Part shown: piece by piece, positions 1 to 34,893 of the stretch
Position numbering within the stretch: the first letter of the stretch is position 1
Layout of the letters: each line of letters begins with the position of its first letter
Assembly: GCA_018818185.1 (NCBI GenBank)
Contig: JAHISL010000105.1
Span: forward strand, 1-34,893
Reading direction: 5' to 3'
Origin: Patescibacteria group bacterium
GTDB lineage: Bacteria; Patescibacteriota; Microgenomatia; UBA12405
DNA length: 34,893 nt
Made by a program: the position numbers and the translations under genes
Notes under the pieces: model-generated
The model's database searches: none
Seen by the model: the letters and a program-made list of their open reading frames with translations, nothing else
Told to the model about the DNA's origin: nothing

Positions 1-1790
1 GCATAAATCCGACGCTTTCCAGAGCCGGCGGACTCTTCCTTGATGATCCCGAAAACTCCAAGTTCTTTGGTATTTTTTACGTGAGGTCCGGTACAAACTT
101 CCTTGGAAAAACATTTCTTTGGATCCCCCACTGTGTAAACAGTGACAATTTCTGGATATTTTGCTCCAAAAAATGCCAGGGCACCTAATTTTTGAGCCTC
201 GGTAAATTTCATTGATTCGATAGAAACTGGAAGAGCAGCGTTGATTTGATCGTTAATTATTTGTTCGATTTCTTTGAGTTGCTCTTCGGTAACTTTTTGG
301 GGATGAGAAAAATCGAATCGAAGACGCTCGCTAGTAATGTTAGAACCAGATTGTTGAACGTGATCACCTAAGACTTTTCGAAGAGTGGCATGAAGTAAGT
401 GGGTGGCAGTGTGATATTTGGTGATAAGTTCGGAATTATCAGCCAGACCTGATTTAAACTTGCCAGCAGAAAGAGTTTGGGATTGTTTCTGATGCTCTTC
501 TTTGAGTCGATTAAATTCGTCGATGTCTAGATCTAAATTGTTTTTCTTTAATTCCTCACTAATCATTTCGACAGGAAAACCGAAAGATTGGTAAAGGTCA
601 AAGGCTTCCCTGCCGGAAACTTGATGCTTGGCTTCAATTAGTTTGGTAATTTTATTGAGACCTTTGTTTAGAGTTCGTCGAAACTTAACTTCTTCGGATT
701 CAAGAATTTTGAGAATTTTTTCTTTGTTTTGGTTTAGTTCAGGATAGAGACCGGCGTTATTATCTTGATTGTCCAGGACTGCCTGAGCGATGACAGAACA
801 AAAGTTATTTTCAATGCCGATAATTTTTCCCTGACGGATCGATCGTCGAATAAGACGGCGGAGAACGTAGCCAGCTTCCTTGTTTGAGGGCTCGAGTCCA
901 TCGGCAATGATAAAAACAGCGGAACGAAGATGGTCAGCAATAATGCGCATGGATTTAACCCCTCCGTCAGCCAAGGCTGACACCTCTCCTTGACAAGGGA
1001 GGCTATATTTTTTACCAGAAATTTCTTCAATTTTTCTAATAATTGGTTGCCAGATATCGGTCAGGTAATTGTCTGAAAAGCCGTTAAGGACAGCAACGGT
1101 CCTTTCAACACCCATACCCGTGTCAACGTTTTGTTGAGCTAATTTGGTAAAGGTTCCATCCAGGTTCTTGTTGTATTCCATGAAAACGTCATTCCAAATC
1201 TCGAGATAACGACCTTGCTTGTCACCAGTTTTAAAATCAACGAGGGGGAGGGTGGGTTGGGTGTCGACAAACATTTCAGAATCTGGTCCACAGGGACCAG
1301 ATGTCCCTGCAGGCCCCCACCAATTATCGGGAAGATAAACTATTCTGTCTTTCGACACGCCAAGAGACTCCCACACGGAGGCTGAAAAGTCGTCTCGGGG
1401 GGCGTTTTTGTCGCCAGCAAAACAAGTTACAAAAAGATTATTTATCTTAATATTTAATTTTTTGGTTAAGAACTCATAACTAAATTCAATAGCTTCTTTT
1501 TTAAAATATTCACCCAAAGACCAGTTACCAAGCATTTCAAAAAAAGTATGATGAAATGTGTCACCCACCTCATCTATATCCCCTGTTCTAAGACATTTTT
1601 GGACGTTTGTGAGACGTTTACCTAGAGAATGAGGTTGACCCAAGAGATAAGGAACCAGAGGGTGCATGCCCGCAGAAATGAAGAGGGTGGTGGAATCGTT
1701 TTCAGGAGTTAACGAGGAGGAAGGAATCTCGGCATGGCTTTTTGATTTGAAAAAATCCACAAAAACGTTTTTTAATTCGCGAGCATTCAT
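1..1790 (-). CDS. alaS: Alanyl-tRNA synthetase, N-terminal ~596 codons; the C-terminus lies beyond the left edge
   Basis: Absent from the ORF track because the frame runs off the window. My reverse-strand translation from the ATG at 1790-1788 reads MNARELKNVFVDFFKSKSHAEIPSSSLTPENDSTTLFISAGMHPLVPYLLGQPH. At position 1 it reads ...GVFGIIKEESAGSGKRRIYA. These match the AlaRS catalytic-core N-terminus and the RRIEA-type motif. 1790 nt is 596 codons plus 2 nt, consistent with an open frame. Confidence 0.9.
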   Translation of the reverse strand, partial: MNARELKNVFVDFFKSKSHAEIPSSSLTPENDSTTLFISAGMHPLVPYLLGQPHSLGKRLTNVQKCLRTGDIDEVGDTFHHTFFEMLGNWSLGEYFKKEAIEFSYEFLTKKLNIKINNLFVTCFAGDKNAPRDDFSASVWESLGVSKDRIVYLPDNWWGPAGTSGPCGPDSEMFVDTQPTLPLVDFKTGDKQGRYLEIWNDVFMEYNKNLDGTFTKLAQQNVDTGMGVERTVAVLNGFSDNYLTDIWQPIIRKIEEISGKKYSLPCQGEVSALADGGVKSMRIIADHLRSAVFIIADGLEPSNKEAGYVLRRLIRRSIRQGKIIGIENNFCSVIAQAVLDNQDNNAGLYPELNQNKEKILKILESEEVKFRRTLNKGLNKITKLIEAKHQVSGREAFDLYQSFGFPVEMISEELKKNNLDLDIDEFNRLKEEHQKQSQTLSAGKFKSGLADNSELITKYHTATHLLHATLRKVLGDHVQQSGSNITSERLRFDFSHPQKVTEEQLKEIEQIINDQINAALPVSIESMKFTEAQKLGALAFFGAKYPEIVTVYTVGDPKKCFSKEVCTGPHVKNTKELGVFGIIKEESAGSGKRRIY

Positions 1791-1796
1791 AGGGGA

Positions 1797-1802
1797 ATTA
1801 TA
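1797..1802 (-). promoter_or_regulatory. Candidate -10 box TATAAT, 6 nt upstream of the alaS ATG (leaderless geometry)
   Basis: The reverse strand reads GCTATATAAT-TCCCCT-ATG. No Shine-Dalgarno sequence lies between the box and the start codon. Confidence 0.4.
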
Positions 1803-1812
1803 TAGCATTAAG

Positions 1813-2151
1813 CTATTTTTTGAACATTTTCTTTGGCTTTGAGACAGTCGCCTTTTTGATTGGAGCTGAGGCGATTAGCTTACTGGGGATGACCACTTCT
1901 TTTTTGACTGATTGTGGTCTGGGAGCAGTCGGGATAAAAGGTGGTTTTGTTTTAGAATTTTTGGGAGAGGGTGGATTTTGAAAAATGTCGAAAAATTTAG
2001 CGAGTTGTTTTTTTAAATCATCAAAAACCTTGCCTTTATTCTGACGGTAAATAACAATGGCAATAATGGCACCGATAACTAATCCGAATAATAGGCCGAA
2101 AATAAAGGAGCTATTTTCGTGATCGTCGCAATGTTGACAATGACTTGACAT
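1813..2151 (-). CDS. Hypothetical small membrane protein (one TM helix, Lys/Pro-rich tail)
   Basis: 112-aa ORF with the hydrophobic segment FIFGLLFGLVIGAIIAIVIY followed by a basic, low-complexity tail. It is tightly packed with its neighbours. I recognise no family. Confidence 0.5.
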   Translation of the reverse strand: MSSHCQHCDDHENSSFIFGLLFGLVIGAIIAIVIYRQNKGKVFDDLKKQLAKFFDIFQNPPSPKNSKTKPPFIPTAPRPQSVKKEVVIPSKLIASAPIKKATVSKPKKMFKK

Positions 2152-2154
2152 AGT

Positions 2155-2403
2155 TTATGATTCGTCTTTTTCTTTTTTGTCTTTTTTGAAAAAGGAATTA
2201 AAAATTGTAAAACCATTTTTAAAACCCATTAAAAACTCAGAAAAAGAAGAGACTGGTCGGGAAACAGAACTAATTATTTGATTAGTTTCATTAATTGTGA
2301 CCCGAAGGTCTTTGATAAGTTTAGTTAGATAGACACCAACAACGACAATGACGGTGGAAATGGCTAACAAACTGATGACGACGACAATCTGAGTTATATC
2401 CAT
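2155..2403 (-). CDS. Hypothetical small membrane protein
   Basis: 82-aa ORF with the N-terminal TM helix ITQIVVVISLLAISTVIVVVGVYL. It lies 3 nt from the next gene on the same strand. Confidence 0.5.
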   Translation of the reverse strand: MDITQIVVVISLLAISTVIVVVGVYLTKLIKDLRVTINETNQIISSVSRPVSSFSEFLMGFKNGFTIFNSFFKKDKKEKDES

Positions 2404-2417
2404 ATAAAGAGTATAAA

Positions 2418-3014
2418 CTATTTTAAAACTTTTTCATCTTTGGTGGTAACACCGGCGGGAGATTTGGCTTCGACAACGATTGATGCTTCGGGGGTGGATA
2501 TTTGGATATTTTTCTTAAAATTGCCCTCACGATCAACAATGACAAGAGATTCGTTGATCTTTACGGTTGATTCCGGATCAGTGACACCAGAAATTTCGAC
2601 TGTTTGCTGAGAATACTCTTGAGGCCAATTTACTTGAAGGCGTGGAGGTCGGTTGAACTTTAAATACTCGGAGATTAAATAAGAGGCAAAAATGATGGCC
2701 AAAATTGAAACAAAAAGAGTAAAGGCAAGTTGCGGAGTCAGAGAAAACCAAAAACGACGATTTGCGGGAATCTGGTTTCGACGATCATAATCTCGACGAA
2801 AAAGACAGAGAACTTCTTCACCGTTTAATCCGAGGAAATCGGCATAGTCTTTGACCATTAAAGAGCAATATGGCTCTTGAGGGAAATCTTCGACTTTTTC
2901 ATTTTCGAAGGCGATGAGGTAACGAAGTGGTATTTTTGTTTTTTTACAAACCTCTTGAAATTCAAGCTCTCGGTCGAGGCGAGCAGATTCGAGAGTGGTT
3001 GAAGCGCGTTTCAT
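2418..3014 (-). CDS. RodZ-like HTH membrane protein (N-terminal HTH, one TM helix, C-terminal extracytoplasmic domain)
   Basis: The ORF track gives 2418-3056, but that start overlaps the ftsK stop. The internal ATG at 3014 (MKRASTTLESARL...) avoids the overlap. The segment LEFQEVCKKTKIPLRYLIAFE resembles the RodZ/XRE HTH and is followed by the TM helix LAFTLFVSILAIIFASYLI. Confidence 0.55.
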   Translation of the reverse strand: MKRASTTLESARLDRELEFQEVCKKTKIPLRYLIAFENEKVEDFPQEPYCSLMVKDYADFLGLNGEEVLCLFRRDYDRRNQIPANRRFWFSLTPQLAFTLFVSILAIIFASYLISEYLKFNRPPRLQVNWPQEYSQQTVEISGVTDPESTVKINESLVIVDREGNFKKNIQISTPEASIVVEAKSPAGVTTKDEKVLK

Positions 3015-3024
3015 GAAAAATATT

Positions 3025-5151
3025 TTAACTATTGTCGGAAGGAGACTTGTGATCAATTAAAATGTCTCGAGCTTTGGCACCGTTAACGGGGCCAACAATT
3101 CCAGCCTGCTCAAGCTCATCTAAAATTCTGGCAGCCCGAGCATAGCCGAGTTTAAGTCGGCGTTGCATGAGAGAGGCGGAAGCTTTGCCGGTTTCTTGGA
3201 TTAGCTTAATAGCGTCGTCAAACATGGCATCACGTTCTTCACCGTCAGAGACCATAATGTTTTTACTTGAAGAACCGGGACTATTTACAGGTTGTTTAAC
3301 AATTTCATCGTTGTATTCACCGCCGCGTTGGTTTTTAAGGAATTCAATAAGTCGACCAACTTCTTTGTCGGAAATAAAACAACCTTGAACACGAACAGGT
3401 TTGGCCAACTCTGGAGGAATATAAAGCATGTCGCCACGACCAAGGAGTTTTTCGGCGCCAGGAGAATCGAGAACAACCCGGGAATCAGTCATTGAAGCGA
3501 CAGCAAAGGCAATACGGGTAGGAATGTTGGCTTTAATTAGACCAGTAATAATGTTGACCGAAGGTCTTTGGGTGGCAAGGACCAAATGAATACCAGTGGC
3601 CCGAGCCATTTGGGCAATACGGCAGATGTTATCTTCAACTTCAGCGGGGGAGAAAAGCATAATTTCGGCCAATTCGTCAATGACGATAACAATGTAGGGA
3701 ATAGCTTGAAAACCGGACATATTGTTGTAGCTTTCAATATTTTTAGCGTTTACTTCGGTAAAGAGTTTGTAGCGACGTTCCATTTCACCAACAGCCCACT
3801 TTAGCGCAGAAACGACCTTTTCAGGGTCGACAATAACAGGGGTTAAAAGATGGGGAATGCCATTGTATTGTGAAAGCTCAACCCGCTTTGGATCGACCAT
3901 AATCATACGAACTTCGTCGGGAGAAGCTCGGAAAAGGAGGGTGGAAATCCAAGAGTTGATACAAACTGATTTACCAGAACCAGTTTGGCCAGCAATTAAA
4001 ACGTGAGGCATTTTGGAAATGTCGGCGACTTTTGGCAAACCAGCCACATCAAGACCCAGAGGGACAGTAATCTTGCTTTTGGCAGTCTTCATGGCTTCAG
4101 ATTCAAAAATTGTGCGAATAGGGACAACTTCGAGAGAGCGATTTGGCATTTCGATGCCAACTAAAGATCGTCCGGGAATCGGAGCTTCGACTCTGATTTG
4201 ACCACCAGGAGCGGCCAGAGCCATAGCCAAATCATTTCCCAGGGATAATATTTTGGCGAGCTTTGTTCCCAGAGCAACTTCGAGAGCATATTGAGTAACG
4301 GAGGGACTATTGTTTACCTCGGCAACGCGAGCGGTAATACCAAATGAGTCAAGAGTTTGTTCAATGATTTGAGCATTTTTACGGACATCTCCCCGATCAG
4401 CCTTGGCTCCAGGAGTATCGTCAAAGATAGACATGGGAGGATAAACCCAACTTTGGTTTCCCGAGGAGGTTAGAGGACCTTCTGGCTTAAAGACAGGAGG
4501 AACATTGGCTACAGCCATATTTTCTTTGGATGAGGATCTGGAGACATCCTTGCTGTTGGCAGAATTTTCCAAAGGTGTGGGGCTATGCATTTCGGACTGA
4601 TAAAGAGGATTTTTTGAGTTTGATTTTTCTTTTTTGCTTTTAATTTTTGAAGCTTGACCAATGGAGTATTTTCTAATAACGGCAATAACCTTCCCAAAAA
4701 ATTTAAAAATCTGGACAACATTGGTGTCAAAGAGAACAACAAAGCCAACAATCAAGGTAAAAAAGAAAATGATAAAGGTGGGGATTTCGGAAAAAAGAGC
4801 TAAAAATTGCTCCCAAAAAAAGGATCCAAATACTCCTTGTTTAAAAAGACCCAAGAGGGAGAAAAACATGATGAAGAAACCAAAGAAAACGTTGGCTTCT
4901 TTGAGAGGAGATTTTACCTTGGTAAATAAAAAGGAAATTAGAAGCAATAAAAAAGGCACCATAACCGAACCGAAACCAAAAAAATGATTTAAAAGTAAAT
5001 TATATTCGGTGATGATTCCCCCTTGCTGGAGAAAGGAAAATACGGAAATTATGGCTAAAATTAGGAAAAAGATAAAAAATATTGACTTGACAGTTGAGGG
5101 TTTCAACTTAAGAGTTGGAAGGATTCTATTTTTCTTGCGTCCACGGGGCAT
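3025..5151 (-). CDS. ftsK: DNA translocase FtsK/SpoIIIE
   Basis: 708 aa with N-terminal multi-TM segments. Walker A is GQTGSGKS, and ATQRPS lies in the motor domain. The C-terminal gamma wHTH reads ASLMQRRLKLGYARAARILDELEQAGIVGP. Confidence 0.9.
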   Translation of the reverse strand: MPRGRKKNRILPTLKLKPSTVKSIFFIFFLILAIISVFSFLQQGGIITEYNLLLNHFFGFGSVMVPFLLLLISFLFTKVKSPLKEANVFFGFFIMFFSLLGLFKQGVFGSFFWEQFLALFSEIPTFIIFFFTLIVGFVVLFDTNVVQIFKFFGKVIAVIRKYSIGQASKIKSKKEKSNSKNPLYQSEMHSPTPLENSANSKDVSRSSSKENMAVANVPPVFKPEGPLTSSGNQSWVYPPMSIFDDTPGAKADRGDVRKNAQIIEQTLDSFGITARVAEVNNSPSVTQYALEVALGTKLAKILSLGNDLAMALAAPGGQIRVEAPIPGRSLVGIEMPNRSLEVVPIRTIFESEAMKTAKSKITVPLGLDVAGLPKVADISKMPHVLIAGQTGSGKSVCINSWISTLLFRASPDEVRMIMVDPKRVELSQYNGIPHLLTPVIVDPEKVVSALKWAVGEMERRYKLFTEVNAKNIESYNNMSGFQAIPYIVIVIDELAEIMLFSPAEVEDNICRIAQMARATGIHLVLATQRPSVNIITGLIKANIPTRIAFAVASMTDSRVVLDSPGAEKLLGRGDMLYIPPELAKPVRVQGCFISDKEVGRLIEFLKNQRGGEYNDEIVKQPVNSPGSSSKNIMVSDGEERDAMFDDAIKLIQETGKASASLMQRRLKLGYARAARILDELEQAGIVGPVNGAKARDILIDHKSPSDNS

Positions 5152-5178
5152 AGTAACAGTATATATTATTGATTAGTC

Positions 5179-6864
5179 TTAAGTATAGAAAGAAGTAATT
5201 TCTGAAACAAGATTTTTTGAATCAATGATTTTCGATTCTTTGTCGGATCTTAGTTTAAACTCTATTCCTCCACTCTCCTGGCTTCTTTTGCTAATAACTA
5301 AACGAATTGGGATACCAATTAGATCGGCATCAGCAAATTTGGCACCAGCGGAAACAGAACTGCGATCATCGAAAAGAACTTCAATATTTTGGGAAAGTAA
5401 TTCTTGATAAAGATCCTCGCCTAAACCGTCAAGAGCAATTAAATGAACCTGGTAGGGGGCAATTTCTTTGGGCCAAATAATCCCCTTTTCATCGTGGTGA
5501 GTTTCGACGTCGATGGCTAGGGCCCGGCCAATACCAATACCATAAGAGCCCATGTACATTTTTTGAGAAGTACCGTCTTGGGCAATAAAGTTTCCGTCCA
5601 TGGGATCACTATAGGCAAAACCAATATTAAAGATATTGCCGAATTCTACTGCCTTAACCAGTTTTAGTTTTTCTTTTTTACATTGAGGACAAAGATAATC
5701 AACTTGAGTTTCGGCAATGTCGCCGACAATATCAGTTTGGTAATCTCGACCAAAATTTATATTTATTAAATCGATATTTTTTTTGTTGGAACCACCATAA
5801 GCATTTTTTAGATTTTTTAGAGAATCATCGGCAACGATGAGAACATCTTTGATACCAACAGGAGAAATAAATCCAGGTTCGGAATGAAGTTTGTTTCGGA
5901 TTTCTTCATCGGTGGCATGACGAAGCTCATTGGCTTGGATCAAGTTTTTTAGTTTAGTTTCGTTGACCATGAAGTCACCTCGAATAATGGCCAAGATAAA
6001 ACGGCCGGAATCATCAACAAAAACAACATCTTTAATTTGTTGCCAAAGAGGTTTTTGGTGAAGAGCCACTCCGTCTTCCATGGTGTTACCACGAGGAGCT
6101 TTGACTTCAGAAAGATCGGCTTCGGCTTCTGAAGAATTTTTATCTTCTTTGACAAAGGTAGCTTTTTCAAGGTTGGCGGCATAGCCGCAGGAACAGGTGA
6201 CGATAGTGTCTTCACCAACAGTGGATTCGACCATAAACTCATGAGAAACAGAACCACCAATAGCACCATTGTCGGATTCGACGATAGTGACATTTAAGTC
6301 CATTCTTTTGGCAATTTCCAAATAGGCATCCCAGTATTTTTGGTAAGTAATTTTTAGATCAGCTTCGTCGACATGAAAAGAGTAGCCATCTTTCATGACA
6401 AACTCGCGGACACGAAGGAGACCACCAGAGGGGCGAGCTTCATCGCGGAATTTCTGAGAAAATTGGTAGATATTGATAGGTAAATCTTTATAGCTCGGTG
6501 CAAACTGCTTGACCAGATCGAGCATGATGACTTCGGCAGTGGCACCAAGGGTGAACTCGGCACCATTACGATCGGTAACCCGCATCATGGCGGCACCAAA
6601 TTTTTTATCACGATTGGCTTGTTGCCAAAGTTCGAGGGGGTGAAGGGTGGGAACAATTAGTTCTTGAGCACCAGTCTTTTCAACTTCTTGCCGAATAATT
6701 GATTCTATTTTTCGACAAACCTTGAGGCCAAGAGGTAAAAAAGTGTATCGTCCGGCGGAAAGTTGACGGATAAAACCCGCCTGGAGAAGAAGACGATGAC
6801 TAGCAACGGTGGCATCCTTGGAAACTGTTTTGCTGGTTTTGCCAAATAATTGTGAATATCTCAT
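5179..6864 (-). CDS. proS: Prolyl-tRNA synthetase (bacterial type)
   Basis: 561 aa. The N-terminus MRYSQLFGKTSKTVSKDATVASHRLLLQAGFIRQLSAGRYTFLPLG and class II motifs are typical of bacterial ProRS. A TAAAAT box at 6870-6875 lies 5 nt upstream of the ATG. Confidence 0.9.
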   Translation of the reverse strand: MRYSQLFGKTSKTVSKDATVASHRLLLQAGFIRQLSAGRYTFLPLGLKVCRKIESIIRQEVEKTGAQELIVPTLHPLELWQQANRDKKFGAAMMRVTDRNGAEFTLGATAEVIMLDLVKQFAPSYKDLPINIYQFSQKFRDEARPSGGLLRVREFVMKDGYSFHVDEADLKITYQKYWDAYLEIAKRMDLNVTIVESDNGAIGGSVSHEFMVESTVGEDTIVTCSCGYAANLEKATFVKEDKNSSEAEADLSEVKAPRGNTMEDGVALHQKPLWQQIKDVVFVDDSGRFILAIIRGDFMVNETKLKNLIQANELRHATDEEIRNKLHSEPGFISPVGIKDVLIVADDSLKNLKNAYGGSNKKNIDLININFGRDYQTDIVGDIAETQVDYLCPQCKKEKLKLVKAVEFGNIFNIGFAYSDPMDGNFIAQDGTSQKMYMGSYGIGIGRALAIDVETHHDEKGIIWPKEIAPYQVHLIALDGLGEDLYQELLSQNIEVLFDDRSSVSAGAKFADADLIGIPIRLVISKRSQESGGIEFKLRSDKESKIIDSKNLVSEITSFYT

Positions 6865-6893
6865 GGCCTATTTTAGCGAATAAGTGACTATTT

Positions 6894-6904
6894 TGATATA
6901 TAAT
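6894..6904 (+). promoter_or_regulatory. Extended -10 promoter (TGATATATAAT) 6 nt upstream of the ATG at 6911
   Basis: The plus strand reads TTTTGATATATAAT-CGCAAA-ATG with no SD. This is the same geometry as the MTAE-family cassettes. Confidence 0.45.
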
Positions 6905-6910
6905 CGCAAA

Positions 6911-7147
6911 ATGGGCGAGAAATTATGTCTAAAATGCATTGAAGAAGGGCGCAGTGTGTGCCTAATTGAAGAAAAAATGCGGATATTGCAATCAAAAGTT
7001 CCAGAAGTTGCCGACAATGAAAAAAATTTGGAAATAATTCAGAGACTAAATATGGAGGAAAAAGAAATTCATGAATTAGGGCGTAAAAGGGGTTGTCATC
7101 ATCACAATGACTTTACCCTAAGTTTGCCTAGATTTGAGTTAAAATAA
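6911..7147 (+). CDS. Hypothetical small Cys/His-containing protein (78 aa)
   Basis: The ORF-track entry 6884-7147 starts at a non-ATG codon. I prefer the ATG at 6911 (MGEKLCLKCIEEGRSVC...GCHHHND) because it sits 6 nt after a -10 box. The CxxC...C...CHHH pattern suggests metal binding. No family recognised. Confidence 0.4.
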   Translation: MGEKLCLKCIEEGRSVCLIEEKMRILQSKVPEVADNEKNLEIIQRLNMEEKEIHELGRKRGCHHHNDFTLSLPRFELK

Positions 7148-7227
7148 ATGCTCGTCATGTCCGAGATAAATCACGAACAAAGGCGAGCAATTAGATTTTA
7201 GCAAAAAAAACAAAGAGAGAAAACTGA

Positions 7228-7503
7228 TTAGCCCCTACGACCAAATAGAGAAACTTTTTTCTTAGTTGATTGACTATCCTTGTAGGCACGAACTTCTATT
7301 CCACCGATATTTATACTACGATTTCCAGTAACAGTTTCAGTAGATTGAGGAGTATCACCTTTATAGGTTGAGTGAATAAAGCCATCTTTTATTGGCATAA
7401 TTCCGTGCCTTATTCCATCATTGTAGATAGGATATTCACCTTGAGGTCGAGGAAAGTTTAAAAATGTTTCTGAACCTGTTTCAAAAATTACTTCTGCACC
7501 CAT
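7228..7503 (-). CDS. Hypothetical 91-aa protein; probable short member of the MTAE family found at 20678-22420
   Basis: It starts MGAEV, with first codons ATGGGTGCAGAAGTA versus ATGACGGCAGAAGTA in the array. It has DG-x9-DGF-x25-GIEVRAY, matching the array layout [DN]GF-x22-25-G-x-x-[ILV]-[KR]. A TGTTATAAT box lies upstream at 7536-7544 on the reverse strand. Confidence 0.45.
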   Translation of the reverse strand: MGAEVIFETGSETFLNFPRPQGEYPIYNDGIRHGIMPIKDGFIHSTYKGDTPQSTETVTGNRSINIGGIEVRAYKDSQSTKKKVSLFGRRG

Positions 7504-7561
7504 ATTTTGATAGATAATATGTTAATAATGTATATATTATAACATATTTTGATCTAGTTTG

Positions 7562-9340
7562 TTAGACCTCGATGACAAGAGGTAGAACCATGGGTTCACG
7601 ACCAGTTTTTTCTTTGATCAATCCTTCAAGATAGGCCTGAAGCTCGGTGCGAATATACTCAAAGTTGGCCGGTTTACTGGTAACTTGAGAGAATTTTCTA
7701 GCGGTTTCCTCTTTTAGGTAATTGATAAGGTCAGTATTTTCTTTGACAAAGACAAAGCCTCGGGAAAGAATGACAGGCTCTTTGAACATGGTGCCAAGCT
7801 CTTTGTTGACCAAGATGACAACGCTGAACATGCCGTCTTCTGCCAAATTCTTTCGATCACGAAGAACAGTAGTCCCAACGTCACCGATACCAAGTCCGTC
7901 GATAAGAATTTTATGAAGAGGAATATGGAAACCAGTATCAACTTTGCCGTTGGCGTAAAAGGTGACTGAAGAATCAACATCGGGAGTAATAAATTGATCA
8001 TCCTGAAAACCCATGGTTTTAGCCATAGAAAAGTAACTCTTGACGTGACGATAGTTACCACCGATTGGTAGGAGATAGCGGGGGTTGGTCAGAGTCATTA
8101 AAAGAGCGTGTTCTTTTTGATAACCATGGCCAGAAACATGAAGCTCCTCTTTGTCGCCATAGGCAACGTCGGCTCCCATCTTCGATAAGATATCGATCAT
8201 TTCATAAATATTCCCGGTAGTGCCAGGAATGTAATCTGGAGCAGAAAAGATAACTTTGTCACCTGATTTAATTTTGACGCGATGTTTACCCATGACCATT
8301 TTACTTAGAGCTGAGTCGGGTTGACCGGCAAAACCAGCAACTAAGAAAAGAAGTTTATTGTCGGGAAAATTCTTGGATCGCTCTGGAGGAATAATGTCTG
8401 AATCGGTAAGTTTAATATATCCTAATTCTTTGGCAATACTTATAGCTTTATCAACAGAATAACCGGCGATGCAAATTTTTCGTCCAGTTGATTTGCCATA
8501 TTCAATGGCCTGTGACCAGCGGACGATGTTACTACTAATAGAAGTAACGAAAACGCGACCCTTGGCATTAACGATTTGATGTTTAAAATTTTCGGCGATG
8601 TCACGTTCGGATGGAGAATAACCTTCGTGGTCAGCCCCCAAACAGTCGGACATTAAAGCAATAACTTTGCGATTGCCAACGTTGGCGATTTTTTTAAGCT
8701 CGGCAGGTTTATTGTCGAGAGGAAAAACATCGAATTTAAAGTCGGATCCGTGATAAAGAACTCCGATGGGAGTAGTGATGGCGAAGTGGAAGGTGTCGGG
8801 GATTGAATGAGTAACCCGAATAGGTTCAATGGTAAAAGGACCTTTGGTGAAAACGTCACCAGATTGATAGACGTTAATCGAGGCTCTAATTTGACTTTCA
8901 GCCAAACGCGATTCAATAAAGGCGGAGGCTAATTTCGGAGCATAAATAGGGATGCGATTACCAATTATTGGCAAGATAAAACGGACAGCGCCGATATGGT
9001 CTTCATGACCATGGGTAATAAAGATACCTAAAATGCGATCTTTTTTATCCTCTAAGTAGGCAGTGTCAGGAATCTGAAGATCAACACCAAAGGCGTCTTC
9101 TTCGGGAAAGCCAACTCCACAGTCGACAATAATAATTTGTGATTTGGAAAAATCACCACGAGGAGCAAATTCGTAAACGAACATGTTCTGGGTCACGTCA
9201 CCAAAACCACCCAAAGAAGAGATGCGAACCGCATCTTGATTGGTGGAAGGAGAGACCTTGTTTTGAATAACTGGACGAGTAAAATCCTTTTGTGCAGCTG
9301 GATTATAAGCTGGTTTTCGATATGTTTTTTGTTTAATCAT
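7562..9340 (-). CDS. rnj: Ribonuclease J (metallo-beta-lactamase / beta-CASP RNase)
   Basis: 592 aa. It has the HxHxDH motif THGHEDHIG, and the overall length and order fit RNase J, with a short N-terminal extension. Confidence 0.85.
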   Translation of the reverse strand: MIKQKTYRKPAYNPAAQKDFTRPVIQNKVSPSTNQDAVRISSLGGFGDVTQNMFVYEFAPRGDFSKSQIIIVDCGVGFPEEDAFGVDLQIPDTAYLEDKKDRILGIFITHGHEDHIGAVRFILPIIGNRIPIYAPKLASAFIESRLAESQIRASINVYQSGDVFTKGPFTIEPIRVTHSIPDTFHFAITTPIGVLYHGSDFKFDVFPLDNKPAELKKIANVGNRKVIALMSDCLGADHEGYSPSERDIAENFKHQIVNAKGRVFVTSISSNIVRWSQAIEYGKSTGRKICIAGYSVDKAISIAKELGYIKLTDSDIIPPERSKNFPDNKLLFLVAGFAGQPDSALSKMVMGKHRVKIKSGDKVIFSAPDYIPGTTGNIYEMIDILSKMGADVAYGDKEELHVSGHGYQKEHALLMTLTNPRYLLPIGGNYRHVKSYFSMAKTMGFQDDQFITPDVDSSVTFYANGKVDTGFHIPLHKILIDGLGIGDVGTTVLRDRKNLAEDGMFSVVILVNKELGTMFKEPVILSRGFVFVKENTDLINYLKEETARKFSQVTSKPANFEYIRTELQAYLEGLIKEKTGREPMVLPLVIEV

Positions 9341-9370
9341 AATTATAATTTTATAGCCTGGGTTATTTTT

Positions 9371-9949
9371 TTAGCCCTTGGCTGTTAGGTATTTTCCGAT
9401 AGTAATAAAGTCTTTTTTAAGACTTTCGAGCATGGCGCCATTTCGTAGACCCGCTGAGGGGTGGTAAACAGGAATAATGGTTAATGGTAAATCCTGCCAG
9501 GTAATGTTCCTGATTTGACCATGAATTCGGCTGATCTTTTCTTGCGGAAAAAAATAGTTCATTGAAAAGCGGCCGAGAGTAATAACAATTTTTGGTTTAA
9601 TAATTTTTAATTGAGCTTTTAAATAAGGAGTACAGACTTTGATTTCACTTTCCTGAGGATCTCGGTTTTCTGGCGGACGATGTTTTAGAATGTTACAGAT
9701 AAAAACGTCGGAGCGAGGCACACGAATCGTATTCAGAAGCTTGTCTAGAAGTTTACCAGAGTTGCCAACAAAAGGCAAACCCTGCTGGTCTTCGTGAGCT
9801 CCAGGAGCCTCACCAATAAAAAGAATCTCGGCATCTGGATTACCGGCACCGGGAACAGGATTGGTGGCAGTTTTATAGAGATTGCATTTTTTACATTCCC
9901 CCACTAAATGGGAAATATATTCTAATTGTTGAGACTTACTGAGGGACAT
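9371..9949 (-). CDS. Uracil-DNA glycosylase, family 4
   Basis: 192 aa. It has CKKCNLY...GEAPGAHEDQQGLPFVGNSGKLLD, the family-4 UDG motif A region with N-terminal Fe-S cysteines. Confidence 0.85.
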   Translation of the reverse strand: MSLSKSQQLEYISHLVGECKKCNLYKTATNPVPGAGNPDAEILFIGEAPGAHEDQQGLPFVGNSGKLLDKLLNTIRVPRSDVFICNILKHRPPENRDPQESEIKVCTPYLKAQLKIIKPKIVITLGRFSMNYFFPQEKISRIHGQIRNITWQDLPLTIIPVYHPSAGLRNGAMLESLKKDFITIGKYLTAKG

Positions 9950-10423
9950 CTATGGAGTATATTGTTCTTTAATTTCAGTAACTAGGCCACTATTATCTCG
10001 GAGAATCCAAAAAGGGTTTGAGTATTTTGAAACTTTAGAAAATTCGTTAAAAGAAACTTCTGAAAGAGAGAAATCATCAGTATCGGGGTCGATAAGAAAA
10101 ATAGAAACCGTGTCACTGATCTGGAGAGTACGAATGTCTGAAGAATTATTGATAATGCTAAAACCGTTGGGGGCTGATCTGTCGTCGACCCACTCAATAA
10201 AATCAATGTCGATAAAATTGTTCTGATTTTTGGAATAGACTTTTTTTATATAAGCAACTTGTTTATTTTCAACCGGGGCTGGATTTTTTGAAGATAGGTC
10301 TGGAGTTGGAGCTGGAGGAATGACAGGAGAAGTCTGTTTTTGGTGAGGAGAAAGGGTGGTTAACAAAACAACAAAAGCACAAGCCAAAAGGATAAAGGAT
10401 AGATAAATTTCTTTCTTGTTCAT
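9950..10423 (-). CDS. Hypothetical membrane-anchored/secreted protein
   Basis: 157 aa. An N-terminal TM/signal anchor (IYLSFILLACAFVVLLTTL) is followed by a Pro-rich linker and then a globular part. The stop abuts the UDG start. Confidence 0.5.
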   Translation of the reverse strand: MNKKEIYLSFILLACAFVVLLTTLSPHQKQTSPVIPPAPTPDLSSKNPAPVENKQVAYIKKVYSKNQNNFIDIDFIEWVDDRSAPNGFSIINNSSDIRTLQISDTVSIFLIDPDTDDFSLSEVSFNEFSKVSKYSNPFWILRDNSGLVTEIKEQYTP

Positions 10424-10426
10424 AGG

Positions 10427-10870
10427 TTAAAAATTTTGGAGTTGACCGTTTTGATCAACACAACCGGGAACCATAGAGACAGGAAAATTGTATGGGGCAA
10501 CTGTTTCGCAAGAAACGGTGCCGTTACCATCCTGAACTATCAGCCACTGTTGATTGACCTTGGCGGCCAAGACCCAGCCCCCGGAAATTTCTCCGGAAAA
10601 AATAACTCCACCAGAAGCATGCTCACCGTCATTTTTTGAAAGAGTGAAATTAACTTCTGAGAGGTCTTTGTGATATTTATCGGCAAGAGCCTGTTTAATT
10701 GAAAGTTCGTCCGAGACAGGAGGAATAGTGGAAGTGGGGGTATCTTCGACCGAGGTTGGAATATCGAGAGGGGGAAGATCAGTTTGGGTGGTTGGTTTTT
10801 GGGAAAAAAGGTAAAAAGCCAACATGGCAATAACGAGACCAAGAAGGAGACCGATGATGATATTTTTCAT
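10427..10870 (-). CDS. Hypothetical membrane-anchored protein
   Basis: The ORF-track entry runs to 11026 but overlaps the upstream gene. The ATG at 10870 (MKNIIIGLLLGLVIAMLAFYLF...) gives an N-terminal TM anchor, a Pro/Thr linker and a C-terminal domain. Confidence 0.5.
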   Translation of the reverse strand: MKNIIIGLLLGLVIAMLAFYLFSQKPTTQTDLPPLDIPTSVEDTPTSTIPPVSDELSIKQALADKYHKDLSEVNFTLSKNDGEHASGGVIFSGEISGGWVLAAKVNQQWLIVQDGNGTVSCETVAPYNFPVSMVPGCVDQNGQLQNF

Positions 10871-10874
10871 AGGC

Positions 10875-11930
10875 TTACCATTGGGGTAAATATTTTTTAA
10901 CATTTGACTCGTCGACAACAACTTGGCGAGTTCCAGTAAGAATAAGAGCGGCGGTTTTGCGACAGAGACCCTCAATGTTTCTTTTGAGGGTACGAACACC
11001 GGCATCAAAACCGAGAGGACGAACAATATTTAACCAAATATTGTCGTCGATTTTAAGCTCATTGGGGGTAAGACCGGCCTCTTTTATGGCCTTGGGGAAG
11101 ATATAGTCGCGACCAATGGCAATCTTTTCCTCGTCGGTATAGGAAGGCATCTGAATGACCTCTAAACGATCCATAACAGCGGTAGCAATGCGGTTAGTAT
11201 TGTTGCAGGTGGCAACAAAAAAGGCTTCGGAAAGATCAAAGGGATAATCAAGATAATGATCGGTAAAACGGGCGTTTTGCTCGGGATCGAGAAGCTCGAC
11301 CAGAACTCCCATGATGGTATTTAAGGCATCGTCGGCAACACGATCAATTTCATCGAGAAGGATAACAGGATTTTTAGTTTTGCATTGGGACAACCCGCGA
11401 ATAATAGCTCCAGGCTCGGCTTCGGGATGAAGACGAGATTGACCGCGAAGATAAAGAGGGTCACCAAGACCACCAAAGGGAATACGAATAAGTTGGCGAT
11501 CCATGACTTCGGAAATAGATTTGGCCATAGTAGTTTTTCCAGTACCAACCAAACCCACAAAAAGGAGAATTGGAGCCCGGGGGACAATGTCGGGTGAACG
11601 AGTCTTTTGAAGAGAAAGGACGGAAATGTATTCTAAAATTCTTTCTTTAACGGTATCAAGACCGTAATGGTTTTCGTCAAGCTTTTCTTTGGCGTAACGA
11701 AGCTCAAGAATATCTTGGGAACGAGTGTTCCAAGGCAAGGAAATAATCCAGTCAAGATACTTAGAAGTAGTCTGGTAATAGGACCAAAAGGTATCTTCGG
11801 AGCGAGAATTGACCTCTAATTGGGCAAAGTTTTCGTTTAATTTGTCTTGGAGACCTGATGGCAGTTCAACCCCCTCGGCTTTTGATCTAAGTTTTTTAAT
11901 TGCATCAGCAATTGTTAGCGTTGACTCCAC
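10875..11930 (-). CDS. Stand-alone Lon-type AAA+ ATPase module (no LAN N-domain, no protease domain)
   Basis: 351 aa. The Lon-specific segment LPWNTRSQDILELRYAKEKLDENHYGLDTVKERILEYISV is present. Walker A is GLVGTGKT, Walker B is ILLDEIDR, and LDPEQN and AGVRTLKR follow. The ORF stops right after the AAA lid, where Lon normally continues into its protease domain. Confidence 0.75.
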   Translation of the reverse strand: MESTLTIADAIKKLRSKAEGVELPSGLQDKLNENFAQLEVNSRSEDTFWSYYQTTSKYLDWIISLPWNTRSQDILELRYAKEKLDENHYGLDTVKERILEYISVLSLQKTRSPDIVPRAPILLFVGLVGTGKTTMAKSISEVMDRQLIRIPFGGLGDPLYLRGQSRLHPEAEPGAIIRGLSQCKTKNPVILLDEIDRVADDALNTIMGVLVELLDPEQNARFTDHYLDYPFDLSEAFFVATCNNTNRIATAVMDRLEVIQMPSYTDEEKIAIGRDYIFPKAIKEAGLTPNELKIDDNIWLNIVRPLGFDAGVRTLKRNIEGLCRKTAALILTGTRQVVVDESNVKKYLPQW

Positions 11931-11949
11931 AATAAAAGTATACAGGAAA

Positions 11950-12228
11950 TTATTTGATCGATAAAATTAGATTTGAACCGAGACCGACTGAAATGCGTTC
12001 AATTAGCTCCAGGGATGGATTAAGGGTGGAATTTTCAAGACGTGAAATAATTGCCTGGGTGGTGCGGGCTTTTTTCGCAAGATCTTGCTGAGACATCTTT
12101 TTCTCTAATCTCTTTTTAATTATCTGACGTGATAATTGATATTTAGGGTTTGATTCTTCCCAGAGTTTCTTAAATTCAGGATCTTTTAAACTATTTTTAA
12201 AATATTGATCGAACGACAAGAGTTTCAT
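11950..12228 (-). CDS. XRE-family HTH protein, probable antitoxin (HigA-like)
   Basis: 92 aa. The HTH is MSQQDLAKKARTTQAIISRLENSTLNPSLELIERI. It lies directly downstream of a Gp49/HigB-like toxin gene. Confidence 0.75.
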   Translation of the reverse strand: MKLLSFDQYFKNSLKDPEFKKLWEESNPKYQLSRQIIKKRLEKKMSQQDLAKKARTTQAIISRLENSTLNPSLELIERISVGLGSNLILSIK

Positions 12229-12258
12229 GGGGTAATTATATCGTATAGGATATAAATG

Positions 12259-12588
12259 TCAAGATAATTTATAAAAACGATTTAGAGCAATGTTGATTTC
12301 TTTGAGGGGGGTTTTGTTAGATTTTTTCTTGAAGGCATGCAATAAAATTATTTCGTCTTTTATTTTATTGGCGTAGATAATTCGAGTACTGTTTTTACCC
12401 AATATTCTTATTTCCCAAAGTGGGTAACCGGACAGTTTTTTAATGTGAGGAGAGGCTGAAATTAGACCAAACTCGATAATATTTTTTACAATTATAGAAA
12501 CCTTAATTTTGGTTTCTTTGTTTTTATCTAAAAAATCACCAACTGGATTTTTACCTCGATGGTCTAAAAAAAACTTGACTGATGCCAT
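12259..12588 (-). CDS. Type II toxin, RelE/ParE superfamily (phage Gp49-like / HigB-like)
   Basis: 109 aa. The segment LWEIRILGKNSTRIIYANKIKDEIILLHAFKKKSNKTPLKEINIAL matches the Gp49-like signature (yRi.y....i.lLh.F.KK..ktP..ei). The toxin-first order is typical of higBA. Confidence 0.7.
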   Translation of the reverse strand: MASVKFFLDHRGKNPVGDFLDKNKETKIKVSIIVKNIIEFGLISASPHIKKLSGYPLWEIRILGKNSTRIIYANKIKDEIILLHAFKKKSNKTPLKEINIALNRFYKLS

Positions 12589-12589
12589 G

Positions 12590-12612
12590 TGAATATTATT
12601 ACATAATATTCA
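12590..12612. promoter_or_regulatory. Perfect 10-bp inverted repeat TGAATATTAT-TAC-ATAATATTCA, candidate operator of the toxin-antitoxin operon
   Basis: Read directly from the sequence. It begins 1 nt upstream of the toxin ATG (12588). A TTGACA hexamer lies at 12614-12619 on the reverse strand, just upstream. Confidence 0.55.
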
Positions 12613-12638
12613 GTGTCAAACCCAGAGGGTACAGGGAA

Positions 12639-12872
12639 TTATTTATTATCTTCTATCAAAACAATATTTAAACATTTGATTTCTGTTTGACCACCCTCGG
12701 GTCTCCTGACAAGGAAAACGGAGCCATCCATTTTTATTGACTGGGCAGCAGTATCTAAGATTTGTTTGGCCATAGCTTGGACTTCTTCTTCAGTTGCACG
12801 AGGATATCTAGTTCTAATCGAAGAATTAAGTAAGCTAAAAGGGTCCTTGGAAGAATTATCTTGTTCAACCAT
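12639..12872 (-). CDS. Hypothetical 77-aa protein
   Basis: The ORF is preceded by its own extended -10 box 5 nt from the ATG. No family recognised. Confidence 0.4.
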   Translation of the reverse strand: MVEQDNSSKDPFSLLNSSIRTRYPRATEEEVQAMAKQILDTAAQSIKMDGSVFLVRRPEGGQTEIKCLNIVLIEDNK

Positions 12873-12877
12873 AGTTA

Positions 12878-12886
12878 ATTATATCA
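12878..12886 (-). promoter_or_regulatory. Extended -10 promoter TGATATAAT, 5 nt upstream of the ATG at 12872
   Basis: The reverse strand reads AATTTGATATAAT-TAACT-ATG. No SD is present. Confidence 0.45.
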
Positions 12887-12951
12887 AATTGTAACAATAA
12901 TGACATATTCCCGATAATAGAAAAATCTTTTGTAAAAAAAAGTAATCGATA

Positions 12952-13575
12952 TTAGTATTTGGCTAATTTTTTTACGATCTGATCAAGATCTGATTTGAAG
13001 GTCTGGGAATTAATCTCGTAGTAGGGGTAGTTATAAGATTTTGCCTCATTTCTAAACAATTCGCTGAATTTTGAAGAATAGGATATAACTTTTTTGAAAA
13101 TATCTCGGTTTGAATTTTCTAGCCAATCTCCTTCGGAGCGATGATTCCAGGAATATTCAAAAAATGACTCAAAATTTGTATTACCAACACAGATAAATTT
13201 TATTTGATACTTATCAATAAAACTTGTATCAAAAAAACTTGGTAGTAGGGCAACCCCTTCAAGAATAAAATCGCGATTATTATAGGAAATTGATTCAACA
13301 AAGCCCTTTACAATTTTGACAACCTCTTTTGACTCTGACTTTTGATTGTTTATTATTTCCTGAATTGATGGGGAAAACGTTTTTTCTATATAGTCCTCAT
13401 CTTTCCAGCTTATCCAATGGGCGAAAAGTTGATCACTTTTAGGAATACTTTCTAAATTAACGACACTTTCCCTAAGATTATCGGTCGACAACCAGGAAAA
13501 ACCCGTTGCTTTAGATATTTTTTTGGCAAGTTGAGATTTTCCAGTACGAGGAGCACCCCCAAGGAAATAAATCAT
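12952..13575 (-). CDS. P-loop NTPase / kinase-like protein
   Basis: 207 aa. The Walker A motif sits at the extreme N-terminus (MIYFLGGAPRTGKSQLAKKIS), as in small nucleotide/sugar kinase-like AAA_33-type proteins. A TACAAT box at 13581-13586 lies 5 nt upstream of the ATG. Confidence 0.55.
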   Translation of the reverse strand: MIYFLGGAPRTGKSQLAKKISKATGFSWLSTDNLRESVVNLESIPKSDQLFAHWISWKDEDYIEKTFSPSIQEIINNQKSESKEVVKIVKGFVESISYNNRDFILEGVALLPSFFDTSFIDKYQIKFICVGNTNFESFFEYSWNHRSEGDWLENSNRDIFKKVISYSSKFSELFRNEAKSYNYPYYEINSQTFKSDLDQIVKKLAKY

Positions 13576-13594
13576 GATTCATTGTAGCAAAAGC

Positions 13595-15811
13595 TTACCT
13601 TCGGTTTCGATTTCGATCATCAGATGATGAGCGACGAGGTGGACTGCTGAAATTGCGGAAGGGAGGACGACCGGAAGCGGCAGGACCATCACGTTGAGGC
13701 ATAGAATCGGCGTTGCCTGGATGGGCAGCTTTGAATTCTGGAGCGCTTAATTTGATTTGATGATTGTCGTTAAAACCGGAGATGGTAACTTTTAGTTTGT
13801 CACCAATTTTGATAATTGAAGATGGATCAGAAATGAATCCCCCACTCAATTCAGAAACATGAAGCAAGGCTTCACGACCGGGTAAAAATTCAACAAAGGC
13901 ACCATAGGCTTCGACGCGGGTAACAACTCCATCATAAACTTCACCAATTTGGACATCTTTGATCATGGATTCGATTTGGAAAGCACATTCATCAATTTTT
14001 GCTTGATCTGTGGAAGAAATTGAAGCTCGGCCATCATCGTCAATGTCAATTTGGACGGAAAATTTTTCCATCAGAGCTTTGATGGTCTTACCACCAGAAC
14101 CAATGACCTCACCGATTTTATCTTCGGGGAGAGTAACTAGTTTAATTTTGGGAGCATAGACGGATAATTCTTTGCGGGGTTCGGCCAAGACAGAATCGAT
14201 TTTGTCCAAAATGGTGAGACGTGCCTTGGTAGAAGCTACAAAGGTGTCAGTAATCATTTGGAGAGAAAGACCCATTCTTTTAATATCAAGTTGAATCGCG
14301 GTAATACCAGTCCGAGTACCAGTGATTTTGAAATCCATATCACCACAGTGATCTTCGATACCAGCAATGTCGGTTAATAAAACATATTTACCTGCAGCAT
14401 CGGACATCATACCAATAGAAATGCCAGCAACCTTGTCCTTGATAGGAACACCAGCATCCATTAGAGAAAGGGTGGAACCACAGGTTGAAGCCATAGAAGA
14501 AGAACCATTTTGAGACATAACTTCGGAAGTTAAGACGATAGTATAAGGAAACTCCTCAACTGAAGGAATAACCGGAACTAGGGCTTTTTCTGCTAGGGCA
14601 CCATGACCAACTTCGCGACGACCGGGACGGCCGAAACGACCAGTTTGACCAGTGGAGAAAGGAGCAGCAGAGTAATAATGAAGATAATGTTTGGTGGTTT
14701 CGCCGCTACTGTCTTGGAGATATTGCTGTTCGGCAATAGAGCCGAGAGTAGTAATGGTTAGAGCCTGGGTTAGACCTCTTTGGAAAAGGGCAGAACCATG
14801 GGTGGTAGGTAAGACGCCAGTTTCAATTTCGAGAGGACGAACCTGATCAAAGGGACGCTTGTCGTAGCGGGTGCCAGCAAGAGTGGACTCACGTAAATAT
14901 TGACAGACCAGGGTGTCGACAGCTTCCATAACTTGGCTAGCTTCAACTTCTTCGGATTTGACTTTGGACTCGAAAGCAGCTTTGACTTTTTCTTTAATTT
15001 TTTCTTCGCCAGCCATATGAGTACCGTCCTTACCTTCGGAAAGGAATTGGGCAAGATCGTCTTTGATAAGTGTCTCAATCTCAGAAATTAGTTCCTTTGA
15101 AGGAGTAACAGGTTCAAATTCGATTTTCTTTTTACCGTATTTTTTGGCAAAATCTACTAACTGGGTATTGATAAGATCACCAGTTTCAAAACCAACTTTT
15201 AGGGCTTTAAGAACAGAATCGTTGTCCAAAATGTTGGCATCGGCCTCGATCATGTTGATACCTTCAGCATCTTTGCAGATTAGGAGGTCAAGAGATGATT
15301 TTTGGAGTTGAGAATGAGTGGGAAGAACAGTGACAGAGTCGTTTTCGAAACCGAGACGGACGGCAGAGACAGGACCATTAAAAGGAATATCGGAAAGCAT
15401 CAAGGCGGCAGACACAGCGGTAAAGGCAGGAATAACAACATCGTTTTCTTTGTCGTTACTTAAAACGGAGATAATAACTTGAACCTCGTTTTTAAATCCG
15501 ACGGGAAATAAAGGACGAATAGAGCGATCGATAATACGGCCATTGAGAATGGCAGTATCGGAAGGACCACCTTCGCGCTTGATCCATTTACTACCTTTAA
15601 CAAAGCCACCAGCATAAAGCTTATCGGAAAATTCAACAGAAAGAGGAAAATAGTCCTTGTTTTTGTCGACTGCACCCAAAACAACAGTGGCCAAAACAAC
15701 AGTTTTGCCCATAGTTGCCATGACGGCACCATTGGCTTGAGGAGCTAGAAGGCCAGTAGTTAAAGTAATTGTTTTGTCAGCGACAGTGATATCACAAGTG
15801 TTTTTTTCCAT
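13595..15811 (-). CDS. pnp: Polynucleotide phosphorylase
   Basis: 738 aa with two RNase PH-like halves, a KH region (GSGGKTIKAL) and an S1 region (GEVYDGVVTRVEAYGAFVEF). It ends in an Arg/Ser-rich tail and lies directly downstream of rpsO. Confidence 0.92.
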   Translation of the reverse strand: MEKNTCDITVADKTITLTTGLLAPQANGAVMATMGKTVVLATVVLGAVDKNKDYFPLSVEFSDKLYAGGFVKGSKWIKREGGPSDTAILNGRIIDRSIRPLFPVGFKNEVQVIISVLSNDKENDVVIPAFTAVSAALMLSDIPFNGPVSAVRLGFENDSVTVLPTHSQLQKSSLDLLICKDAEGINMIEADANILDNDSVLKALKVGFETGDLINTQLVDFAKKYGKKKIEFEPVTPSKELISEIETLIKDDLAQFLSEGKDGTHMAGEEKIKEKVKAAFESKVKSEEVEASQVMEAVDTLVCQYLRESTLAGTRYDKRPFDQVRPLEIETGVLPTTHGSALFQRGLTQALTITTLGSIAEQQYLQDSSGETTKHYLHYYSAAPFSTGQTGRFGRPGRREVGHGALAEKALVPVIPSVEEFPYTIVLTSEVMSQNGSSSMASTCGSTLSLMDAGVPIKDKVAGISIGMMSDAAGKYVLLTDIAGIEDHCGDMDFKITGTRTGITAIQLDIKRMGLSLQMITDTFVASTKARLTILDKIDSVLAEPRKELSVYAPKIKLVTLPEDKIGEVIGSGGKTIKALMEKFSVQIDIDDDGRASISSTDQAKIDECAFQIESMIKDVQIGEVYDGVVTRVEAYGAFVEFLPGREALLHVSELSGGFISDPSSIIKIGDKLKVTISGFNDNHQIKLSAPEFKAAHPGNADSMPQRDGPAASGRPPFRNFSSPPRRSSSDDRNRNRR

Positions 15812-15862
15812 AGATAGAGATTTTAAAAAATATTAATTAATTATAGACCGATCCCGAGAGTT

Positions 15863-16132
15863 TTATTTCTTCAGACTCAAAGATTTGATGATTTTTGTAT
15901 ATCGATCTTCATTGTGGATAGAGAGATAGCGAAGCAAACGTCGCCTTTTGGCTAGTTTACTCAAAAGTCCCCTTTTAGCGGGAGAATCGTGCTTATTTTC
16001 GTTTAAATGACCCTGGAGTTTTTCAATTTCTTTGCTTAGAATCGCAACTTGAATTTCAGGAGAACCGGTATCACCCTTTGCTTGGGCAAACTTGGTAATG
16101 ATTTCGCTTTTTTCTTCGGTGGTTAATGCCAT
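15863..16132 (-). CDS. rpsO: 30S ribosomal protein S15
   Basis: 89 aa. It has GDTGSPEIQVAILSKEI...HLNENKHDSPAKRGLLSKLAKRRRLLRYL, the classic S15 signature. Confidence 0.92.
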   Translation of the reverse strand: MALTTEEKSEIITKFAQAKGDTGSPEIQVAILSKEIEKLQGHLNENKHDSPAKRGLLSKLAKRRRLLRYLSIHNEDRYTKIIKSLSLKK

Positions 16133-16218
16133 GTAATTTATTGGCTATTGATCGGTAAATAATAATATTTTGGAATGGCTCCCAAAAAACCGATTGATAG
16201 TCAGAAGGGATTATAACA
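16133..16218 (-). promoter_or_regulatory. rpsO extended -10 promoter (TGTTATAAT, 16210-16218) plus a ~70-nt structured leader
   Basis: The reverse-strand leader is UGACUAUCAAUCGGUUUUUUGGGAGCCAUUCCAAAAUAUUAUUAUUUACCGAUCAAUAGCCAAUAAAUUAC-AUG. An outer helix CUAUCAAUCGG/CCGAUCAAUAG forms 9 of 11 pairs. It encloses the hairpin UUUUGG-GAGCCAUU-CCAAAA. Confidence 0.45.
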
Positions 16219-16222
16219 CAGA

Positions 16223-16486
16223 TTACTTATCAAGAGGGCAAGCTTGGCAACTCACAGTATCGTTGATGGGGTAGATAGAGGGGGCATCAAGATGGTCGGT
16301 GGAGGGAGGATATGAGGCGATGACTATCCTGGCGCTTATGATAGCAGGACAAGCATCGTCGAAATAATCATCTCTTTTGTCACATTGAGCAAAAGGTCTA
16401 ATAAAGGAAACACGAAGCTTAAGATGTGGAAATCTTTTTTGATCTTCCTCGCTTAGAGGATATTGGGATTGTTGTTCAATGTCCAT
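16223..16486 (-). CDS. Cys-rich small protein, paralog 3 (most diverged, 87 aa)
   Basis: It has KRFPHLKLRV...AQC...DAC...SCQAC. It shares the [YF]PHLxL motif and the terminal SCQxC with the two upstream paralogs. Confidence 0.5.
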   Translation of the reverse strand: MDIEQQSQYPLSEEDQKRFPHLKLRVSFIRPFAQCDKRDDYFDDACPAIISARIVIASYPPSTDHLDAPSIYPINDTVSCQACPLDK

Positions 16487-16510
16487 ATTATTTGGTTAGT
16501 AAATTTTTTA

Positions 16511-16807
16511 TTAAATTTGACTGTCTAAAAAATTATCTATCGCAACATCCATAGCAATACATTCTTGACAAGATCGAAGACTCATACCAGTAATACTGGT
16601 AATTGTCGGCACATTGGTTTCAAGACTTTGTCGCATGGTGACGATAAGACATCTTTGATAAATACAATTGTTCTGCCTGGAACGAATAGCACAAGCTGTT
16701 TTGATACCACCATCTTCCGCATATGAGAGATCAAGGTGGGGATAACGTTTATTAATTGAACTAGTTTTTCTAAAAGTTCGGTCTTTTCTACTTTCTTTAT
16801 TTTGCAT
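16511..16807 (-). CDS. Cys-rich small protein, paralog 2 (98 aa)
   Basis: It reads KRYPHLDLSYAEDGGIKTACAIRSRQNNCIYQRC...MRQSLETNVPTITSITGMSLRSCQEC, which aligns with paralog 1 along its whole length. Confidence 0.55.
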   Translation of the reverse strand: MQNKESRKDRTFRKTSSINKRYPHLDLSYAEDGGIKTACAIRSRQNNCIYQRCLIVTMRQSLETNVPTITSITGMSLRSCQECIAMDVAIDNFLDSQI

Positions 16808-16849
16808 TTGATGACAATTAAAAGTTATGCTTGGTATTGGCTTTATCCT

Positions 16850-17164
16850 TTAATAAATAGTTTTTGAAAAACTATCGAATACGGCTTTTGCCTGCTCAGT
16901 TTTTTGCTCCATATTCAAATAAACCTGGCATTCTTGACAAGATCTGACACCCATTCCCTCAATGCCAGTAACAGTGGGGGCGGTGGCTTCAAGACCCTGT
17001 CTCATATAAAAAACAGGACTACCTGAACTAACACAGTGCGCTGAACCATAACAATTATCTATATCGGCGGCGGCACAAAGTGTTCCAATTCCAGCACCGT
17101 CGACATGAACCAGGCGAAGGTGGGGATACGTTTTCTCTAATGATTCAGTTTTTTGGAGATACAT
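16850..17164 (-). CDS. Cys-rich small protein, paralog 1 (104 aa)
   Basis: It reads KTYPHLRLVHVDGAGIGTLCAAADIDNCYGSAHC...MRQGLEATAPTVTGIEGMGVRSCQEC. Five cysteines are in the pattern C-x7-C-x5-C...C-x2-C. I recognise no family. Confidence 0.55.
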   Translation of the reverse strand: MYLQKTESLEKTYPHLRLVHVDGAGIGTLCAAADIDNCYGSAHCVSSGSPVFYMRQGLEATAPTVTGIEGMGVRSCQECQVYLNMEQKTEQAKAVFDSFSKTIY

Positions 17165-17186
17165 ATATATTTAAAATAAAATTAAA

Positions 17187-18059
17187 TTAGGCCATGGGGG
17201 TGGGATTAGGTTTATTGGTCCCAGGAGCAAGGCCAGCACTTTTTTCAACGTTTTCGATCGGGGTAGGTTCAGGATTTTGAGGTGTGGAATCGTCGGGCTG
17301 AGTAGCACGAAGACAGATAGCACCAGCTTCAAAAGTTTCTGGAGAAACGTTGACGGAAAAAGATTGGGTAGCGACACGAAGGCCGATAAGCAAATCTTTC
17401 CCAGAATCTAGATCAAGTGTTAAGCCAAGCATAGGTAGCAAGAAAGTGAAAATTTCGGAAAAGGGAGCATCGGGATCCATAAGGGTGGCCTTGGCCCAGC
17501 TTTTGGAAACCTGTTGAGGGGTAATTAGAATCCAGTTTCCTTTTTCTACCATAGAAATGGCGGCGCCTAAGGGAGACTCATCACCAAGCATGAAACAGAC
17601 ATCAGCGGAAGAACCGTTGTTGTTGATCATAATTTGCTTAGTTTCAACCTTGGCAGCACCGGATTTGGTCTTAACAACCAAATTTAGATGACCACCGTCG
17701 TCGTTGTAGGAAACAGCTTCAATTTGGTCAATTGGATAATCTAGGGTAACAACCAAGTCGGAACTGGAATAGGTATCGGTCAATAGTTCTAAACCGCTAA
17801 GTTTTGAATAATTTTGATCGGTCTTTTGAGGACAAAAGACACGAGCCTCTTTTCCTTGTTTCTTTAAAGAGATGGCCAAGGCAAGAGCTGCACCGACGCT
17901 ATCGACAGAAAGAGTGGGAACCACAATAAGCGCGCTTTTGGCTGTATCAACGAGATTTTTTATTTCAGTGACATTATAATTTTTCATATTTGTCCTGCTT
18001 ACAAATAAATTATTATTTTTAGAATTTGATTCAAAAACAGAGGTATTTAACCTGTTCAT
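17187..18059 (-). CDS. Hypothetical protein, possibly a catalytically degenerate DHH (NrnA-like) domain with a Pro-rich tail
   Basis: 290 aa, with an alternative start at 17987 (MKNYNV...). The segment ALIVVPTLSVDSVGAALALAISLKKQGKEARVF resembles DHH motif I (H..pDGDalGS.laL...l...Gk.v.v), but the His and DGD are replaced. Some bacteria place nrnA after infB-rbfA, so the position fits. Confidence 0.35.
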   Translation of the reverse strand: MNRLNTSVFESNSKNNNLFVSRTNMKNYNVTEIKNLVDTAKSALIVVPTLSVDSVGAALALAISLKKQGKEARVFCPQKTDQNYSKLSGLELLTDTYSSSDLVVTLDYPIDQIEAVSYNDDGGHLNLVVKTKSGAAKVETKQIMINNNGSSADVCFMLGDESPLGAAISMVEKGNWILITPQQVSKSWAKATLMDPDAPFSEIFTFLLPMLGLTLDLDSGKDLLIGLRVATQSFSVNVSPETFEAGAICLRATQPDDSTPQNPEPTPIENVEKSAGLAPGTNKPNPTPMA

Positions 18060-18061
18060 TT

Positions 18062-19513
18062 TTAATTCTTATAGGCTATTATAACATCCTTTAGCTTAAA
18101 GTCAACATAGGGACGAAAAGTCATGCCACACTCGTGACCGACTTTGATTTTTTCAACAATATCTTTGCCTTGACGAATACCTTCAATAGTGGTGTTTTTG
18201 ATGATTTTGCCATCGCGCATGAGATGGACCGTATTTCCTTTTACCATTTCACCTTTGCTAATTTTTACACCGGCAATACGAACTTTGTCGATTTTAAACT
18301 CGGCAATAATGGTTCCTTCACCTAAGATAGTCTCTTCGATGGTTGGGTCAAGCATCTTTAAGACCTGGGATTGAATGTCTTCGATTATTTCGTATATAAT
18401 TTTTGATTGAAAGATAGACACTTTTTCATTGTCGGCGAGATTTTTGATAGTTTTACTGACGGGAACATTGAAAGCAAAAAGTTGAGAATGACTGGTTTTG
18501 GCGGCGATGACATCGTTGTCATTAACTGGACCAACACCGGCGAAAACAATGTTGACGTCATCACTGAGACTACCTTTTAAAGCTTCGAGGGTGCCTTCTA
18601 CATCAGTTTTGACAACAATATTTAGATGAGGAACTTCTTCAGCGTCGGGATCTTGAGTTGTGGAAACGTCGGGTGAGGAAACTTTGACAGTTTCAGGTTC
18701 AATTAGGTGGTCGGTAACAAGAGAGCCAACTGAGGGCACTTTTTCGAAACCTAGAATCTCTACAGGAGCACTGGGTAGGGCCTCTGAAATATTTTTACCA
18801 TCTAAGTCTAAAAGAGCTTTGACCTTTCCGGCGACATTTTCGGCATAAACTGTATCTCCGAGACGGAGGGTGCCTTTTTTGACAATTACGGCTGCCAGAG
18901 GGCCACGAAGTTTGTCGAGTTTTGATTCGATAACGACAGCTTCGAAGGGGGCATCAGGCTCATCTTTGAGCTCCATAATTTCGGCGTTCAAAAAAATTAG
19001 ATCTAAAAGCGCATCAATCCCCTCACCGGTTTTGGCAGAAACAGGGACAACTGAAATCTGACCACCATATTCTTCGGGGGTAAGATCCATTTCAACTAGC
19101 TGACCCTTGACCATTTCGGGTTGGCGAGTATCAAGATCAAATTTGGTCATGGCAACAATGACGGGAAGATTGGCTTTTTTTATCTGGGCAATGCATTCCT
19201 TTGTTTGAGCCATAACGCCGTCAACGGCAGAAATAACCAAAACAACTAAATCGGTGATATCAGCTCCACGAGCGCGCATGGCACAAAAGGCGGCATGGCC
19301 AGGAGTATCAATAAAGGTTACCGGTTTGATTTTACCGTTCTTTAGTTTGACTTCATATTGATATGAAGAAATATGCTGAGTAATTCCACCAGATTCCTTA
19401 CGAGCAACGCTGGCACTTCTAATCTTATCTAAAAGAGTCGTTTTTCCATGGTCAATGTGACCCATAACGGCAACGATAGGCGGACGATATTTGGTGGCCG
19501 AATTTGTAGTCAT
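18062..19513 (-). CDS. infB: Translation initiation factor IF-2 (short form starting at the G domain)
   Basis: 483 aa. [22 protein letters not shown] lies near residue 8, followed by DTPGH and the NKxD-equivalent region. It sits downstream of nusA. Confidence 0.92.
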
Positions 19514-19532
19514 AAATTTTAAAGAAGGATAA

Positions 19533-20522
19533 TTAACTTTTGTTGGCAGATACCTTGATTTCTAGTCCACAAAGCATTCCTGCCAAACGGACATTCTCAC
19601 CACCGGCACCAATGGCCAGAGCAAGTTGATCTTCGGGAATTTCAACCTGAGCAGTGGTGTCGTCGACAGAAATTACTTTGACATCGCTAGCAGGAGAAAG
19701 AGCGTTGACAATGAACTGAGAAAGGTTTTTGGCATAGGCGACAACGTCGACTTTTTCGTCTGGAGGTAGCTCGGTCAATACTGACTGAATTCGAGAACCT
19801 TTTTGACCAATACAGGAACCGACAGGATCAATTCCATTTTGAGAGGAAGAGACGGCAACCTTGGTGCGTTGACCGGCTTCACGGGCAATTTTTTCGATAA
19901 CCACGGTGTGATTGTTGACTTCGGGAACTTCGCGAGCAAAAAGTTGTTTGACAAATTCGGGATCACGTCGAGAAAGAATAATGTCTTTTCGACCAGTAAC
20001 AGCATCTTCTTGGATTTCTTTTATTAGAAATAGTTTTTTAGAACTAATATCAAGTATTTCATTCTTGATTTGTTCGTCTTTGGGAAGAACACCTTCTGTT
20101 TTGCCGATACCGATGGTTTTTTTATAAGGATCAACTCGGAGAACAACACCAAGAGTAAGGGTGCCAATCTTTTGATGATATTCACCAACAACGGTGTCTC
20201 GTTCAACTTCACGAATTTTTTGGTCGATGACCTGTTTGGCGGTCATGGCGGCAATGCGACCGAAACCGGGAGGGGTAACGTCTTTTCTCTCTTCACCCTC
20301 AACTTCAAAAATGGCAAAGGAACCAGATTCGGGAGAAAGATCAACTTCGAAGACAGATTCTTCGGAGATAATAACACCATGCTCTTTTTGATCACGCTTA
20401 TAAGCGGAAATTAAACCTTGTTCAATGGCGTCGATAATCTCTTGAGGATCGATGTTGCGTTCACCGGCGATTTGAGCGACGGCGGCGGCGAATTCAGTTT
20501 TTGGTAGTCTTCTAATATCCAT
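19533..20522 (-). CDS. nusA: Transcription termination/antitermination factor NusA (no C-terminal acidic repeats)
   Basis: 329 aa with an N-terminal domain, S1 and two KH regions (GSCIGQKGSRIQ, AIGAGGENVRLAG). An AAGGAG SD lies at 20527-20532. Confidence 0.92.
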   Translation of the reverse strand: MDIRRLPKTEFAAAVAQIAGERNIDPQEIIDAIEQGLISAYKRDQKEHGVIISEESVFEVDLSPESGSFAIFEVEGEERKDVTPPGFGRIAAMTAKQVIDQKIREVERDTVVGEYHQKIGTLTLGVVLRVDPYKKTIGIGKTEGVLPKDEQIKNEILDISSKKLFLIKEIQEDAVTGRKDIILSRRDPEFVKQLFAREVPEVNNHTVVIEKIAREAGQRTKVAVSSSQNGIDPVGSCIGQKGSRIQSVLTELPPDEKVDVVAYAKNLSQFIVNALSPASDVKVISVDDTTAQVEIPEDQLALAIGAGGENVRLAGMLCGLEIKVSANKS

Positions 20523-20537
20523 ATTTCTCCTTTTGGT

Positions 20538-20568
20538 AAAACAAAAATGGGGACACGACGGCCCCCAT
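20538..20568 (-). terminator. Intrinsic-terminator-like hairpin in the nusA leader (candidate attenuator)
   Basis: The reverse strand reads AUGGGGGC-CGUCGU-GUCCCCAU, an 8-bp stem that includes one G-U pair. UUUUGUUUU follows, then ACCAAAAGGAGAAAU-AUG. Confidence 0.6.
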
Positions 20569-20596
20569 TCCGAAATACCACAGATTTAACTTGATT

Positions 20597-20605
20597 ATTA
20601 TAACA
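20597..20605 (-). promoter_or_regulatory. nusA extended -10 promoter TGTTATAAT
   Basis: The reverse strand reads AGTGTTATAATAATC, about 75 nt upstream of the nusA ATG. The terminator-like hairpin lies between this box and the SD. Confidence 0.5.
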
Positions 20606-20642
20606 CTAAATAGCTAAAAAATTGAGGCTAAAACATAAATAC

Positions 20643-20692
20643 TGGAAGAGATTGAGATATTATGATATATTCCGTACATGACGGCAGAAGTA
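20643..20692 (+). repeat. MTAE-family 5' cassette, copy 1 (extended -10 TGATATATT at 20663-20671, 6-nt spacer, ATG at 20678)
   Basis: It reads TGGAAGAGATTGAGATATTATGATATATTCCGTAC-ATGACGGCAGAAGTA. It is about 74 percent identical to copy 2 over the 35 nt before the ATG, by hand count. Confidence 0.6.
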
Positions 20693-21088
20693 ACAGGTGG
20701 AAAGATTTGTTTGGTAGGAGGGGAAGAAACAATTAAGTGGAAAATTGATGATTCGGGAAAGAGAGCTCAATTAAAAAAAGTTGAAGGTAGGTTAGAGTTA
20801 AGTATTTTTCAGGGAGATATTGAAGAAACCACCTTTAGAAAATGTGTAGTTATTGTTCGAGACGGTGAAGTCTATAGAACTGACAGAAATAGTAATGTCG
20901 AAAGGACAGTTGTACCCCTCGGAAACTATGGAATTTATTTTCGTAAAAATAAAGTAGTAAAAATTGCGGGAACATTTAAAGGATTTGATACTTTTCCTAA
21001 GATTTCTGGACAAACTACCTACAGACACGGAGAAATGATTCAGACAAAGAAAGGCATTAAGATCAAAGCAATAGAAAATAAACGTTAG
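20678..21088 (+). CDS. MTAE-family protein 1 (136 aa, unknown function)
   Basis: It reads MTAEVTGGK...RDGEVY...FKGFDT...GIKIKAIENKR. The alternating hydrophobic pattern suggests an all-beta fold. It has no TM helix or signal peptide. Confidence 0.6.
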   Translation: MTAEVTGGKICLVGGEETIKWKIDDSGKRAQLKKVEGRLELSIFQGDIEETTFRKCVVIVRDGEVYRTDRNSNVERTVVPLGNYGIYFRKNKVVKIAGTFKGFDTFPKISGQTTYRHGEMIQTKKGIKIKAIENKR

Positions 21089-21124
21089 ATTTAGAAAATT
21101 AAGCAAGCTGCAAGAGATAAGTTG

Positions 21125-21174
21125 TAGAAGAGACTGAATTATTGTGATATATTTCGCATATGACAGCAGAAATA
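21125..21174 (+). repeat. MTAE-family 5' cassette, copy 2 (TGATATATT at 21145-21153, 6-nt spacer, ATG at 21160)
   Basis: It reads TAGAAGAGACTGAATTATTGTGATATATTTCGCAT-ATGACAGCAGAAATA. Confidence 0.6.
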
Positions 21175-21573
21175 AGAGGAACACTTGCCTATCTAATAAA
21201 AAGAGAGGGGGTAGATACCGAGCTGGAAGCTATTCCTTCAAGCTTTTTAGTGGAAGCTTATGAGGGAAAACTGATATTAAGACAAACAGAAGGTGATGTA
21301 AATGAAAAAGCCAGTATATATTCTGGTTTAAGGGCAGTGATACATGGAGGGATAGTAATTTCGACAAAAAATAGTGAAAAGGTGACCCTTCGTGACGGGG
21401 AACAAGCGGTCGAAATTTTACCTGATGGAACAGTTCGAACGTTTGTCGGGACACTAAATGGATTTGAGGTCAGAGGAGGAGAAAATAGACTTCTCAAGAA
21501 AGAATACACTGCCGGTAAAAAGATAATCACCCCCAGGGGAACTGAGATTAAAGCAATTAGGGGAGATCTGTAA
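21160..21573 (+). CDS. MTAE-family protein 2 (137 aa)
   Basis: It reads MTAEIRGTL...IHGGIVI...LNGFEV...GTEIKAIRGDL. Confidence 0.6.
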   Translation: MTAEIRGTLAYLIKREGVDTELEAIPSSFLVEAYEGKLILRQTEGDVNEKASIYSGLRAVIHGGIVISTKNSEKVTLRDGEQAVEILPDGTVRTFVGTLNGFEVRGGENRLLKKEYTAGKKIITPRGTEIKAIRGDL

Positions 21574-21980
21574 TGACGGCAGAAGTTGATAAAAAAATCG
21601 TTGTACAAGTACAAAAAAAAGAAAGAATCACTTTTGAGATGGATGATGGAGACAGTCTTGAAATTCATGCACTTAAGGGAACGAGCGGTGAATTGGAGGT
21701 GGTCAGGGAACGGATAATTCAGTGTTCTGGTCCAATAAGGGGAGTAATTTTTAAGGGGAGATTTTATGTGAGTGAGGGAGAAGACAATATAGTTGAGCCA
21801 GGAGACAGGGTGTTTCACGTGTCTGATGAAGGAAAGGGATTAGAAATAATTGAAGGAAGGGAAAATGGTTTTCGAATAACAAGATCCAACGGTGATACGA
21901 CTGAGTATCATTCAAAAAATACAGTTGTTTTGAGGGGTCCAGCGGGAGTAGTATTAAAAGCAAGACAAAACAATAAGTAG
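21573..21980 (+). CDS. MTAE-family protein 3 (135 aa), translationally coupled to protein 2
   Basis: It reads MTAEVDKKI...FKGRFYV...ENGFRI...GVVLKARQNNK. Its start overlaps the protein 2 stop (TAATG at 21571-21575). A GGGGAG SD lies 7 nt upstream, inside the 3' end of gene 2. Confidence 0.6.
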   Translation: MTAEVDKKIVVQVQKKERITFEMDDGDSLEIHALKGTSGELEVVRERIIQCSGPIRGVIFKGRFYVSEGEDNIVEPGDRVFHVSDEGKGLEIIEGRENGFRITRSNGDTTEYHSKNTVVLRGPAGVVLKARQNNK

Positions 21981-22027
21981 AAGAAGTTGTACTATTGTGA
22001 TATATTTTGCATATGACTGCGGAAATA
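21978..22027 (+). repeat. MTAE-family 5' cassette, copy 3 (TGATATATT at 21998-22006, 6-nt spacer, ATG at 22013)
   Basis: It reads TAGAAGAAGTTGTACTATTGTGATATATTTTGCAT-ATGACTGCGGAAATA. It is about 81 percent identical to copy 2 over the 37 nt before the ATG, by hand count. Confidence 0.6.
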
Positions 22028-22420
22028 AACACAGAACTTAATCATGTAGTTTTGACTCCAGGACAAGACGTGGGGGTTGGATTTCAATTTAGGAGATACG
22101 GAAATATCTGTTTTAAAAGGGGTGAGTTTCCAATACAGGTGATAGCTGATGGTAATGAACTGCCAATTGAAGCAAATGTGGTGATATATGACAGAACAAT
22201 ATATACAATTGCAAAAGAAAGGCCGTCATCTTTAACTTTAGAAAATTGTGGGACAAGAGCGTTGAGCATAACCGAGAAAGGAATTCAAGAAATATGTATA
22301 ACAGATAATGGTTTTTCAGTAAGGGAAATTTATCCCGGAGAAAGAAGGCCTGTTTTTTTTGAAGGTGGAATAACAATGGAGCTTGATTCGGGAGTTAAGT
22401 TGAGAGGAAAAAGAGGTTAG
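22013..22420 (+). CDS. MTAE-family protein 4 (135 aa)
   Basis: The ORF track starts at a TTG at 22007 (MHMTAE). The ATG at 22013 restores the family N-terminus: MTAEINTEL...IYDRTIY...DNGFSV...GVKLRGKRG. Confidence 0.6.
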   Translation: MTAEINTELNHVVLTPGQDVGVGFQFRRYGNICFKRGEFPIQVIADGNELPIEANVVIYDRTIYTIAKERPSSLTLENCGTRALSITEKGIQEICITDNGFSVREIYPGERRPVFFEGGITMELDSGVKLRGKRG

Positions 22421-22431
22421 TTGGCTATTGT

Positions 22432-23298
22432 TTACAAATCCAATTCTTTGATCAATTGTTTTTGTTTGGCGGAGAGACGATAAGGAATGACGATGTTAAG
22501 ACGAATATAAAGATCGCCAACACCGTAACCACTGACATCTTTAATCCCCTGGCCTCGAAGACGGACCAGGGTGTTGGGCTGGGTACCTGATTTAACACGA
22601 ATTTTTAATTTATCGGTAAGGGTAGGTACTTCGATAACATCACCCAAAATTGCCTGTGATATGGTTATATTTTGACTAACGTAAACATCATTACCATCGC
22701 GCTTGAAAACTTTATCGGGCAAAACATCAATGTATAAATTAAAGTTGGTAAATTTGATACGCTGACCGTCGTCGACCCCGGCGGGAATTTTTATTTTCTT
22801 CTCTGAGCCGTCAATATTGACTTCTTTTTCACAGCCAAGAGCAGCATCTAAAAATGAGATTTGAATCTTGTAGGTTGGGACTTGGCGACGTGACTGGCCA
22901 CCAAAGTTAACGCCACCGGTACCGCCAAAAAATTGCTCAAAGATATCGAAAGGGTTGCTAAAACCGCCAAAATCAAAGTCAGCACCTTGCTGGCCACCAT
23001 TGGAAGATTGCCAAGTAAAGTCGAAGGGACCATTTTGTTGAGTGTAGGTATGACCGCCAAAATTGCCGCCAGCATTGGGGTCAAAGGCGGTATGACCGTA
23101 TTGGTCGTAGGCGGTTTTTTTCTGGTCGTTACTGAGAACTTCGTAGGCTTCGTTGATTTCTTTGAACTTTTCCTCCGCATCGGCAGATTTGTTTCGATCG
23201 GGGTGCCACTGCATGGCTTGCTTACGATAAGCCGACTTGATCTCCTCTTTTGAGGCACCTTTTTTGACTCCAAGTGTTTCGTAAAAATCAGGTTTCAT
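22432..23298 (-). CDS. dnaJ: DnaJ-type co-chaperone lacking the Cys-rich zinc-finger domain (CbpA-like architecture)
   Basis: 288 aa. The J domain is [33 protein letters not shown], followed by a G/F-rich region and C-terminal substrate-binding domains. It has no CxxCxGxG repeats. Confidence 0.85.
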
Positions 23299-23305
23299 TT
23301 TATTT

Positions 23306-23333
23306 TATGGCCCCGCAGAAACACGGGGCCATA
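23306..23333 (-). other. Perfect 10-bp GC-rich stem-loop between dnaK and dnaJ
   Basis: The stem TATGGCCCCG pairs with CGGGGCCATA around the 8-nt loop CAGAAACA. In mRNA sense, AAAUAAA-AUG (the dnaJ start) follows rather than a U tract. Confidence 0.6.
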
Positions 23334-23349
23334 GATTATATCTTGAATC

Positions 23350-25290
23350 TTACTCTTTAACTACCTCTCCCTCTTCGGCTTCTTTTTTGTCATCCTTGTC
23401 TTTGGACTTTTTGTCCTTTGATTTGGAATCCTGAGCCTCGGGACCGGGCTGACCGGGTTGATTAGGTTGACCGGCGTCGGGTTGACCATAAACCGCCTGG
23501 CCGACAACTTGGAGAATCTGATTTAGTTCTTCGATGAACTTATCATACTCATCCTTTTTGGCGTCAGTTTTGGCAATAAGATCTTTACCAGCCTTAATTT
23601 TTTCTTCAATTTTTGCCTTATCTTCTGGCTTGATCTTGTCTCCGAAATCCTTAAGAGTTTTTTCGCCGGTGAAGATAGTGGCGTCGAGTTTATTTTTACT
23701 TTCGACAAAACCATGCTTCTCTTCATCTTCACGAGCGTGCATTTCAGCATCGTTTTTCATCTTTTCAACTTCGTCATCGGAAAGATTGGTGGCGTTTTGG
23801 ATAGTAATTTTTTGCTCTTTATTGGTGCCTTTATCTTTGGCTGAGACACTTAGGATTCCATTACTGTCGATGTCAAAGGTGACCTCGATTTGAGGAGTGC
23901 CTCGTGGAGCTGGGGCAATGCCATCAAGGACAAAGCGACCAAGACTTTTGTTGTCAGCGGCCATAGGCCTTTCACCTTGAAGAACGTTAATTTCCACCTG
24001 AGGCTGAGAATCAGCATAGGTAGTGAAAATCTGGGATTTCTTGGTAGGCACGGTGGTATTTCTTTCTATAAGAGGAGTACGAACACCGCCAGCAGTCTCG
24101 ATACCGAGTGTTAGAGGAGTAACGTCAAGAAGGACAATGTCTTTGACTTCACCAGTCAAAACAGCTCCCTGAACAGCGGCACCAATGGCGACAACTTCAT
24201 CGGGGTTAACGGTGGTGTTGGGTTCCCTGCCAAAGAAATCTTTGACGACTTGCAGAACTTTGGGCATACGAGTCATGCCGCCAACCATAACCACATCGGT
24301 AATGTCGGATTTACTGACACCAGCGTCTTTAAGACACTTTTCAACAGGTGAAATGGTGTTTTGAATTAAATCATCAACCATTTTTTCCAGTTCTGATCGG
24401 GTTAATTTAACGGTTAGGTGCAAAGAATCGCTTCCCTTTTGGGTAATGAAAGGAAGATTGATCTCAGTTTCACCAGTAGAGGACAATTCAATCTTGGCCT
24501 TCTCGGCGGCTTCACGAAGACGTTGAAGAGCCTGAGGATCTTTACTTAAATCGACTCCATGTTCTTTTTCGAAATTTTCGAGAAGCCAATTGGTAATGCG
24601 ATGATCAAAGTCATCTCCACCAAGGAAGGTGTCACCATTGGTAGCTTTGACTTCAAAAACACCATCACCGATTTCTAAAATAGAAATGTCGAAGGTACCA
24701 CCACCAAGGTCGTAAACAGCAACAAGACCTTTTTTCTTTTTATCTAGACCATAGGCAAGAGCAGAAGCTGTAGGTTCGTTAACGATTCTTTTTACATTAA
24801 GACCAGCAATTTCACCAGCCTGCTTCGTAGCTTGACGTTGAGAATCATCGAAATAAGCGGGGACAGTAATAACAGCGTCAGTAATCTTTTCACCAAGATA
24901 TCTTTCGGCGTCAGCTTTGGCTTTTTGCAAAATCATAGCTGAGATTTCTTGAGGGGTGTAGATCTTGCCATCGATTTCGACAGCAGCCATTTTGTCTTTA
25001 CCAGCGACGATTTTGTAGGAAACAATTTTTTTGGTTTTTTCGACCTCGGGATCATCAATGCGACGACCCATTAGACGTTTGATGCTGAAAATTGTTTTTT
25101 CAGGATTAAGAACCATTTGCCTTTTGGCAAGATCGCCAACCAATTTTTTGATAGGTTCGACAATAGAAGGAATGGTGTTTCTGCCTTCGGCAGTTAGGAT
25201 AACTTTTGGAGTTCCAGCCTCCATGACAGCCACACATGAATTAGTGGTGCCAAGATCAATTCCGATTATTTTGTTTGATGTATTTGACAT
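23350..25290 (-). CDS. dnaK: Chaperone DnaK (Hsp70)
   Basis: 646 aa. It has [22 protein letters not shown] and [10 protein letters not shown], with an acidic/Lys-rich C-terminal tail. Confidence 0.95.
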
Positions 25291-25324
25291 ATTTTTTTAT
25301 ATAAATTTATAAATTGTTAATAAA

Positions 25325-25783
25325 TTAAGATTTTTTACCGACAGTAACTTGGGCTGGTCGGAGACATTGCCCGTTTAATAGATAACCCCGCTTTCTAACT
25401 TCAATAACTTTGTCGGCCTTACCCTCAACAACTTGTAAACATTCCATAGTCTCTGGATTAAAGTCTTGATCAGCAGCACTGATTTCTTCAAGGCCTTGTT
25501 TTTTTAAAATAGATTCAAAACGATCAATGGCCATTTTTAAACCGGGATCAGATAGTTGAGTATAGGCAAGATAGAGATCATCGAGAACAGATAACATTTC
25601 AGAAACAAAATTGGCAATTGCCAGAGTAGCAAAAAATTGATGTTGATCTTGCTGTCTTTTTTGAAGATTGGCATAATCGGCCAAAGACCGGGTCAACTTA
25701 TCTTCGAGTTGCTTGATTTGTTCTTCTAATTTTAATATTTCGGGCACAAGATTAGTTTTTTGTTTGTTTTTTGTATTTGGCAT
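25325..25783 (-). CDS. grpE: Nucleotide exchange factor GrpE (short)
   Basis: 152 aa with an N-terminal coiled coil. The C-terminal GYLLNGQCLRPAQVTVGK matches the GrpE beta-domain signature. It sits between hrcA and dnaK. Confidence 0.85.
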   Translation of the reverse strand: MPNTKNKQKTNLVPEILKLEEQIKQLEDKLTRSLADYANLQKRQQDQHQFFATLAIANFVSEMLSVLDDLYLAYTQLSDPGLKMAIDRFESILKKQGLEEISAADQDFNPETMECLQVVEGKADKVIEVRKRGYLLNGQCLRPAQVTVGKKS

Positions 25784-25791
25784 ATTTTTAA

Positions 25792-26532
25792 TTAACGAGT
25801 AATGGTTGAGATTAGTTCGGCAAAGAAATCAACAACGGGAATAACTACTTGATATTCGACGCGGGCGGGACCGATGACACCGACGATACCTCGATGAGGG
25901 CCTGCTTGATAGGTTTGGTAGATGAAACCGCAAGGTTCAAGGTGCTCCATACCTAAATCTTCACCGACAAGTAGATGAATTAACTGAGAGGAGGGTTCTT
26001 CGGTGCTAACCCCGGCCTTACTGATAATGTCGAACCAAAAATTTGGATTGTCTAAAAGTGATAAGACAGTTTTGGTAACATCGATGTTGTAAAACTCTGG
26101 CTCCTCGAGCAAGTTTGAAGCACCATAGCTATAAATAGAACCCTGGTCAGTAGTCGAAATGGCTAAAGATCGAGTTTTTTTGGCAAGTTCTCGAGTAGTT
26201 TCCTTGAGAAGTTTTTCGAATTCGTTTCGATAATCCCATACTTTTTCTTTGACACCAATTTCGTCACTAACGGACATATTTTTGGGAGTCATGAGATTGC
26301 GGACATAGTATTTCAGACCCATAGAGGTCGGACAGCGACCGGCAGAAAGATGGCCTTTTTTAAGGAAGCCAAGTTGAGTTAGGGACGACATCTCGTTTCT
26401 GATGGTGGCGGAAGAAATACCGAGATTATATTTTCGTTCGAGAGTCTCAGAACCGACAGGAGTTGCAGAATCAATAAACTCTTCGGTAATACATTTGAGA
26501 ATCTTAATTTGACGTTGAGTTAAATCAGCCAT
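25792..26532 (-). CDS. hrcA: Heat-inducible transcription repressor HrcA (short, 246 aa)
   Basis: It has LTQRQIKILKCITEEFIDSATPVGSETLERKYNLGISSATIRNEMSSLTQLGFL, the HrcA wHTH. It is first in an hrcA-grpE-dnaK-dnaJ order and is preceded by a CIRCE-like repeat. Confidence 0.85.
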   Translation of the reverse strand: MADLTQRQIKILKCITEEFIDSATPVGSETLERKYNLGISSATIRNEMSSLTQLGFLKKGHLSAGRCPTSMGLKYYVRNLMTPKNMSVSDEIGVKEKVWDYRNEFEKLLKETTRELAKKTRSLAISTTDQGSIYSYGASNLLEEPEFYNIDVTKTVLSLLDNPNFWFDIISKAGVSTEEPSSQLIHLLVGEDLGMEHLEPCGFIYQTYQAGPHRGIVGVIGPARVEYQVVIPVVDFFAELISTITR

Positions 26533-26533
26533 A

Positions 26534-26560
26534 TTAGCAGTATAATAGAACGACTGCTAA
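26534..26560. promoter_or_regulatory. CIRCE-like operator TTAGCAGTC-N9-TACTGCTAA
   Basis: The 27-nt 9+9+9 inverted repeat starts 1 nt upstream of the hrcA ATG. The consensus is TTAGCACTC-N9-GAGTGCTAA. Position 7 of the left arm and position 3 of the right arm are swapped in a compensatory way. Confidence 0.75.
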
Positions 26561-26570
26561 GCAGTGTCAA
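26542..26570 (-). promoter_or_regulatory. hrcA sigma-70-type promoter, TTGACA-17 nt-TATTAT, overlapping CIRCE
   Basis: The reverse strand reads CCTTGACA-CTGCTTAGCAGTCGTTC-TATTAT-ACTGCTAAT-ATG. The -35 box overlaps the rmuC stop codon. The -10 box lies inside CIRCE, 9 nt from the ATG, and there is no SD. Confidence 0.6.
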
Positions 26571-27610
26571 GGAGTAAGTGATGGCGGAGAGTCATTATCT
26601 TCAATGTTGATTTTATCGATGACCTTCTGAAGCTTGTTGTTGCGAGTAAGGCTGACCTTGTTGAACTGATCGTGAAGACTATCGATCTTGGTACCAAATT
26701 TGTTGAACTCTTCGTTAAATTTGTTGAACTCAGCACCAAATATTTTTATTTGAGAAATTATTCCACGGACATTTTTTTGAAATCGAAAATTTTCGTAGGC
26801 CTGTTTGACCATTCTTAGTATTGCAGTAAAAGAAAAGGGGCCAGCAAAAACAATTTTTTTGTTGAAGGCTTCCTCGAGAAGGTTTGGGAATTTCTCGTAA
26901 ATAAAACTAAAAATCATCTCATTGGGAATAAAAACAATCACGAAATCAACCGTATTTTCTTCAGGATTAATATAATTTCTACTGGAGACATCGGCAATTT
27001 TCCTCTTAATATCACCCTCGAAGGCCTTTAAAAATTGGGCTTTTTGATCGGCGTTTTCAGTTTCGCTCATTTTGACAATGTTGGCGTAGGGAAATTTTGC
27101 ATCAATGTTGACTTTGGTTTTGTCGGGAAGATAGAGGGTGAAATCTGGTCGCCCTTCGGCAAATGTTTCCTGTTTACTATAGTCAGTGCCAATAACAAAG
27201 CCTGATTGCTTGAGGAGGTCTTCGGCAACTTTTTCGCCAAAAGCACCGCGCATACGATCACTACTTAGGGTTCTTTTAAGACCTTCGGTAGTGACAGAAA
27301 GTTCTTTGGTAATTTTGGTGCTAGTTTCTATGGCATCCCTAAGACCAGTAAAACTACGGATGCGATCTTTTTCAACAGTGGAAAGCTGATCTTGGACCTG
27401 CTTGATCATCTTTTCAATAGCATCTTTTTTATTGGATAGATCTGTCTGAATTTGAAGATTTTTGTCATTTAGTTTGTCGTTTGATTGTTTGACGAGAGTA
27501 TCGATTGCCTTGGAAAGATCAATTTGATCTGGCTTGTTGGATTTTTGGAGATAGACAAAATAGGCCAGGGTGGCGAGAATTAAAATTAAAAGAAGATAAA
27601 CGAAGGTCAT
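26567..27610 (-). CDS. rmuC: DNA recombination protein RmuC
   Basis: 347 aa with an N-terminal TM helix and a coiled coil. RPDFTLYLPDKTKVNIDAKFP is the RmuC nuclease-like core. A TACAAT box at 27616-27621 lies 5 nt upstream of the ATG. Confidence 0.85.
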   Translation of the reverse strand: MTFVYLLLILILATLAYFVYLQKSNKPDQIDLSKAIDTLVKQSNDKLNDKNLQIQTDLSNKKDAIEKMIKQVQDQLSTVEKDRIRSFTGLRDAIETSTKITKELSVTTEGLKRTLSSDRMRGAFGEKVAEDLLKQSGFVIGTDYSKQETFAEGRPDFTLYLPDKTKVNIDAKFPYANIVKMSETENADQKAQFLKAFEGDIKRKIADVSSRNYINPEENTVDFVIVFIPNEMIFSFIYEKFPNLLEEAFNKKIVFAGPFSFTAILRMVKQAYENFRFQKNVRGIISQIKIFGAEFNKFNEEFNKFGTKIDSLHDQFNKVSLTRNNKLQKVIDKINIEDNDSPPSLTP

Positions 27611-27648
27611 GGTTTATTGTAACCTAAATATAGTTTGGGAATAGAAAA

Positions 27649-27657
27649 TGATATAAT
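27649..27657 (+). promoter_or_regulatory. Consensus extended -10 promoter TGATATAAT, 8 nt upstream of the ATG at 27666
   Basis: The plus strand reads GAAAATGATATAAT-TTGTTACT-ATG. No SD is present. Confidence 0.5.
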
Positions 27658-27665
27658 TTGTTACT

Positions 27666-27863
27666 ATGGCATACAAAACAGAAACAGAATCTGGTGGACC
27701 TATTAGTCCAGAAGCAGAAAAGATTATTGAAAGAGATAAGAGAAGAGATGCGAGAAGGCCTGCAGGAAAAGTAATTTTATTAGATGAGGAAGTATTGGTA
27801 ATGGGTAACAATAATGTAGTAACTGGAGTAAGAGGAAGAAGGATACGAATAAAAAGCTGCTAA
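27666..27863 (+). CDS. Hypothetical 65-aa basic protein
   Basis: The ORF lies directly behind a consensus extended -10 box. Its stop codon abuts the dut stop with zero intergenic nt. No family recognised. Confidence 0.4.
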   Translation: MAYKTETESGGPISPEAEKIIERDKRRDARRPAGKVILLDEEVLVMGNNNVVTGVRGRRIRIKSC

Positions 27864-28292
27864 TTATTTTCCAGTGGTACCAAAACCACCACGAGAAGGA
27901 CTGGTCATGACGTCGACTTCATTAAATTCAAAAGTTTCGCATTTGATTAAAATTAACTGGCAAAGACGAGTCCCCTTGTCGATGTTAACCGTTGAATCTG
28001 TAAAATTACGGACAGCAAAATGATATTCGTCATCGTTGCCACAATAATCCCTGTCAACGATACCCACACCATTGATCCCCTGAATACCAAGCTTGTGAGT
28101 AGAACTTCTTGGAGCAAGGAGAATAAAATAGCCATCAGGTATTTTAATGGCAACATTCATGGGAATATAGGTAATTTCTTTTGGTTTAATTTCAACATCT
28201 ACCCGAGAGCAAAGATCAACTGCAACCGCACCGGCGGTTTTATGGGTAGGCAGAGGTAAGGTTTTATCGAAACGTTTTATTTTTAGTTGCAT
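27864..28292 (-). CDS. dut: dUTP diphosphatase
   Basis: 142 aa. GIVDRDYCGNDDEY and the C-terminal SRGGFGTTGK match dUTPase motifs 3 and 5. Its start overlaps the helicase stop (TAATG). Confidence 0.85.
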   Translation of the reverse strand: MQLKIKRFDKTLPLPTHKTAGAVAVDLCSRVDVEIKPKEITYIPMNVAIKIPDGYFILLAPRSSTHKLGIQGINGVGIVDRDYCGNDDEYHFAVRNFTDSTVNIDKGTRLCQLILIKCETFEFNEVDVMTSPSRGGFGTTGK

Positions 28293-31200
28293 TATTTTTC
28301 AAACAAGTAATGGAGGTGGGATTTGTCGGAACAATTGTCCCCAATTTCAAAAAATTCAAGATTTAGAATTTTTTGATAGACCTCTTTGATCTGAGTTTTA
28401 AGTTTTTCAACATCCTCAGAAGTAATGTCAAAATTTTTTCGAAGAAAAATATTTTTTTGTTTACTCTTCTCAACAAAATCAATGACTCCCCCATCAAACT
28501 TTAATTGAGAGTCATTTTTAATATCCAAGAGAAGTTTATAAAAAACGAGCTGACGAAAATAATCACCGTCTTTGGATAGTTCTTTATATTTACTGTCAGG
28601 ATTGCCGGTTTTAAAATCGTAAACCCTTATTTTTCCATTGGCCTCTTTCTCAATTAAATCTATTTTTCCAGTAAGGGGGATTTGATCAAAGACAATATTG
28701 TCGTTATAAAAATTATATTCTGAAACGCTGCCATCCTTGATTGTGTCAAAGTATTGATCGTGGTAGTCGCCAAGAAGTTGACGGCCTTTTTGAAGGCACC
28801 AATCATGATCGATTTTGGAGAGACGCTCGTCTTTGAGAGCTTTGGTAAAGATGGAAATTGTTTCATCTTTGGATAATTTTTGGCGATAAAGATGAGAGAG
28901 AGCGTGGTGAACGGCTGTGCCAAAACTACTAAATTTTTCCTTGTTTTGGGGAATTCTAAGGATAGTTTTGTAGTAAAAACAGAGAGGGCAGCGGAGGTAA
29001 GAATTAAGATGGCTAACATTGAATTTGTAAGAGTCACGAAGATAGGAGCGCAAATAAGCACCAAGGTCAGAATCTAAGAAATGAGAGCGATTGGCAAACT
29101 GGTAATAAGTTTTTAGAGCGGCTTGTTTGTCTTTGAAATCAATTTTTTCAATGAGATGATCGTCAATTTCTGAAATAAATAGTGATGGGGTCTGGCTTTT
29201 ACCGTTTTCTTTGTATTGGGAAAAGGTTAAATAGATCTGCTTTTTGGCTCGGGTGAGAGCGACGTAAAACAATCTCCGATCTTCTTCGAAATCATCTTCA
29301 ATGTCTTTTGTAATTTCACTCTGAAGAAGACCAAGAGGTAATTTTAGTTTATTAATATCTCGCTGATTTTCCCAGGAATCTTGCAAAAGGTGGTAGATAA
29401 AAACGTGATTAAACTCGAGACCCTTGGCCCCGTGAATAGTAAGAAGCTTGATCGAATCAGAAGAATCATGGGAAACTGATGGAGAAGAAATGGGAAGATT
29501 GTTGTCAAGATATAGATTTACTCTTTTTAAAAAATCGCTGAGGTTCAGGTCTTTTTGATTAACAGTATCTTTGAGAAATTTATAAAAAGTATGAACCTGG
29601 TTTAAAGAATCGATATCGTTTTGAGAAAGAAGATACTTTAAGATGCGAAATCTTTTTAGAAGACGGTTCAATACTTTTTCGAGAGGATAATTTTCTAAAT
29701 CAACTTTGGTTTTGGCAATTCTTTTTCCAAAATTAGAAATAATTTTCTTTGAAGATTCTGAAATTTTTAGACTTTTTATTTTTTTGCTATCGAAAATTAG
29801 GTCAGAGAGGACAAGTTTGCTTTTGAGAACTTTGACTAAATCGATAGGCTTTAATGCCACAAAAGAAGAGGCTAGTAGATGATATAAGGACTCGTCCAAA
29901 TCAGGATCGTTGATAAATTCCAACAATTTAATTAGTTGGATAATAATAGGGCTCTTTAGAATATTGGTATCTGAAGGAAGAAAAAATTTCAAATTAAAGG
30001 CGGATAACATTTTGGATAATTCTTCTGAGTCTTTATTTTTTCGAAAGAGAATGGCGATTTCTTCGGGTTTTTCACCTGATTTAATTAGATCAGAAATTTT
30101 TTGAGCCACAAAATAGTCCTCTTCAATGTTGGAATTTAGAGCAACTAAGTTTATGGGGTCGGGGTCATAATCAACCGAAGAAACAAGACTTTTGTCGACA
30201 TCAGTGATGAGGTTGGCAATGCGATTTTGGTTGTGAGAGATGACGCTTTGGGAAGATTCTAAAATTAATTTATGACTCCGATAGTTGTTTTTTAAGACAA
30301 TCTTTTGAGGATTATATTTCTGGTAAAAATGGTAAATGTTTTCTACGCTGGCTCCCTGAAAGCGGAAAATTGATTGGTCATCGTCACCAACAACAAAAAG
30401 ATTGGGGCGATCATAATAGGAAGCCAATAGTTCGATAAGGTGGTTTTGGGAAGAATTGGTGTCCTGATATTCATCAACAAGAATATATTGATACTTTTCT
30501 TGATAAGTTAGCAAAAGATCAGGATTTTGCTTGAAGGCGTCGAGGACAAAGAGAATCATGTCTTGGTAGTCATAGAGAGATCTTTTCCGTAAGTTTTTCT
30601 GATATGAATTGAAGAGATTAATAAACTCAAGTTGTTTGGGAATATTTTTTTCAAGATCTTGGTGAAGCTTTTTTATTTTAGTCTTAACTTCAGATAAATT
30701 TTCTGATGAGTTTCGAAGGATTTGAAGATGAGCCTTTAGATTGACGGAGAGATTGGGAAGATTTATTAGGGAATCAATTATGTCATTAATCTGAGGATAA
30801 TTATTTTTGGTGGCGCGAAGGGCACTAAGCTCTGTAATAATTTTTTGAGAATTTTTGTAAAAATATTGTTGATCTTCGACAAGTTCAGACAGGGTCTCGG
30901 AGGAGATATTCTCCCTTTTTACTAGATAAAGATTGTTGATGATACTTTTTTGATAAAAATAACGATCGCCCCAAGTGATCAGAGGGGAAGTATTGTCTAA
31001 CTTATCAATAAGATGGCGAACGAGCTCAATAGTTTCCAGATCATCGATTGACTTAAGTTCGGTAGAAAAGGGAAAATATTCTGGTTTCGTGGAGATTATA
31101 TCGTTGCAAAAAGAATGAAAGGTGCAAATTTTTACCTTGTAAGCATCTGAGCCAATAAGAGAGAGGAGACGATTCCTCATGTTGGTGGCGGCAATGTCAG

Positions 31201-31393
31201 TGTAAGTTAGACATAAAATTGAAGTGGGAGAGGTGTCGGTTTTTTTTAAAATATTGGCAATGCGAAGAGCAATTGTCTGGGTTTTGCCAGTACCAGCACC
31301 AGCAATGACCATAACAGGACCTTCAAGAGTGTCAACAGCTTCCTTTTGCTGGGGATTTAATTTCTGGTATTCGGAGTTAAAATTTGGAGCCAC
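28292..31393 (-). CDS. UvrD/PcrA-type superfamily 1 helicase fused to a C-terminal PD-(D/E)XK (RecB/Cas4-like) nuclease
   Basis: 1033 aa with a GTG start. Walker A is AGAGTGKT, followed by VDEYQDT and GDDDQSIF. The C-terminus has YLRCPLCFY, GKIDLIEK...VYDFKTG and QLVFYKLLL (D...D-x-K and QxxxY nuclease motifs). Confidence 0.8.
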   Translation of the reverse strand: MAPNFNSEYQKLNPQQKEAVDTLEGPVMVIAGAGTGKTQTIALRIANILKKTDTSPTSILCLTYTDIAATNMRNRLLSLIGSDAYKVKICTFHSFCNDIISTKPEYFPFSTELKSIDDLETIELVRHLIDKLDNTSPLITWGDRYFYQKSIINNLYLVKRENISSETLSELVEDQQYFYKNSQKIITELSALRATKNNYPQINDIIDSLINLPNLSVNLKAHLQILRNSSENLSEVKTKIKKLHQDLEKNIPKQLEFINLFNSYQKNLRKRSLYDYQDMILFVLDAFKQNPDLLLTYQEKYQYILVDEYQDTNSSQNHLIELLASYYDRPNLFVVGDDDQSIFRFQGASVENIYHFYQKYNPQKIVLKNNYRSHKLILESSQSVISHNQNRIANLITDVDKSLVSSVDYDPDPINLVALNSNIEEDYFVAQKISDLIKSGEKPEEIAILFRKNKDSEELSKMLSAFNLKFFLPSDTNILKSPIIIQLIKLLEFINDPDLDESLYHLLASSFVALKPIDLVKVLKSKLVLSDLIFDSKKIKSLKISESSKKIISNFGKRIAKTKVDLENYPLEKVLNRLLKRFRILKYLLSQNDIDSLNQVHTFYKFLKDTVNQKDLNLSDFLKRVNLYLDNNLPISSPSVSHDSSDSIKLLTIHGAKGLEFNHVFIYHLLQDSWENQRDINKLKLPLGLLQSEITKDIEDDFEEDRRLFYVALTRAKKQIYLTFSQYKENGKSQTPSLFISEIDDHLIEKIDFKDKQAALKTYYQFANRSHFLDSDLGAYLRSYLRDSYKFNVSHLNSYLRCPLCFYYKTILRIPQNKEKFSSFGTAVHHALSHLYRQKLSKDETISIFTKALKDERLSKIDHDWCLQKGRQLLGDYHDQYFDTIKDGSVSEYNFYNDNIVFDQIPLTGKIDLIEKEANGKIRVYDFKTGNPDSKYKELSKDGDYFRQLVFYKLLLDIKNDSQLKFDGGVIDFVEKSKQKNIFLRKNFDITSEDVEKLKTQIKEVYQKILNLEFFEIGDNCSDKSHLHYLFEK

Positions 31394-31395
31394 AA

Positions 31396-32253
31396 CTATA
31401 TTTTATCCAAGAATGACAAAACATGTTGCTGGAAGTCTTCGGGAAGGGCAGAAAAGATGTCGTGATTAGTTTCGGTTTGCCAAAATTCTTTGGGTTCGTT
31501 GGCTAAATTATAAAGTAGCTGAGCGTCTTTATGATTTATATAAGTGTCATTTTGGGCGGAGAAAATAGTTATTGGGACATAAATTTTAGAAATAAGAGCT
31601 TGGGGAGAGGTTTTTGGTGAACTTAGGCCAAATTTGGCAAGAATAGCTACTTTAGTGGGTAAAAAACTCAGGGAATTGTTTTGATTTAGTCTAAATTTAT
31701 AAAGAGATTCAACACTGGCGTAAGGCACGGAGGCAATTATAAAATCTCCCTTACCGGTTTTGGCAACACTGTTGATGGCAGTGGTGGCACCCATAGAAAA
31801 TCCCAAATAACCAATTTTTACGTTTTGGTTTTCGGGAAGAGAAAAAAGATAATCGTAAACAGTTTCCAAGTCTTGCCACTCTTTGGTGCCAAGAAAAATT
31901 TGATCACCGTCACTACTACCAAAAGAACGAAGATCGACGGCTAGAGCGGAGTAACCAGCGTGATTTAGGTATTCAACGTGGCCCATCATTTGGTTTTTTC
32001 CGCCAGGATTACTGTAGCCGTGAACCAAGACAACAACCGCCTTGGGTTTGTTGACAGGAAAATACCAAAAGCCAATCTTTTGGTGGTTGGAGTTTTCTAA
32101 ATATTCAGTTTTGGCGTAGACTGCCTGTCGGGAAGTGGTGGTGGTTTGGGTAGCGTGAATATTTAGCTCTTGATAGAGACTAGACCATGATTTTAGGGAA
32201 AAACCTAGCAATAAGACTAAAAGCGAAAAACAAAGATATGTTAACCACCTCAT
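31396..32253 (-). CDS. Membrane-anchored alpha/beta hydrolase
   Basis: 285 aa with the N-terminal TM helix LTYLCFSLLVLLLGF, the HG oxyanion region VLVHGYS and the nucleophile elbow GFSMGA. Confidence 0.7.
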   Translation of the reverse strand: MRWLTYLCFSLLVLLLGFSLKSWSSLYQELNIHATQTTTTSRQAVYAKTEYLENSNHQKIGFWYFPVNKPKAVVVLVHGYSNPGGKNQMMGHVEYLNHAGYSALAVDLRSFGSSDGDQIFLGTKEWQDLETVYDYLFSLPENQNVKIGYLGFSMGATTAINSVAKTGKGDFIIASVPYASVESLYKFRLNQNNSLSFLPTKVAILAKFGLSSPKTSPQALISKIYVPITIFSAQNDTYINHKDAQLLYNLANEPKEFWQTETNHDIFSALPEDFQQHVLSFLDKI

Positions 32254-32312
32254 TAATATCAGTCTAGCAGAAAATGAGAGATAGGGAACACTTTAACTTT
32301 ATAAAAATAAAG

Positions 32313-32651
32313 TTATTGTCTTCGTCTAATAATCTCACTGAGATTATTAATTTTCCCGGCAATTTCTTGAGCGCTGTCCCTCGAAGCAAAAGGAACTAAT
32401 TCCCCATCTTCAAGAAAAAGACCAACAACGGCTTCAGTGCGAAAATCGCCATTACCTTTGGCACCCCTAACTTGAACCATGATTGGGTCTGATAGTCGAG
32501 AAGGATCTACGCTTCTTAATTCTTTGACAGCCACATCGTCAGTATTATTTGTAGGATTTAAGATGATAAAAAAACCCTGGGGAAGAATGTTTCGGTCCTC
32601 TTGTGGGCGATTATCAGTGTACTTTAGTTGTAGTTCTTTTCCTTTTGCCAT
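32313..32651 (-). CDS. Hypothetical 112-aa protein
   Basis: Clean ORF with a TAAAAT box 8 nt upstream of the ATG. No family recognised. Confidence 0.45.
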   Translation of the reverse strand: MAKGKELQLKYTDNRPQEDRNILPQGFFIILNPTNNTDDVAVKELRSVDPSRLSDPIMVQVRGAKGNGDFRTEAVVGLFLEDGELVPFASRDSAQEIAGKINNLSEIIRRRQ

Positions 32652-32699
32652 AAGGTGGTATTTTACAGCATATTTTAAAAATTGCCAGAAAAAGATTGA

Positions 32700-34145
32700 T
32701 TATTTGAGCAGCTTCTCCAATATCTCTTTGGCCAGCTGGGGATTGGCAGAACCTTTTGAAACTTTCATAAGTTGACCGACTAAAAAGCCGATAGCTAAGG
32801 GGTTTTTTCGATAGTCTTCAACGGCCTTTGAATTGGCCTCGATAACCTCTTTGGCAAACTGCTCTAAAGAAGCGGTGTCGGAAACTTGAATTAGACCTTT
32901 TTCTTTGGCAATTTCGACAGGATCTTTGGCGGTTTCATATGATTCAACAATGACTTGTTTGGCAACAGAAGAAGAGATTTCAGAGTTCTTTACCGCTTTA
33001 AATAAATTGGAAAAATATTCACCAGATAGTTTTGAGATATCAAAAGACTCCTGGGTCTCGTTTAATTTTTGTCTAATGGCACCAGAAAATAAATTGGCGG
33101 TAAATTTGGCAAATTCATTAAATTCCGGTTTTCCAATTAAAGCTTGGACAATGGCGTCAAAGGCGTTGGAGAAAGACAAATCTTCGGCCAGCAAATTGGC
33201 ATCATAATCAGATAGATCATAAGATTTATACTTGGCAATTTTGGCGTCGGGAAGCTCGGGAAGGGTTTTTTTAATTTCTTCAATTTGGTCTTTGGAAAAG
33301 ATAACTGGAGGAATGTCCGGTTCGGGGAAATAGCGGTAGTCAGCACTCCCCTCTTTTTCTCGCTGAAGAAAAGTCTGGTTTTTGTCAGCATCCCAACCAC
33401 GGGTGGTTTTGTTGGTGGAATTTTTTGTGATTTTGTCAGATTGATATTGATCGATTTGACGTTTGATCTCGTAATCAATGGCATTTTCTACACCGGTAAG
33501 AGAGGCAACATTTTTTATCTCGGCGAGGGGGGTATAGTAAACACCGGTTTCGTCCTCAACTTTAATATTGATAGTGGGTTCGCAACGCATGGAACCTTTT
33601 TCAATGTCAGCGTCGGAAATACCGATATAGCGAATGACTTGTTGGATTTTATTTAAATATTTTTTGGCTTCTTGAGCTGATTGAATATCGGGCTCGGAAA
33701 CAATCTCGACAAGAGGGACACCAGAACGATTAAAATCAAGAAGAGTTGAGGCGTCTATATGGATAGATTTTCCCGTGTCTTCCTCCATATGAGCACGATT
33801 TATACGGATTTCATGACCATCGATGTTTAACTTACCGTTAATAGCAAAAGGTTTCTGGAGCTGGGTGATTTGATAACTTTTTGCGAGATCCGGATAGAAA
33901 TAGTTTTTTCTTTCAAAAAATGTTTCTTCGTTGATAGTGCAGTCCAAGGCTAGCCCCAATTTGATACACCACTCACAGGCTTTTTTGTTGGGAACGGGAA
34001 GAGCGCCAGGTAAACCAAGGCAGACGGGGCAAGTGTGGGTATTGGGTTCGACATGAAAATGATTGGCATCACAAGAACAAAACATCTTTGATTTTGTTTT
34101 TAGTTCAACGTGGACTTCGAGTCCGATAATAGGTGTTGTTTTCAT
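32700..34145 (-). CDS. gatB: Asp/Glu-tRNA amidotransferase subunit B
   Basis: The ORF track extends to 34229 but overlaps the upstream gene. The ATG at 34145 gives MKTTPIIGLEVHVELKTKSKMFCSC..., the canonical GatB N-terminus, and a C-terminal YqeY-like tail. Confidence 0.9.
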   Translation of the reverse strand: MKTTPIIGLEVHVELKTKSKMFCSCDANHFHVEPNTHTCPVCLGLPGALPVPNKKACEWCIKLGLALDCTINEETFFERKNYFYPDLAKSYQITQLQKPFAINGKLNIDGHEIRINRAHMEEDTGKSIHIDASTLLDFNRSGVPLVEIVSEPDIQSAQEAKKYLNKIQQVIRYIGISDADIEKGSMRCEPTINIKVEDETGVYYTPLAEIKNVASLTGVENAIDYEIKRQIDQYQSDKITKNSTNKTTRGWDADKNQTFLQREKEGSADYRYFPEPDIPPVIFSKDQIEEIKKTLPELPDAKIAKYKSYDLSDYDANLLAEDLSFSNAFDAIVQALIGKPEFNEFAKFTANLFSGAIRQKLNETQESFDISKLSGEYFSNLFKAVKNSEISSSVAKQVIVESYETAKDPVEIAKEKGLIQVSDTASLEQFAKEVIEANSKAVEDYRKNPLAIGFLVGQLMKVSKGSANPQLAKEILEKLLK

Positions 34146-34146
34146 A

Positions 34147-34872
34147 TTATTCTTCGGTGGTACCTCCCCATTCAACAACAACAAAACCGTTGCGTTTAGG
34201 GGTAACGATAACCGGTTCATTAAGAACAATGGGGTTATCTAAATGTTTAAAATAAAATTCAACTCGAATAATTGTGTCAGGGGTTGGATTAACAGTGATG
34301 TCCATATTTTCTCCGAGAAAATCTTCGGATAAAAGCTTGATCTCATAAAAACCGGGAAGAGTTAATTCTTTGAGCCAATATGATTTGAACTGGGAAATTT
34401 CTTTTTTATTTAGTCCGAACATGGGAAGATATTTGGAAAACCACGATTTTAGATCTTTGGTGGCAACGACCCAGCCCTCTTCACCAACTTCATATTTATC
34501 AAGTTTGGCTTCATAAAATAAATAATCATAACGATTATCGATAAGGCTGTTTGGAGTGGCAATGACATACCAACCATTTTTGGGATACGAGGGAATACTT
34601 TTGGTGAGAGTACCTCTGATATTTAATTTGACGGAGACGGGAATAAAAGAGGTAGGATAAAGATAAATAGCTGGTTTTTTAGTAACAGGAAGAAGTGGTT
34701 GAGGGGTTGGACTGGGGACAATAGTTGGGGTAGGAATCGGACTGGGAAGTGGAGAGGGACTGGGAAGGATAACAAAGGGATAGGCGGCGGAAATGTAGTT
34801 TTTTTTATAAGCAATGACAACAGAAAATGCGATTATAAAAAAGAAAATTATAATTTTTAATAAAAATTTCAT
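34147..34872 (-). CDS. Hypothetical membrane-anchored/secreted protein with a Pro-rich linker
   Basis: 241 aa. The TM anchor LLKIIIFFFIIAFSVVIAY is followed by PSPSPLPSPIPTPTIVPSPTPQP and then a globular domain. Its stop lies 1 nt from the gatB start. Confidence 0.5.
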   Translation of the reverse strand: MKFLLKIIIFFFIIAFSVVIAYKKNYISAAYPFVILPSPSPLPSPIPTPTIVPSPTPQPLLPVTKKPAIYLYPTSFIPVSVKLNIRGTLTKSIPSYPKNGWYVIATPNSLIDNRYDYLFYEAKLDKYEVGEEGWVVATKDLKSWFSKYLPMFGLNKKEISQFKSYWLKELTLPGFYEIKLLSEDFLGENMDITVNPTPDTIIRVEFYFKHLDNPIVLNEPVIVTPKRNGFVVVEWGGTTEE

Positions 34873-34893
34873 AGTTTTGGTTTTTGAAGATGA

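Follow-up and report, generated by a model that had tools for sequence, protein, structure and literature searches.

Three small cysteine-rich genes between the nusA-infB genes and rpsO of a Patescibacteria group bacterium are, with fair probability, accessory genes restricted to Candidatus Shapirobacteria that encode very fast-evolving, small, soluble mini-proteins and occupy a cassette slot of zero to three genes shaped by birth-and-death and recombination. Few bacterial gene neighbourhoods are as conserved as nusA-infB...rpsO-pnp, and a sub-kilobase hotspot within it is unexpected.

Three tandem paralogs between a DHH-like gene and rpsO

The window analyzed here is a stretch of 34,893 nucleotides (contig JAHISL010000105.1), and all features described below lie on its minus strand. 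Pfam searches confirmed the gene order proposed in the initial annotation, namely nusA (19533..20522), infB (18062..19513, encoding a short IF2 of 483 aa), a gene for a DHH-like protein of 290 aa (17187..18059), rpsO for S15 (15863..16132) and pnp for PNPase (13595..15811). The DHH-like gene, which forms the upstream boundary of the slot, is degenerate as first described. Its match to the Pfam DHH family is sub-threshold (E=0.002), the DHH triad is changed to KTK and DHHA1 is missing, so that the sequence is that of a catalytically dead protein.

Coordinates, alignment and BLASTP all agree with the original description of three tandem paralogous ORFs. Copy 1 (16850..17164) encodes a Cys-rich mini-protein of 104 aa with cysteines at positions 30, 38, 44, 76 and 79; the product, identical to database entry P0001 and annotated at NCBI as 'hypothetical protein KKD37_04580', is soluble, with a pI of 5.5 and no transmembrane segment. 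Copy 2 (16511..16807, 98 aa; P0004) has cysteines at positions 39, 48, 53, 80 and 83, and copy 3 (16223..16486, 87 aa; P0005) has four as reported, at positions 35, 46, 80 and 83. In the alignment, copy 1 is 40% identical to copy 2 (BLASTP E=2e-20) and 26% identical to copy 3. The paralogs have in common the motif [YF]PHLxL, the MRQ..TGIEGM core and a terminal CxxC, and the columns P14, H15, L16, L18, C44, S75, C76, Q77 and C79 are invariant. The conserved core of copy 1, MRQ..PTVTGIEGM..RSCQEC (16929..17005), is repeated at the DNA level in the core of copy 2 (16560-16636), with 71% identity over the 77 nt of this direct repeat. An acidic tail, which had been ascribed to all three copies, is clear in copy 2 and weak otherwise.

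The slot measures 967 bp, 91% of which is covered by the three ORFs, and the gaps around the copies are 22, 42 and 24 nt long, followed by 90 nt to rpsO. The chance of finding no stop codon is ~0.012-0.025 per ORF. Shine-Dalgarno motifs are generally absent from the genome, which makes a Shine-Dalgarno test of slot-gene translation uninformative. A structured RNA instead of a protein was considered as well and rejected, as Rfam searches of 16223-17164 gave only noise (E>1).

The proteins have no recognisable relatives

No family could be recognised for the three proteins, in line with the initial annotation. Together with 19 further slot proteins, they were compared with Pfam, NCBIfam, PADLOC and PHROGs, and nothing above noise was found; in particular, matches to defence or phage families in PADLOC and PHROGs were at noise level only (E>=0.018). 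A profile search of PDB sequences gave no match, and Foldseek searches of PDB and BFVD with two AF2 models (pLDDT 66 and 49) gave nothing with E<1. Searched exhaustively with HMMER, 1.84 billion representative proteins yielded the three window proteins and two homologs from a sister strain, and word-indexed searches of 5.8 billion proteins returned the same five family members only. Two long repeat proteins that were also matched in the exhaustive search (P0006 and P0007) were treated as spurious because their E-values sum 6-7 weak repeat matches. No relatives were found in viral contigs or GenBank phages, and the literature on cysteine-rich small proteins in Patescibacteria yielded nothing relevant.

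Slot content varies among Shapirobacteria

Related loci were gathered with the DHH-like gene as an anchor, which gave 50 loci, and slot states were counted in the 34 non-redundant loci from Shapirobacteria. As for linkage to infB and rpsO in related genomes, the position is kept, unlike occupancy and sequence. Of the 34 loci, 13 have an empty slot, with the DHH-like gene and rpsO lying ~100 bp apart. It contains one to three small ORFs in 20 loci, and these are mostly unalignable with one another. ORFs in the occupied slots of relatives are all on the same strand, with intact frames. Slot length ranges from 97 to 1058 bp, and slot types are scattered patchily on the tree of the flanking genes. 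Between close relatives, homology is lost 0-12 nt beyond the end of the DHH-like coding sequence and regained within ~10 nt of the stop codon of the last slot gene.

We defined slot mini-proteins as proteins of 60-150 aa with at least four Cys and one CxxC that are encoded on the same strand between the end of the DHH-like coding sequence and the rpsO promoter. Such proteins are found in 18 of the 20 occupied slots, and all three window genes encode one. The ORFs in two further occupied slots (L008 and L010) carry 0-2 Cys. Among 348 small ATG-initiated ORFs from 20 related loci, only 19 have at least four Cys and a CxxC, and 15 of these 19 are slot ORFs (Fisher p ~7e-21). Profile comparisons between slot groups A3, A5, A6 and A7 with hhalign gave one weak match (A3 versus A7, E=0.004, probability 8%), and all other pairs were non-significant.

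A separate promoter and leader for rpsO

Downstream, the slot is bounded by an extended -10 promoter element of rpsO, TGTGTTATAAT (16210..16220), which begins 2 nt past the stop codon of copy 3. Its consensus TGTGnTATAAT is found at a constant distance to rpsO in 19 aligned loci, a few of which have single-base variants. The promoter is followed by the rpsO 5' leader (16133..16209), a structured RNA according to RNAalifold, which predicts 15 pairs with compensatory changes in nine of them, and according to a sub-threshold match to Rfam family RF00114 (27.6 bits, E=5.5e-4). The leader is probably an S15 autoregulatory element. This promoter and the covarying S15-type leader are thereby delineated for this lineage as a by-product of the analysis. 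Since a conserved promoter and leader for rpsO-pnp follow immediately after the slot, the slot genes form at most the tail of the nusA-infB-DHH-like transcript.

The slot genes do not replace rbfA or truB

In Escherichia coli, rbfA and truB lie between infB and rpsO. The initial annotation therefore described the three genes as occupying the rbfA/truB slot, and suggested a metal-binding module co-expressed with the translation apparatus. Put functionally, the proposal is of a module tied to translation and RNA decay, co-expressed with infB, rpsO and pnp, and acting in the role or place of rbfA and truB. The position between infB and rpsO, the short gaps with no predicted terminator, the conserved cysteines and the lack of rbfA and truB (neither was detected anywhere in the 35-kb window) are all compatible with this proposal, which we nevertheless judge to be very unlikely. 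In the 13 empty loci, the DHH-like gene is followed directly by rpsO. In Roizmanbacteria, the order is nusA-infB-DHH-rmuC-recJ, with both rbfA/truB and the mini-proteins absent from this site. Loss of rbfA has been reported across the whole class Microgenomatia (PMC12641178), regardless of the presence of these genes. None of the three proteins has any Pfam or NCBIfam match with E<=1, the type-II KH-like domain of RbfA (PF02033) and TruB included, and their length of 87-104 aa compares with ~300 aa for the TruB_N catalytic domain. Unlike the slot mini-proteins, both RbfA and TruB are conserved, and neither is Cys-rich; all they share is a location between infB and rpsO. The slot genes do not functionally replace RbfA or TruB.

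A functional tie to the translation apparatus is not indicated in a wider sense either, because the slot genes are dispensable, vary in copy number and evolve 10-70 times faster than their neighbours at nonsynonymous sites. Proteins with conserved ribosomal or RNA partners would not be expected to evolve at dN/dS>=1 or to be swapped for unalignable alleles between strains whose flanking proteins match at 98-100%, and rpsO, as described above, comes with a promoter and leader of its own.

Evolutionary rates of the slot genes

The flanks of the slot are ~94% identical in DNA and 98-100% identical in protein to those of the sister strain (100% for the rpsO protein), and dN/dS of the flanking genes is 0.02-0.05, the DHH-like gene being at 0.05. 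In contrast, the sole ortholog of copy 1 in the sister strain (P0002) has only 63% amino acid identity, with a dN/dS of 1.75. Copy 2 has 22-23% amino acid identity to the second gene of the sister strain, with unalignable DNA, and copy 3 is missing; the copy 2/3 region has been replaced outright. The most divergent segment of copy 1 (17036..17074) comprises codons 31-43 in the loop between C30 and C44, where 15 of 36 aligned nucleotides differ from the sister strain in addition to a 3-nt in-frame indel. This segment is contained in the 60-nt block of lowest identity (39/60). The core (codons 56-82) is more constrained, with dN 0.076 and dS 0.148 (dN/dS ~0.5). Statistically, the elevation of dN/dS above 1 for copy 1 is not robust, with p=0.12 over the entire gene and p=0.02-0.06 over its variable parts, and it is equally compatible with relaxed constraint. 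Differences in copy 1 are distributed over the three codon positions as 20:15:16, versus 11:4:61 in the DHH-like gene, and the ratio of transitions to transversions is 24:27.

Slot genes in five other genome pairs have dN/dS values of 0.28-0.57. Values in the range of 0.3-0.6 identify the slot genes as coding and indicate purifying selection. For the window paralogs, pN/pS is 0.6-0.86 with saturated pS. In one pair of loci (L019 versus L046), dS of the slot gene is 1.24, versus 0.06-0.32 for the flanks, which implies allele replacement or an old allele.

Near-neutral young genes or 'proto-genes' could also account for these data. In this scenario, ORFs would arise, duplicate and decay in a permissive read-through spacer with little or no function, and the cysteines would persist only because nothing else spares a short random-like peptide toxicity or degradation as easily as a metal staple. 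The copy 1 dN/dS of ~1.7, which is not significantly different from 1, the even distribution over codon positions and the ratio of transitions to transversions fit this scenario, as do the frequently empty slots, the occupants without Cys, the lack of a detectable family or fold, and the fact that, among about 15 billion proteins, no allele occurs more than once. However, dN/dS was below 1 in the five other pairs despite high or saturated dS, and was ~0.5 even for the core of copy 1. The occupied loci retain intact frames, Cys and CxxC stay invariant amid a turnover of everything else, and the sister-strain allele is stable, being identical across six samples. On balance, we consider proto-genes unlikely.

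Hypervariable genes with patchy presence in a conserved background are also reminiscent of programmed hypermutation by diversity-generating retroelements, which are common in CPR bacteria, or of mobile-element or homing-endonuclease remnants between conserved genes. At 37 of the 51 differences in copy 1, one of the alleles has an A, as hypermutation would predict. Nevertheless, neither a reverse transcriptase nor a template repeat is present in the window, and the region is repeated only in the paralog core. The differences extend across the whole gene and go along with gene replacement, without a 3' variable region, and the constancy of the allele in six samples also argues against ongoing mutagenesis. 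Mobile elements are disfavoured by the absence of HNH, GIY-YIG or transposase signatures and of phage or viral relatives, and integron-type attC cassettes by gaps of 22-42 nt, which are too short, and by the absence of inverted repeats at the boundaries. We regard explanations of this kind as extremely improbable.

Conserved cysteines and a possible metal site

The cysteine ladder that had been proposed for the family is partly conserved. The ortholog P0002 keeps C30, C44, C76 and C79, which also have equivalents in copies 2 and 3, whereas C38 is missing in it. Four candidate ligands are accordingly conserved in ortholog and paralogs. C44, C76 and C79 are invariant in five sequences, and C30, C76 and C79 in 11. 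In slot groups A3, A5, A6, A7 and A9, the only invariant columns besides Met1 are cysteines, plus the Gly of CxGC in A5. This invariance within the window family and in all other slot groups makes the originally suggested metal-binding role of the cysteines plausible.

The arrangement is not that of a classical C4 zinc ribbon or rubredoxin knuckle pair, as there is one CxxC per module and not two. Apart from the CxxC, the candidate ligands are spaced as C-x13-C in copies 1 and 2 and as C-x10-C in copy 3, and the spacing shifts between slot groups, which is atypical of classical zinc ribbons. No zinc-finger or ribbon family of Pfam was matched at E<=0.1, save for one chance-level match in one of the 22 proteins. 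The two AF2 models, both of low confidence (pLDDT 66 and 49), agree on four to five strands followed by a helix that begins at the CxxC. The pLDDT falls below 50 at residues 33-45 of copy 1.

Two other assignments were rejected. The Cys pattern differs from the C-Xn-C-X2-C-X5-C of WhiB-like Fe-S proteins, and there is no Pfam match to them. The slot motif GIEGMxVRSCQEC superficially resembles the GMxCxxC loop of HMA domains (PF00403), which were not matched at E<=1. However, it has a 3-residue insert and is located near the C-terminus, followed by a helix alone, and not before helix 1 of a beta-alpha-beta-beta-alpha-beta fold.

Comparison with known systems

Among the closest parallels are small zinc-finger micro-proteins of prokaryotes such as Halobacterium Brz and the Haloferax volcanii C(P)XCG proteins, as far as they are described in the reports cited here (PMC11241148, PMC10716476, PMC2253796). 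Going by these accounts, they resemble the slot proteins in being small and soluble, often orphan or lineage-specific, with four conserved Cys including a CxxC. Zinc serves them as a fold-stabilising staple according to the same sources; in the slot proteins, a metal would play this part. The C(P)XCG proteins, as portrayed there, have two C(P)XCG knuckles and mostly fewer than 70 aa, unlike the slot proteins, which measure 60-148 aa and combine a single CxxC with two further Cys at variable spacing. Searches of Pfam and PDB sequences showed no similarity between the two at the sequence or profile level. We know of no counterpart of a single hypervariable, copy-number-variable locus in studies of zinc micro-proteins.

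Flexible genomic islets are strain-variable regions between conserved core genes that are exchanged by homologous recombination. The slot shares with them the sharp break-points at conserved flanks, alleles that are unalignable between near-identical strains, the gain, loss and replacement of occupants, and a dS that for some alleles is much older than that of the flanks. It differs by its size of at most 1 kb, its location inside a highly conserved neighbourhood, and a cargo made up almost exclusively of Cys4 mini-proteins, versus the mixed accessory cargo of flexible islets.

In Firmicutes, the nusA-infB operon contains small accessory genes for YlxR (DUF448) and YlxP (DUF503), proteins of ~90-100 aa of which YlxR has an N-terminal CxxC. 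Like the slot proteins, they are small proteins encoded within a nusA-infB operon; however, their genes are conserved and occur in single copy on either side of infB, whereas the slot genes are hypervariable. Pfam searches gave no match to either family at E<=1 for the window proteins or at E<=0.1 for the 22 proteins.

Prochlorosin-type RiPP loci contain multiple small, Cys-containing, hypervariable precursor ORFs. The slot genes are likewise small, tandem, Cys-containing, hypervariable between strains and of variable copy number, and could in principle encode RiPP precursors or a Cys-rich bacteriocin, with the enzymes encoded elsewhere as for prochlorosins. We consider this improbable. There is no layout of conserved leader and variable core, as the C-terminal third with the CxxC is the most conserved part, and a double-glycine-like motif, read from the sequences, is not kept among the copies. 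No maturase is encoded in the 35-kb window, which lacks genes for radical-SAM, LanM, cyclodehydratase, C39-peptidase and ABC-transporter proteins. Moreover, at 87-104 aa the proteins are rather large to be precursors, and the models predict a folded beta-sheet plus helix.

Discussion

The reading that we favour, a cassette slot for accessory mini-proteins, can be put into the following terms. The slot extends precisely from the end of the DHH-like coding sequence, with which the conserved part of the nusA-infB unit closes, to the rpsO promoter. Its genes are gained, lost, duplicated and exchanged between lineages, probably via homologous recombination on the highly conserved flanks, and their expression would depend on read-through from nusA-infB, a strongly expressed operon. 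The only durable trait of the encoded proteins is about four Cys including one CxxC. These would chelate one Zn(II), an Fe or Fe-S centre being less likely. The metal would staple a small scaffold of beta-sheet plus helix, in which the C-terminal helix begins at the CxxC. Both terminal tails, together with the loop that connects the first two ligands, would then be free to vary as strain-specific binding surfaces. Their role would most plausibly lie in conflict or recognition, involving phage, host or competitor, although a PADLOC search of the neighbourhood gave no pointer to a conflict system.

A more far-reaching version, which we put forward tentatively and hold to be rather doubtful, is a dedicated diversification locus. 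Zn-stapled mini-binders with loops and tails under diversifying selection would have their alleles shuffled among Shapirobacteria populations by recombination on the ultra-conserved infB/DHH-like and rpsO flanks. They would serve strain-specific recognition or immunity (against phage, host or competitors), or a likewise strain-specific modulation of the NusA/IF2/S15/PNPase machinery. If true, this would be a small-protein variability system of a previously undescribed kind in episymbiotic CPR bacteria.

Whatever the role of the mini-proteins, a tempting mis-annotation as RbfA or TruB replacements is corrected. The proteins of the hotspot become unalignable between strains whose flanking proteins match at 98-100%. 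The slot offers a natural system for the birth, the folding (probably around a metal) and the diversification of very small proteins, and may also represent a route to strain-level variable functions in genome-reduced, host-dependent CPR bacteria.

Three cysteine-rich paralogs between the DHH-like gene and rpsO

The window derives from a Patescibacteria (CPR) MAG, and its genes from nusA to pnp are all on the minus strand: nusA (19533-20522), infB (18062-19513, 483 aa), the DHH-like gene (17187-18059, 290 aa), the mini-protein genes copy 1 (16850-17164, 104 aa), copy 2 (16511-16807, 98 aa) and copy 3 (16223-16486, 87 aa), rpsO (15863-16132) and pnp (13595-15811). ORFs, Pfam, alignment and BLASTP confirmed the three tandem Cys-rich paralogs that the initial annotation had placed in this gene order. 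Copy 1 is identical to the NCBI entry 'hypothetical protein KKD37_04580 [Patescibacteria group bacterium]' and clearly related to copy 2 (BLASTP E=2e-20). All three copies have the [YF]PHLxL and terminal SCQ[EA]C motifs, and copies 1 and 2 also share the MRQ..PT[VI]T.I.GM core. The proteins are soluble, have no TM segment or signal peptide, and are of a composition typical for the genome. Together, they cover 91% of the 967-bp gap from the DHH-like stop codon to the rpsO promoter (the "slot"); an open frame of such length would arise by chance with a probability of ~1-2.5% per copy. The proposed cysteine ladder stood except for its middle Cys, which is not conserved in the sister-strain ortholog of copy 1, and the acidic tail is weak.

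The DHH-like gene is indeed degenerate, as originally described: KTK stands in place of the DHH triad, the DHHA1 domain is missing and motif I has largely gone. Purifying selection on it is nonetheless strong (dN/dS 0.05), and its C-terminal TPIENVEK motif is conserved and also present in Roizmanbacteria. The gene probably encodes an NrnA/RecJ-fold protein without catalytic function that has been kept after infB.

Searches for relatives

The initial annotation had recognized no family, and this was upheld. Searches of Pfam, NCBIfam, PADLOC and PHROGs gave no match above noise, and a PDB sequence profile search found no relative. Confidence in the two AF2 models was modest or low (pLDDT 66 and 49); both predict 4-5 beta-strands and then a C-terminal helix starting at the CxxC, and Foldseek found no match for them in PDB and BFVD at E<1. 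Named-family membership failed in all sequence and architecture tests run. Among 5.8 billion word-indexed proteins and 1.84 billion representatives searched exhaustively with HMMER, only the three window copies and two sister-strain proteins were recovered. Two long repetitive surface-type proteins were regarded as spurious, their scores being sums of weak repeats only. Rfam detected no RNA within the slot. The slot genes are real, lineage-restricted orphan genes; that their products are RiPP precursors is unlikely.

Comparison with the sister strain

Six assemblies of a sister strain (L001-L006) have the order nusA-infB-DHH-like-103 aa-98 aa-rpsO-pnp. The flanks are ~94% identical in DNA and 98-100% in protein (dN/dS 0.02-0.05), versus ~80% and 63% for copy 1 and its ortholog. 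For this pair, dS is flank-like (0.12), dN is 0.21 and dN/dS is 1.75; statistical support for a ratio above 1 is insecure (p=0.12 over the entire gene, 0.02-0.06 in its variable parts). The three codon positions differ about equally often (20:15:16, compared with 11:4:61 in the DHH-like gene). Along the gene, differences are densest at the N-terminus, in the tail and in the C30-C44 loop; conservation is seen in the MRQ..CQEC core (dN/dS ~0.5). Overall, the non-synonymous rate of the slot genes is at least 10 times that of their neighbors.

The region of copies 2 and 3 (16848-16219) has no DNA homology with the sister strain, which carries at this position a single 98-aa gene, 22-29% identical to any window copy. 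Within the DHH-like gene, a tract at 17381-17560 has markedly lower DNA identity (42-48/60) with nearly identical protein, which suggests a mosaic recombination patch adjoining the slot.

The sister-strain allele is base-for-base identical across all six samples, so alleles are stable within the population. This rules out ongoing programmed hypermutation and speaks against the slot genes being DGR targets; that they are such targets or mobile-element products is barely credible.

The slot across Shapirobacteria

With the DHH-like protein as anchor, we fetched 50 related loci, whose titled records are mostly Candidatus Shapirobacteria. Seven public MAG contigs (L009, L011, L012, L014, L017, L022, L023) carry a Shapirobacteria-type locus under the title 'Candidatus Methanoperedens sp.' or 'uncultured Gammaproteobacteria bacterium'; mis-binning or mislabelling is the probable cause. 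The gap separating the DHH-like gene from rpsO is 97-1058 bp long. Among 34 non-redundant slot states, 13 are empty (97-137 bp), one is masked by N, and 20 contain 1-3 same-strand ORFs of 53-148 aa. The slot genes are therefore accessory, present in ~60% of related loci: the linkage to infB and rpsO holds for the position of the slot across Shapirobacteria, but not for its occupancy or sequence.

At least one ORF with four or more Cys is present in 18 of the 20 occupied slots, and most slot ORFs have one CxxC. Among 348 small ATG-ORFs of 20 loci, 15 of the 19 with at least four Cys plus a CxxC are slot ORFs (p ~7e-21). BLAST joins slot proteins only within sub-groups: A3 (the window family), A5 (C...CxGC...C), A6 (N-terminal CxxC, then C-x5-12-C) and A7 (C...C-terminal CxxC). 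In profile-profile comparison, A3 and A7 match weakly (E=0.004, probability 8%) and no other pair significantly. Besides Met1, the invariant columns of every group are cysteines only, plus the Gly of CxGC in A5; cysteines are the sole durable residues.

One A6 member (L009, 6876-7322) is a 148-aa protein with 8 Cys in two fused modules (CxxC...C-x11-C twice), which shows that modules have been duplicated in tandem and fused inside the slot. Copy number varies from 0 to 3 through tandem duplication and, once, fusion. Module fusion is also a possible route to the circularly permuted Cys orders among the groups.

In five other genome pairs, slot genes have dN/dS of 0.28-0.57 (versus 0.02-0.12 for flanks), and are thus coding and under weak purifying selection. 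That they are near-neutral proto-genes is a serious alternative, although we consider it the less probable one. In the pair L019 and L046, slot-gene dS is 1.24 and flank dS 0.06-0.32, so the allele is old or imported and its background young. Slot types are patchy on an NJ tree of DHH-like protein and S15: L027 (A5) is sister to L009 (A6-A6 fused), and A6 carriers adjoin the window clade (A3). One A5 and two A7 genes occur together in L015. Homology of close relatives stops 0-12 nt past the DHH-like stop codon and restarts at most ~10 nt from the stop of the last slot gene. Alleles have been replaced, with sharp break-points at the conserved flanks.

Expression context

Directly 3' of the slot, the aligned loci have a conserved extended -10 element (consensus TGTGnTATAAT; window 16220-16210, minus strand, TGTGTTATAAT). 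Together with the rpsO leader it spans 16133-16220 (minus). The leader, ~77 nt long, follows the -10 element and is predicted to fold into three nested stems, with compensatory changes at 9/15 pairs in the comparison of 19 Shapirobacteria loci. Its score against the Rfam S15 leader RF00114 is below threshold (27.6 versus 39.5 bits, E=5.5e-4), and it is therefore probably a form of the S15 autoregulatory element specific to this lineage. The conserved -10 element and the covarying leader indicate that rpsO-pnp has its own promoter and a putative autoregulatory leader. From the DHH-like gene to rpsO, no terminator-like site was predicted, and the sole strong promoter-like site predicted is directly upstream of the DHH-like gene. 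Most simply, the mini-protein genes would then be the 3' tail of a nusA-infB-DHH-like transcript.

The initial annotation had placed the mini-proteins in the position of rbfA and truB. Both genes are absent from the window, and the equivalent Roizmanbacteria region reads nusA-infB-DHH-rmuC-recJ. A survey of >30,000 genomes reports der, era and rbfA as lost in Dojkabacteria, WWE3 and Microgenomatia (PMC12641178). Shapirobacteria are members of the Microgenomates group, so the absence of rbfA is a known class-wide trait. The many Shapirobacteria whose slot is empty show that this loss is not made good by the mini-proteins. A translation-linked module is very unlikely.

Other features of the window

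Divergent from nusA, a second tandem paralog array (20678-22420, plus; L002 1057-1880, minus) contains four ORFs of ~136 aa, each beginning MTAE, preceded by a conserved 52-nt repeat (D1) and with 15-31% mutual identity. They match no Pfam, PHROG or PADLOC family, and the sister strain has two copies only. Between pnp and a Lon-like AAA gene, a further strain-variable islet (11950-13575, minus) encodes an AAA_33-like kinase (207 aa), a 77-aa ORF and a Gp49/HigB-type toxin with HTH_3 antitoxin; in the sister strain, a 79-aa ORF is all that occupies this interval. Another small 4-Cys ORF (78 aa, MGEKLCLKC...C...C-HHH; 6911-7147, plus; L002 13356-13592, minus), located between proS and a 91-aa ORF, has no PHROGs match and is kept in the sister strain.

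Interpretation

The Cys4 set would comprise one CxxC at the helix N-terminus and two Cys on either side of a variable loop, and may bind a structural metal, with Zn the likeliest candidate. Both the variable loop and the tails could serve as interaction surfaces, in a strain-specific role in conflict or recognition rather than in housekeeping. The locus encodes orphan Cys4 mini-proteins in a micro-islet. Its nearest counterparts are small zinc-finger micro-proteins (PMC11241148, PMC10716476) and recombination-driven flexible islets. What is notable is the islet location and how consistently its occupants are of one physico-chemical type, a striking and cleanly delimited pattern confined to one candidate lineage.

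Follow-up and report, generated by a model that had tools for sequence, protein, structure and literature searches.

Orphan immunity-gene arrays of polymorphic-toxin systems (T6SS, CDI, Rhs and similar) are tandem sets of small, soluble and diverged paralogs that, like interbacterial-defence islands, occupy fixed hotspots with a copy number and content that vary between strains, and that evolve fast and decay frequently. The vsp/vlp lipoprotein loci of Mycoplasma, which likewise reside in bacteria with reduced genomes, combine strain-variable copy number with a conserved 5' block (promoter plus first codons) and a divergent gene body, and phage anti-CRISPR-like clusters encode small proteins of unknown fold that are driven by strong promoters and whose modular content varies between relatives. 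Here we describe a four-gene array, the MTAE array, that resembles these systems in each of the traits named and that resides in a member of the Patescibacteria (CPR), bacteria with tiny genomes, few recognisable defence or interaction genes and close contact with hosts and phages. The window, i.e. the whole stretch of DNA that was analysed, comprises 34,893 nt.

The resemblance is incomplete in every case. Unlike orphan immunity arrays, the MTAE array is not accompanied by a recombinase, a secretion system or a toxin gene, not even a remnant of one, and its proteins, for which neutralisation is putative, show no similarity to any immunity family in Pfam or PADLOC. Unlike the Mycoplasma vsp/vlp products, they possess no lipoprotein signal peptide or TM segment, and the locus showed neither homopolymer tracts nor invertible elements, its sole repeats being the promoter blocks. 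Finally, unlike phage anti-defence clusters, the array is chromosomal and sits between housekeeping genes rather than on a phage or plasmid, has no PHROG match and adjoins no HTH regulator gene.

The array and its insertion site

All four genes are encoded on the plus strand: gene A (20678-21088, 136 aa, pI 9.7) and gene C (21573-21980, 135 aa) start with MTAEV, and gene B (21160-21573, 137 aa) and gene D (22013-22420, 135 aa) start with MTAEI. For gene D we use the ATG at 22013, which yields the common MTAEI, in place of the mechanical ORF start (TTG at 22007). The four ORFs are real genes: public gene callers recovered the identical set, and the NCBI entries are hypothetical proteins (KKD37_04600/04605/04615, 'Patescibacteria group bacterium'). 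The preliminary description of this DNA, which reported four plus-strand ORFs of near-equal length in the dnaJ-nusA gap of a mostly minus-strand window, is accurate in these respects: all other Pfam-annotated genes in the window are on the minus strand, as are the flanking nusA-infB genes on one side and dnaJ-dnaK-grpE-hrcA on the other. By contrast, its view that the gap separates two operons has to be abandoned, because most Shapirobacteria have one co-directional hrcA-grpE-dnaK-dnaJ-nusA-infB cluster.

Whether nusA and dnaJ adjoin when the array is missing was answered by a survey of 67 related species, in 44 of which the two genes are directly adjacent (gap of 150 bp or less; the usual spacing in most Shapirobacteria is 30-150 bp). 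As the other 23 species have larger gaps (159-1716 bp), several of them with unrelated cargo (DUF559, Ham1, receiver-domain genes and unknowns), we regard the dnaJ-nusA junction as an insertion hotspot. When the window was compared by blastn to L011, L014 and L106, similarity ended at 20610-20621 and resumed at 22430-22442; relative to array-less Shapirobacteria, the lineage-specific insert spans 20622..22431 on the plus strand, from the nusA promoter region to the dnaJ stop codon. The array is lineage-specific accessory cargo in this hotspot, a spacer of ~20 nt that separates the dnaJ stop codon from the nusA promoter. Location in the hotspot alone does not imply defence, because the other cargo is miscellaneous (Ham1, receiver domain). 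The DUF559 (PF04480) genes share with the MTAE genes the junction, the small size, the stand-alone and sometimes opposite-strand organization and the patchy occurrence but, unlike the MTAE family, encode an alpha/beta nuclease-type domain with no homology to it.

Several observations are compatible with the idea that a mobile element or phage once inserted at the junction and left the array genes, for example anti-defence genes, behind. One is the presence of DUF559 endonuclease genes at this site in four other species; others are the presence of small hypervariable genes under strong promoters and a slightly low GC content (0.36-0.39 versus 0.43-0.45 in the adjoining operons). However, several searches make such an origin quite improbable. 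First, tblastn of protein B against 50,697 phage and 72,556 plasmid records, and of protein D against the 50,697 phage records, gave no match. Second, the PHROGs search yielded no accepted match (best E 0.039), and no known immunity or defence model of PADLOC was matched by the four proteins (best E 0.031). Third, all members of the family lie at one chromosomal site, there is no integrase or tRNA within the 35-kb window, and no target-site duplication or boundary repeats were found at the insert ends. Rfam and tRNA scans detected nothing in the window, and its gene content includes no toxin, secretion, phage, integrase or reverse-transcriptase genes: all ORFs of at least 110 aa were surveyed and fell into housekeeping families or were unassigned, none being toxin-like. 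Toxin-like genes were also absent from the gene tables of L001 and L112, as were mobile-element genes from the vicinity of the array, and no RT domain indicative of a diversity-generating retroelement was present in the window. The only repeats between 20523 and 22520 are the promoter/5' blocks and short remnants of A-B motifs, not the template/variable repeat pair of such a retroelement.

The array genes are oriented divergently to nusA and convergently to dnaJ. The stop codons of gene D and dnaJ are 11 nt apart, and a search of this interval revealed no terminator-like site. This arrangement could hint at modulation of the neighbouring operons, either by proteins acting on NusA or DnaK-DnaJ or by convergent antisense transcription into dnaJ. 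Yet these operons work in at least 44 related species that lack the array, and elsewhere next to unrelated cargo, and we therefore consider modulation very unlikely and the position of the array best explained as a permissive insertion site.

Family membership and predicted fold

Outside the shared motifs the four proteins are strongly diverged (~20 percent identity had been estimated by eye): pairwise identity is 22-31% and, in pairwise BLASTP comparisons among A-D, A-B alone is significant (1e-4). With leave-one-out HMMs from which the first five residues had been cut off, A, B, C and D scored 26, 51, 31 and 33 bits, respectively, whereas none of 1000 shuffles exceeded 13 bits; leave-one-out profile scores for all eight full-length family members ranged from 18 to 54 bits. 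On the basis that shuffles fail to reach these scores even though the first residues were removed, the homology of A-D is real and independent of the MTAE tag, and the array is a genuine set of diverged paralogs, as had been proposed. Among the motifs originally noticed, MTAE[VI], [NK]GF and the C-terminal G-x-x-[IL]-[KR] are found in all four proteins, and the mid-protein motif is exact in A, B and D but only loosely matched in C.

Across the family the N-terminal tag takes the form M-[TSG]-A-[EK] and is not invariant (MSPARIE and MGAKFE variants occur in relatives). A role of the N-terminal Thr as an Ntn-type nucleophile appears unlikely, given that relatives have Ser or Gly there and that the domain seems too small. 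A DNA mimic or nucleic-acid binder was rejected as well, since the consistent charge bias expected of such a protein is not seen (the pI of A-D ranges from 5.1 to 9.7).

No described family fits the array proteins. In addition to the PHROGs and PADLOC searches, Pfam-A returned best E values of 0.057 and 0.092, far short of the cut-offs, the NCBIfam profile search with the four proteins gave no match, hmmsearch against PDB sequences reached a best E of 0.45, and a word-indexed homolog search for which protein B was the single query recovered no protein other than B. When 1.84 billion proteins were scanned exhaustively with HMMER, the four self matches and three real matches emerged; together with follow-up searches, about seven other members were found, and public data as a whole contain only about 11 distinct proteins of the family. 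A 766-aa protein (P0007) that matched a four-sequence profile (E 1.4e-6) was rejected as spurious: it scores nothing against the eight-sequence profile and is a PPC-repeat protein whose repeats weakly match numerous unrelated Pfam models.

All members derive from one narrow clade of Candidatus Shapirobacteria (Patescibacteria) and every known one is located between nusA and dnaJ, in one, two or four copies; copy number among the surveyed relatives accordingly varies between 0, 1, 2 and 4. In 80 species representatives the family is absent save for one short form. Short forms (74-75 aa) occur in L014 and L112, and a frameshifted copy in L102. The suggestion that the array is the window's best candidate for an undescribed system is upheld insofar as no described family accounts for it, but the claim is limited because it concerns only about 11 proteins from a single narrow clade; for the same reason, its importance beyond the clade is likely modest unless a function is shown.

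Consistent with the preliminary description, the proteins have no TM segment (maximum 19-residue hydropathy 1.26) and no signal peptide, and their all-beta look is matched by an AlphaFold model of protein B that features 13 beta strands and no helix (pLDDT 78). An earlier run with an alignment of the four paralogs (pLDDT 41) had been discarded. Conserved alignment columns correspond to glycine turns and hydrophobic strand positions. With a match defined by E <= 1e-3 and TM > 0.5, Foldseek searches with the accepted model returned 0 matches at E <= 1e-3 in PDB or BFVD (best TMq 0.39). The modelled fold, having no relatives in PDB or BFVD, may be a new protein fold; the silence of Foldseek could also partly reflect model error, because the model was built on a seven-sequence alignment and three of the five models fell below pLDDT 70.

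The weak Foldseek and HMM matches are mostly beta-propeller blades (acylaminoacyl-peptidase propeller, TolB, RSL lectin, Pizza designs, PROPPIN), with which the MTAE model has in common all-beta meanders, short hairpins and Gly/Asp-Gly turns. These matches, a protein size of about three blades and the occurrence of translationally coupled pairs in two strains might indicate that the proteins oligomerize, with themselves or with one another, into a beta assembly of mutually completing units (for example partial propellers or sandwiches), in which the co-transcribed B-C and P0005-P0008 pairs would co-assemble. On the other hand, all of these matches are insignificant (E >= 0.025, TM on the query at most 0.39, rmsd 8-15 Å; TM to propellers at most 0.33) and, unlike beta-propellers, the MTAE proteins have no detectable internal repeat of four-stranded blades of ~40-50 aa, the three-blade idea having found no support in an hhalign self-comparison of the eight-member alignment (best off-diagonal E 0.73). 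Moreover, L009 and L106 have a single copy, and a structural role is a poor fit to the replacement of the genes between strains. We regard such an assembly as improbable.

Promoter blocks and predicted transcription units

Upstream of gene A lies a block (20630..20677, plus strand) of the three-copy direct repeat family D1, with a -35-like CTGGAA (20642-20647), a TG (20663-20664) and a -10 TATATT (20666-20671) that is separated by 6 nt from the ATG. The same arrangement of TG, TATATT and 6 nt to the ATG recurs in the block of the B-C unit (21112..21159, plus strand; TG 21145-21146, -10 21148-21153) and in that of gene D (21965..22012, plus strand; TG 21998-21999, -10 22001-22006). Over 38 nt the B-C block and its counterpart in the two-copy strain are 100% identical, and an alignment of seven promoter blocks from four genomes revealed the invariant core TGATATATT..G.A.ATG. 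A perfect TTGACA-18 nt-TATATT is present in L009 and L112. Of 20 metagenome matches to the promoter motif, most are chance or unrelated.

We infer three transcription units (A, B-C and D), each with a sigma-70-type extended -10 promoter. The end of TGnTATATT and the ATG are 6 nt apart in A, B and D as well as in the first gene of L001, L009, L014, L106 and L112, and no SD is visible before any of these starts; as sequence criteria for a leaderless gene we used a -10 element that precedes the ATG by 5-9 nt and the lack of an SD. With the extended -10 so close to the ATG, the mRNAs of A, B-C and D are predicted to begin at the start codon, i.e. to be leaderless. A literature search on leaderless translation in Patescibacteria and on hypervariable loci in Shapirobacteria found nothing relevant.

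Gene C has no promoter of its own: its ATG overlaps the stop codon of gene B (TAATG), which couples its translation to that of B, and it is preceded by an SD-like GGGGAG (21560-21565). Both C and P0008 thus appear to be downstream genes that use an SD and overlapping stop/start codons instead of a promoter. As both retain MTAE[VI] in the absence of the promoter and with differing synonymous codons, constraint on MTAE acts at the protein level.

A conserved N-terminal pentapeptide on otherwise hypervariable proteins, retained even where the promoter is missing, could also be interpreted as the recognition signal of exported or host-directed effectors that would leave an episymbiotic CPR cell independently of Sec and diversify against targets in the host. 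CPR bacteria live attached to host cells, and the array proteins differ at the strain level as effectors might. However, the proteins have neither signal peptide nor TM segment, the window contains no secretion genes and the tag varies among relatives, and the probability of an effector function seems low to us.

Strain comparison and possible roles

In a sister strain whose flanking genes are 98-99.4% identical in protein there are two array genes instead of four, and these are at most 46% identical to any copy in the window: the closest relative of gene B is P0005 (46% aa identity) and that of gene D is P0008 (35%). At the DNA level, similarity between the window and the sister strain is lost ~20 nt after the start of the first gene and regained at the dnaJ stop. 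The best array pairs (35-46% identical) have a dS of at least 1.2 compared to 0.07-0.40 for the flanks, which argues for cassette replacement and against local divergence. What the locus contains changes through the gain, loss and replacement of cassettes and not through divergence in place. Three features make the locus unusual, namely that its whole content is swapped between strains with neighbouring genes that are 98-99% identical, that each unit has its own conserved, predicted leaderless promoter, and that the modelled fold is without relatives in PDB or BFVD.

The array proteins evolve ~ten times faster than their neighbours: dN/dS is 0.53 in the true ortholog pair versus 0.02-0.07 in the neighbouring genes. 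Within this pair a 142-aa ORF is retained without indels at 65% identity, and the 17 C-terminal residues are identical between P0009 and P0010. Despite the fast change, length, the M-[TSG]-A-[EK] tag, glycine turns and alternating hydrophobic core positions are kept. Fast evolution and copy-number variation are the behaviour expected of arms-race genes, and the dN/dS of 0.53, which comes from a single pair, fits relaxed constraint equally well as diversifying selection.

It is also conceivable that the genes, as young or decaying lineage-specific ORFs, serve little or no function and can be dispensed with; in a permissive intergenic hotspot they would drift with relaxed constraint and be transcribed only via a co-duplicated promoter block. 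The elevated dN/dS, the absence from all species representatives bar one short form, the frameshifted and truncated copies and the lack of a recognisable domain would all conform to this scenario. Conversely, about ten members, although diverged, retain an ORF of 132-142 aa together with the motifs and a predicted common fold while synonymous sites are saturated, dN/dS is below 1, the C-terminus of P0009 and P0010 is unchanged, promoter conservation is far above the neutral expectation and the expansion to four copies suggests a benefit, and we deem drift of dispensable ORFs rather unlikely.

We tentatively favour an explanation in which lineage-restricted beta-protein cassettes occupy a hotspot, a neutralising or binding role being the weakest step. 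A-D would form a stable beta scaffold with a surface that is free to vary and would bind or neutralise, in stoichiometric amounts and in the manner of immunity proteins or inhibitors, a strain-variable partner (for instance a toxin or a protein of a phage or host cell), with several diverged copies broadening the specificity. As judged from sequence, an immunity-like or binding role of the array proteins is plausible, and the immunity, antitoxin or anti-defence reading of the preliminary description likewise stays inferential. Against it stand the lack of toxin, secretion-system, phage and defence genes in the window and of any match to an immunity or defence model. If the neutralising-protein reading is true, the array would amount to a variable defence locus in minimal form within an ultra-small genome. 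The swapping of content, the dedicated promoters and a fold without relatives in PDB or BFVD together make the locus a tractable entry point to strain-level functional diversity.

How cassettes of this kind might be exchanged can be gleaned from the conserved sequences at their borders, as the block of promoter plus first codons and the dnaJ 3' end probably provide homology anchors for recombination. A more specific version of the favoured explanation, which is possible but doubtful, holds that the genes encode strain-specific neutralising proteins of a new fold (immunity proteins or anti-phage/anti-host binders), unique to the clade, that are swapped at a fixed chromosomal site next to dnaJ by homologous recombination as self-contained cassettes of leaderless promoter plus gene. 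A derivation of the window's promoter blocks from the antisense dnaJ 3' end was considered and rejected, the local alignment being no better than with shuffles. Short duplications of the dnaJ 3' end are real only in L009, L112 and L030, and in L009 and L112 the duplicated segment lies upstream of the promoter.

A rare, clade-restricted family between nusA and dnaJ

Four consecutive plus-strand ORFs, A (20678-21088, 136 aa), B (21160-21573, 137 aa), C (21573-21980, 135 aa) and D (22013-22420, 135 aa), occupy the interval between nusA (19533-20522, minus strand), with infB on the same side of the array, and dnaJ (22432-23298, minus strand), beyond which lie dnaK, grpE, hrcA, rmuC and dut, all on the minus strand. 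These coordinates and the Pfam assignments of the flanks bear out the preliminary description of a plus-strand array amid minus-strand genes. The same four genes are called in public assemblies, and NCBI labels the array proteins as hypothetical proteins KKD37_04600/04605/04615. An in-frame TTG at 22007 was rejected as the start of D because it falls within the promoter. The remaining genes of the window are minus-strand housekeeping genes (FtsK, ProRS, RNase J, UDG, a Lon-like AAA protein, PNPase, an AddA-like helicase-nuclease and GatB), and tRNA and Rfam scans of the window returned nothing. The housekeeping proteins are shortened, which fits CPR genome reduction: DnaJ (288 aa) matched the J and C-terminal domains and not the zinc finger, NusA (329 aa) matched NusA_N and KH domains and not the S1 and C-terminal repeats, and IF2 (18062-19513, minus strand) has 483 aa only.

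MAFFT aligned A-D end to end, with M1, T2, A3, E4, G37, G82, G102, F103 and G126 invariant and pairwise identities of 22-31%. Pairwise comparison by itself would be weak evidence for paralogy, because A-B alone was significant by BLASTP (1e-4) and the remaining pairs had Smith-Waterman z-scores of 0.8-2.5. Profile comparison is decisive: when the first five residues were cut and each protein was scored with an HMM built from the remaining family members, A, B, C and D reached 26, 51, 31 and 33 bits and four relatives in other genomes 18-54 bits, while none of 1000 shuffles exceeded 13 bits. The motifs originally noticed in all four proteins are thus not chance resemblances.

An exhaustive scan with HMMER, in which the four-paralog profile was run against 1.84 billion representative proteins, recovered A-D themselves, P0005 (142 aa, starting MTAEIRG), P0006 (138 aa, MSPARIE), P0008 (132 aa, MTAEIIK) and the repeat protein P0007, which was rejected as a member after its match was shown to be spurious. 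Scanning metagenomes for the promoter motif and searching again with a profile brought in P0009 (142 aa, MGAKFEK), its 65% identical ortholog P0010 and a pair of 74-75-aa short forms (MSPARIE...) at loci L014 and L112. In another metagenome a copy of P0009 (L102, 1118-1543) is frameshifted and apparently pseudogenised, indicating that family copies decay. All members sit in the nusA-dnaJ interval and run opposite to both genes, with four copies in the window, two overlapping genes in L001-L008 and L109, one copy each in L009 and L106, one full-length copy plus one short form in L112, and one short form in L014. The family, called MTAE after its N-terminal tag, is real, very rare and restricted to one clade, its members are soluble and all-beta, and its copy number varies from 0 to 4 at a fixed hotspot.

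Elsewhere in the window, a 91-aa ORF (7228-7503, minus strand) that closely follows the RNase J gene and is called as a gene in public assemblies begins MGAEV and carries KDGF followed about 26 residues on by GGIEVRAY, echoing the MTAE N-terminus, the NGF motif and the C-terminal motif. It is close in size to the short forms; its match to the family HMM was not significant (E 0.4-1), and Pfam gave no match.

The claim that the family is undescribed gained support from searches of Pfam, NCBIfam, PHROGs and PADLOC, which gave no credible match, and of PDB sequences, where the best hit was a PROPPIN blade (E 0.45). AlphaFold reached a pLDDT of 41 from the four paralogs only; with a 7-member alignment, B was modelled with 13 beta strands and no helix (pLDDT 78.1, pTM 0.76). 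No Foldseek match for this model in PDB or BFVD reached E <= 1e-3, and propeller blades and beta sandwiches came closest (E 0.025-0.04, query TM <=0.39, rmsd 8-15 Å). On current evidence, from a shallow alignment and a fold search covering PDB and BFVD, the proteins would adopt an unassigned all-beta fold. Self-comparison of the family profile revealed no internal repeat, and the conserved columns comprise the N-terminal tag, glycine turns and alternating hydrophobic strand positions. No TM segment was found in A-D, and their pI ranges from 5.1 to 9.7. What is new here is the protein family, possibly its fold, and the cassette architecture; tandem arrays that sit in a hotspot and vary between strains are a known kind of phenomenon.

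The dnaJ-nusA spacer as an insertion hotspot

NusA places the organism in Candidatus Shapirobacteria, with 80-82% identity to the nearest species representatives. The survey covered 80 species-representative loci; in 67 of them dnaJ directly precedes nusA in the same orientation, with a gap of <=150 bp in 44 of the 67 and of 159-1716 bp in the other 23. In most of the loci L010-L089 this junction falls at about 6000-7000. The larger gaps hold unrelated cargo, including DUF559 endonuclease-like genes in four species (L018, L024, L028, L034), a Ham1-like gene (L047), a receiver-domain gene (L078) and several unknown ORFs. The spacer is an insertion hotspot across Shapirobacteria, and since most gaps are short and the larger ones differ in cargo, the ancestral arrangement is a single co-directional cluster, hrcA-grpE-dnaK-dnaJ-nusA-infB. 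The array was inserted in a spacer of about 20 nt bounded by the dnaJ stop and the nusA promoter. Array-less relatives and variation in copy number, which the preliminary description had proposed to look for, are thus both present.

At the same junction, L030 (1394-2321) carries a second, unrelated tandem ORF pair (130 and 134 aa) on the same strand as dnaJ. In front of each ORF stand a 67-nt duplicate of the dnaJ 3' end (91% identical) and a TGTGTTATAAT-type promoter; the pair seems to have arisen by a separate tandem duplication at this site. Many contigs with Shapirobacteria-type NusA (L010, L015, L016, L018 and others; 65-80% identical to that of the window, dnaJ-nusA synteny unchanged) carry the titles 'uncultured Gammaproteobacteria bacterium' or 'Candidatus Methanoperedens sp.' and are probably mislabelled or mis-binned MAG records.

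Cassette replacement between near-identical strains

The two-copy strain L001/L002, which encodes P0005 and P0008, is 94% identical to the window in nucleotide sequence across the flanks (protein identity: NusA 99.4%, IF2 99.4%, DnaJ 97.9%, PNPase 98.8%). DNA similarity extends through nusA, the promoter and about 20 nt of the first array gene, is then lost, and returns precisely with the dnaJ stop. Of the array proteins, those most alike across the two strains are B/P0005 (46%) and D/P0008 (35%). Flanking genes have dN 0.003-0.02, dS 0.07-0.40 and dN/dS 0.02-0.05, and the best array pairs dN 0.51-0.67 and dS of at least 1.2, at which dN/dS is saturated and not reliable. Since array dS lies beyond the neutral distance of the flanks, this divergence cannot have built up locally; the alleles or paralogs predate the strain split and were exchanged or differentially retained. 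A 290-aa ORF without Pfam match directly downstream of infB (17187-18059, minus strand) is the fastest-evolving flank gene in this comparison (dN 0.020, dS 0.40); its counterpart in the L001 and L003 gene tables has 266 aa.

Local divergence could be measured in P0009/P0010 alone, because the dS of this true ortholog pair (dN 0.207, dS 0.391, dN/dS 0.53) is no higher than that of nusA, dnaJ, dnaK, grpE and hrcA on the same contigs (dN 0.016-0.046, dS 0.55-1.16, dN/dS 0.016-0.073). By dN/dS in this one pair, the protein changes about ten times as fast as the neighbouring gene products, with its length kept and its C-terminal 17 residues identical. Cassettes are thus replaced between strains and evolve fast in amino-acid sequence with the scaffold retained, and some copies decay. 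The main rival explanation is that these are dispensable ORFs drifting under relaxed constraint; it is made less likely by the fact that ORF length, motifs and promoter have been kept although divergence is saturating. We hypothesize that MTAE proteins bind or neutralise a variable partner in an immunity-like role, because such a role fits the evolutionary behaviour of the array; a search for a linked toxin, secretion, phage or defence gene in its support found none.

As to how the array changes, L009 and L112 carry a 32-37-nt copy of the dnaJ 3' end (84-89% identical) just upstream of a promoter block, a copy that in L112 supplies TTGACA, and the unrelated L030 pair is likewise flanked by duplications of the dnaJ 3' region. 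Over 38 nt spanning the promoter and first seven codons, the window matches the two-copy strain with 100% identity, and such conserved blocks probably serve as recombination anchors for cassette duplication and replacement. The promoter blocks of the window do not significantly resemble the dnaJ 3' end, and the array there shows no visible target-site duplication.

Predicted promoters and leaderless starts

A conserved block precedes each of A, B and D, forming a three-copy 68-nt repeat family whose motif TTGTGATATATTTYGCATATG has 0 chance matches expected in the window. Alignment of seven blocks from four genomes revealed a -35-like T[TA]G[AG][CA]A (perfect TTGACA in L009 and L112), an 18-nt spacer ending in TG, a -10 TATATT, 6 nt and the ATG. 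Because this geometry puts the predicted transcription start at the A of the ATG and no Shine-Dalgarno (SD) site precedes A, B or D, their mRNAs should be leaderless. The promoters are predicted to be strong. C and P0008 are without the block, have SD sites (GGGGAG and GGAG, respectively) and overlap the upstream stop codon. Since they still start MTAE[VI] with different synonymous codons (ACG/ACA/ACT, GCA/GCG), the tag is, as judged from codon choice, constrained as protein sequence and does not simply reflect the promoter.

The leaderless geometry is a habit of the genome and not peculiar to the array, because other window genes share it. TGnTAnAnT lies 3-9 nt before the ATG of ORFs at 27666 (plus), 13575 (minus) and 12872 (minus), of 65, 207 and 77 aa, and leaderless-type starts seem common in this genome. 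As no terminator-like site was found in the 11 nt between the convergent stops of D and dnaJ, mutual antisense read-through is possible.

By contrast, nusA has a canonical AAGGAG SD. Its leader (20544-20605, minus strand) contains an extended -10 promoter, TGTTATAAT (20597-20605), then a GC-rich hairpin with a T-run (20544-20571), then the SD. The arrangement is shared by 12 Shapirobacteria, and the base of the loop has undergone some compensatory changes. A hairpin of terminator type in this position, past the promoter, is suggestive of a transcription attenuator. NusA autoregulation occurs in other bacteria, and the hairpin may likewise mediate it here and double as the dnaK-operon terminator.

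What the first reader, a model, noticed from the sequence alone, without database searches (positions are those of the whole stretch)
20643..22027. A ~50-nt 5' cassette is conserved at nucleotide level while the coding bodies have diverged
Copies 1, 2 and 4 are each preceded by (T)AGAAGAG-ACTGA-ATTATTGTGATATATT-(6 nt)-ATGAC-GC-GAA. By hand count the three copies are about 74-81 percent identical over the 35-37 nt before the ATG. The downstream protein sequences are barely alignable. The cassette contains an extended -10 element (TG-A-TATATT) exactly 6 nt before the ATG and has no Shine-Dalgarno sequence. Transcripts should therefore start at or next to the AUG, giving leaderless mRNAs. Conservation extends about 20 nt upstream of the -10 box (GAAGAG..TGA), which hints at an operator for a shared regulator. 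Selection or gene conversion is keeping the control region and the first five codons constant while the rest drifts.
Basis: seen in the sequence. Interest (0 to 1): 0.65.

Follow-up and report, generated by a model that had tools for sequence, protein, structure and literature searches.

The report
Repeated leaderless promoter before fast-evolving paralogs
Three of four tandem copies of a small, fast-evolving, unknown protein gene in an uncultured Shapirobacteria (CPR) genome each carry the same ~45-base promoter ending 6 bases before the start codon, so their mRNAs most likely begin at the AUG; this kind of signal is well known and looks common among first genes in this bacterial group.

Summary
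Cassettes at 20645-20689, 21127-21171 and 21980-22024 are 68-83% identical upstream of the ATG. The coding bodies are 18-31% identical in protein and 44-49% in codon-aligned DNA.

The core TTGTGATATATTTYGCATATG is exact in 6 of 11 cassettes from seven related genomes, and three more differ at one base. It reads as a TRTG-extended -10 promoter (TATATT) placed 6 nt before the ATG, with no Shine-Dalgarno. Two relatives have a perfect TTGACA -35 at an 18-nt spacing.

In Shapirobacteria loci a -10-like box 5-8 nt before start codons is enriched 2-3 fold, and Shine-Dalgarno motifs sit at background level. Leaderless starts therefore look common in the clade, not special to this cassette.

The MTAE codons are conserved at the protein level, including in copies without a promoter.

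New context: the four genes are an ORFan all-beta family found only in a small Shapirobacteria subclade. They are inserted on the opposite strand between dnaJ and nusA. Copy number is 1, 2 or 4, and the island is replaced wholesale between genomes about 94% identical in DNA. One relative has a chimeric cassette, which fits recombination between cassettes. No transcription start data exist.

The parts
20642..20680 (+). Cassette 1 promoter. -35-like CTGGAA at 20642-20647; 18-nt spacer; TRTG motif TATG at 20661-20664; -10 TATATT at 20666-20671; discriminator CCGTAC at 20672-20677; ATG at 20678.
   Evidence: Aligned with orthologous promoters.
20678..21088 (+). Paralog 1, 136 aa, begins MTAEV.
21124..21162 (+). 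Cassette 2 promoter. -35-like GTAGAA at 21124-21129; TGTG at 21143-21146; -10 TATATT at 21148-21153; discriminator TCGCAT at 21154-21159; ATG at 21160. The stretch 21143-21180 is 38/38 identical to the cassette of the first island gene in L003.
21160..21573 (+). Paralog 2, 137 aa, begins MTAEIRG. Closest relative is P0005 of L003 (46% aa identity).
   Evidence: AlphaFold model with pLDDT 81, all-beta.
21560..21575 (+). Junction of copies 2 and 3. GGGGAG at 21560-21565 lies 7 nt before the ATG at 21573. That ATG overlaps the TAA stop of copy 2 (TAATG). There is no promoter cassette, so translation is probably coupled to copy 2.
   Evidence: L003 has the same layout (GGAG..ATGA).
21573..21980 (+). 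Paralog 3, 135 aa, begins MTAEV, with no promoter of its own.
21977..22015 (+). Cassette 4 promoter. -35-like GTAGAA at 21977-21982, which includes the TAG stop of copy 3; TGTG at 21996-21999; -10 TATATT at 22001-22006; discriminator TTGCAT at 22007-22012; ATG at 22013.
22013..22420 (+). Paralog 4, 135 aa, begins MTAEI. It converges on dnaJ (22432-23298, minus strand) with a 11-nt gap and no terminator.
20630..22455 (.). Strain-variable island between nusA and dnaJ. Outside these limits the window is 94-100% identical to L003. Inside, only the cassette core (24 of 30 positions at 20660-20689) stands out from noise.

Best explanation
Each cassette is a self-contained expression signal.

Promoter anatomy. 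It is a housekeeping-sigma (sigma-70 type) promoter that relies on a TRTG-extended -10 element (TGTG/TATG-A-TATATT). The -35 is weak and variable. A fixed 6-nt discriminator, T(C/T)GCAT, puts the transcription start on the A of the ATG.

Predicted mRNAs. The transcripts of copies 1, 2 and 4 should be leaderless, with translation starting directly at a 5'-terminal AUG and no Shine-Dalgarno. Copy 3 has no cassette. It is co-transcribed with copy 2 and probably translated by coupling at the TAATG overlap.

Why the core is conserved. Both the -10 region and the exact -10-to-AUG distance must be kept for the mRNA to begin with AUG. The attached coding bodies belong to a lineage-specific family of roughly 135-aa all-beta proteins of unknown function. 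They evolve under weak or diversifying selection and are gained, lost and replaced between strains.

Shown: the sequence anatomy, the cross-genome conservation, the clade-wide enrichment of a -10 box next to start codons, and the turnover of the island.
Inferred: the transcription start site, leaderless translation, and the reason for the strong constraint.
For: 1. Anatomy. TRTG-n-TATATT-N6-ATG occurs at all three cassettes and nowhere else in the window. No Shine-Dalgarno is present.

2. Phylogenetic footprint. The core TTGTGATATATTTYGCATATG is exact in 6 of 11 cassettes. These come from the window, L003, L008, L013, L105, L111 and L090. Three more differ at one base: CTG for TTG in L003, ATA for ATG in the second L090 copy, and TCTCAT for TCGCAT in the second L111 copy. 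Copy 1 of the window differs at four. Sequence 30 nt upstream of copy 1's core and the coding bodies are unalignable even between genomes about 94% identical in DNA.

3. A canonical -35 sits at the right place in relatives: TTGACA at 18 nt in L008 and in the second L111 cassette, and TTGGCA at 17 nt in L013.

4. Clade-wide signal. Across 181 gene families from 80 Shapirobacteria loci plus the window, TAnnnT lies 5-8 nt before the start in 26%, against 8.5-12.5% at control offsets. Shine-Dalgarno-like 4-mers occur in 9.2%, against 8.6% in random 13-mers. The box is kept in 90% of hrcA orthologs and 83% of rmuC orthologs. A Pribnow box 6-8 nt from gene starts is the accepted signature of leaderless transcription (PMC6028130).

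5. The ATG is the true start. Copies without a promoter (copy 3, and the second gene of L003) begin with the same MTAE codons, directly overlapping the upstream stop codon.

6. L090 carries the same module in front of other small ORFs. In one copy ATG has become ATA and the ORF starts 35 nt further on, so the module works as a promoter whatever follows it.

7. No RNA family and no significant RNA structure were found.
Against: - No transcription start or expression data exist for this uncultured organism, so the start at the A of the ATG is inferred from geometry only.
- The -35 in the three window copies is poor (2-3 matches of 6).
- Ordinary promoter function does not obviously require the invariant discriminator TYGCAT or the moderately conserved spacer. 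An extra factor may bind there.
- The genome-wide statistics rest on a crude ORF caller and on loci from a single chromosomal neighbourhood.
- The simple two-hexamer promoter scan did not call these sites, because their -35 fails its threshold.
Confidence: 0.7

Rival explanations
1. The cassette is a promoter and also an operator. A dedicated regulator, for example one recognising the imperfect palindrome TGTGA-N6-TCGCA centred on the -10, co-regulates all cassette-headed genes. That binding would explain why the discriminator and spacer are conserved.
For: - The discriminator TYGCAT and the flanking T-rich spacer are conserved beyond what a -10 element needs.
- The 5-bp arms TGTGA and TCGCA can pair, and copy 1 has one compensated change, TATGA/CCGTA.
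- In L090 the same module heads unrelated small ORFs at another locus.
- A cassette-like TTTTGATATATAATCGCAAAATG precedes another small plus-strand ORF at 6889-6913.
Against: - TGTG is already explained by the TRTG -16 promoter motif (my own knowledge of Gram-positive promoters).
- A 4-of-5 palindrome has about a 1.6% chance at one fixed spacing.
- TGTGA-N6-TC[AG]CA occurs nowhere else in about 0.94 Mb of Shapirobacteria loci: 2 hits, both cassettes, against 3.4 expected.
- No candidate regulator gene lies nearby.
Confidence: 0.2
2. The within-genome similarity comes mainly from concerted evolution, meaning gene conversion or recent duplication of the 5' ends. In this view the cassette matters chiefly as a homology anchor through which gene bodies are duplicated, deleted and exchanged.
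For: - Copy number is 1, 2 or 4 in related genomes.
- L013 has a chimeric cassette. Its upstream half and TCGCAT match the first L111 cassette, and its coding side matches the second, as expected from recombination between the two direct repeats.
- L003's first gene sits where copy 1 sits but has copy 2's cassette, 38/38 identical.
- Between the window and L003 the flanks have dS 0.07-0.31 while island orthologs have dS 1.2-1.6, which points to replacement rather than divergence in place.
Against: - The core is equally conserved in single-copy genomes (L008, L105, L013), where conversion between copies is impossible.
- Copy 2's cassette is closer to its L003 ortholog than to its own paralogs, so there has been no recent homogenisation.
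- No recombinase or integrase gene lies in the 35-kb window.
- Recombination at repeats is an expected by-product of having repeated promoters.
Confidence: 0.1
3. The conserved element acts at the RNA level, as a structured 5' element or processing site in read-through transcripts, and not as a promoter.
For: A 5-bp hairpin is predicted in the alignment of nine cassettes.
Against: - Consensus energy is only -3.8 kcal/mol, with 1 covarying pair.
- Single-sequence folds have z-scores from -0.1 to -1.4.
- There is no Rfam hit even at E<=1.
- The element is conserved in first-in-array and single-copy positions, where no upstream same-strand transcript is expected.
Confidence: 0.03

Closest known systems
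Leaderless-mRNA promoters of 'group C' bacteria (Actinobacteria, Deinococcus-Thermus; e.g. the Mycobacterium tuberculosis leaderless transcriptome)
   Same: A Pribnow box 6-8 nt upstream of an AUG start codon. No Shine-Dalgarno. It occurs at first genes of operons and is enriched genome-wide (PMC6028130).
   Different: The host is a CPR/Patescibacteria lineage (Ca. Shapirobacteria). I found no published report of leaderless usage there. Internal genes here also lack Shine-Dalgarno. No transcription start data exist.
Extended -10 / '-16 region' (TRTGnTATAAT) promoters of Gram-positive bacteria and E. coli
   Same: TGTG or TATG, one base, then TATATT. The -35 is dispensable or weak. The consensus is from my own knowledge.
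   Different: Function was not tested. The discriminator is unusually conserved.
Putative mobile promoters (near-identical promoter sequences upstream of non-homologous genes)
   Same: The same 21-24-nt module heads highly diverged paralogs. In L090 it heads small ORFs with no detectable homology.
   Different: Only a few copies per genome. No associated mobile element. Most copies sit at one locus and are explained by tandem duplication.
Integron gene-cassette arrays
   Same: A tandem array of short genes whose number varies between close strains, with repeats at unit boundaries.
   Different: Each unit has its own promoter. There are no attC-like inverted repeats and no integrase. The boundary repeats are the promoter itself and, in L111 and L008, a copy of the dnaJ 3' end.

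Membership tests
Sigma-70 extended -10 promoter | TG (TRTG) one base upstream of a -10 hexamer close to TATAAT | tested here: met
   TGTG/TATG-A-TATATT (5 of 6) in all three cassettes and in every related cassette examined.
Sigma-70 extended -10 promoter | -35 hexamer 16-18 nt upstream (optional for the extended -10 class) | tested here: inconclusive
   The window copies have CTGGAA or GTAGAA (2-3 of 6). Relatives have TTGACA, TTGGCA or TTGGTA at 17-18 nt. The simple scan did not call the window sites.
Sigma-70 extended -10 promoter | Directs transcription initiation | not testable with these tools
   No transcriptome or in vitro assay is available.
Leaderless mRNA gene | Transcription start coincides with the A of the start codon | not testable with these tools
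   Inferred only. The -10 ends 6 nt before the ATG, with a T(-1)A(+1) context.
Leaderless mRNA gene | -10 box 6-8 nt before the start, AUG start codon, no Shine-Dalgarno | tested here: met
   Ten of 11 cassettes keep ATG exactly 6 nt after TATATT.
Leaderless mRNA gene | The same architecture is enriched at other first genes of the organism or clade | tested here: met
   26% against 8.5-12.5% at control offsets. Shine-Dalgarno at background. hrcA 90% and rmuC 83%.
Integron gene cassette | attC recombination site after each ORF, promoterless cassettes, intI integrase nearby | tested here: not met
   No consistent inverted repeats at unit ends. Each unit has a promoter. No integrase in the window.
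Diversity-generating retroelement target | Reverse transcriptase plus template repeat; hypervariation within a species | tested here: not met
   No reverse transcriptase in the window. P0009 is identical on 13 contigs from many samples. For L111 against L105 the island gene's dS (0.39) does not exceed that of dnaJ (0.80).
CRP/FNR-type operator (TGTGA-N6-TCACA) | Palindromic half-sites, further sites in the genome, a cognate regulator | tested here: inconclusive
   Right arm matches 4 of 5. No other sites in 0.94 Mb of related loci. The regulator could not be searched for.
Known protein, defence or phage families (for the encoded proteins) | Significant HMM or fold match | tested here: not met
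   Pfam, NCBIfam, PADLOC and PHROGs gave nothing below E=0.03. Foldseek against PDB and BFVD gave TM no higher than 0.39.

The most novel reading that the evidence does not exclude
The cassette is the portable 'head' (promoter plus first codons) of a modular gene unit. By serving as a homology anchor, it lets bodies of a strain-specific small beta-protein family be duplicated, deleted and swapped at the dnaJ/nusA junction. The same head can also be attached to unrelated small ORFs elsewhere, as in L090 and possibly at window 6889-6913. That would be a promoter-anchored cassette system under diversifying or frequency-dependent selection in episymbiotic CPR bacteria, perhaps involved in host or phage interaction.
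Probability: 0.15. Interest if true: 0.6.

Novelty: new member of a known kind. Interest (0 to 1): 0.4.

Why it matters
- It gives sequence-level comparative evidence that an uncultured CPR lineage (Shapirobacteria) often expresses first genes from leaderless mRNAs and barely uses Shine-Dalgarno. This bears on gene-start annotation and on how the reduced CPR ribosome initiates translation.
- It defines a compact 21-nt promoter that could be used or tested as a genetic part for these organisms.
- It flags a strain-variable ORFan gene island, wedged between two highly conserved operons, as a candidate locus for strain-specific biology.
- The promoter mechanism itself is textbook.

Tried and rejected
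- Protein family searches (Pfam, NCBIfam, PADLOC, PHROGs) on the four proteins and their relatives found nothing significant.
- Foldseek with a good AlphaFold model (pLDDT 81) found no match in PDB or BFVD.
- Rfam at gathering threshold and at E<=1 found nothing.
- RNA structure in and around the cassette is not significant.
- The viral-contig scan for the core gave 2 unrelated hits.
- Most of the 20 metagenome hits to the 20-mer are chance matches in unrelated contexts. Only L090, L101/L105 and L108 are relevant.
- DGR-like hypermutation is rejected.
- An integron-like system is rejected.
- I suspected that the window's GAAGAG block derives from a duplicated dnaJ 3' end, as the second L111 cassette does. 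Local alignments are no better than shuffles.
- A CRP-like regulon is not supported in the sampled loci.
- My first spacing profile over the 80 loci was inflated by repeated sampling of hrcA orthologs. I replaced it with family-weighted statistics.
- The search for related loci with the four-paralog alignment failed because no conserved stretch was available.

Full report
WHAT IS THERE.

The window is a gene-dense, 39.6% G+C stretch in which almost every gene lies on the minus strand. NusA is 64-82% identical to 80 GTDB species that are nearly all labelled Candidatus Shapirobacteria (Microgenomates, CPR/Patescibacteria). The organism is therefore an uncultured Shapirobacterium that has no representative among those species.

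Between nusA (19533-20522, minus) and dnaJ (22432-23298, minus) lie four tandem plus-strand ORFs of 136, 137, 135 and 135 aa. Their coordinates are 20678-21088, 21160-21573, 21573-21980 and 22013-22420.

CHECK OF THE OBSERVATION.

The cassette is real and non-random.
- The repeat finder returns one 68-nt, three-copy family.
- The bodies are 29-34% identical ungapped and 44-49% codon-aligned. Protein identity is 18-31%, and dS is above 1.
- Copy 3 lacks the cassette. Its ATG overlaps copy 2's stop codon (TAATG) and is preceded by GGGGAG 7 nt upstream.
- The proteins are nonetheless clear paralogs.

WHAT THE CASSETTE IS.

Read from the ATG backwards, each cassette is a 6-nt discriminator (TCGCAT, TTGCAT or CCGTAC), then TATATT, then A, then TGTG or TATG. 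That is TRTG-n-TATAtT, an extended -10 ('-16 region') promoter. Its hexamer occupies -12 to -7 if transcription starts on the A of the ATG, in a T(-1)A(+1) context. No Shine-Dalgarno fits in the 6 nt. TRTGNTANNNT-N6-ATG occurs only at these three places in 35 kb.

COMPARATIVE EVIDENCE.

The protein family is extremely narrow. An exhaustive HMMER search of 1.84 billion cluster representatives found only three credible relatives outside the window, plus one weak repeat-protein hit. Profile and word searches and a metagenome DNA scan added a few more.

All family members lie at the same site, on the strand opposite to nusA and dnaJ.
- L003 and its duplicates: two genes.
- L008: one gene.
- L105: one gene.
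- L111: two genes.
- L013: one short gene.

In 45 of 66 GTDB Shapirobacteria loci, dnaJ and nusA are co-directional and no more than 168 nt apart. The island is therefore a lineage-specific insertion.

The core TTGTGATATATTTYGCATATG is exact in 6 of the 11 promoter-bearing cassettes seen.
- Three more differ at one base.
- Copy 1 of the window differs at four.
- These genomes have NusA 80-99% identical to the window's, and several are single-copy, so gene conversion alone cannot explain the conservation.

The window copies have the degenerate CTGGAA or GTAGAA. That block is therefore the -35 plus spacer, and no separate operator is needed.

A contig from a different genomic context (L090) carries the same 21-24-nt module twice, in front of small ORFs with no detectable homology to the family. 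In one of them ATG has become ATA and the ORF begins 35 nt later. The module therefore behaves as a promoter regardless of what follows it.

LEADERLESS AS A COMMON PATTERN IN THE CLADE.

In the window, most first genes have a TAnnnT box 5-8 nt before the start and no Shine-Dalgarno. nusA is the clear exception: it has a leader and a GGAG.

My first profile over the 80 loci was inflated by hrcA orthologs, so I weighted by gene family. Among 181 families, 26% have the box at 5-8 nt, against 8.5-12.5% at control offsets. Shine-Dalgarno-like 4-mers are at background, 9.2% against 8.6%. The box is kept in 90% of hrcA orthologs and 83% of rmuC orthologs. Start codons behind a box at 6 nt are 93% ATG, against 81% overall.

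This is the 'group C' signature that GeneMarkS-2 uses for leaderless transcription (PMC6028130). I found no paper reporting it for CPR.

THE FIRST CODONS.

MTAE(I/V) is conserved with synonymous variation (ACG/ACA/ACT, GCA/GCG). It is also conserved in the two promoter-less, translationally coupled genes: copy 3 and the second gene of L003. Other genomes use MSPARIE or MGAKFEK after the same promoter. The codons are therefore a protein feature (beta-strand 1 of the model) and not part of the DNA signal. They also confirm that the ATG is the real start.

THE ISLAND.

Comparison with L003. It is 94-100% identical to the window up to about 20610-20630 and again from about 22455. In between, only the cassette core stands out, with 24 of 30 positions identical.
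- Flank divergence: dS 0.07-0.31, dN 0.003-0.013.
- Best island 'orthologs': 46% and 35% aa identity, dN 0.5-0.7, dS 1.2-1.6.
- This implies replacement by diverged family members, not divergence in place.

No hypermutation.
- Between L111 and L105 the island gene has dS 0.39, against 0.80 for dnaJ. Its dN is nine times higher (omega 0.53 against 0.03).
- P0009 is identical on 13 contigs from many samples.

Unit differences map to direct repeats.
- L013 equals L111 minus its first gene. The chimeric cassette has the first cassette's upstream half and TCGCAT, and the second cassette's coding side.
- L105 equals L111 minus its second unit. The breakpoint is a 33-nt copy of the dnaJ 3' end, which also supplies the TTGACA -35 of the second L111 cassette.
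- The window's cassettes show no such dnaJ-derived sequence.

The proteins. They have no match in Pfam, NCBIfam, PADLOC or PHROGs. A confident all-beta AlphaFold model (pLDDT 81, pTM 0.80) has no match in PDB or BFVD. Their function is unknown.

ALTERNATIVES.

- RNA-level function is unsupported.
- An integron-like system and a DGR are rejected.
- An overlapping operator (TGTGA-N6-TCGCA) cannot be excluded, and it would explain the invariant discriminator. But TGTG is already explained by the TRTG motif, and no further sites exist in 0.94 Mb of related loci.
- An alternative reason for the conserved discriminator is that a leaderless promoter must fix the start site to the nucleotide. This is inference.

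VERDICT.

The promoter and leaderless reading is well supported by comparison but remains unproven without 5'-end data. The operator idea is not needed. The mechanism is a known kind, seen here in a lineage where I found no report of it. The strain-variable ORFan island adds moderate interest.

Noticed in passing
window 20523-20610 (minus strand): The nusA leader has an extended -10 (TGTTATAAT, about 20597-20605), then a terminator-like hairpin with a T run (20571-20544), then one of the few clear GGAG Shine-Dalgarno sites in the window. It is 100% identical to L003 and conserved across Shapirobacteria dnaJ-nusA spacers. It is probably the dnaK-operon terminator, a NusA-sensitive attenuator, or both.
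   Followed up: partly
window 26534-26577 (minus strand), upstream of hrcA (25792-26532): A CIRCE-like inverted repeat, TTAGCAGTC-N9-TACTGCTAA (26534-26560), overlaps a TATACT box that ends 6 nt before the hrcA ATG. TTGACA lies upstream. The -10 box next to the start is kept in 90% of 50 hrcA orthologs, so the heat-shock operon also looks leaderless.
   Followed up: partly
window 6865-7561: Two small ORFs sit between proS and the RNase J gene. One is a plus-strand 78-aa Cys-rich ORF (6911-7147) behind a cassette-like TTTTGATATATAATCGCAAAATG (6889-6913). The other is a minus-strand 91-aa ORF (7228-7503) that begins MGAEVIFE and ends ..GIEVRA... It weakly matches the island family profile (E=0.006 among 197 ORFs) and may be a distant short member.
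   Followed up: partly
window 11950-13580 and 16219-16848: Two more segments differ from the otherwise 93-95% identical L003. The first holds a Gp49/HigB-like toxin plus an HTH_3 antitoxin pair and two unknown ORFs; L003 has about 200 nt in its place. The second holds small unknown ORFs.
   Followed up: no
whole window and loci L009-L088: Shine-Dalgarno-like motifs upstream of starts are at background frequency (9.2% against 8.6%). Internal operon genes (infB, dnaK, grpE, dnaJ) have neither a Shine-Dalgarno nor a -10 box. Translation initiation in this clade seems largely Shine-Dalgarno-independent.
   Followed up: partly
L111 1251-1283 and 1547-1580; L008 about 225-262: A 33-nt copy of the dnaJ 3' end (30 of 33 identical; 0 of 2000 shuffles score as well) follows the first island gene of L111 and supplies the TTGACA -35 of the next cassette. 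L008 keeps a remnant upstream of its single cassette. In that lineage the array grew by a duplication that included the dnaJ tail.
   Followed up: yes
L090 2359-2950 (minus strand): The same 21-24-nt promoter module occurs twice at an unrelated locus, next to a tRNA-like sequence and a sufC-like gene. It heads small ORFs (71 and about 72 aa) with no detectable homology to the island family. The second copy has ATA in place of ATG.
   Followed up: partly
window 22420-22432: Paralog 4 and dnaJ converge with only 11 nt between their stop codons, and no terminator was found on either strand. Island transcripts should therefore run antisense into dnaJ. dnaK-operon read-through should run antisense through the island until it meets the hairpin in the nusA leader.
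   Followed up: no
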